In this document: piece after piece, positions 1 to 25,550 of the stretch
Position numbering within the stretch: the first letter of the stretch is position 1
Layout: every line of letters starts with the position of its first letter
From: a virus
Lineage: Duplodnaviria > Caudoviricetes
Virus record (IMG/VR): IMGVR_UViG_3300020045_002243
Coordinates: 1-25,550 of that record
DNA: 25,550 nucleotides
Strand: one strand, 5' to 3'
Notes under the pieces: generated by a model
What the model was told of the DNA's origin: nothing
Databases searched by the model: none
The model's input: the letters and a program-made list of their open reading frames with translations, nothing else
Program-made: the position numbers and the translations under genes

Positions 1-30
1 GATTTATTACTAACATAAAGACATTATAAG

Positions 31-120
31 AATCCGATACGGAAAGCGAAATCTCACATCACGCTGACTGTATCGGATTTTACCGTTTAACTAAATAGTT
101 TATCCGTATCTTAAAACGGT
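31..120 (+). promoter_or_regulatory. Structured 5' leader (two hairpins plus an alternative pairing) upstream of the replication genes
   Basis: AATCCGATACGG (31-42) pairs with CTGTATCGGATT (68-79), with an inner AGCG/CGCT helix. ACCGTTT (82-88) pairs with AAACGGT (114-120). GATACGGA (36-43) can alternatively pair with TCCGTATC (103-110). Confidence 0.5.
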
Positions 121-127
121 TATTATT

Positions 128-346
128 ATGGCAAAATTTGAATTAAAGTTTATTGATGCAATTTTTGAAGAAGATTTTATTAAAGCAAATGTTTCAAACC
201 AGATTTCAGAAGGTTTTATTATGATATCTGGAATTGAAGGCGGAAAAGAATTTGAAATTATTTTAGACAAATCAACTGCAATAAAATTTGCTAAAACACT
301 TCGTACGGAGATTAACAAGATTACAGAAAGCGAGGTATCACTATGA
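128..346 (+). CDS. Hypothetical phage protein (72 aa)
   Basis: ORF track; ATGA overlap with the next gene. Confidence 0.75.
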   Translation: MAKFELKFIDAIFEEDFIKANVSNQISEGFIMISGIEGGKEFEIILDKSTAIKFAKTLRTEINKITESEVSL

Positions 347-981
347 ACGGATATGAACTTTCTAGAATTTGGTTTGATTGGTGCTTTGAAAATCCAGAGA
401 AAATATCTCCTAATCATTCAGCCGTTTATTTTTTCGCAATAGAGCACTGTAATCGATTAGGTTGGAGAAAGAAATTTGGATTTCCTACTGAAATGGTTAA
501 AGATGCTGTAGGGATAAAATCTTATAACACATACATTAAAACTCTTAATGATTTAGTTGACTGGGGATTTATAGAAATGATTGAAAGAAGTAAAAATCAG
601 TATTCTGCTAACATAGTTGCTTTGTCAAAATTTGATAAAGCACTTGATAAAGCACTTGATAAAGCAATAGTAAAGCACGTACTAAAGCAAAGTGAAAGCA
701 TTGATAGTATAGATAAACCATTAACTATAAACAAAGAAACCATCAACAGCAGTTTTGAAGTAATAAAATTTGAAGATGCTGTAAAAATATGTTTATTCGA
801 TGAAAACTGGAAAGAAGATGTAGAAAGGGTTTATAAAATAGACAGAAATAAAATACAATTTGCTTTAACAGACTTTTCAAATCATTGCGGAACTATCGGA
901 GAGAAAACGGATAAATCATTAAAAAACTTTCAAAAGCATTTTACTAACTGGGTAAGAATTAAAAAACAATATGCAATTTAA
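343..981 (+). CDS. Replication initiator / replisome organizer (N-terminal winged helix)
   Basis: N-terminal HTH-like segment (..GIKSYNTYIKTLNDLVDWGFIE..), central low-complexity DKAL repeats encoded by DNA iterons, C-terminal ..HFTNW.. motif; upstream of an AAA ATPase. Confidence 0.8.
   Translation: MNGYELSRIWFDWCFENPEKISPNHSAVYFFAIEHCNRLGWRKKFGFPTEMVKDAVGIKSYNTYIKTLNDLVDWGFIEMIERSKNQYSANIVALSKFDKALDKALDKAIVKHVLKQSESIDSIDKPLTINKETINSSFEVIKFEDAVKICLFDENWKEDVERVYKIDRNKIQFALTDFSNHCGTIGEKTDKSLKNFQKHFTNWVRIKKQYAI
632..701 (+). repeat. Iteron array, probable replication origin inside the initiator gene
   Basis: TTGATAAAGCA(C/A) x3 at 632, 644, 656, then degenerate copies; AAAGCA cores at 637, 649, 661, 672, 684, 695 (11-12 bp period). 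Confidence 0.75.
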
Positions 982-993
982 AAACTAAAAATT

Positions 994-1410
994 ATGAAAT
1001 TAGAACTAAAACATTTAGCGGGATATTTGCCTTATGTGTTGATGGGTAAAGAAGATGGTAACGAAAGCGTCGATAAGTTACTTGGAATTTACGGAACTGG
1101 TGGACATTCATTAACTTTATGCTGTAGGGTTAACAATCATAATACAGTTGACTACGATTGTACTATTGATGATTTTAAACCAATCCTACGACCACTTTCA
1201 GACCTTACAAAAGAGATTGAAGTAGATGGAGTAAAGTTTGTGCCTATTGATAGAATAGCTATTTATGGTTCTGAATATTATTTAATAGAACAAATAAAAA
1301 TAGGAATGCTTGAAGTTATTGTATGGCAAATGTTATTAGAATGGCATTTCGATATTTACGGACTAATTGAAGCTGATTTAGCAATAGATATAAATACTTT
1401 AAATAACTAG
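994..1410 (+). CDS. Hypothetical phage protein (138 aa)
   Basis: ORF track; KHLAxYLPY..KPILRPLSDLT..HFDIYGLI pattern resembles Bacteroidota phage hypotheticals (from recall). Confidence 0.8.
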   Translation: MKLELKHLAGYLPYVLMGKEDGNESVDKLLGIYGTGGHSLTLCCRVNNHNTVDYDCTIDDFKPILRPLSDLTKEIEVDGVKFVPIDRIAIYGSEYYLIEQIKIGMLEVIVWQMLLEWHFDIYGLIEADLAIDINTLNN

Positions 1411-1415
1411 AAATT

Positions 1416-1640
1416 ATGACGCCAAAAGAAAAAGCAGAAGAATTATCAATTAAAATGTGTTCTCCACATGATGTATTTAAACCAAATTTAGCATCAAATA
1501 GAAAAGCATTAATAGCAGTTGATGAATTAATAGAAAGTACCTTTTCTAAAAAATGGTATGACAATAATGACATTATTACAGCTGATTATTTATTAACAGA
1601 ATATTGGGAAGAGGTAAAAAAAGAAATTAAAAAATTATAA
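1416..1640 (+). CDS. Hypothetical phage protein (74 aa, MTPKEKA type)
   Basis: ORF track; tight packing. Confidence 0.8.
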   Translation: MTPKEKAEELSIKMCSPHDVFKPNLASNRKALIAVDELIESTFSKKWYDNNDIITADYLLTEYWEEVKKEIKKL

Positions 1641-1643
1641 AAT

Positions 1644-2150
1644 ATGTCATGGAAAATATATAGTGCTCAAACAAGAGTGTTCAACGTGTTTAAGCGTTCA
1701 AAAGATAAAATATACAAGGAAGACGTAGAAGCGCTAAAACTATTGAACGAAGAGCTTTTAAATAGCCAAAAAAAGTATGTTAATGATAATATTCTATATG
1801 CTAAGTTACTTTGCTTTGTAATGTATAAAAATATTGAGCATTTTAAAGATATTAAAAAATGTATTCAACATATTCAAGAAAATGTTTTTAACGGAAGTTT
1901 ACAAGAACATATCGAAATTCTAAAACTTAACTTAAATAAAAATGATTTTGACGAATATTTAAATACATTAGGACTTTCTAAAAGTATAGAATTTACAGAT
2001 TCAGAAAAAGAAAGTGATTTAGCAATACTAACAAAAAACCAAAACGAGATAATTAATAAACTTAAAAAGTTTTGGAGTCACGAAAAAGTAAAGAAATCAT
2101 TTTACAACACAGCAAACGAATTTTTAAAAGATATTGATAATTATAAATAA
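1644..2150 (+). CDS. Hypothetical protein (168 aa)
   Basis: ORF track; its TAA stop (2148-2150) forms the AAC core at the cassette junction. Confidence 0.8.
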   Translation: MSWKIYSAQTRVFNVFKRSKDKIYKEDVEALKLLNEELLNSQKKYVNDNILYAKLLCFVMYKNIEHFKDIKKCIQHIQENVFNGSLQEHIEILKLNLNKNDFDEYLNTLGLSKSIEFTDSEKESDLAILTKNQNEIINKLKKFWSHEKVKKSFYNTANEFLKDIDNYK

Positions 2151-2288
2151 CGTTTCGTGGCTTTGTCGTCGTTATGGTGAATTGTCACAAATACCAAAAA
2201 AAATACATTAATCATTAAATTTAAAAAACTATGAATACAAATAAAGCTAAAGTGCCACAATGCGACAAAACCGCTGTTATAAGCCGTT
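2147..2288 (-). other. attC-like recombination site (Bacteroidota type)
   Basis: Minus strand reads ..GGCTTATAAC AGCGG TTTTGTCG CATTGTGG..(AT-rich loop)..CCATAACG A CGACAAAG CCACGAAAC GTTAT: AAC/GTT outer cores, paired inner arms, one extrahelical base; 134 bp between the outer ATAAC and GTTAT. Confidence 0.7.
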
Positions 2289-2452
2289 TATCTTCTGAAA
2301 ACGCATTGAACGCATTGAATGAATTATACGAAAATATGTCAAATCCAAATATAGTAGAACCGTTAAAGGAGTTATTAGAAAGACACGGTTATAAAGCTGG
2401 TTTTTGTGATGGTTTTCGGTCTGCTATTGAGTACGTTAAGAATGGCTTACAA
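2151..2452 (-). mobile_element. Solitary integron-like gene cassette (302 bp)
   Basis: AAC core at both ends (2149-2151, 2451-2453). GTTATAAGCCGTT (2276-2288) is complementary to AATGGCTTACAAC (2441-2453) at 11/13 positions, so circularisation would rebuild a fully extended attC. Confidence 0.65.
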
Positions 2453-2491
2453 CTAATTGCTAATAGCTATAAATGTATTATAATAACTTAA
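2231..2491 (+). CDS. Cassette-borne hypothetical protein (86 aa)
   Basis: ATG lies in the attC loop; N-terminal PQCDKTAVISR is encoded by the attC arm; the last ~13 codons lie beyond the cassette boundary. Confidence 0.7.
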   Translation: MNTNKAKVPQCDKTAVISRLSSENALNALNELYENMSNPNIVEPLKELLERHGYKAGFCDGFRSAIEYVKNGLQLIANSYKCIIIT

Positions 2492-2506
2492 AAACACTAA
2501 TAAAAA

Positions 2507-3388
2507 ATGAACTTTGATGAACTAGATAAAAATGCAAAACCAGAAGAAATTTTTAATTTTATTGACATACATAAAAAATCTATAATTGATTTAGAATTAG
2601 TTTATGACAGACCACCTTTAAGGATTTCAATTGGCAGAGACGATAAATCATATAAAGGCGTACATCATCCTTTGAGATTTGGAACAGCAGGAAATATATC
2701 AATGATTAAAGGCGAAGAAAAAGCACGTAAATCATTTTTGAAGTCTTTAATACTTGGATGTTCTTTTGGTGGTCGCTCTAATGTTTATACAAATTCAATT
2801 GATATCATAGGGCATGAATTGCAAGACAAATATGTAATTGATATTGATACAGAGCAAGACGACTTTGATTCATGGCAAAGTGCAATACGTATTCCAAACA
2901 TGGTTGGTGAAATTCCTAGCAATTATTTGCCTTTAAAACTTAGGGAACGTTCTCCTGCAGAAAGACTGCAGTATATTGAGTGGTTATTCATGGAAAGTGA
3001 GTATAGAAATAAATTAGGCATTGTTTCTATTGATGGATATGTAGATCTAATAAACGATTTTAATTCACTTACAGAAAGCAGTAATTTAACTCAAAAGTTA
3101 ATGAAATGGTCTAGTATTAGCAAATCACATATTACTGGAGTTTTACACTTAAATCCTGGTTCTGATAAAGCTAGAGGACATTTAGGAACGATATTACAAA
3201 ACAAATGCGAAACCGTTGTTATTATAGCTGATAAAGGAACTTATAAAGAAGGTACAGAAGATGTAGGATATTCACTTGTAACTTGTCAAAGAGGAAGAGG
3301 AAAGAAGTTTAAAGAATTTTGTATTAAAGTTAATGATGAATGGTTGCCACAAATAATAGACAACCCAGAGGGAGGAAGTTGGGTATAA
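2507..3388 (+). CDS. RecA-like AAA ATPase / replicative helicase-like protein (AAA_25 type)
   Basis: Walker A variant GEEKARKS, IDIDTEQ, IVSIDG Walker B, VLHLNP..ARGHLG. Confidence 0.8.
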   Translation: MNFDELDKNAKPEEIFNFIDIHKKSIIDLELVYDRPPLRISIGRDDKSYKGVHHPLRFGTAGNISMIKGEEKARKSFLKSLILGCSFGGRSNVYTNSIDIIGHELQDKYVIDIDTEQDDFDSWQSAIRIPNMVGEIPSNYLPLKLRERSPAERLQYIEWLFMESEYRNKLGIVSIDGYVDLINDFNSLTESSNLTQKLMKWSSISKSHITGVLHLNPGSDKARGHLGTILQNKCETVVIIADKGTYKEGTEDVGYSLVTCQRGRGKKFKEFCIKVNDEWLPQIIDNPEGGSWV

Positions 3389-3403
3389 TTAAAAACAAAA
3401 ATT

Positions 3404-3556
3404 ATGATAAAAGATACAGAAATACAAAGAGTAATAAATTGCAATATTGGTAAAAAATGCAATAATTGTAAAATTGGAAAATATAAGGGCATTAAATTAA
3501 TTGGATTAACATTTATTATTTGCGACAATTGTGGCAAAAACTTATTGAAAAAGTAA
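3404..3556 (+). CDS. Small zinc-ribbon protein (50 aa)
   Basis: Manual translation MIKDTEIQRVINCNIGKKCNNCK..ICDNCGKNLLKK; two CxxC pairs; fills the gap between neighbours. Confidence 0.7.
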   Translation: MIKDTEIQRVINCNIGKKCNNCKIGKYKGIKLIGLTFIICDNCGKNLLKK

Positions 3557-3558
3557 TT

Positions 3559-3885
3559 ATGGAACATAAATTACAAATAAAACCTTTAAGCGTAAACGAT
3601 GCTTTTAAAGGGCGAAGATTTAGAACTGATAAGTATAATTCATTTATAAAAAATTGTTTATTAATGTTGCCTAAAAATATATCAATACCAGATAAATCAT
3701 TTATTAAGTTAGCAATTCAATTTGGATTTAGTAGTAAGGCAAGCGATATTGATAACTGTTGCAAATCTTTTATAGATTGTTTAGTTAAAAAGTACGGTGT
3801 TGATGACAAACATATTTACGAGTTGCACGTGTTTAAATCAATTGTTAAAAAAGGTGAAGAATTTATAAAATTTAAAATATACTAA
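3559..3885 (+). CDS. rusA: RusA-like Holliday junction resolvase
   Basis: KPLSVN N-terminus and SDIDNCCKSFIDCL..GVDDKHI (DxDN..K...D....DD) catalytic motif; ATG 3559 preferred over the TTG at 3520. Confidence 0.85.
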   Translation: MEHKLQIKPLSVNDAFKGRRFRTDKYNSFIKNCLLMLPKNISIPDKSFIKLAIQFGFSSKASDIDNCCKSFIDCLVKKYGVDDKHIYELHVFKSIVKKGEEFIKFKIY

Positions 3886-3886
3886 T

Positions 3887-4057
3887 ATGACCCACTGTAA
3901 ACATTGCGTTAAAAAATGCAAGACATACCAAACCTGTAAAGATTACGAACCATATAGTATAGATGCATTAGAAAAAGAAAAACGCACCGCAAATCCAGAA
4001 CGATTAAAGGAAATAATAGCTAAGTTAGACTTTTATTATTATGGTCGTGTTATTTAG
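3887..4057 (+). CDS. Small Cys-rich hypothetical protein (56 aa)
   Basis: Manual translation MTHCKHCVKKCKTYQTCKDYEPY..DFYYYGRVI*. Confidence 0.65.
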   Translation: MTHCKHCVKKCKTYQTCKDYEPYSIDALEKEKRTANPERLKEIIAKLDFYYYGRVI

Positions 4058-4071
4058 AATGATTATAAATA
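4051..4071. promoter_or_regulatory. Palindromic operator, Fur-box-like (copy 1)
   Basis: TATTTAGAAT-G-ATTATAAATA, 9/10 inverted repeat; 17/19 identical to the reverse complement of 17242-17260. Confidence 0.55.
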
Positions 4072-4094
4072 CAAATATTTTATTGTAAAATGTA

Positions 4095-4124
4095 TTGTTT
4101 ATTCAAAATACAACCTTATATTTG
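4095..4124 (+). promoter_or_regulatory. Bacteroidota housekeeping-sigma promoter
   Basis: TTG (4095-4097) N19 TATATTTG (4117-4124) matches the -33/-7 consensus; intergenic, upstream of the accessory cluster. Confidence 0.75.
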
Positions 4125-4160
4125 TACTCAGATAACAACAACATTTAAAAAATAGGAATT

Positions 4161-4535
4161 ATGAAAATACAAATTAAAAGACAAGAAGAATTTATTGAAG
4201 CTAAATATGCAACAATAGAAATAAATGAAAATAAATATAGATTATCTGAAACTATTGATGGAAGGTTGAAAGTAAATAAAACTTCGTTAGATGGAATGGA
4301 TAACTACATTAGAACATATCCATCTAACAATAATGAGATAGATATTAAAAAATATCGAGGAATTGCTTTTTTACAATTCAAAATGACGCATCGTATTAAT
4401 CAAGTTTTTGAAAGAAGAAAACTTATTGCGAAAGAAATATTAGAAAATGTAATACATCCAAATCAAATGTTATATGCTCAGGAAGAAATTGAGCAATTAG
4501 ATGAAATTTTGAAAGATTTTCTTTTTATAGGCTAA
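4161..4535 (+). CDS. Hypothetical protein (124 aa)
   Basis: ORF track. Confidence 0.7.
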   Translation: MKIQIKRQEEFIEAKYATIEINENKYRLSETIDGRLKVNKTSLDGMDNYIRTYPSNNNEIDIKKYRGIAFLQFKMTHRINQVFERRKLIAKEILENVIHPNQMLYAQEEIEQLDEILKDFLFIG

Positions 4536-4586
4536 TTTTTTAAGGCATTACTGTTAACTGTAATTACAAATTAAAAATACAAAAAA

Positions 4587-4850
4587 ATGGAAACAACAAA
4601 GTGGAGCGAAGATTTATCTAAAATTAAAAATCACACAATTTTAAACATAGTTATAAAAGGTGATTTTTGTAATGTTATGAAAGCATTTTACAAAAACGAA
4701 TATTTCTATATTATTGATACAGTAGTTCAATATCATTGGAATAGCATATCTCATTACTACATTGAAAATGAGTTTTGCAAATGTGATCCAAATAGAGACT
4801 TAGATACATCTACTTATTTAGTATGTAAAAAATGTAATATGAAACTATAG
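4587..4850 (+). CDS. Hypothetical protein with C-terminal CxC..CxxC (87 aa)
   Basis: ORF track. Confidence 0.7.
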   Translation: METTKWSEDLSKIKNHTILNIVIKGDFCNVMKAFYKNEYFYIIDTVVQYHWNSISHYYIENEFCKCDPNRDLDTSTYLVCKKCNMKL

Positions 4851-4871
4851 GCATTTATTTTAGTATTTATG

Positions 4872-4902
4872 ATAACTAATTTATAATAGCTATAAATACA
4901 TT
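4872..4902 (-). other. Empty attI-like site (second copy of the cassette target)
   Basis: AACTAATTtaTAATAGCTATAAAT (4874-4897) versus AACTAATTgcTAATAGCTATAAAT (2451-2474): 22/24 identical; intergenic. Confidence 0.5.
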
Positions 4903-4929
4903 GCAATAACTTAAAATAAACAAATAACC

Positions 4930-5043
4930 ATGACAACAATTATCTTTTTAATCCCGTTTGTAATCTTGTATTTACTTCAAGATACAATAACTGAATTTTT
5001 ATGCAAAGGAAAGTCTTTTGCTCCTAATGAAACAAAATGGTAA
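4930..5043 (+). CDS. Small membrane protein (37 aa)
   Basis: Manual translation MTTIIFLIPFVILYLLQD..ETKW*. Confidence 0.55.
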   Translation: MTTIIFLIPFVILYLLQDTITEFLCKGKSFAPNETKW

Positions 5044-5046
5044 TCT

Positions 5047-5253
5047 ATGAAAATATACGAAACGCTATTTAAAGACTCAGGATTGACTCAGGTTGATATA
5101 AGCAAGGAATTAAGTATGACTCAACAAAACGTGTCTAAAAAAAAGCAAAACATGCCTGCAATTAAAGCCTTGAGTATTGCAATGCAAAAATTAAATATTA
5201 ATTCGATAGAAGCACAAGAAAGTGGACTATCTGTAAAAATTGAAAGGTTATGA
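5047..5253 (+). CDS. XRE/Cro-like helix-turn-helix regulator
   Basis: GLTQVDISKELSMTQQNVS HTH signature. Confidence 0.8.
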   Translation: MKIYETLFKDSGLTQVDISKELSMTQQNVSKKKQNMPAIKALSIAMQKLNINSIEAQESGLSVKIERL

Positions 5254-5324
5254 AACTTAAAACACAAATTATAATCGGAGTAGCAATAGGAATATATTTT
5301 TTAATTCAAATAATATTTAGATAA
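5250..5324 (+). CDS. Micro membrane peptide (24 aa)
   Basis: MKLKTQIIIGVAIGIYFLIQIIFR*; ATGA-coupled to the HTH gene. Confidence 0.5.
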   Translation: MKLKTQIIIGVAIGIYFLIQIIFR

Positions 5325-5325
5325 G

Positions 5326-5853
5326 ATGGAAAAATACGAAATTACAAAAGAGCAAATACTTGAACTAGAGAACGGGTTTACATTACCTAAATTAAAGCAA
5401 TGGTTTCCAGAGGCTTTTAAGGTTAAGTTAGAGATAGAAAAATGGTATAAATGGAAAAACGGAGAAGTATTATTTAATTACCAAGAAAATGGTAAAATAT
5501 ATGGTTTTTTATATGGTAAATGGCACGTAACAGATTATTGGACTTGGGAGGCTACAAAGAATATAATAGAAGCCACAGAAAAAGAAGTATTTGAAGCATT
5601 GAAAAATGAATCTGTAAAGAGGGGACTTATTGATGGAGCTATTATAAATACATTGCAAGACGATTTAAATGTTGACTCTTGGATAAACGAAAACCAAAAC
5701 AAAGTTGGTCAAGATATATCTTTTGAAAATGGAAATTTATATGCAAAAGGTTATGGTAAATATTGCATATTCAAAAACGGAACTTGGGCAACAATTATAG
5801 AAACAATTACAAAAGAAGAAGCTGAGAAACTTTTAAATAAAAAGATAGTATGA
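5326..5853 (+). CDS. Hypothetical phage protein (175 aa)
   Basis: ORF track. Confidence 0.8.
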   Translation: MEKYEITKEQILELENGFTLPKLKQWFPEAFKVKLEIEKWYKWKNGEVLFNYQENGKIYGFLYGKWHVTDYWTWEATKNIIEATEKEVFEALKNESVKRGLIDGAIINTLQDDLNVDSWINENQNKVGQDISFENGNLYAKGYGKYCIFKNGTWATIIETITKEEAEKLLNKKIV

Positions 5854-5987
5854 AAATAGAAGTAATTAATGGTAAGTGGAATGTATCAGGTATTATTCTC
5901 GATATATTTATAAACTTTAAAAGAGAAATCGAAGTAATAAAAAGAAGTAAAATAACTAAAGAACATAATTACACATGGAAGCAATAG
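5850..5987 (+). CDS. Hypothetical protein (45 aa)
   Basis: Manual translation MKIEVINGKW..YTWKQ*; ATGA coupling. Confidence 0.55.
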   Translation: MKIEVINGKWNVSGIILDIFINFKREIEVIKRSKITKEHNYTWKQ

Positions 5988-6367
5988 CGATGAAATGCAC
6001 GCAAGAAGAGTTTGATAGTATCAAGGATAAATTATCAAAATTTAAGATAGAAGAGAGTCTTGCTTTAAATAAATTTTATCCATATTTAACAAATGAATAC
6101 ATATGTGAGATGGGATATATAGGAGCCAGTAATAGTACTTCATCTAGAAAAATATACGAATACTTTGATGAAGACATACTCCTAAAGGCTTGTGATATTG
6201 AAGTTGAGAAGCCTATAATGCAAGTATGGTTTGATGGTAGATGGGTTAATTATTCTGGTAAATATAGAGTTAAACCACAACCAGACTACAACAAAGAAAT
6301 TGAAAGTTTGCAAGAGAAAGCAAAAATAAACGGAATGAAGGCAGTAATTACATTTGAAAAGATATGA
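5975..6367 (+). CDS. Hypothetical phage protein (130 aa)
   Basis: ORF track. Confidence 0.8.
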   Translation: MEAIAMKCTQEEFDSIKDKLSKFKIEESLALNKFYPYLTNEYICEMGYIGASNSTSSRKIYEYFDEDILLKACDIEVEKPIMQVWFDGRWVNYSGKYRVKPQPDYNKEIESLQEKAKINGMKAVITFEKI

Positions 6368-6489
6368 AAAAAGAAAAAATAATTAAAATGATAGAGAGTA
6401 TTAAACCCCTACCATTTTTTACAGAGTCAGAGAAAAAAGTATTTCAATTAGCCTTAGATTTAGTAAAGGCACAAATAGGAGAATTATAA
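6364..6489 (+). CDS. Hypothetical protein (41 aa)
   Basis: Manual translation MKKEKIIKMIESIKPLPFF..IGEL*; overlaps both neighbours. Confidence 0.55.
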   Translation: MKKEKIIKMIESIKPLPFFTESEKKVFQLALDLVKAQIGEL

Positions 6490-6737
6490 TGAAAACAATA
6501 TACAACACTTACGTAGAAATGGAATCACAGGAACAATGTGATAGGATGAAACAATTATGTATTGATAATGGATTAGATATTTGGAGTTATTGTGATGCAT
6601 TTAAATTATGCAAAGATAAATCTTACTTTGGTTTTAAAGATGATTTTGCAATATTTGGTTCTTATTTAGATGGAGAAACAGAAATAACAGAACAAGAATT
6701 TATTAAAATACTAAAACATGAGCAAGAAAACAAATAA
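6489..6737 (+). CDS. Hypothetical phage protein (82 aa)
   Basis: ORF track. Confidence 0.75.
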   Translation: MKTIYNTYVEMESQEQCDRMKQLCIDNGLDIWSYCDAFKLCKDKSYFGFKDDFAIFGSYLDGETEITEQEFIKILKHEQENK

Positions 6738-6840
6738 ATACGAGACTATTTTTGAAATGGAATATCGCTTGAAACAAGAAGCTAAAGAGTTAGTTAAAAA
6801 GCATGTTGATGTTAAACCTGTAAAATATATGATAAAATGA
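6718..6840 (+). CDS. Hypothetical protein (40 aa)
   Basis: Manual translation MSKKTNKYETIFEMEYRLKQEAK..YMIK*. Confidence 0.5.
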   Translation: MSKKTNKYETIFEMEYRLKQEAKELVKKHVDVKPVKYMIK

Positions 6841-6950
6841 AAAAAATAGATTTGTTATTTAATATTATTGGGATAGCCACAGTGCTTTGGATGTTTATTT
6901 GTATAGTATGTGTTATAATAATACAAGTAATCATGCATAAAAACAATTAA
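6837..6950 (+). CDS. Small membrane protein (37 aa)
   Basis: MKKIDLLFNIIGIATVLWMFICIVCVIIIQVIMHKNN*; single transmembrane segment; ATGA coupling. Confidence 0.55.
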   Translation: MKKIDLLFNIIGIATVLWMFICIVCVIIIQVIMHKNN

Positions 6951-6954
6951 GATT

Positions 6955-7041
6955 ATGAGAGAAACAAAACTTTTTATAGGTATAGTTGTAGTATCTTTAT
7001 TCTTATTTTCAATATTTTTTATTAGCCTGCATATTTTGTAG
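6955..7041 (+). CDS. Small membrane peptide (28 aa)
   Basis: MRETKLFIGIVVVSLFLFSIFFISLHIL*. Confidence 0.45.
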   Translation: MRETKLFIGIVVVSLFLFSIFFISLHIL

Positions 7042-7050
7042 GCTTTTTTT
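7024..7050 (+). terminator. Intrinsic terminator ending the accessory cluster
   Basis: AGCCTGCA / TGTAGGCT stem followed by a T run. Confidence 0.75.
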
Positions 7051-7052
7051 AT

Positions 7053-7060
7053 TATCTTTG
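7053..7060 (+). promoter_or_regulatory. -7 element of a host-type promoter for the tRNA-like element and sigma gene
   Basis: TATCTTTG matches TAnnTTTG, 15 nt before the tRNA-like 5' end; no well-spaced -33 element. Confidence 0.5.
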
Positions 7061-7075
7061 AATTAATGATATATC

Positions 7076-7148
7076 GGGTAAGTAGCTCAGATGGTAGAGC
7101 AAAACCGTAAAGTCGCTTGCGTCATAGGTTCGAATCCTATCTTATCCA
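7076..7148 (+). tRNA. tRNA-like element / pseudo-tRNA, anticodon arm disrupted, identity undetermined
   Basis: Acceptor GGGTAAG/CTTATCC+A; D arm GCTC-AGATGGTA-GAGC; T arm ATAGG-TTCGAAT-CCTAT; anticodon arm AAACC-GTAAAGT-CGCTT pairs only 3/5; no encoded CCA after the discriminator. Confidence 0.75.
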
Positions 7149-7161
7149 CAAAATAAAATTT

Positions 7162-7698
7162 ATGATTGAATTATTAGCTAAAAACGATAAGCAGTGGAGA
7201 AAAATGGCATTTAATATATGCAAGGACACTTCGACTGCTGATGATTTAGTTAATGACATGTATTTAAGGCTATATGATTGTAAGAAAGATATAAACGAAT
7301 GGTATGTTTATAGAGTATTAAATAGTATTTTTATAGACCAAAAAAGACAAAGTAAAAGATTTGTTACTGTAGATATATCAGATTATCAAATTGCAGATAC
7401 ATATACTGAAATTGATTTAGATGAACACAATGATTTTGAAGCTACTAAAAGTGTATTTTGTAAATTAAAGAAATACGAACAGATAATAATTAAACATTCT
7501 TTTGAGGATGGACTAAGAAAGTTTTCAAGGGATAGCGATATTTCTATTTCAACAGTTCAAAAGATAAGAAATAAATGTAAAAATTTAGCATGGGAAGAAA
7601 AAAGAAAATTACAGGAATCGGGGATGTCATTGCAACCGTTACAAGTGCAATTGGGATTACCCCTTGCGAAAGTTGTGATAAGAGAAAGGATATTTTAA
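7162..7698 (+). CDS. ECF-type RNA polymerase sigma factor (probable late-gene sigma)
   Basis: Region 2: ADDLVNDMYLRL..WYVYRVLNSIFID; region 4 HTH: GLRKFSRDSDISISTVQ. ATG 7162 chosen because the TTG at 7117 lies inside the tRNA-like element. Confidence 0.85.
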   Translation: MIELLAKNDKQWRKMAFNICKDTSTADDLVNDMYLRLYDCKKDINEWYVYRVLNSIFIDQKRQSKRFVTVDISDYQIADTYTEIDLDEHNDFEATKSVFCKLKKYEQIIIKHSFEDGLRKFSRDSDISISTVQKIRNKCKNLAWEEKRKLQESGMSLQPLQVQLGLPLAKVVIRERIF

Positions 7699-7922
7699 AT
7701 GTATCATTTCCATTTCAAAGAGCCAAATCAATGAGTGTTGAACAAAAGATATGGTTTAAAGATTACTTAGAAAGAAAATCTAATGTTTTAGTAAATCAAG
7801 ATAGATGGGTAATTGGTGAAATGTATAACGATTGTTTCCAAACTGACGTAAAACTTTGTTCAACTTGTGCAGGTTTGTATGTTGCAATAATTAAGAAGTT
7901 AACTAAATTGTATGAGTTATGA
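7590..7922 (+). CDS. Cys-rich hypothetical protein (CxxC..CxxC), overlapping the sigma 3' end
   Basis: GIGDVIA..CESCDKRK..CSTC; 109-nt overlap. Confidence 0.75.
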   Translation: MGRKKKITGIGDVIATVTSAIGITPCESCDKRKDILNVSFPFQRAKSMSVEQKIWFKDYLERKSNVLVNQDRWVIGEMYNDCFQTDVKLCSTCAGLYVAIIKKLTKLYEL

Positions 7923-8095
7923 GAGCAATAATATATTTTGAAGGAAAAGAAGTTGATTTATTTGAATTTGAAGATATGGTTTACGACGATGAAAGCGAAG
8001 TTAATCTTTATATTTTTAGGAGTAAACAAGGTATAGCTGCTATAGTCCCTAAAACATATATGATAGTTATTAAAGAAAAAATAAAAGATGTTTAA
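7919..8095 (+). CDS. Hypothetical protein (58 aa)
   Basis: Manual translation MRAIIYFEGKEVDLFEFED..KIKDV*; ATGA coupling. Confidence 0.6.
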   Translation: MRAIIYFEGKEVDLFEFEDMVYDDESEVNLYIFRSKQGIAAIVPKTYMIVIKEKIKDV

Positions 8096-8158
8096 TATTT
8101 ATGGAATGATAGATTATTGGAAATTAATTGTAAAACTGAATATTCACAATTTTTTCAG

Positions 8159-8452
8159 ATGGAAGAACAAAAAGAAGTAAAGAAGCAAAATGGAGGCGCT
8201 AGAGCAGGCGCAGGACGAAAAACAAAGGCAGAAGAAGATAATGTTACATTAGTTTTTTTAAGCGCCTTAAAAGAGGTTTATAGAGCCGATACTGATTTCG
8301 ATGCTAAAGTAGGTTTTACTAAAGATTTATTAGATTCTCAAAGAGGACAGATTTTTGTAGCTGAACATATATTTGGTAAACCTAAAGAAACAGTGGACCA
8401 AAATGTTAATATTAATAATTTTGAGTTGAAAGATATTTTAAAATTCAAATAA
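8159..8452 (+). CDS. terS: Terminase small subunit (putative)
   Basis: GGARAGAGRK N-terminus and FGKPKETVD C-terminus; immediately upstream of TerL. Confidence 0.7.
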   Translation: MEEQKEVKKQNGGARAGAGRKTKAEEDNVTLVFLSALKEVYRADTDFDAKVGFTKDLLDSQRGQIFVAEHIFGKPKETVDQNVNINNFELKDILKFK

Positions 8453-8531
8453 CTATGGGAGATAGGGTAAAGATAATAGGTTTAATAATTTCTTTTATTG
8501 CTTGTGTATTAAGTTGGTATTCTGTTTATTT

Positions 8532-9737
8532 ATGTCTATAACACTAAATAAAAAATACGATTCACTATTTAAGAATGATACACGTTTCTTTATAATTACA
8601 GGGGGTCGTGGTTCTTCTAAATCGTTCGGGGTTGGCACATTTGCCAGCCTTTTGTCGTTTGAATCAGGGCATAAAATATTGTTTACACGTAAAACAATGA
8701 CATCCGCACATCTTTCTATTATTCCAGAGTTTCAGGAGAAAATAGATTTAATGGAGCTTAACGATTCATTTCAAGTTAATAAACAAGAGATAGTTAATAA
8801 GCGTTCAAATAGTGAGATTATATTCAGAGGTTTACAGACTTCAAGTGGAAGCAATACTGCAAATTTAAAGTCATTACAAGGCGTTACTACTTGGATATTA
8901 GACGAAGCAGAAGAAGAGCAAAGCGAAACTAATTTCGATAAGATAAACCTATCTATTAGAACTAAAGGTAAACAAAATAGGGTAATACTTATTCTTAATC
9001 CAGCGACAAAAGAACATTGGATTTATAAACGATTCTTTGAAAGCGCAGGAGTTGAGACTGGATTTAATGGAGTTAAAGGAAACGTTACTTACATTCATAC
9101 AACTTACTTGGATAACATCGAAAACTTAGATGAATCATTCTTAGAAGAAGTTGAAAGAGTTAAAGAAAGTAATCCTAAAAAATACAATCATGTTATTTTA
9201 GGTGGTTGGCTAGATAAAGCTGAAGGAGTTGTTTATACTAATTGGAAAATAGCACCGTTTTTTTATAATGATTATAATTACTTTGGTCAGGATTATGGTT
9301 TTACTGTAGACCCCACAACATTAATTGAAACTTGTATTGATAAAACAACTAAAACAATTTGGGTTAAGCAACATGTTTATAAAACTAAATTAACTACACA
9401 AGAAATAGCTATTGAGAATAATAGGTATGCAGGAAATAAATTGATAATTGCTGATAGTGCCGAACCTCGTTTAATATCTGAACTTAAAAGCAAAGGGAAT
9501 AATATTAAAGGAATAGATAAACCAAAGATTGCAGAGCGTGTAAGGTTGTTACAAGATTGGACTATTATTGTAGACCCAGATTCAAAGGATATAATAAAAG
9601 AACTTAATAATTACGCTTGGAGTAACAAGGCAGGAGAAGTTCCAAATGATGATTTTAATCACACCTTAGACCCATTAGGGTACATTCTTTGGGATGTTAT
9701 AGGCAAACCAAATAAAGGCAAATACATAATCGGATAA
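8532..9737 (+). CDS. terL: Terminase large subunit, PBSX/SPP1-like
   Basis: GGRGSSKS Walker A, WILDEAEE Walker B, LNP coupling motif, GQDYGF..DP, ADSAEP and NHTLD nuclease motifs. Confidence 0.95.
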   Translation: MSITLNKKYDSLFKNDTRFFIITGGRGSSKSFGVGTFASLLSFESGHKILFTRKTMTSAHLSIIPEFQEKIDLMELNDSFQVNKQEIVNKRSNSEIIFRGLQTSSGSNTANLKSLQGVTTWILDEAEEEQSETNFDKINLSIRTKGKQNRVILILNPATKEHWIYKRFFESAGVETGFNGVKGNVTYIHTTYLDNIENLDESFLEEVERVKESNPKKYNHVILGGWLDKAEGVVYTNWKIAPFFYNDYNYFGQDYGFTVDPTTLIETCIDKTTKTIWVKQHVYKTKLTTQEIAIENNRYAGNKLIIADSAEPRLISELKSKGNNIKGIDKPKIAERVRLLQDWTIIVDPDSKDIIKELNNYAWSNKAGEVPNDDFNHTLDPLGYILWDVIGKPNKGKYIIG

Positions 9738-9755
9738 ATACGTTATATAATTATG
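9720..9755 (+). promoter_or_regulatory. Putative phage-sigma late promoter 1
   Basis: AAATACA (9720-9726) N13 ACGTT (9740-9744) N8 ATG (9753). Confidence 0.75.
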
Positions 9756-10421
9756 AAAGTTACAATTCCAGAAACATTAAACGAAATAACTTTAGACCAG
9801 TTCTTGAAGTTTCAAAAAGTAATCAAAGCAGAAGATATTACAGAAGATATTTTATGTTTAGCAATGGTTACAATATTCTGTAGATTGACAGTTGAACAAG
9901 CTAGAAACATAGAAGCAAAAGATTATAACGCTATTGTATTGCAATTAACAGAGGTTTTAAAACAAGAACCTAAATTTATTCAGCGTTTTACTTTAGAAGG
10001 AATGGAGTTTGGTTTTATTCCTAACTTAGATAATATTACGGCAGGTGAGTACATAGATTTAGATACTTATTTAAAAGACGAAGATACGCATTTAACCGCT
10101 ATGTCTATTTTATACCGTCCCATTGTTTCAAGCATAAAAGAAGATTATAAAATAGAGCCTTACGAAAGTTCAAATAAGTATAAAGATGTAATGCAGTTCA
10201 TGCCTTTAGATGTTTATTTAGGTTCACTGGTTTTTTTTTACAATTTAAGCAACGAATTATTGATAGCTACGAAACTTTATTTTCAACAGTCGAAACAGGC
10301 GGAGGAGTTAAATCAGGCTTTGGAGATAAATGGGGTTGGTATCAATCAATTTATACAGTTACTGGAGGATGCTTGTTTGACTTTGAAAGAGCAACTGAAA
10401 CAGAATTACATGAATTTTTAA
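9753..10421 (+). CDS. Tail assembly chaperone (gpG-like), unshifted product
   Basis: FGFIPNLDNITAGEYIDLD..LYRP motif; contains the GTT TTT TTT TAC slippery site. Confidence 0.7.
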   Translation: MKVTIPETLNEITLDQFLKFQKVIKAEDITEDILCLAMVTIFCRLTVEQARNIEAKDYNAIVLQLTEVLKQEPKFIQRFTLEGMEFGFIPNLDNITAGEYIDLDTYLKDEDTHLTAMSILYRPIVSSIKEDYKIEPYESSNKYKDVMQFMPLDVYLGSLVFFYNLSNELLIATKLYFQQSKQAEELNQALEINGVGINQFIQLLEDACLTLKEQLKQNYMNF

Positions 10422-10486
10422 CCTTCTTAGAATTTAAAGTAGATTTAGCAAACGAAGAAAATAAACAATTAAAAGCAAATGAATAA
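10230..10486 (+). CDS. -1 frameshift extension (gpT-like) of the tail chaperone
   Basis: T9 run at 10231-10239; -1 frame open for 82 codons (LQFKQRIIDSYETLF..FGDKWGWYQSIY..LHEFLTFLEFKVD..NE*) with no ATG of its own. Confidence 0.7.
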
Positions 10487-10649
10487 TAGTCAATTAAAAT
10501 TAGGTTATATATTAGTTTTAATATTAATATATATTGGTAGTCATTTAAAAATAGACGAAATACAGTATTACTTTATTTTTATAATTAGAATATTTTTTCT
10601 GTTTTATATTTCAAACGAAATACAAAAATACTTTAAAGGAAATGAGTAA
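10479..10649 (+). CDS. Small membrane protein (56 aa)
   Basis: MNNSQLKLGYILVLILIYIGSHL..YYFIFIIRIFFLFYIS..; two hydrophobic segments. Confidence 0.55.
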   Translation: MNNSQLKLGYILVLILIYIGSHLKIDEIQYYFIFIIRIFFLFYISNEIQKYFKGNE

Positions 10650-10806
10650 GTATAAAATATATAGAATATTTAAGGGTGGTAATTGGTATAAATATAAGTA
10701 CATTTATACAGGACATAATCACACTTTAAATCAAGATTTTATTTGGAGTCAAAAACCTTTGTTTATTAATAACTATGAATTAATAATATGCGAAAATTAT
10801 GAATAG
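10642..10806 (+). CDS. Hypothetical protein (54 aa)
   Basis: MSKYKIYRIFKGGNWYKY..CENYE*; 8-nt overlaps on both sides. Confidence 0.55.
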   Translation: MSKYKIYRIFKGGNWYKYKYIYTGHNHTLNQDFIWSQKPLFINNYELIICENYE

Positions 10807-11251
10807 TTTCTACACTGTTATCGAATATTTAAAAGACTTCTTATTACAGGATATTGATGTTAATACGTGTACACATGGAGACGTTAACGATGTTGATATA
10901 GACAAGAAAAATATATTTCCATTGGCTCATATTCTAGTAACGGGAATGAGTTTTACAGAAGGTATGATAGCTTATAATTTTACTATTCATATATTAGACC
11001 AAAGAAACATATCTAAAGTAAAAGCGAATGATAAATGGTTGGGAAATGATAACGAGTTAGACAATTTAAATACTTGTGGCGTAGTTGTTAATCGTTTAGT
11101 TTCTAATTTAAAAAGGCAACACAATGATTTTGATATTGAACTATTAAACGAACCTTCACCCGTTCCGATTACGTATCAATTTACAAATATTTTAGACGGT
11201 TGGCAAGTTGATATTCAATTAGGAATTTCAAATAACATTGAAGTATGTTAG
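10799..11251 (+). CDS. Tail completion/terminator-like protein
   Basis: 150 aa; IFPLAHI..GW pattern; tail module context. Confidence 0.6.
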   Translation: MNSFYTVIEYLKDFLLQDIDVNTCTHGDVNDVDIDKKNIFPLAHILVTGMSFTEGMIAYNFTIHILDQRNISKVKANDKWLGNDNELDNLNTCGVVVNRLVSNLKRQHNDFDIELLNEPSPVPITYQFTNILDGWQVDIQLGISNNIEVC

Positions 11252-11772
11252 ACAGACAATCGACAAACGAAACATTACAAGCGTTTTCTAAATATGTTAT
11301 TCAACAATCAAGAACTAACTTAACTAAAAGCGATAAAAACGTTTCTAAAGACTTATATAATAGTTTAAGTAGTGATGTTGTTGTAAGTAAAAATAGTTTT
11401 GGATTGTCATTTAAAATGGCTGATTACGGTAAGTTTCAAGACTTAGGAGTTAAAGGTAAAACATCTAGTTCAAAAGCACCTGATAGTCCTTATCAATTTG
11501 GAAGTGGCACTGGTAAAAAAGGAGGATTAACAAAAGGAATTAATCAATGGGTAAGAGCTAGGGGATTCCAATTTAAAGACAGAAAGACAGGAAAGTTTTT
11601 ATCTTATGATTCTACAGCTTTTTTAATTACAAGGTCAGTTTACAACAAAGGAATGAAAGCAACTAAATTCTTTTCACGTCCTTTTGATTTAGGATTTGAA
11701 AGATTACCAGATGATATAATTGAATCGTACGGACTGGATGTTGAAAGGTTTTTAAAAAATACATTAAAATAA
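11245..11772 (+). CDS. HK97 gp10-like neck/tail protein
   Basis: LYNSL..YGKFQDLGVKG..GMKATKFFSRP, basic protein. Confidence 0.65.
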   Translation: MLDRQSTNETLQAFSKYVIQQSRTNLTKSDKNVSKDLYNSLSSDVVVSKNSFGLSFKMADYGKFQDLGVKGKTSSSKAPDSPYQFGSGTGKKGGLTKGINQWVRARGFQFKDRKTGKFLSYDSTAFLITRSVYNKGMKATKFFSRPFDLGFERLPDDIIESYGLDVERFLKNTLK

Positions 11773-11773
11773 T

Positions 11774-13216
11774 ATGGCATTTAATTTAGATTTAAAGTTT
11801 GTAGCACAGCCAACCGATGGAGATGGTCTTTTTGATTTAAGGGTAATTGTATTAAATAAAGGCTATTACGATATACATGACTTTATATTTAAAAACACGC
11901 CTTTAGTAAATACCACAGATATAACTTATATTCAGATAGGAATTGATTTTTTAGAAACTTGTGATAATTTATTTACTGAACTTCAATTAAGATATACTGG
12001 GTATTCTTATATATCTGTTTCAAAAAATATAGACGAAATAACTATCAGTTTAAACCCTACGCCTGATTATACGGGTAATGCTATTGCAAGCGTAATAGAT
12101 TACAATATTTATACTGTATTTCTTGAGCTTTCTGAAACTCCAATACCAGTAACCCCTTCTGTAATTAATGTATTATCTCGTTCACCATATTTTGTTACTG
12201 AATTACCAGAAATTGAATACGACGAAATAAGAGCAGACTTATATATTTACAGAGGTGACAGGATCTCGGATAGACCTATGTCACCTACTTATTCCGTATC
12301 TAAAAAAACTATAATAGCTCTACAACCAGCAATATCTTTTGATATTCACAAGATAGTTAATGACTATGTTAAGAACAATTACAATTCAACATTAGGAACT
12401 GTAGCGAATACAACGTCTACTTTAGATACTGTTTGGTGTTTTTTTGACGCTGGTATATATGCTAATGATGTTTTAGCTTATAACGTACAGCAACAATTAC
12501 TTATTTTAGATGGTTTCGGTTATACTACTGAGTTAGCCAATCCTTCTTTAAATAAAAAAGTATTAAGCAGTATTAATTCACACGTTATCTATACGGGTGG
12601 AGATTATCCTTTATATTTTATAACCAAAGATTTAACAAGTATTGTTATTAATGGCACAAACGTTCCTTTTACTTTTAATCAAGACTTTAATAGCCAAAAC
12701 ATAGGTTATGTTAACGTATCTAATTATATAGGCGTATCGACTTCATTTAATGCAGTATTTACATATACTACTGAAACTGTAATACATTCATTTACTATTA
12801 AAGATGAGTGCAGATTCACTACAATAAATTGTATATTTAAAAACAAGTACGGATTTTGGCAGACAATACCATTCAATAAGTTAAGCAAAAAAAGTATTGA
12901 TTTTGAAAGCCAAGACTATAGCGGTTTAATTGCTAATTTTGGCAGTTATGATATGTCACAACACGAAAAGAAAACATTTCTTTTAAACGGAAAAGAAAAG
13001 ATAACGGTTAATACTGATTTCATAAACGAAAGTTATAATACTCTATTTGTTGAATTAATGTTAAGCGAATTTGTTTATTTAGAAGAAAGCGGAAACGTAT
13101 TGCCTGTAAATTTATTGAAGAAATCATTTGAAAAGAAAACAAAATTAAATAATAAATTGATTCAGTACTCAATGGATTTCGAATACAGCTTTAAATTAAT
13201 GAATACTATTTTATAA
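11774..13216 (+). CDS. Virion tail structural protein (480 aa)
   Basis: SRSPYF..FKNKYGFWQ..LMLSEFVYL; context. Confidence 0.65.
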   Translation: MAFNLDLKFVAQPTDGDGLFDLRVIVLNKGYYDIHDFIFKNTPLVNTTDITYIQIGIDFLETCDNLFTELQLRYTGYSYISVSKNIDEITISLNPTPDYTGNAIASVIDYNIYTVFLELSETPIPVTPSVINVLSRSPYFVTELPEIEYDEIRADLYIYRGDRISDRPMSPTYSVSKKTIIALQPAISFDIHKIVNDYVKNNYNSTLGTVANTTSTLDTVWCFFDAGIYANDVLAYNVQQQLLILDGFGYTTELANPSLNKKVLSSINSHVIYTGGDYPLYFITKDLTSIVINGTNVPFTFNQDFNSQNIGYVNVSNYIGVSTSFNAVFTYTTETVIHSFTIKDECRFTTINCIFKNKYGFWQTIPFNKLSKKSIDFESQDYSGLIANFGSYDMSQHEKKTFLLNGKEKITVNTDFINESYNTLFVELMLSEFVYLEESGNVLPVNLLKKSFEKKTKLNNKLIQYSMDFEYSFKLMNTIL

Positions 13217-15537
13217 TGGATGTAGCTGTTTATATTAAAGGGCAAAGATTAGATTTGTTTCAAGATGAAAGTATTGAAATGAATTTAAATGCTAAAAATA
13301 TTTCTGATATATCAAAGATATTCTCTGATTTCACACAAGGCTTTACAATTCCTGCAAGTCCTAATAATAATAAAATATTTGAATATTGGTATGATGCAAC
13401 AGTAGATGGAACTTACAATGCAAATTTAAGAGTTGATTCTTTAATTGAAGTTAATACATTGCCTTATAAGTATGGTTCAATACAAATGGATGGTGCAAAG
13501 TTAAAGGATGGTTTGCCTTATTCTTATTCAATAACTTTCTTTGGTAATGCTGTTAATTTATCAGATTTATTCGGGGATTTAGAATTGAAAGATTTAGATC
13601 TATCTGCGTACGACCATGTTTATAATAAAACAGTTGTTTCTAATGCTATGCATATGGACTCAATTGCTTCAGGGGATGTTTATTATCCTTTAATTAACGC
13701 AATGAAAGAGGTTAGCATCGGAAACGGTGGATTAACTGATTTACTAAATCCTGCCAATGCAATATCTTACAGAGATTATAAGCCTGCATTAAGATTAATT
13801 AGAATTATAGAGGCTATTGAGACTAAATTTGGCGTTGTTTTTACACGTGACTTTTTGGGTAGAGCAAGTTTTTATAATGCTTTTATGTGGTTAAGTAGAG
13901 AATCAGGGCAAATAAAAGCATTTGGAGAAAAAGTTTTAGTTGATTTAGCAAATCAAAGTGGCGAAGGATTTACTTTTAACGGTACTTCAGACACTATTGC
14001 CTATTTAGGAAGTCAAACAAGGATTTCAAGAAGGGTTAGAATAATGGTTAAGCCACAACCAGGTTATGAAACCATAGGCTTTAAAGTATCGGTTTATAAT
14101 AACGGTGATTTATTTACTGAAGTTGAAGGAGTTGGGAATGCGGAAGCAATTATTGAATCCGATGGGAATATGTCTTTACAATTTAAAGTACAAAGCACTA
14201 GTGATTTTCAATTTACAACTACAGTTACTGTAATTAAAAGGCAAACGTATTTATTAGCTCCTACAACAAACACAGGATTTTCACAAAATACTCCAATTCA
14301 ATCGATAACAAGCGAAGTTATTATTTCAGACCAATTACCTGTGTTAAAAATAAAAGATTTCTTTGCTTCACTTATTAATCAGTTTAATTTAATTATTAAG
14401 CCAGAGAACGGAAATACATTTTACATTGACACTTTAGATAATTGGTATTTAAAAGGAGATACTTTTGACATTACAAAATTAGTTGATATAAAAGATATTG
14501 GGGTTAAAAGACCTGATGTTAAAAAACAAATTGATTTTAAATATCAAAAGACAGGTGCTATTTTAGGACAACAATATGAAATAAATAACTCAATAGGTTA
14601 TGGGGATTTAAAAGCTAAATTTGATATATCGGGAAGTGATTTAAAAATTGAGAGTCAGTTTGAAAATATGCTTTTTGAAAGATTGCCAAACGAAACAACA
14701 GGCGAATTAACCGATATTCAAGTAGGGCACTCAATAGATAAAGAATTAAAACCATACAACGGAAAACCTTTTATATTTTATAAAAATGGCTGGGCGTATT
14801 CTGATGTTAATCTATACATGCAGCCTGCAATTACTTTAACAAAAGTATTTCATACTGCTACAGAGAACAACTTAAAATTCGACCAAGTTTCAAATAGCCT
14901 TAACTTTGGTAGTGATAATAGCTCATTCTTTCAAGCGCCTATAGAAAGTAGTTTATATTTTAATTGGTGGAAAAATTACATTGCAGATTTATACAATAGA
15001 AAAACAAGGGTCTTAACTTTAAAATGTGTACTTCCTATTTCAATATTATATAAATTAACTCTTAATGATTTGTTTATTATTGGAGACATGAAATATAAAA
15101 TTTCAACAGCTAAAGTAGATTTAACAACTGGTAAAAGTGACATTGAAATATTTACAGATTATTCTTTGCCTGCTGATAATGTTTCGAATTTAATTCCATT
15201 AACAGTAGACAATACTTTTATAACGGTAGACAATACAAATATAACAGTTGATGCAGTATACTCAAATCCTCCTACAGTAGTATTTTTAAATAACGGAATA
15301 AGTCCGACCAATTATGATTCAACACGTGCTCAGGAAATATTTGAAATAAAAGTTTCGGCTAATGCTGAGTGGACAGCGGTTCCAGAATTTTCTTGGATTA
15401 CTTTAGATAAAACATCTGGATTTAAAACGGATTATATCAGAGTTACATTAGCTGAAAATACCGTATTCTTTAGAAGTGGAACAATAACAATAACGATAAA
15501 TGCTGAAATATTTGTCTTAACAATTACGCAAGAATGA
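13216..15537 (+). CDS. Tail tip/hub protein with a C-terminal BACON-like Ig domain
   Basis: N-terminal LDLF..FTQGFTIPASPNNNKIF; C-terminal VSANAEWTA..SWITL..SG..V..AEN..RSGTITI..LTITQ. Confidence 0.75.
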   Translation: MDVAVYIKGQRLDLFQDESIEMNLNAKNISDISKIFSDFTQGFTIPASPNNNKIFEYWYDATVDGTYNANLRVDSLIEVNTLPYKYGSIQMDGAKLKDGLPYSYSITFFGNAVNLSDLFGDLELKDLDLSAYDHVYNKTVVSNAMHMDSIASGDVYYPLINAMKEVSIGNGGLTDLLNPANAISYRDYKPALRLIRIIEAIETKFGVVFTRDFLGRASFYNAFMWLSRESGQIKAFGEKVLVDLANQSGEGFTFNGTSDTIAYLGSQTRISRRVRIMVKPQPGYETIGFKVSVYNNGDLFTEVEGVGNAEAIIESDGNMSLQFKVQSTSDFQFTTTVTVIKRQTYLLAPTTNTGFSQNTPIQSITSEVIISDQLPVLKIKDFFASLINQFNLIIKPENGNTFYIDTLDNWYLKGDTFDITKLVDIKDIGVKRPDVKKQIDFKYQKTGAILGQQYEINNSIGYGDLKAKFDISGSDLKIESQFENMLFERLPNETTGELTDIQVGHSIDKELKPYNGKPFIFYKNGWAYSDVNLYMQPAITLTKVFHTATENNLKFDQVSNSLNFGSDNSSFFQAPIESSLYFNWWKNYIADLYNRKTRVLTLKCVLPISILYKLTLNDLFIIGDMKYKISTAKVDLTTGKSDIEIFTDYSLPADNVSNLIPLTVDNTFITVDNTNITVDAVYSNPPTVVFLNNGISPTNYDSTRAQEIFEIKVSANAEWTAVPEFSWITLDKTSGFKTDYIRVTLAENTVFFRSGTITITINAEIFVLTITQE

Positions 15538-15680
15538 TAAGGTTAATTATTAATTTATTACAGTCAAACGATTGGATAAATTCAGGAGAAAATATAGAGA
15601 TTGCAAAAGGAAAATACGAATTAGTTTCAACAATTAAAGACGGTAAACGTAAAATAAAAAGAGCATGGTTGAAAAAATAG
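15534..15680 (+). CDS. Small hypothetical protein (48 aa)
   Basis: MIRLIINLLQSNDW..NIEIAKGKYE..WLKK*; overlaps both neighbours. Confidence 0.6.
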   Translation: MIRLIINLLQSNDWINSGENIEIAKGKYELVSTIKDGKRKIKRAWLKK

Positions 15681-17242
15681 TAAATATTGTTATTAATGAA
15701 TTAGGTATTGATTCTGCTATTGACTCAACTCAACGCCTTGAAAAAGGTTTAGACAATGTAAATAGTTCCAGTACTAATTTAGCAGGAGGAATGAAAGAAA
15801 GCACCAATTCTGTTTTAGAGAATGGTGGTGCTATGGGATTGCTTAATGATGCTACTGGAGGACTTGCTATGACTGTTAAGGATGCAGTTGAAGCGACAGC
15901 CTTATTTGCTAAAGAAAGTAAAATATCCACATTTATTCAAGGCGCATACGCTACCGTTATTGGAACTTCAACAGGTGCAATGAAAGCGTTTAAGATTGCT
16001 TTGATTAGTACTGGAATAGGTGCATTAGTAGTTGGATTAATTTTATTGATTACTAATTTCGATAAAGTTAAAACCACTGTTTACAATCTTATTCCTGGTC
16101 TTAAGGATGTAGGCGAATTTGTAAGTAATATTATAAATGCAGTTACTGATTTCATAGGAGTTACAAGTGAAGCAGAAAGAGTCTTTGCAAGATTAACAGA
16201 ACAAGCGGATAAATCATTAGCTAAAAATAAAAAGTTTTTAGCTGAACAAGGAGACCAAATAGACGAGTTTACAAAGCGAAAAATAGAAGCTAATAACGCA
16301 TACAATGAAGCTATAAAAGAACAAGGTGCAGATGTAATTGCTTTAGCTAAAAGACAAAATAGAGAGATAGCGCAAATAGATGCAGACCGAAACGAAGCAA
16401 GAGCAAAGAAACGAAAAGAAGAACAAGATAAAATAGATGATGAGAATAAAAGGATAGCCGATAAAGCAAAAGCGGAACGTGAAAAACAAAAAGCTATAGA
16501 TGATAAAATAGCAGAAGATAGAAAAAAATTAGCAGAAGAAAATTTAAAGGCACAAAATGAATTTCAGATTGCAGTTAATAATGCTGAATTTGAACAAAGA
16601 TTAATTGAGCAAGAAAATCAAAGAGCAAGGTTAGACGATATAACTGCTTTTATTGATGAAAAAGATAAACTAGAAAACGAAGCTAAGGATAGAGAAATTG
16701 AAAGAGAGCAAATAATTGCTGATGCTAAATTAGATATTCAGAACTATACCTTAGATAATATTTCAGATGGAATAGGATTACTAAAACAATTAGCAGGTAA
16801 AAGCAAAGCACTACAAGCAACTGCTTTAATTGCTGAGAGTGCTGTAGGTATTTCAAGAATTATAATTAACACACGTTCGGCTAATGCATTAGCTAAAGCA
16901 TCGCCTATAAACTTAGCAGACCCAACTTACGGAGTTAGAACATCCATTTTAAATAACATTAGTGCGGGTATAGGTATTGCAAGTAATTTAGTTGCTTTAA
17001 AAAATGGATTGTCAGCTTTAGGTAGTGGAGGCGGTGGAAGTGCTCCAAGTGCAGGGGGTAATGATGCACAATCAGCACCACCTCAATTTAATATAGTAGG
17101 ACAAAACCCAAATAACCAACTTGCTCAGACTATAGGAACACAACAAAACAGACCTATTGAAGCATTCGTAGTAAGTGGTAATGTAACCAATGCACAACAA
17201 TTAGACAGAAATAGAATTAATACTGCAACTTTTGGCAGTTAA
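15665..17242 (+). CDS. Tape measure protein (525 aa)
   Basis: Ala/Gly-rich ALISTGIGALVVGLILL segment, long coiled coil, C-terminal PQFNIVG..AFVVSGNVT. Confidence 0.8.
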   Translation: MVEKIVNIVINELGIDSAIDSTQRLEKGLDNVNSSSTNLAGGMKESTNSVLENGGAMGLLNDATGGLAMTVKDAVEATALFAKESKISTFIQGAYATVIGTSTGAMKAFKIALISTGIGALVVGLILLITNFDKVKTTVYNLIPGLKDVGEFVSNIINAVTDFIGVTSEAERVFARLTEQADKSLAKNKKFLAEQGDQIDEFTKRKIEANNAYNEAIKEQGADVIALAKRQNREIAQIDADRNEARAKKRKEEQDKIDDENKRIADKAKAEREKQKAIDDKIAEDRKKLAEENLKAQNEFQIAVNNAEFEQRLIEQENQRARLDDITAFIDEKDKLENEAKDREIEREQIIADAKLDIQNYTLDNISDGIGLLKQLAGKSKALQATALIAESAVGISRIIINTRSANALAKASPINLADPTYGVRTSILNNISAGIGIASNLVALKNGLSALGSGGGGSAPSAGGNDAQSAPPQFNIVGQNPNNQLAQTIGTQQNRPIEAFVVSGNVTNAQQLDRNRINTATFGS

Positions 17243-17279
17243 TTTATATTCATTCTTAATAAAAAATTTTATATGTTTG
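17242..17279 (+). promoter_or_regulatory. Fur-box-like palindrome (copy 2) plus -7 promoter element
   Basis: ATTTATATTCATTCTTAAT (17242-17260), then TATGTTTG (17272-17279). Confidence 0.5.
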
Positions 17280-17335
17280 TATAGTTGTTAAGATCGATTA
17301 AACGTATGAAGATATACGTTACCATTAAATAACCT

Positions 17336-17362
17336 AAAGCACCTTTAATCGGGTGCTTTTTT
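17336..17362 (+). terminator. Intrinsic terminator
   Basis: AAAGCACCT-TTAATC-GGGTGCTTT followed by Ts. Confidence 0.85.
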
Positions 17363-17375
17363 AATATATTATGTT

Positions 17376-17654
17376 ATGGATGTTTTAATTTTAGAAATTA
17401 TAATGTGGTCTACTTTATTGGCTTTTATAGTGTTTATTTTTACTTATAAATACGAAAACAAAAAATATGTAAATCACCAATTAGAATATGAAAAAAAACT
17501 AATTATTTACAACGAGATAATGAAGCTAACTAAAGATTTTGACAACGTAGTTTATAAATTAAGTTTATTAGCTAAAGACAGGAATTGGAAAGATTGGCAA
17601 GAATTATATAAAGAGCAAGTTAGAATAAGTGAAACAATTGAAAAATTAAAATAA
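17376..17654 (+). CDS. Membrane-anchored hypothetical protein (92 aa)
   Basis: N-terminal hydrophobic helix. Confidence 0.7.
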   Translation: MDVLILEIIMWSTLLAFIVFIFTYKYENKKYVNHQLEYEKKLIIYNEIMKLTKDFDNVVYKLSLLAKDRNWKDWQELYKEQVRISETIEKLK

Positions 17655-17656
17655 TT

Positions 17657-17971
17657 ATGAAAAACAAAACAGAAGATTTACTAAACAAAATAGCAATCAT
17701 AAGAAAAGACATGATTGAATATGTCAAATTATATGTATTAACAGGATTAAAAAATACAAATTTATTAGAGCATGATTTAAAAATTGCTTGGTACGATGAT
17801 GATATGGTAATTAGTTCTATTGTACAGATACATAGCGTTGACGAGGATGGTGATTTATTTGTGGTTTTTGATTATGGAGGAGGTAAGAAATTAGCAGAAG
17901 ATGTAGATGTAGAATTCCTGTCTTTTGAGGCTTTATGTATGCTTATTGCTTTTTACGAAGATGCTTTATAG
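17657..17971 (+). CDS. Acidic hypothetical protein (104 aa)
   Basis: ORF track. Confidence 0.75.
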   Translation: MKNKTEDLLNKIAIIRKDMIEYVKLYVLTGLKNTNLLEHDLKIAWYDDDMVISSIVQIHSVDEDGDLFVVFDYGGGKKLAEDVDVEFLSFEALCMLIAFYEDAL

Positions 17972-17981
17972 AATAAAAACA

Positions 17982-18083
17982 ATGAAAAAATGCAAACATA
18001 AATATGAACGTAAATACTCTTTTCCAAGAGTTAGAACAACTTTTAAATGTGTAACATGTGGTAAATTAAAAAAACGTAAATAA
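17982..18083 (+). CDS. Micro zinc-finger protein (33 aa)
   Basis: MKKCKHKYE..FKCVTCGKLKKRK*; CxH..CxxC. Confidence 0.55.
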   Translation: MKKCKHKYERKYSFPRVRTTFKCVTCGKLKKRK

Positions 18084-18091
18084 ATTGAATT

Positions 18092-18448
18092 ATGAAAAAA
18101 ATATTGATATTAATAATAATTTGCATCACTTTTGCTTCTTGTGAAAAAGATGTAGAAATTAAAAATAAAATTGAATATATTTATTTTAACGATACTATTG
18201 AAAAATCAAACACGCCTTACGATAATTTTAAAAAAGATATATATGTAGATTTTGATGTGTCTAAAGATTATAAAGAAAAAAAATATAGAGTAATCTGGTA
18301 TTTGTGGATTGATGGAGAAATAGCTGAAAGTAATTTAAAAACTTGGGGAGAATTAGTCGAGCCTAAAAACTTAAATAAATACAAAGCTAAAGTTAAAAGA
18401 ATTGAAAATGAAAGAATACCAAATCTTTTAAAATTTTGGAAAGAATAA
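18092..18448 (+). CDS. Lipoprotein (118 aa)
   Basis: MKK, hydrophobic core, FAS|C lipobox. Confidence 0.8.
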   Translation: MKKILILIIICITFASCEKDVEIKNKIEYIYFNDTIEKSNTPYDNFKKDIYVDFDVSKDYKEKKYRVIWYLWIDGEIAESNLKTWGELVEPKNLNKYKAKVKRIENERIPNLLKFWKE

Positions 18449-18479
18449 AATAAACCACAACACCACAACTACTATTTTT

Positions 18480-18510
18480 AACCCTATCATTAATTTGTTA
18501 GGGTTTTTTT
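18480..18510 (+). terminator. Intrinsic terminator
   Basis: AACCCTA..TTAATT..TAGGGTT followed by a T run. Confidence 0.75.
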
Positions 18511-18520
18511 GTGCTTAAAA

Positions 18521-18556
18521 AAATACATAAATAGCATAGAACGTTCTTATAGTATG
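18521..18556 (+). promoter_or_regulatory. Putative phage-sigma late promoter 2
   Basis: AAATACA (18521-18527) N13 ACGTT (18541-18545) N8 ATG (18554). Confidence 0.75.
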
Positions 18557-19648
18557 GAAACATACAAAGTAATATTTAAAGCAGGAGAGACACAAGGTGT
18601 GTATGGAATTTCACTTGTTGAAAGTCCTGCAATGGAATCTCAATTTATTGCTTTAGCTAGTCAAGAACCTTTAAATTTAAAAGCTATTGATAGTGAAAAA
18701 CGTATTTTACTTGGTGCTGTATTAATTCCAGACAAACCAATTTACAGAAATCAAGGGGGCAAAGAATTTAATATTGTATTCCCTGCTGAGACTATAAGAT
18801 TAACATCTGAAAATTATCATCGTCAAGGCTATCAGAATAATTCTACTTTAGAGCATAATGAAGAGTTGAAATTATCAGGAGTTACTTTTGTTGAATCTTG
18901 GATTAAAGAAGATATGGTAAATGATAAATCCGCAATGCATGGATTTAACGAACCTATTGGAACTTGGTTTGCAAGTATGAAAGTTGATAGTGATGAAGTT
19001 TGGAATGACTTTGTAAAGACAGGAAAAGTAAAAGGATTTTCTATTGATGGATTATTCGACTTAGAGAAAATTAATTTAAAAAGTGAATCAAATATGAATG
19101 TAACAGAAATTGTAGATGCTATAAAACAAGGCTTCGCTTCAATATCTTTGAAAAAAGAAACAGAGCTAAAACTTGGAAGCATTATGACACAAGACCAATC
19201 TCTAAAAATAGAGTTTGAAGGCGATACAATCGCAGTAAATACACAGGTATTTTTGACTGCCGAAGATGGTACTAAAATGGATGTTCCTGATGGTGAGTAT
19301 ATGCTTGAAGACGGAATGTCAATTGTAGTTGAAGCGTCTTTAGTTAAAGAAATTAAAGAACCTACAGAAGAAGATGCTCCTGCTGTAGATAATGCACCTG
19401 CTGAAATGCAAAGCGCACCTGCAACTGCTCCAGCGGTTAAAAGCGAGAAACACACTCAAGAAGTGTTCTATCAATTAGCACAGGAAATGGGAAAACAAAT
19501 GGAAGCAATGGAAACTCGTTTAATGGCTCACATTGAATCAAAAAAAGAAGTTGAAGTATCTTTAACGAAACAAAAAGAAGTACAAGAAATCGCACCTAGA
19601 AACGCAAAAGAAAGATTACAAGCAAGACTAAACCAAGCAAAAAAATAA
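18554..19648 (+). CDS. Prohead protease (XkdF-like) fused to scaffold
   Basis: ISLVESPA, LIPDKPIYR, TLEH, ESW, GTW, GFSIDG motifs; acidic C-terminal half with PDGEY; ATG 18554 preferred. Confidence 0.85.
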   Translation: METYKVIFKAGETQGVYGISLVESPAMESQFIALASQEPLNLKAIDSEKRILLGAVLIPDKPIYRNQGGKEFNIVFPAETIRLTSENYHRQGYQNNSTLEHNEELKLSGVTFVESWIKEDMVNDKSAMHGFNEPIGTWFASMKVDSDEVWNDFVKTGKVKGFSIDGLFDLEKINLKSESNMNVTEIVDAIKQGFASISLKKETELKLGSIMTQDQSLKIEFEGDTIAVNTQVFLTAEDGTKMDVPDGEYMLEDGMSIVVEASLVKEIKEPTEEDAPAVDNAPAEMQSAPATAPAVKSEKHTQEVFYQLAQEMGKQMEAMETRLMAHIESKKEVEVSLTKQKEVQEIAPRNAKERLQARLNQAKK

Positions 19649-19651
19649 AAC

Positions 19652-20563
19652 ATGGCAACAACAGTATCAGTTACATCAAATTACGCAGGCAAGGAAGCGG
19701 GCGGAATTATCGGTCAAGCTTTTAGAGAAGCAGACACAATTCAAAGCGGATTTATTACCACTTTTGAAAACATTAATTTTAAACTAAATCTTAGAAAGAT
19801 TGAATTAACAGGGGGTAAAAGAGCATATACTTGTGGATTCCTTCCTGCTGGTTCAATTACTTTATCTGAAAAGGTTTTAGAGCCTATTAAATTTAAAGAC
19901 GATTTTGAAATCTGTAAAGAAGATTTCAGAGCGCAATGGTCAGAGGAATCAATGGGCGCTTCGGCTCACAATGATAATGCTCCAAAAGACATTATGGATG
20001 CAATCACAGTTGAGAAATTAGCTCAAACTTCTGCTGAATTAGACGATAACATTTGGAATGGAGATTCTACAAACCCTACAGAGTTTGATGGTTTCCTTAA
20101 ATTGTTTTTAGCTGATGCAGATGTTATCGATGTAGATTTCGCATCGTCAACTACAGAAGCAAACGTTGAAGCACAATTGAAACAAGCTCTTTCTGCTATT
20201 CCATTAGCAATGAGAAAAAAACCTTTGAGAATTGGAGTTTCTTCTGATGTTGCACAAGCATATAACTTCTGGTTAATTTCTAAAGGGATTTCAAACGGTT
20301 TAGGTGGTGACGCAAACACAAACCTAATATTTGGCAAATATAAAATCGAAGAGCTTTCTGCTTTGCCTGCTTCAACAGTAATTATCGCAGAGCCTAAAAA
20401 CTTAGTATTTGGGACTGGACTTTTAGCAGACCACAACGAACTACGTTTAGTAGACCAAGACGAAACAATGTTGAATGGTTTAGTTATCGGTACAATGGTA
20501 TATAATGCAGGTGTTCAGTACTACAATGGTGAGGAAATTGTATGGGCTAGACCAATCGCATAA
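19652..20563 (+). CDS. Major capsid protein
   Basis: 303 aa after the protease/scaffold; YAGKEAG..IWNGD..FDGFLK; followed by a terminator. Confidence 0.85.
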   Translation: MATTVSVTSNYAGKEAGGIIGQAFREADTIQSGFITTFENINFKLNLRKIELTGGKRAYTCGFLPAGSITLSEKVLEPIKFKDDFEICKEDFRAQWSEESMGASAHNDNAPKDIMDAITVEKLAQTSAELDDNIWNGDSTNPTEFDGFLKLFLADADVIDVDFASSTTEANVEAQLKQALSAIPLAMRKKPLRIGVSSDVAQAYNFWLISKGISNGLGGDANTNLIFGKYKIEELSALPASTVIIAEPKNLVFGTGLLADHNELRLVDQDETMLNGLVIGTMVYNAGVQYYNGEEIVWARPIA

Positions 20564-20573
20564 TTATTAATCT

Positions 20574-20601
20574 AACCGCTCTTTAATTAGGGCGGTTTTT
20601 T
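20574..20601 (+). terminator. Intrinsic terminator after the capsid gene
   Basis: AACCGCTCT-TTAATT-AGGGCGGTT followed by Ts. Confidence 0.85.
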
Positions 20602-20617
20602 AAAACATATAAAAATT

Positions 20618-21136
20618 ATGGCTTGCGATATTACAAAAGGTAGAAAACTTGGATGTAAAGATTCAAGGATAGGAATTAAAATGATTGACTTTGTACCATT
20701 TGAAGAATTTGGTTTTGTTACAACTCTACAAGAGGTTGCTACTTTACCAGTATCTTTAACTGAGGTTTTTCGTTATGAAGTAAAAGGAACAGGAAACAAT
20801 CTTATAGAGACTGCTACTGTAAACATGGAAAATAGAACAACTGAAATTAGAGCGGTTATTAATGCCGTATTGCCTAAATTAGGCAAAGAGTCAGATGTTG
20901 AGTTAATGGCTATGTTGTACGGTCGCTTAGTTGCATTCGTACACGATTATAATGGTAATGTTTTTGTGGTTGGAATAGATAGCGGATTAGATTCTACAGG
21001 AGGTACAAAATCAACTGATGCAAGCGGTTACACAATCGCATTAGAAGCAGTTGATAATAAATACAGTCCTTTCTTATCCGCATCAGCAAAAACAGCTTTA
21101 AATGCATTAGTTAGTGTTGCAGTTATCGAACCTTAA
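20618..21136 (+). CDS. Major tail tube protein (putative)
   Basis: MACDITKGR..CKD..GIK, DYNGN..G..G, GYTI pattern; 172 aa. Confidence 0.7.
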   Translation: MACDITKGRKLGCKDSRIGIKMIDFVPFEEFGFVTTLQEVATLPVSLTEVFRYEVKGTGNNLIETATVNMENRTTEIRAVINAVLPKLGKESDVELMAMLYGRLVAFVHDYNGNVFVVGIDSGLDSTGGTKSTDASGYTIALEAVDNKYSPFLSASAKTALNALVSVAVIEP

Positions 21137-21163
21137 AAGAAAGGAGAAAAAATTTATCTTATT

Positions 21164-21195
21164 AAATCCCTTGCATTATATGTTAGGGATTTTTT
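21164..21195 (+). terminator. Intrinsic terminator
   Basis: AAATCCCT / AGGGATTT followed by Ts. Confidence 0.75.
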
Positions 21196-21199
21196 AGTT

Positions 21200-21235
21200 A
21201 AATACAATTTCAATCATTAACGTTATAATAGTATG
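21200..21235 (+). promoter_or_regulatory. Putative phage-sigma late promoter 3
   Basis: AAATACA (21200-21206) N13 ACGTT (21220-21224) N8 ATG (21233). Confidence 0.75.
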
Positions 21236-21517
21236 AAAGTTTTTAAACCCTCTGACGCAATTCACGCTTTATATATAGTTAGTCGCTCTATTCCAGAGAC
21301 GGCAACTTTAAAGCTATTTTATGAATTAAGAAGCGAAGAAACTACAATTCAAATTACTTGCTCAAATGTTGGTGGTTATTTGCATGCTAATTTTGAACAT
21401 ACTTTTAAAGAGGGACAAAGTTATGAGATTGCTATTTATGAAGATGCAAGATTATTATATAGAGGTAAGGCATATGCAACAGACCAAGAAGATTTACAAA
21501 ATTACAAACTAAACTAA
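21233..21517 (+). CDS. Small structural protein, possibly head closure (94 aa)
   Basis: Beta-rich, LLYRGKAYATDQ; coupled to the portal gene. Confidence 0.55.
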   Translation: MKVFKPSDAIHALYIVSRSIPETATLKLFYELRSEETTIQITCSNVGGYLHANFEHTFKEGQSYEIAIYEDARLLYRGKAYATDQEDLQNYKLN

Positions 21518-23190
21518 TGATAGGATTAATACAATTATCTAACTACGTTAGACCAGAAGTAAAGGAAGTTAGTTCTAAAGAATACGTATTAAACGGAGAT
21601 AAAAACGATTTCTATAAATACATTATAGACCGTTATAATGGTTCGCCTACCAATAGAACTATTATAGATTCTTACGCTCAGTTTATTTATGGTAAAGGTT
21701 TAATGAGTTCGCAACAATCTAGTAAAGCTATTCAATTCGCAAACGTAAAGAGATTGTTGTCTAAAAATGATTTGCGTGCTATTTGTCAAGATTATGCAAT
21801 ATTTACCGAAGCGTCATTAGAACTTATTTATAAAGATTCTAAATTACAAAGAGTAAAGCACGTTCCGAAAAATCAAATTGCACCTTCAAAGTTAAATGAA
21901 AAAGGCGAAATTGAATCTTATTGGTTTTGTCAAGATTTTAATAATACAAGAAAGTACCCGCCAGATGAAATACCAAATTTTAAAACAACCGATAAAATAA
22001 AAAACGGCTCTTTAATTTATGTTATTTCAGATTACCAAGTTGGCAAAATATATTATGCAGACCCGTCTTATTTAGCTGGATTGCCTTATGCTGAATTAGA
22101 GGAGGAAATTGCTAACTATTGTATTAATCATATTAAAAACGGTCTTTCAGTAGGTCATTTTATTAATATGAATAATGGAAAGCCTGAGAATGAGGAAATA
22201 AAAGAGGCTATAATAAAAGATATTAAAGGAAAAGCTACAGGCTCAAATAATGCAGGTCGTATAGTTGTAATGTTTAATGAAGATAAGGAGCACGAAACTA
22301 CGGTTACTCCTATGGAAGTTTCAGAAGCACATAAGCAATATGAGTTTTTAAGTTCAGAATCAGGTCAAAAATTAATGATTGCTCACCGTGTCACATCGCC
22401 AATTATTTTTGGAGTTATGAAAGAAGGTGGATTAGGTAATAATGCTAATGAAATGGAGGTTGCATTTGATGAGATTATGACAATGACCATACAGCCTAAA
22501 CAAGAAATTATATTAGATGCTTTAAAAGAAATATTTACAGCCGAAGGATATAGTATTGATTTAGATTTTATCCCATTAAGAAAAAAAGCACAAACTCAAA
22601 CACAATTAAGCACACACGAACACGACGAAACAGATGATATTATTGCAGACGCTTTAATTGATTTAGGAGAGGTAATAGATGAAAACGAATGGGAGCTTTT
22701 AGATTCACGTTTACAAGATGGTGAACCTGAGTTAACAGAAATGAGTTTTAAGCTTGCTTATGTGCCTAGTAACTTTCCAGAGCGTGACAGTTCACAAGAT
22801 ACAACACTGTTTAAAATACGTTATTCTTACGAAGGTTCGCAAAGTCCAGAAAGAGAGTTTTGTCGTAAGATGGTTAATGCTAAAAAAGTATATCGCAAAG
22901 AAGATATAGATTTAGCAAGTAAAAAGGCAGTTAATAAAGGTTTTGGTCCACGTGGCGCAGATACTTATAATATATTTTTATACAAAGGTGGCGCAAGATG
23001 TCAGCATTTCTGGATGAGAAAGATATATTTAAAAGCAAATAACGACCAAATATCTAGTAAAAAAGCACGTGAATTGTTAAATTCTTTAGACCCTGCACTG
23101 CGTAAAGAAGCTAATTTTGTTCAAAACGACCCCTTAGTGGCTAAAACTCCAGACGACATGCCTAATAATGGTTTCTTAAATCCTCAATAA
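21517..23190 (+). CDS. Portal protein with a C-terminal Cys/His (MuF-like) extension
   Basis: SPTN..IYGKG, YY..PSY, GSNNAGR, AHRVTSP..FG portal motifs; extension with REFCRKM..GGARCQHFW. Confidence 0.85.
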   Translation: MIGLIQLSNYVRPEVKEVSSKEYVLNGDKNDFYKYIIDRYNGSPTNRTIIDSYAQFIYGKGLMSSQQSSKAIQFANVKRLLSKNDLRAICQDYAIFTEASLELIYKDSKLQRVKHVPKNQIAPSKLNEKGEIESYWFCQDFNNTRKYPPDEIPNFKTTDKIKNGSLIYVISDYQVGKIYYADPSYLAGLPYAELEEEIANYCINHIKNGLSVGHFINMNNGKPENEEIKEAIIKDIKGKATGSNNAGRIVVMFNEDKEHETTVTPMEVSEAHKQYEFLSSESGQKLMIAHRVTSPIIFGVMKEGGLGNNANEMEVAFDEIMTMTIQPKQEIILDALKEIFTAEGYSIDLDFIPLRKKAQTQTQLSTHEHDETDDIIADALIDLGEVIDENEWELLDSRLQDGEPELTEMSFKLAYVPSNFPERDSSQDTTLFKIRYSYEGSQSPEREFCRKMVNAKKVYRKEDIDLASKKAVNKGFGPRGADTYNIFLYKGGARCQHFWMRKIYLKANNDQISSKKARELLNSLDPALRKEANFVQNDPLVAKTPDDMPNNGFLNPQ

Positions 23191-23192
23191 TA

Positions 23193-23684
23193 ATGGAATA
23201 CTTACTTTTAAAAGATAACGAAATTACATCTAGCTCTATTTTAGGGGGTAATATTGATGTAGACAAGTATAAATACTGTATTTCGGACGCTCAAATATCT
23301 TCTTTAGAAGAAATATTAGGAGAGGATTTATATGAAAAAATAAAAACAGATGTTGAAGATGAAAGTATAAACGGATTATATCTAATTCTATATGAAAAAT
23401 ATATCATTCCTTTTCTTATACATCGTTCAGCGATGGAGTATTTAAAAGACGGTGCGTATATGGTTAATAACGGAGGCATATATAAACATACTCCACAAAA
23501 TGGAACTGCTATCGAAAAGAGCGAAGTTGATTTATTAGTGAGTAATCAAAGATACAAAGCTGATATATACCAACAAAGAATGGAAAAATGGCTTTGTAAG
23601 AATAAATTAACTGAGTATATTTACAACAGCGAAAATATTGTAAACCCAAAAAAAAATAACAATGAATCAGGATGGTATTTCTAA
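23193..23684 (+). CDS. Head-tail adaptor (putative)
   Basis: GNIDVDK..AQ..LGEDLYEKI..YI.PFL; follows the portal gene. Confidence 0.65.
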   Translation: MEYLLLKDNEITSSSILGGNIDVDKYKYCISDAQISSLEEILGEDLYEKIKTDVEDESINGLYLILYEKYIIPFLIHRSAMEYLKDGAYMVNNGGIYKHTPQNGTAIEKSEVDLLVSNQRYKADIYQQRMEKWLCKNKLTEYIYNSENIVNPKKNNNESGWYF

Positions 23685-23784
23685 AAAAGAAAAAGAACCT
23701 AAAAAAGTCATTAAGAAACTAGAAATTTATTTAAGCAAAAAAGATGGCAGAACAGATAATAAACATAGGGACGACAGCAAATGA
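23662..23784 (+). CDS. Small basic overlapping ORF (40 aa)
   Basis: MNQDGISKKEKEPKKVIKKLEIYLSKK..; bridges the 23684-23744 gap. Confidence 0.4.
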   Translation: MNQDGISKKEKEPKKVIKKLEIYLSKKDGRTDNKHRDDSK

Positions 23785-24052
23785 TGGGAATGGTGACACT
23801 TTAAGAGAAAGCCAAAGAAAAGCTAAGGAAAACTTTTCAGAATTATACAATGCGATTATTCCAGTTACCGATTTCACTACTTTTAAATTCCTTCAAAAAG
23901 GCTACGGCAATACTCTTATAACTTATGAAATAGGAGACATATTCAGCGGATGGAAAAATGATGGAACAATACGCTATTCAGAAGCTATATGGCTAGGAGG
24001 CTCTTTGATGGACTCTGATAATTTTAATCCATTAGTACAAACAGAAATTTAA
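23744..24052 (+). CDS. Small structural protein with a T4 gp9/gp10-like N-terminal motif
   Basis: QIINIGTTANDGNGDTLR..K..ENFSELY. Confidence 0.7.
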   Translation: MAEQIINIGTTANDGNGDTLRESQRKAKENFSELYNAIIPVTDFTTFKFLQKGYGNTLITYEIGDIFSGWKNDGTIRYSEAIWLGGSLMDSDNFNPLVQTEI

Positions 24053-24061
24053 ATAAACAAC

Positions 24062-25550
24062 ATGAAAAAAATACTTTTTTTACTATTACTTATCACATCG
24101 GTTTCTTACGGTCAACAAGCAACTTTAGCTAAGAAACTAAAGATATTAGAAAATGTTTTAAGCTCAAGTACTGCAAAAATAAATACACAAGAAACTAACG
24201 GAGAAATAAATCATATTCCTGCTACAAGTTTACCTATATCTACAGCTACTGCAAACGCTTTAGATTTACGCACAGAAAATTCATCTGGAGCAATTCAAGG
24301 TTTTGCAATTACAAATAATGGAGATGGTACAGTAAACATTGCTACAGGTACGGCTTATTTACGTACAACTAACGACCCTTATAGTCCGTTAATAAAATAT
24401 GTTATTCCTGCCGTTACTAATTTGGCATTAACAGACAATGCAAATAATTTTGTATTAGTTGATTATAATGGGGGAACGCCTGCTTTAACTGTTACGATTT
24501 CATCAGGAACAATAAACACAACTACAAATTCAATAGCCTATGTTATTTCAAGAGTTGGAACCACTTTAGACTATATTAGTTTAGTGGGTCAAAATGTAGA
24601 TGCTAACGGTAAATTAAGACGTAGATTTTTAAATAGTGAGGGTTTAAGACGTGCACAAGGAGCTGTTTTAACAGGGTCTAATAGAAACTTATTGCTAACA
24701 GCTGGATTATATTATTCTGGATTAATTGAAGTGCCTACGCCTGCTTTTAACACATCTACTGTAAGCACGTTTACACAAGCTTATATTAATGGAGCTTGGG
24801 TTAGAACAACAGGAAATACTCAAATAAACAATACTCAGTATAGTCTATCAGGGGTTTTAACGACTATGCCAACAAACGATTATAGAGTAGATTACGTTTA
24901 TATTTTAGCCGACAATCCTAGTAAATTATATGTATTATTAGGCTCAACAACTTATGCAAATATTAACGACGCTCGTTTAGCTCCAGTTCCGACAGCATTA
25001 CCAAGTGAGTTACAATTTTTAGGTACAAGAGTTGGTCGTGTTATTATTAGAAAAGATGCTTTAACAATGGAGGTATCAAGCGAATTTGCAACCATATATC
25101 AAGCAGGAAGCGCAACACTGCATAATGATTTAGGAGGTCTTAATTTGGGTGATTTTCAACATTTAACAGCTACAGAAAAAACAAATTTAGAATATATAAC
25201 AAATAAATCAACTAATTTCACTACAATAAACAATACTTTATATCCAAGTGTTCAAGCGACTAAAACATACGTTGACAGCCAAAACTTGCAAACAATAACT
25301 AATAATGGGAATTTAACAACCAACAATATATCTGTAGGCACAGTTCCTACTCAAATTAGTAAGTTGATTTTTATAGGAGACAGTAATGCAGTTGGTTATG
25401 GATTAAGCGATGTTTCGACCCGATATACCACTTTATTGTGTGCACAATTAAAATGTACAGAGGTTAATAATGCTATCACTGGCATGACGATGCAAGATGG
25501 TGCTCCCGCTGGTATTGGGGGGTCTATTTTAAACAATCTTTCATTAATAC
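24062..25550 (+). CDS. Fibre/spike-like protein with Sec signal peptide and SGNH/GDSL hydrolase domain (3' truncated)
   Basis: Open to the window end by manual translation. MKKILFLLLLITSVSYG|Q; Thr/Asn-rich body; YPSVQATKTYVD and LQTITNNGN fibre-type motifs; FIGDSNAVGYG block I in frame (GDS at 25376-25384). Confidence 0.75.
   Translation, partial: MKKILFLLLLITSVSYGQQATLAKKLKILENVLSSSTAKINTQETNGEINHIPATSLPISTATANALDLRTENSSGAIQGFAITNNGDGTVNIATGTAYLRTTNDPYSPLIKYVIPAVTNLALTDNANNFVLVDYNGGTPALTVTISSGTINTTTNSIAYVISRVGTTLDYISLVGQNVDANGKLRRRFLNSEGLRRAQGAVLTGSNRNLLLTAGLYYSGLIEVPTPAFNTSTVSTFTQAYINGAWVRTTGNTQINNTQYSLSGVLTTMPTNDYRVDYVYILADNPSKLYVLLGSTTYANINDARLAPVPTALPSELQFLGTRVGRVIIRKDALTMEVSSEFATIYQAGSATLHNDLGGLNLGDFQHLTATEKTNLEYITNKSTNFTTINNTLYPSVQATKTYVDSQNLQTITNNGNLTTNNISVGTVPTQISKLIFIGDSNAVGYGLSDVSTRYTTLLCAQLKCTEVNNAITGMTMQDGAPAGIGGSILNNLSLI

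Follow-up and report, generated by a model that had tools for sequence, protein, structure and literature searches.

Positions 2151..2452 of the + strand of the virus record studied here very probably constitute a gene cassette, a 302-bp unit of hairpin plus cargo gene, that was likely put into an attI-like site at 2453 by an I2-less tyrosine recombinase of Bacteroidota. The limits of the unit are taken from the allele of a close relative (L048), from offset boxes, and from family-wide breakpoints. At the level of sequence, comparison establishes the ends of the unit, the offset boxes, the polarity, a covarying stem, a docking motif, the linkage to an enzyme, and the flipped orientation of genes in phages. 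The record, which was analysed whole and is called the window below, is 25,550 bases long and ~75% complete. Profile searches found a terminase, a RusA-like resolvase and genes of replication. Two observations make a flavobacterium, of the Flavobacteriaceae, the likely host: among GenBank phages only the Nonlabens phages P12024L and S match the putative capsid protein (37.5%), and the element is found again in 31 records of Flavobacterium phages.

The sequence-only reading that preceded this analysis described a 134-bp hairpin bounded by ATAAC and GTTAT, with inner arms TTTGTCG/CGACAAA. All of these are present, ATAAC at 2147-2151 and GTTAT at 2276-2280. The attC-like hairpin proper spans 2148..2279, the + strand being the presumed recombining (bottom) strand, and carries the marks of its family: G after AAC, T at -5, A at -11 and T at -19. 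Its A+T-rich loop (2200..2233, + strand) holds the start codon of the cargo ORF and likely the translation start region. A scan with the family motif found this site and no other in the window, and 0 sites across 20 shuffled windows. Folding of both strands as single-stranded DNA, proposed earlier as a check, did not set the hairpin apart from shuffled sequences (z +1.13 on the + strand, +0.68 on the - strand). The weak fold is due to the long A+T loop, and the full stem is the minimum-energy DNA fold on the + strand only. Since stability alone does not separate the hairpin from shuffled sequence, the argument depends on comparison.

An 18-base piece of the right arm occurs in 31 viral loci, 23 of which contain the whole element, with sharp limits at TAAC and GTTA, unrelated flanks, and varied downstream genes. 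The same piece gave 17 matches in genomes; 14 were not taken as elements, and the four of these that were inspected were all chance matches. The downstream gene is not invariant, as it might be behind a conserved RNA element, and Rfam yielded no match in window positions 1500-5500 at E up to 5 and none in 14 array loci at the gathering score. By this comparison of sequences the hairpin is real, is part of a larger system, and belongs to a widespread family of attC-like sites. The resemblance to attC noted earlier holds in that sense, although the site is not canonical: its crossover-side spacer is longer and its L'' box has no extrahelical base. The extrahelical base that had been noticed does exist, in the crossover-side arm, without being a constant of the family (74/303 sites). 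The site is solitary as an attC, the only one in the window, but an attI-like site after the ORF had gone unnamed. CALINs comprise at least two attC sites without an integrase, and here there is a single site.

The inner recombination box GTTATAAGCCGTT (2276..2288, + strand) is complementary at 11/13 positions to the far box AATGGCTTACAAC (2441..2453, + strand) at the other end of the ORF, as had been claimed; a C at 2450 breaks one pair. The 12 bases from GTTA pair at 10/12 with the far box vs. 6/12 with the hairpin's own partner. Among the whole viral elements, 20 of 23 have a downstream box that pairs at 10-11/12 and lies 146-634 bases away, compared with 8-9/12 for chance matches and only 4-9/12 for the hairpin's own partner. 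Beyond the downstream box there follows either the next hairpin or a terminal motif beginning AAC|TA. The cut at both ends of the cassette would fall at AA|C on the + strand, which is G|TT on the - strand. The split R box, offset complementarity and G|TT crossover of integrons are all found here.

Offset boxes do not give a direction, and alleles were therefore compared. L048 is 99% identical to the window over 2031-2151, continues with three different units, partly decayed, and joins the window's sequence again at 2445; it matches the window up to the left AAC and again from the right AAC, where indel boundaries had been predicted. L037 has a hairpin of the window's subfamily at the identical base of the junction but a different gene behind it, and downstream genes vary across the subfamily, so that different ORFs do occur behind one kind of site. 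In three cultured Lillamyviruses, blocks of 98-100% identity within the array have a TAAC at their start and stop shortly beyond a subsequent TAAC. Of 16 cassette-core pairs with at least 95% identity, eight have the same upstream and a different downstream hairpin, and none the reverse; four of these eight are from Lillamyviruses, and loci were counted without dereplication. Both hairpins are the same in four further pairs and different in the remaining four; most of the latter share a hairpin family on inspection, and the genuine exception is one chromosomal pair, in which a common core stands behind different hairpins. These alleles, blocks and core pairs identify the unit as 2151-2452, a hairpin travelling with the gene behind it, as first proposed.

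The left flanking phage gene (168 aa, 1644..2150, + strand) has as its stop codon the TAA of the left core. The right flanking gene (293 aa, 2507..3388, + strand) lies directly behind it in 8 of 17 relatives of the 168-aa gene. Four of the 17 have a plain gene between the two, four have an element beginning exactly at the stop-codon TAAC, and one, whose sequence ends too early, is uninformative. The empty docking-site allele predicted for this junction was not found in any of the 17, and the eight with adjacent flanking genes also lack the docking site. A pattern search of viruses gave 11 candidates and no empty site (nine on contigs already among the relatives, two new with a plain gene), a further search gave 0 matches, and none of 76 metagenome matches lay beside a gene of the window. 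No empty-site joint was present in the contigs of one DNA sequencing run bearing the phage (share 0.05), and among the runs listed there was no RNA sequencing run bearing it. One phage gene family, recognised by eye from shared motifs, occurs in three settings (L042:1724-2095, L047:4506-4949, L037:4578-4958 and L049): at the junction it is found both as a plain gene and as a cassette, and in a Flavobacterium chromosome it forms the first cassette. It is possibly a trace of cassette genesis or decay.

The attI-like docking site that closes the array, together with the spacer to the next gene, lies at 2451..2506 (+ strand) and has the core AAC|TAATTGCTA. Arrays in L041, L043 and L048 close with the same terminal motif, and it was found by search in 26 viral loci, the majority of which have a matching box 5' of it. 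TA stands 8-9 bases after AAC in the window, in 29/29 distinct phage sites adjacent to integrase genes, and in 12/13 such chromosomal sites, the last read by eye. The window's motif departs from the integrase-adjacent sites at positions 5-7, and its short consensus, taken alone, is not above chance. As in integrons, one end of the array thus bears a conserved terminal site, AAC|TA, and its position suggests the role of an attI. With an attI-like site at 2453-2506, the locus is a docking site with one cassette. The docking site probably entered the junction together with an array by ordinary phage mosaicism. A second attI-like copy at 4870..4933 (+ strand), part of a 75-base repeat 72% identical to 2436-2510, was detected by the motif scan; no cassette was called upstream of it, and L048 has other sequence at that place. 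At 4546-4563, just 5' of an 87-aa ORF, the window has a near-palindrome around GTTAAC that may be a collapsed site. In L153-L178 the docking motif mostly runs into a small conserved ORF starting MK-YTKTKVIRISE or MKKVINTLEK, which is absent from the window.

The cargo ORF (2231..2491, + strand) encodes 86 aa, of which 15 codons come from the hairpin and four from the box. As had been observed, it is antisense to the site and starts inside the hairpin, with the ATG in the loop and in frame across the subfamily. It has four homologues at 68-88% identity, all of which end at the box codon, and L013, L026 and L031, which have the identical inner box, carry T at the position of C 2450. This C is likely a T-to-C change that removed the stop of the ORF, so the last 13 codons would stem from a lost stop codon and the original product likely had 73 aa. 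The N-termini of the four homologues differ, from which it follows that hairpin and gene have been re-paired over longer times. The ORF has two weak viral matches and no family in PHROGs, NCBIfam or Pfam (best Atlas score 0.77). Of 396 phage cassettes, 340 have their longest ORF on the bottom strand and 16 on the top strand, the strand being unclear in the other 40; in 152 of the 340 this ORF begins inside the hairpin. Chromosomal cassettes differ, with 58 of 74 on the top strand and six on the bottom strand. Integron genes lie on the top strand and are read from Pc at attI; the gene of the window's cassette lies on the bottom strand. Cultured Flavobacterium phages gain and lose neighbouring genes at these sites, including a DNA methyltransferase. 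One phage (L015) and an array in a Flavobacterium MAG (L054) have in common a 341-bp cassette core, 96.8% identical, behind the same hairpin subfamily.

The anatomy of the family was derived from 338 bodies defined by boxes alone, with structure unused in order to avoid circularity; 318 could be oriented. Pair counts were taken from this set rather than from the subfamily alignment, since the subfamily loci had been picked by exact arm match. The arms pair at 9/12 or more in 95% of the 318 sites vs. 4% when arms are swapped, and most stem positions show several pair types. A is found at -11 in 314/318 sites and T at -19 in 310/318, and the window site has every family-invariant mark. A 13-bp unbroken stem followed by a G.T pair at -19 is present in 223/303 sites, and the register offset is 2-4 in 301/303 vs. 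1 for aadA7 (hand count). The family does not share the central spacer of 5-6 bases per arm and the extrahelical bases near L'' of canonical attC sites (PMC5027507). In 406/480 sites the better-folding strand is the AAC-first strand with the long spacer, the presumed bottom strand, as is reported of attC bottom strands in integrons (PMC5027507). A covarying imperfect hairpin with a more stable bottom strand is therefore a property of the family, while the window copy alone is weak. A cassette caller set to require paired arms and an offset box of 9/9 returned 292 calls from 80 loci and 0 from shuffles of those loci; it misses the window site, an 8/9 box, because of the mismatch at 2450.

The absence of an integrase from the window, noted at the outset, was borne out by the lack of a PF00589 match in the record, and none was found in five relatives (two at least 90% complete), three Lillamyviruses, or P12002L. 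The enzyme would therefore have to act in trans. In Flavobacterium sp. W20, the window's hairpin subfamily leads a chromosomal cassette that ends at AAC|TA, 101 bases behind the gene of a 347-aa tyrosine recombinase. Matches to this recombinase at E 1e-45 or better, paralogues included, occur in 54/151 genomes of Flavobacteriales. Within the 1.5 kb examined, cassettes begin 37-130 bp behind the integrase gene in 13 of 31 Flavobacteriales loci, and box pairs lie upstream of the gene in 3/31. In 80 viral integrase loci, the array is upstream only in 57, downstream in two, on both sides in one and missing in 20; no cassette was called on the expected side in 18/31 bacterial and 20/80 viral loci. 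Most phage enzymes have ~266 aa, and their genes start 36-52 bases after the docking core. L072, L075, L082, L118 and other viral loci each have, in this order, an array, a docking site and, 36-52 bases further on, the gene of a ~266-aa recombinase, and are complete integron-like elements in phages. In a Chryseobacterium plasmid (L233), a recombinase (70% identical) and a docking-like site are followed by co-directional genes.

The search for an IntI-like recombinase that had been suggested led to an enzyme that is not an IntI (TIGR02249, 203.7 bits vs. a cut-off of 265). The IntI-specific insertion is absent from all linked recombinases: the two catalytic motifs are 58-59 residues apart in the bacterial and 52-59 in the viral enzymes vs. 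100 in IntI1, and the linked enzyme is 42 residues shorter than IntI4 in that region. An integrase tree with one IntI and one Xer, and no support values, was not used to draw ancestry.

The mechanism to which these observations point would run as follows. The cassette would exist as a 302-bp circle, the + strand of which folds so that its own two boxes pair. The recombinase, which would be supplied by the host or by a co-infecting phage, is predicted to use the folded hairpin + strand as its substrate for recombination, and would cut at AA|C and join the cassette to the docking site. The gene, being on the + strand, would be read by transcription of the phage replication genes, with the hairpin loop supplying its start; a promoter scan was at chance level (5 vs. 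4.7). More generally, cassettes of this family are likely moved by a simplified integron-type enzyme common to Bacteroidota and their phages.

The mobility of the window copy itself is less certain than its origin. It may be a fossil with the same history, inherited in a mosaic block and no longer moving, a reading that agrees with the preferred one on origin and has a substantial, though minority, chance of being correct. The copy looks slightly decayed, with the mismatch and read-through at 2450 and a weak fold; neither the record nor its five relatives encode a tyrosine recombinase; and the hairpins in L041 and L048 are degenerate. Yet every family-invariant position is kept in the window site, L048 bears different cassettes although it is 99% identical up to the core, and the integrase-free Lillamyviruses still differ by whole cassettes. 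Far less probable is the notion that the hairpins are linker repeats or mRNA translation-start modules, with genes swapped by homologous recombination and no site-specific enzyme. The stem does form as RNA too (-21.4 kcal/mol, z -1.22), start codons lie in the loop, and one subfamily precedes many genes. Homologous exchange, however, would leave unexplained the boxes complementary across a whole gene, the breakpoints at a 4-base core between unrelated hairpins, the opposite gene orientation in chromosomes, and the fixed spacing to one recombinase family; Rfam, too, has no match.

Two further alternatives retain a cassette and change how it is read. Under the canonical orientation the crossover would be the G|TT at 2276 on the + strand, the hairpin would belong to the upstream gene, and the ORF would have lost its own attC. 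Offset complementarity without a direction would permit this, and the differing N-termini of the four homologues and the one discordant core pair would fit it, but different hairpins follow the same upstream base, the core is linked to its upstream hairpin by eight pairs to none, and chromosomal arrays read with the same polarity have AAC|TA at the site on the integrase side. This orientation is largely refuted and scarcely credible. It is also rather improbable that the cassette recombines as double-stranded or cruciform DNA in an Xer-like two-step reaction instead of by IntI-type single-strand cleavage and replicative resolution. Such a route would suit a recombinase without the insertion tied to single-strand recognition (PMC7790495) and an L'' box without an extrahelical base, while covarying stems of free sequence and the strand bias in folding point to a folded single strand.

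If the preferred explanation of cassette insertion by an I2-less recombinase is correct, its implications extend beyond this phage. It is held that the I2 helix gave integron integrases their capacity for single-strand recombination (PMC7790495), and tyrosine recombinases lacking the region have been judged to fall outside the integron integrases (PMC4889954). This view of I2 becomes directly testable with an I2-less enzyme that is linked to covarying hairpins. Bacteroidetes have been reported to be nearly integron-free (PMC9024848). On balance, we favour the view that Bacteroidota and their phages have a second large cassette system, run by an I2-less tyrosine recombinase of 265-350 residues acting on folded single strands, with rAID-1 as its gut branch, and that phages use their own or the host's integrase, build cassettes backwards with the hairpin as translation start and N-terminus, and trade with host arrays. 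The system offers a site-specific route to phage mosaicism, of which the window cassette is a small, perhaps ageing example; in a sister genus, methyltransferase content has been linked to plating efficiency (PMC7077304).

With respect to known systems, integrons have in common with this family the G|TT core, offset boxes, an imperfect hairpin of ~60-130 bases with a better-folding bottom strand, a tyrosine recombinase beside the first cassette, and an attI-like site in which TA precedes the crossover G by 9 and 8 bases, an arrangement also seen in a Shewanella attI (PMC9892861). The differences are that the recombinase lacks the ~40-residue IntI insertion, the crossover-side spacer is 1-3 bases longer with no L'' extrahelical base, phage genes are antisense and often begin in the hairpin, and the chromosomal integrase is co-directional with its cassettes. 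Further background is provided by earlier work (Cury 2016; Neron 2022; Escudero 2020; Nilsson 2020). In the literature searched, mostly outside subscription papers, neither antisense cassettes nor the anatomy of these sites nor phage integrases lacking I2 are described.

Qi et al. (2023; PMC9892861) reported 17 phage CALINs, which resemble the present case in having attC-like sites in integrase-free virulent phages and methyltransferase cargo. The Polaribacter phage P12002L attC1 has the long spacer, A at -11 and gene-strand orientation; T is at -20, not -19, the strict scan does not call it, and it is not recombined by IntI1 (PMC9892861). That paper treats the phage sites as ordinary attC and puts the divergent P12002L pair down to mosaicism; the sections available describe no antisense rule, docking site or dedicated recombinase. 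In attC1 and attC2 lie the two matching boxes of a single methyltransferase gene, and the divergent directions of the two sites would be accounted for in this way. The family-motif scan found five further family sites in P12002L. The published attC2, recombined by IntI1 (PMC9892861), lies at the array end (L208, 29215 and 30046), by its position where a docking site would be expected.

The rAID-1 elements of Bacteroidales consist of XerD-like recombinases followed by co-directional genes with integron-like repeats (bioRxiv 10.1101/471110). In two clusters of this type (L246, L247) the recombinases are 44-46% identical to the Flavobacterium enzyme and have the same 59-residue spacing, and the immunity arrays have offset boxes as here (7/7 in L247, by eye). 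These two clusters differ in their A|TT core and in other stems without A at -11 and T at -19, so the window's repeat is not of the type present in them. Their cargo is immunity genes on the top strand, and the accessible text of the preprint presents no phage form or mechanism (10.1101/471110). Nor does the window, a phage sequence from which the recombinase is absent, have the rAID-1 arrangement, in which co-directional genes of a Bacteroidales genome follow a gene for an XerD-like recombinase. Taken together, the cassette appears to work like an integron cassette while standing outside the IntI integrons, close to rAID-1 and to the phage CALINs of Qi et al.

Follow-up and report, generated by a model that had tools for sequence, protein, structure and literature searches.

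A second, diverged copy of a putative attI-type docking site in a Flavobacterium-type phage and its likely arrival with a cassette end

Introduction

When a phage genome contains a second, cassette-free copy of the sequence at which a gene cassette was inserted elsewhere in that genome, is this copy a docking site that is still empty or one that has already been used? This question is raised by an intergenic motif at positions 4872-4902 of a record of 25,550 bases from a freshwater-type bacterial virus, considered here in its entirety and referred to as the window. In a preliminary description of this DNA, the motif was taken to be an empty second copy of the target of a cassette inserted further upstream. 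It was also proposed that this insertion had not occurred at a random GTT, and that the phage carries several attI-like sites which together form an integrase-less, distributed integron relying on a recombinase borrowed from the host.

The window, with a completeness of ~75%, carries terminase and portal genes, and the G+C content of the region containing the motif is ~22%. We infer the host to be of the Flavobacterium type, because the site family described below occurs in a contig of Flavobacterium fluviatile, because a ribbon-helix-helix (RHH)-like gene linked to such sites is present in 10 Flavobacterium and two Polaribacter phage records, and because a short stretch at a promoter-like box at 4117 matches Flavobacterium phage 11b. 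The 4117 box resembles promoters of the Bacteroidota type. Elsewhere in the window, a tRNA gene called as Phe at 7076-7149 has an unusual anticodon, aaa, and may be degenerate or miscalled, while four short ORFs of low G+C content at 17250-18470, lying behind a promoter-like box and a terminator-like hairpin, break up the structural region; a scan of 17250-18470 for attC detected none.

Results

Two related sites lie on either side of a conserved phage module

The motif at 4872 and the sequence at which the upstream cassette ends are referred to as site 2 and site 1, respectively. They are direct repeats that lie 2423 bp apart and share the same 5-nt spacer. These sites and the genes around them are as follows.

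2451..2483, minus strand: site 1, the first attI-like docking site, filled; phage-type TAGC core, GTATTA block intact; 37.8 bits
2507..3388, plus strand: conserved ATPase-like gene, 293 aa, directly behind site 1, so labelled from Walker-type motifs
3559-3885: RusA-like gene, located with the ATPase-like gene between sites 1 and 2
4874..4906, minus strand: site 2, the second attI-like docking site; 14.6 bits; TATA at -9..-6 and TTTAT at -20..-16
4907..4929, plus strand: leader from site 2 to the next gene, read from alignments
4930..5043, plus strand: small ORF, 37 aa, behind site 2; no docking site precedes its orthologues in loci L001 and L012
5047..5253, plus strand: HTH-like gene, 68 aa (Pfam HTH_24, E 1.2e-4), 97% identical in L001 and L012

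Searches of Pfam and PHROG with the 293-aa ATPase-like protein returned no match.

Counted from the AAC, site 2 is identical to site 1 at 38 of 46 positions, and the similarity extends over 75 nt (72%) to the next start codon, at which both copies end. The identities counted in the preliminary description, namely 27/31 against a cassette-free reconstruction and 22/24 without it, were exact; when the unreconstructed 31-mers are compared, 26/31 positions are identical. A 24-nt pattern matched only 2451 and 4874 in the window, where 0.02 matches are expected. As this pattern was built from these same two copies, a weight matrix derived from other phages only offers a fairer test; over the window, this matrix scored 37.8 bits at 2451, 14.6 bits at 4874 and -2.6 bits at the next-best place.

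The G|TT core of site 2 lies on the minus strand, with the presumed crossover at 4876|4875. Site 2 carries three changes in the GTATTA block (plus strand 4898-4903), which is kept in 90 of 94 phage sites. The ATTTATA-N5-TATAAAT palindrome recognized previously is present, at 4879. A search of Rfam returned no match, and a scan for sigma-70 promoters gave counts at chance level (18 vs 22).

Site 1 is the end of a cassette array in an acquired module

Site 1 passes a test for an adjoining intact cassette, the components of which are the following.

2149-2278, plus strand: attC-like hairpin body, consisting of AAC, 5 nt, an arm, a long A/T loop, an arm, 1 nt and GTT
2151..2452, minus strand: gene cassette, 302 bp, from the stop codon of a 168-aa gene to site 1, with complementary boxes at 2276-2285 and 2444-2453
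2231..2491, plus strand: cassette gene, 86 aa, with five homologues of 72-75 aa

The hairpin body, which provides the start codon of the cassette gene, has an arm score of 12.6-13.6, with only one of 120 controls reaching 10. Both its R boxes and its arms pair, with spacers of 5 and 1 nt. Arm pairing is what separates attC from controls, the folding energy of the whole site being no better than that of shuffles (z about +1). The body at 2149-2278 is the only attC found in the window, and the test passed by site 1 is failed at 4874; the statement that no attC lies upstream of the second copy was thus correct. The five homologues of the 86-aa protein differ at the N-terminus and terminate where the cassette ends. 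The window's gene lacks that stop (2444-2491) and reads on for 13 codons into site 1.

The same slot was compared in 24 loci found via the ATPase-like gene, 23 of which could be scored. Site 1 is present in L001, L002, L004 and L011, in each case behind different cassettes, while the remaining scorable loci have no site, their flanking genes being separated by ~21 nt or less in six cases. In the window, L001, L002 and L004, the array begins at the stop codon of the upstream gene. The reconstructed empty allele of site 1 was not observed among these relatives; rather, relatives free of an array lack the site altogether, and the site is therefore considered an acquired module. In a tree of the ATPase-like protein, site-bearing rows fall on one side of a branch, although weakly (58/73).

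Comparable putative docking sites end cassette arrays in many phages

The motif search advocated in the preliminary description failed with the exact 24-nt pattern, which had no matches in viral contigs, but succeeded with a looser one, which identified 50 viral loci (43 distinct) and a single place in 185,579 prokaryote genomes, this being a prophage-like region of Flavobacterium fluviatile. A matrix scan returned 114 distinct sites, which include close kin and as such are not independent events. With nine sites left out on account of short flanks, 91 of the 105 evaluable copies adjoin an intact cassette. When an RHH-like gene served as anchor, an intact cassette was found at 51 of 56 evaluable sites and at none of 149 control sites; this count was drawn from the best 80 of 178 loci, from which 18 without the anchor, two duplicates and four with short flanks were dropped, and in which one row that was kept is mis-anchored. 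In a hand count, hairpins were upstream of the site and co-oriented in 74 instances, downstream in three and reversed in two, and related loci contained up to six attC within 3 kb.

Judging from the ORFs behind them, the sites precede lysis, packaging and replication genes. Across these many gene contexts the docking site is conserved, while the adjoining cassette varies. The view that the cassette next to site 1 had not entered at a random GTT is upheld by this conserved position at the end of arrays and by the register shared with the host sites considered below. Among the phage sites, 72 of 94 have a TAGC core. In the usual integron, the cassette gene reads from attI towards its attC. The phage cassettes are reversed relative to this polarity, the longest ORF lying on the AAC strand, facing the site, in 90 of 91.

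As to the number of sites per genome, 32 of 40 records matched one of the patterns, once in 30 of them, twice in one and three times in one complete genome; L002, L032 and L143 also carry two sites within a few kb. That a phage may hold several attI-like sites is thus true of several genomes but not of most, such that the term 'distributed' fits a minority. In L002, a second docking site (L002:1796-1906) is followed by only the first ~50 bases of an ATPase-like gene, i.e., the site was copied together with a gene stub.

In a set of sites found without use of that gene, the RHH-like gene, encoding ~60 aa, follows 30 of 48. The gene was sought in the window and not found. The protein (L026:2660-2839, alignment A1) presents a strand-helix-helix pattern, and an imperfect 19-bp palindrome immediately precedes its start codon. 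It is encoded in two of 401 sampled host genomes and in 12 cultured phage records. Comparison with PDB sequences gave no match. Because the profile match is weak (DUF6290, 12/17 members, below cut-off) and because all matches to the CopG/Arc fold have E values above 1, the RHH label is a lead only. The conserved 3' block of the sites may be an operator or an accessory site for this protein; at sites without the RHH-like gene, this block is nonetheless kept in 21 of 22. In the F. fluviatile region (L075, minus strand), ~22-bp direct repeats ending in AAC, at about 4283-4262 and 2795-2774, flank the array, the docking site and the RHH-like gene, with a third similar copy near 5050. These repeats are possibly a trace of movement of the module.

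A candidate host recombinase lies next to sites in register with those of the phages

In the genome of F. fluviatile, a gene encoding a 347-aa tyrosine recombinase (L156:1279-2322) is followed by a GTT site and then by the start of a cassette-like gene. Relatives of this recombinase were found in 102 of 201 sampled Flavobacterium genomes. In 26 of 30 host loci drawn from those 102 genomes, a conserved site lies 3' of the recombinase gene, the other four being without it. Six of these 26 sites have flanks too short for evaluation; of the remaining 20, nine adjoin an intact cassette with the same hairpin geometry as in the phages. Genes of these host cassettes are on the GTT strand in seven of nine cases.

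The comparison with a site beside a Flavobacterium recombinase gene, proposed in the preliminary description as one with attI, revealed a shared signature in register. At -20..-16 from G|TT, TTTRT is found in 23/26 host sites and 78/94 phage sites, as opposed to 1/208 attC and 0/179 controls. The TTTRT columns were used neither in picking the host sites nor in anchoring the first phage set; three other shared columns, used in choosing the host sites, were masked in the register comparison. An A at -1 is likewise present in 91/94 phage sites vs 2/208 attC. At -9..-6, 25 of 26 host sites have TATA. With a matrix built from host sites, mean scores were +23 for host sites, -16 for phage sites and -31 for controls. 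As phage sites score far below host sites, one enzyme may not serve both unaided. Site 2, with its TATA core, has a host-matrix score that tops those of all 94 phage sites, and the same core variant is found in L130, where the site is filled. Host attI-like regions (L163-L192, 60-150 nt past the recombinase gene) contain a palindrome that is repeated twice at fixed spacing, with letters that vary between genomes.

The host enzyme matches the integron integrase model TIGR02249 at positions 2-176 and 238-315, with 20 codons between the two, at 119.6 bits (cut-off 265). Its alignment with XerA contains no insert, and that with IntI4 (PDB 2a3v) breaks into two stretches, indicating that the host enzyme has no IntI-specific insert. 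In the accessible part of PMC4889954, an extra domain specific to IntI serves as a criterion for an integron integrase.

A search of the window contig (75% complete) with PF00589 detected no tyrosine recombinase, and tblastn with the host enzyme found nothing in the window or in the site-bearing loci. Similarly, 18 of 24 near-complete carriers of the site, as well as five of five further records, have no tyrosine recombinase. Yet 11 of 39 carrier records do encode one, two of these enzymes being 42% identical to that of the host. With most carriers lacking a recombinase and some phages having one, a carrier likely obtains the enzyme in trans, the source being either the host or a different phage. 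The portrayal of these phages as integrase-less thus probably applies to most of them, while the lender of the enzyme may be a phage rather than the host. Site-carrying records L200, L201 and L202 encode recombinases of 273-288 aa that are 38-42% identical to the host cassette recombinase; no docking site of the present type was found in the ~3.4-kb recombinase loci of these three records.

Site 2 is preceded by a likely cassette remnant

The region in front of site 2 contains two further features.

4587..4850, plus strand: ORF, 87 aa, chimeric, with a Cys-rich tail, ending 23 nt before the core
4860..4875, plus strand: likely leftover cassette end; 6.15 bits, 11/13 to the nearest real end

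As a cassette end, the 14 nt before the AAC (4860-4873) score 6.15 bits, compared to 4.62 bits for the true end at site 1. This value was reached by 2/216 window controls, by 21/1191 TAAC controls, real cassette ends being among them, and by 0.14-0.8% of shuffles, such that the overall chance rate of the signal is 0.1-1.8%. TAGTATT at -13 is found in 18 of 174 real cassette ends and in none of 216 controls. Furthermore, end-like flanks (3.5-13 bits) are also present at each of the 14 other sites that lack an intact cassette, and copies with neither a cassette nor an end-like flank number 0/105. An orphan end followed by a site is also seen in L032, L051, L240 and L243, the last being a decayed second copy like site 2.

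The Cys-rich tail of the 87-aa ORF is also found fused to a cassette gene family (P0002 vs P0003 and L194), and a search with P0002 yielded one locus, L194, with the unfused cassette gene. The distance from stop codon to core is at most 23 nt in 180 of 223 cassettes. From these sequence features, ORF 4587..4850 is likely the gene of an eroded cassette.

Neither a partner box nor an attC was found upstream of the end at 4860..4875. A GTT at 4553 was considered as the partner box of the lost cassette and dropped, its score being at background, with 136/245 controls as high. Between two orphan ORFs, 4545-4567 forms a short imperfect palindrome around GTTAAC; its left half has a weak cassette-end score (2.5 bits, 3/216 controls) and its right half does not resemble a partner box. 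Searches for relatives of ORFs 4587-4850 and 4161-4535 gave no context for site 2. As a homology search found no intact version of the site-2 cassette, the relic reading rests on the 14-nt signal.

With regard to origin, the nearest relative of site 2 is the window's own site 1, at 38/46; the best of 114 others score 36 and 34, the margin for an origin from site 1 (38/46 vs 36/46) being small. Site 2 is one of the most diverged copies seen. The first part of the leader at 4907..4929 resembles the tail of site 1, while the remainder resembles the native leader of the small ORF in L012. In L001 and L012, the promoter region is retained together with the small ORF and the HTH gene, but other genes occupy this slot and it has no site. 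Homologues of the small ORF in L033:60-200 and L052:375-450 are followed by cassette-end-like sequence, in L033 without an AAC core; cassette relics may be scattered through such genomes.

Taken together, the motif at 4872 is probably a diverged second copy of an array-ending site, likely of the attI type and likely transplanted with a cassette end, and as such would be a worn site that was once used, not a fresh and empty one. Of the earlier term 'empty', the lack of an intact cassette is borne out; the adjoining cassette-end-like 14-mer points to previous use.

Alternative explanations of site 2

It is unlikely that site 2 is a fully working spare docking site, never filled or cleanly vacated, and one of several kept in early regions. 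A spare site would agree with the lack of an attC upstream of 4874, with a core closer to the host consensus than that of any of the 94 phage sites, with the filled site of L130 having the same TATA variant, and with the complete genome in which three sites occur. Arguing against this are the flank at 4860-4873, which scores as a cassette end where no copy among 105 lacks both cassette and end-like flank, the three changes in a block kept in 90/94 sites, and the closest relatives, which have no site at this slot.

Very improbable, too, is the notion of a duplicated regulatory leader, be it an operator for an HTH or RHH-like protein or a translation leader, to which the adjacent cassettes would be secondary. 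Both copies do end at a start codon, site 2 does contain a palindrome at 4879, and in relatives the 3' block corresponds to an imperfect palindrome before the RHH-like gene, and so may well be an operator. Still, L001 and L012 lack the palindrome found at site 2, although their HTH genes are 97% identical to that of the window, and this palindrome is missing at site 1 and appears at only one of 114 sites (L130), which is filled. Consequently, an operator for the nearby HTH protein, mentioned in the preliminary description as what could overturn its proposal, finds no favor here. As for an RHH-like protein, the block is kept at 21/22 sites that lack the RHH gene, a search of the window found no such gene, and in either case the AAC is fixed and adjoins cassette ends.

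Were the site the surviving arm of a broken attC, it would be the dead end of an array formed by insertions at secondary GTT sequences and would have no docking role. Off-target insertion is known (bioRxiv 10.1101/2022.09.11.507474, in its accessible text), the site opens with AAC and a 5-nt spacer as hairpins do, array-free relatives have no site, and arrays start where the preceding gene has its native stop codon, resembling a secondary-site junction. This reading is nevertheless highly doubtful, given that the sites bear a host signature absent from attC (TTTRT, 78/94 vs 1/208; A at -1, 91/94 vs 2/208) and that the site stays conserved over a wide range of gene contexts in which the cassettes beside it differ.

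Chance similarity in A/T-rich DNA has a virtually negligible probability and is already largely ruled out by the pattern, matrix and simulation results since, even with ~22% G+C in the region and a best simulated window of 14.0 bits, near the 14.6 bits of site 2, the comparison with simulated windows, called for in the preliminary description, gave 0/200 reaching that score, and since the 38/46 identity to site 1 occurs on the same strand and between genes, with a start codon and a cassette-end-like flank in matching register.

Discussion

A proposed mechanism

From sequence comparisons, the ideas of a docking site and of a borrowed enzyme appear to hold up. In the mechanism envisaged, an Xer-like recombinase acting in trans, coming from the host chromosome or from a co-infecting phage, would bind the site as double-stranded DNA and recombine it at G|TT with an incoming cassette circle, whose hairpin would take part as a folded single strand. 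New cassettes would enter beside the site, pushing older ones away. Because the phage cassette genes face the site, each hairpin would travel ahead of its gene. Given this reversal, the cassette genes would be expressed from phage promoters lying upstream, for which the 4117 box is a candidate.

Site 2, as a presumably worn copy that came with a cassette end, likely entered a variable slot behind an early promoter via recombination at short A/T-rich leader matches. After arrival, its cassette would have lost its hairpin, following which the site would have drifted. Since the core of site 2 still fits the host consensus, some activity is possible. Were both sites active, the enzyme could remove the intervening 2423 bp and with it the ATPase-like and RusA-like genes. 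In the accessible text of PMC12901181, a gene lying between two attI1 sites is excised at over 97%, which illustrates the potential of a directly repeated pair; it is therefore predicted that decay of either copy may be favored.

Comparison with known systems

The system is integron-like and not a canonical integron, because the candidate host recombinase lacks the IntI insert and because the phage cassette genes face the opposite way. What survives of the earlier integron label is the integron-like docking site: no integrase gene is adjacent, and the IntI insert is absent from the candidate host enzyme, whose service to the phages is presumed. Site 1 does correspond to the attI of an integron; at site 2, the core is accompanied by no more than a likely cassette remnant.

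As far as described in the accessible part of PMC12901181, the phage site resembles attI1 of class 1 integrons (L and R boxes, DR1/DR2) in being the fixed, non-hairpin end of a variable array, in its G|TT core, in having conserved letters further upstream, and in that the cassette's own end pairs with bases after the core. Unlike attI1, it has no adjacent intI, shows no likeness to the L box and often has an RHH-like gene behind it; the phage genes face the site (90/91), and the candidate enzyme is without the IntI insert. The same source, in that part, also describes unusual cassettes with a truncated attC or delta-attI, which are similar in being eroded cassettes or extra attI fragments in arrays. 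Those cases belong to mobile integrons with IntI1, whereas here the copies, 2423 bp apart, flank conserved phage genes.

The CALINs of phages (Qi et al., 2023, PMC9892861) are alike in being attC-bounded cassettes in phage genomes without intI. A CALIN comprises two or more attC without intI, while the window has one attC and not a cluster. In the available sections of that report, one of two tested attC sites of Polaribacter phage P12002L was recombined by IntI1, and a CALIN in a Shewanella prophage is accompanied by its own attI; the same sections report neither a conserved docking site specific to phages nor copies dispersed in lytic-type Bacteroidota phages, nor a recombinase devoid of the insert. 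P12002S, the namesake of P12002L, carries the RHH-like gene.

With attG secondary sites and isolated cassettes (Loot et al., bioRxiv 10.1101/2022.09.11.507474, accessible portion), the site-1 array shares a left junction at a native stop codon. Its right end, unlike attG, is a conserved and reused site, not a scattered genomic target. The Flavobacterium chromosomal recombinase-plus-array locus has the same hairpin geometry and an in-register docking signature. It differs in that the site follows the recombinase gene, the core is TATA (25/26) and the genes are mostly on the GTT strand (7/9), phage sites having mostly TAGC (72/94) along with the GTATTA block. In the open-access literature, to which the search was confined, no published account of this docking-site system was found; nor did the open-access literature yield a description of the chromosomal locus.

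Implications for phage gene capture

A further reading, which is improbable yet deserves mention, is that both copies are live. Flavobacterium phages would then operate integrase-free capture platforms whose portable docking sites are of two types, one phage-type (TAGC core with an RHH-bound block) and one host-type (TATA core, used directly by the insert-less recombinase). In that case the enzyme could also excise or swap the 2423-bp ATPase-RusA module, given the direct orientation of the two repeats and their shared 5-nt spacer. Were this so, site-specific recombination would shuffle core replication modules in addition to accessory cassettes.

For the reading favored here, in which site 2 is a worn and once-used copy, the locus offers a natural pair of phage-type and host-type cores in one genome and shows how spare sites may arise and decay. 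The system moreover provides defined substrates with which to ask if hairpin sites can be processed by a tyrosine recombinase that lacks the IntI insert, a capacity argued against in the accessible part of PMC4889954. In the available text of PMC9892861 and PMC8618304, attC clusters of phages have so far been explained as captured or off-target leftovers. A docking site that is conserved, nearly always filled, host-like and able to appear in changing contexts points instead to phages that, though mostly without the enzyme themselves, capture genes actively and at a defined target.
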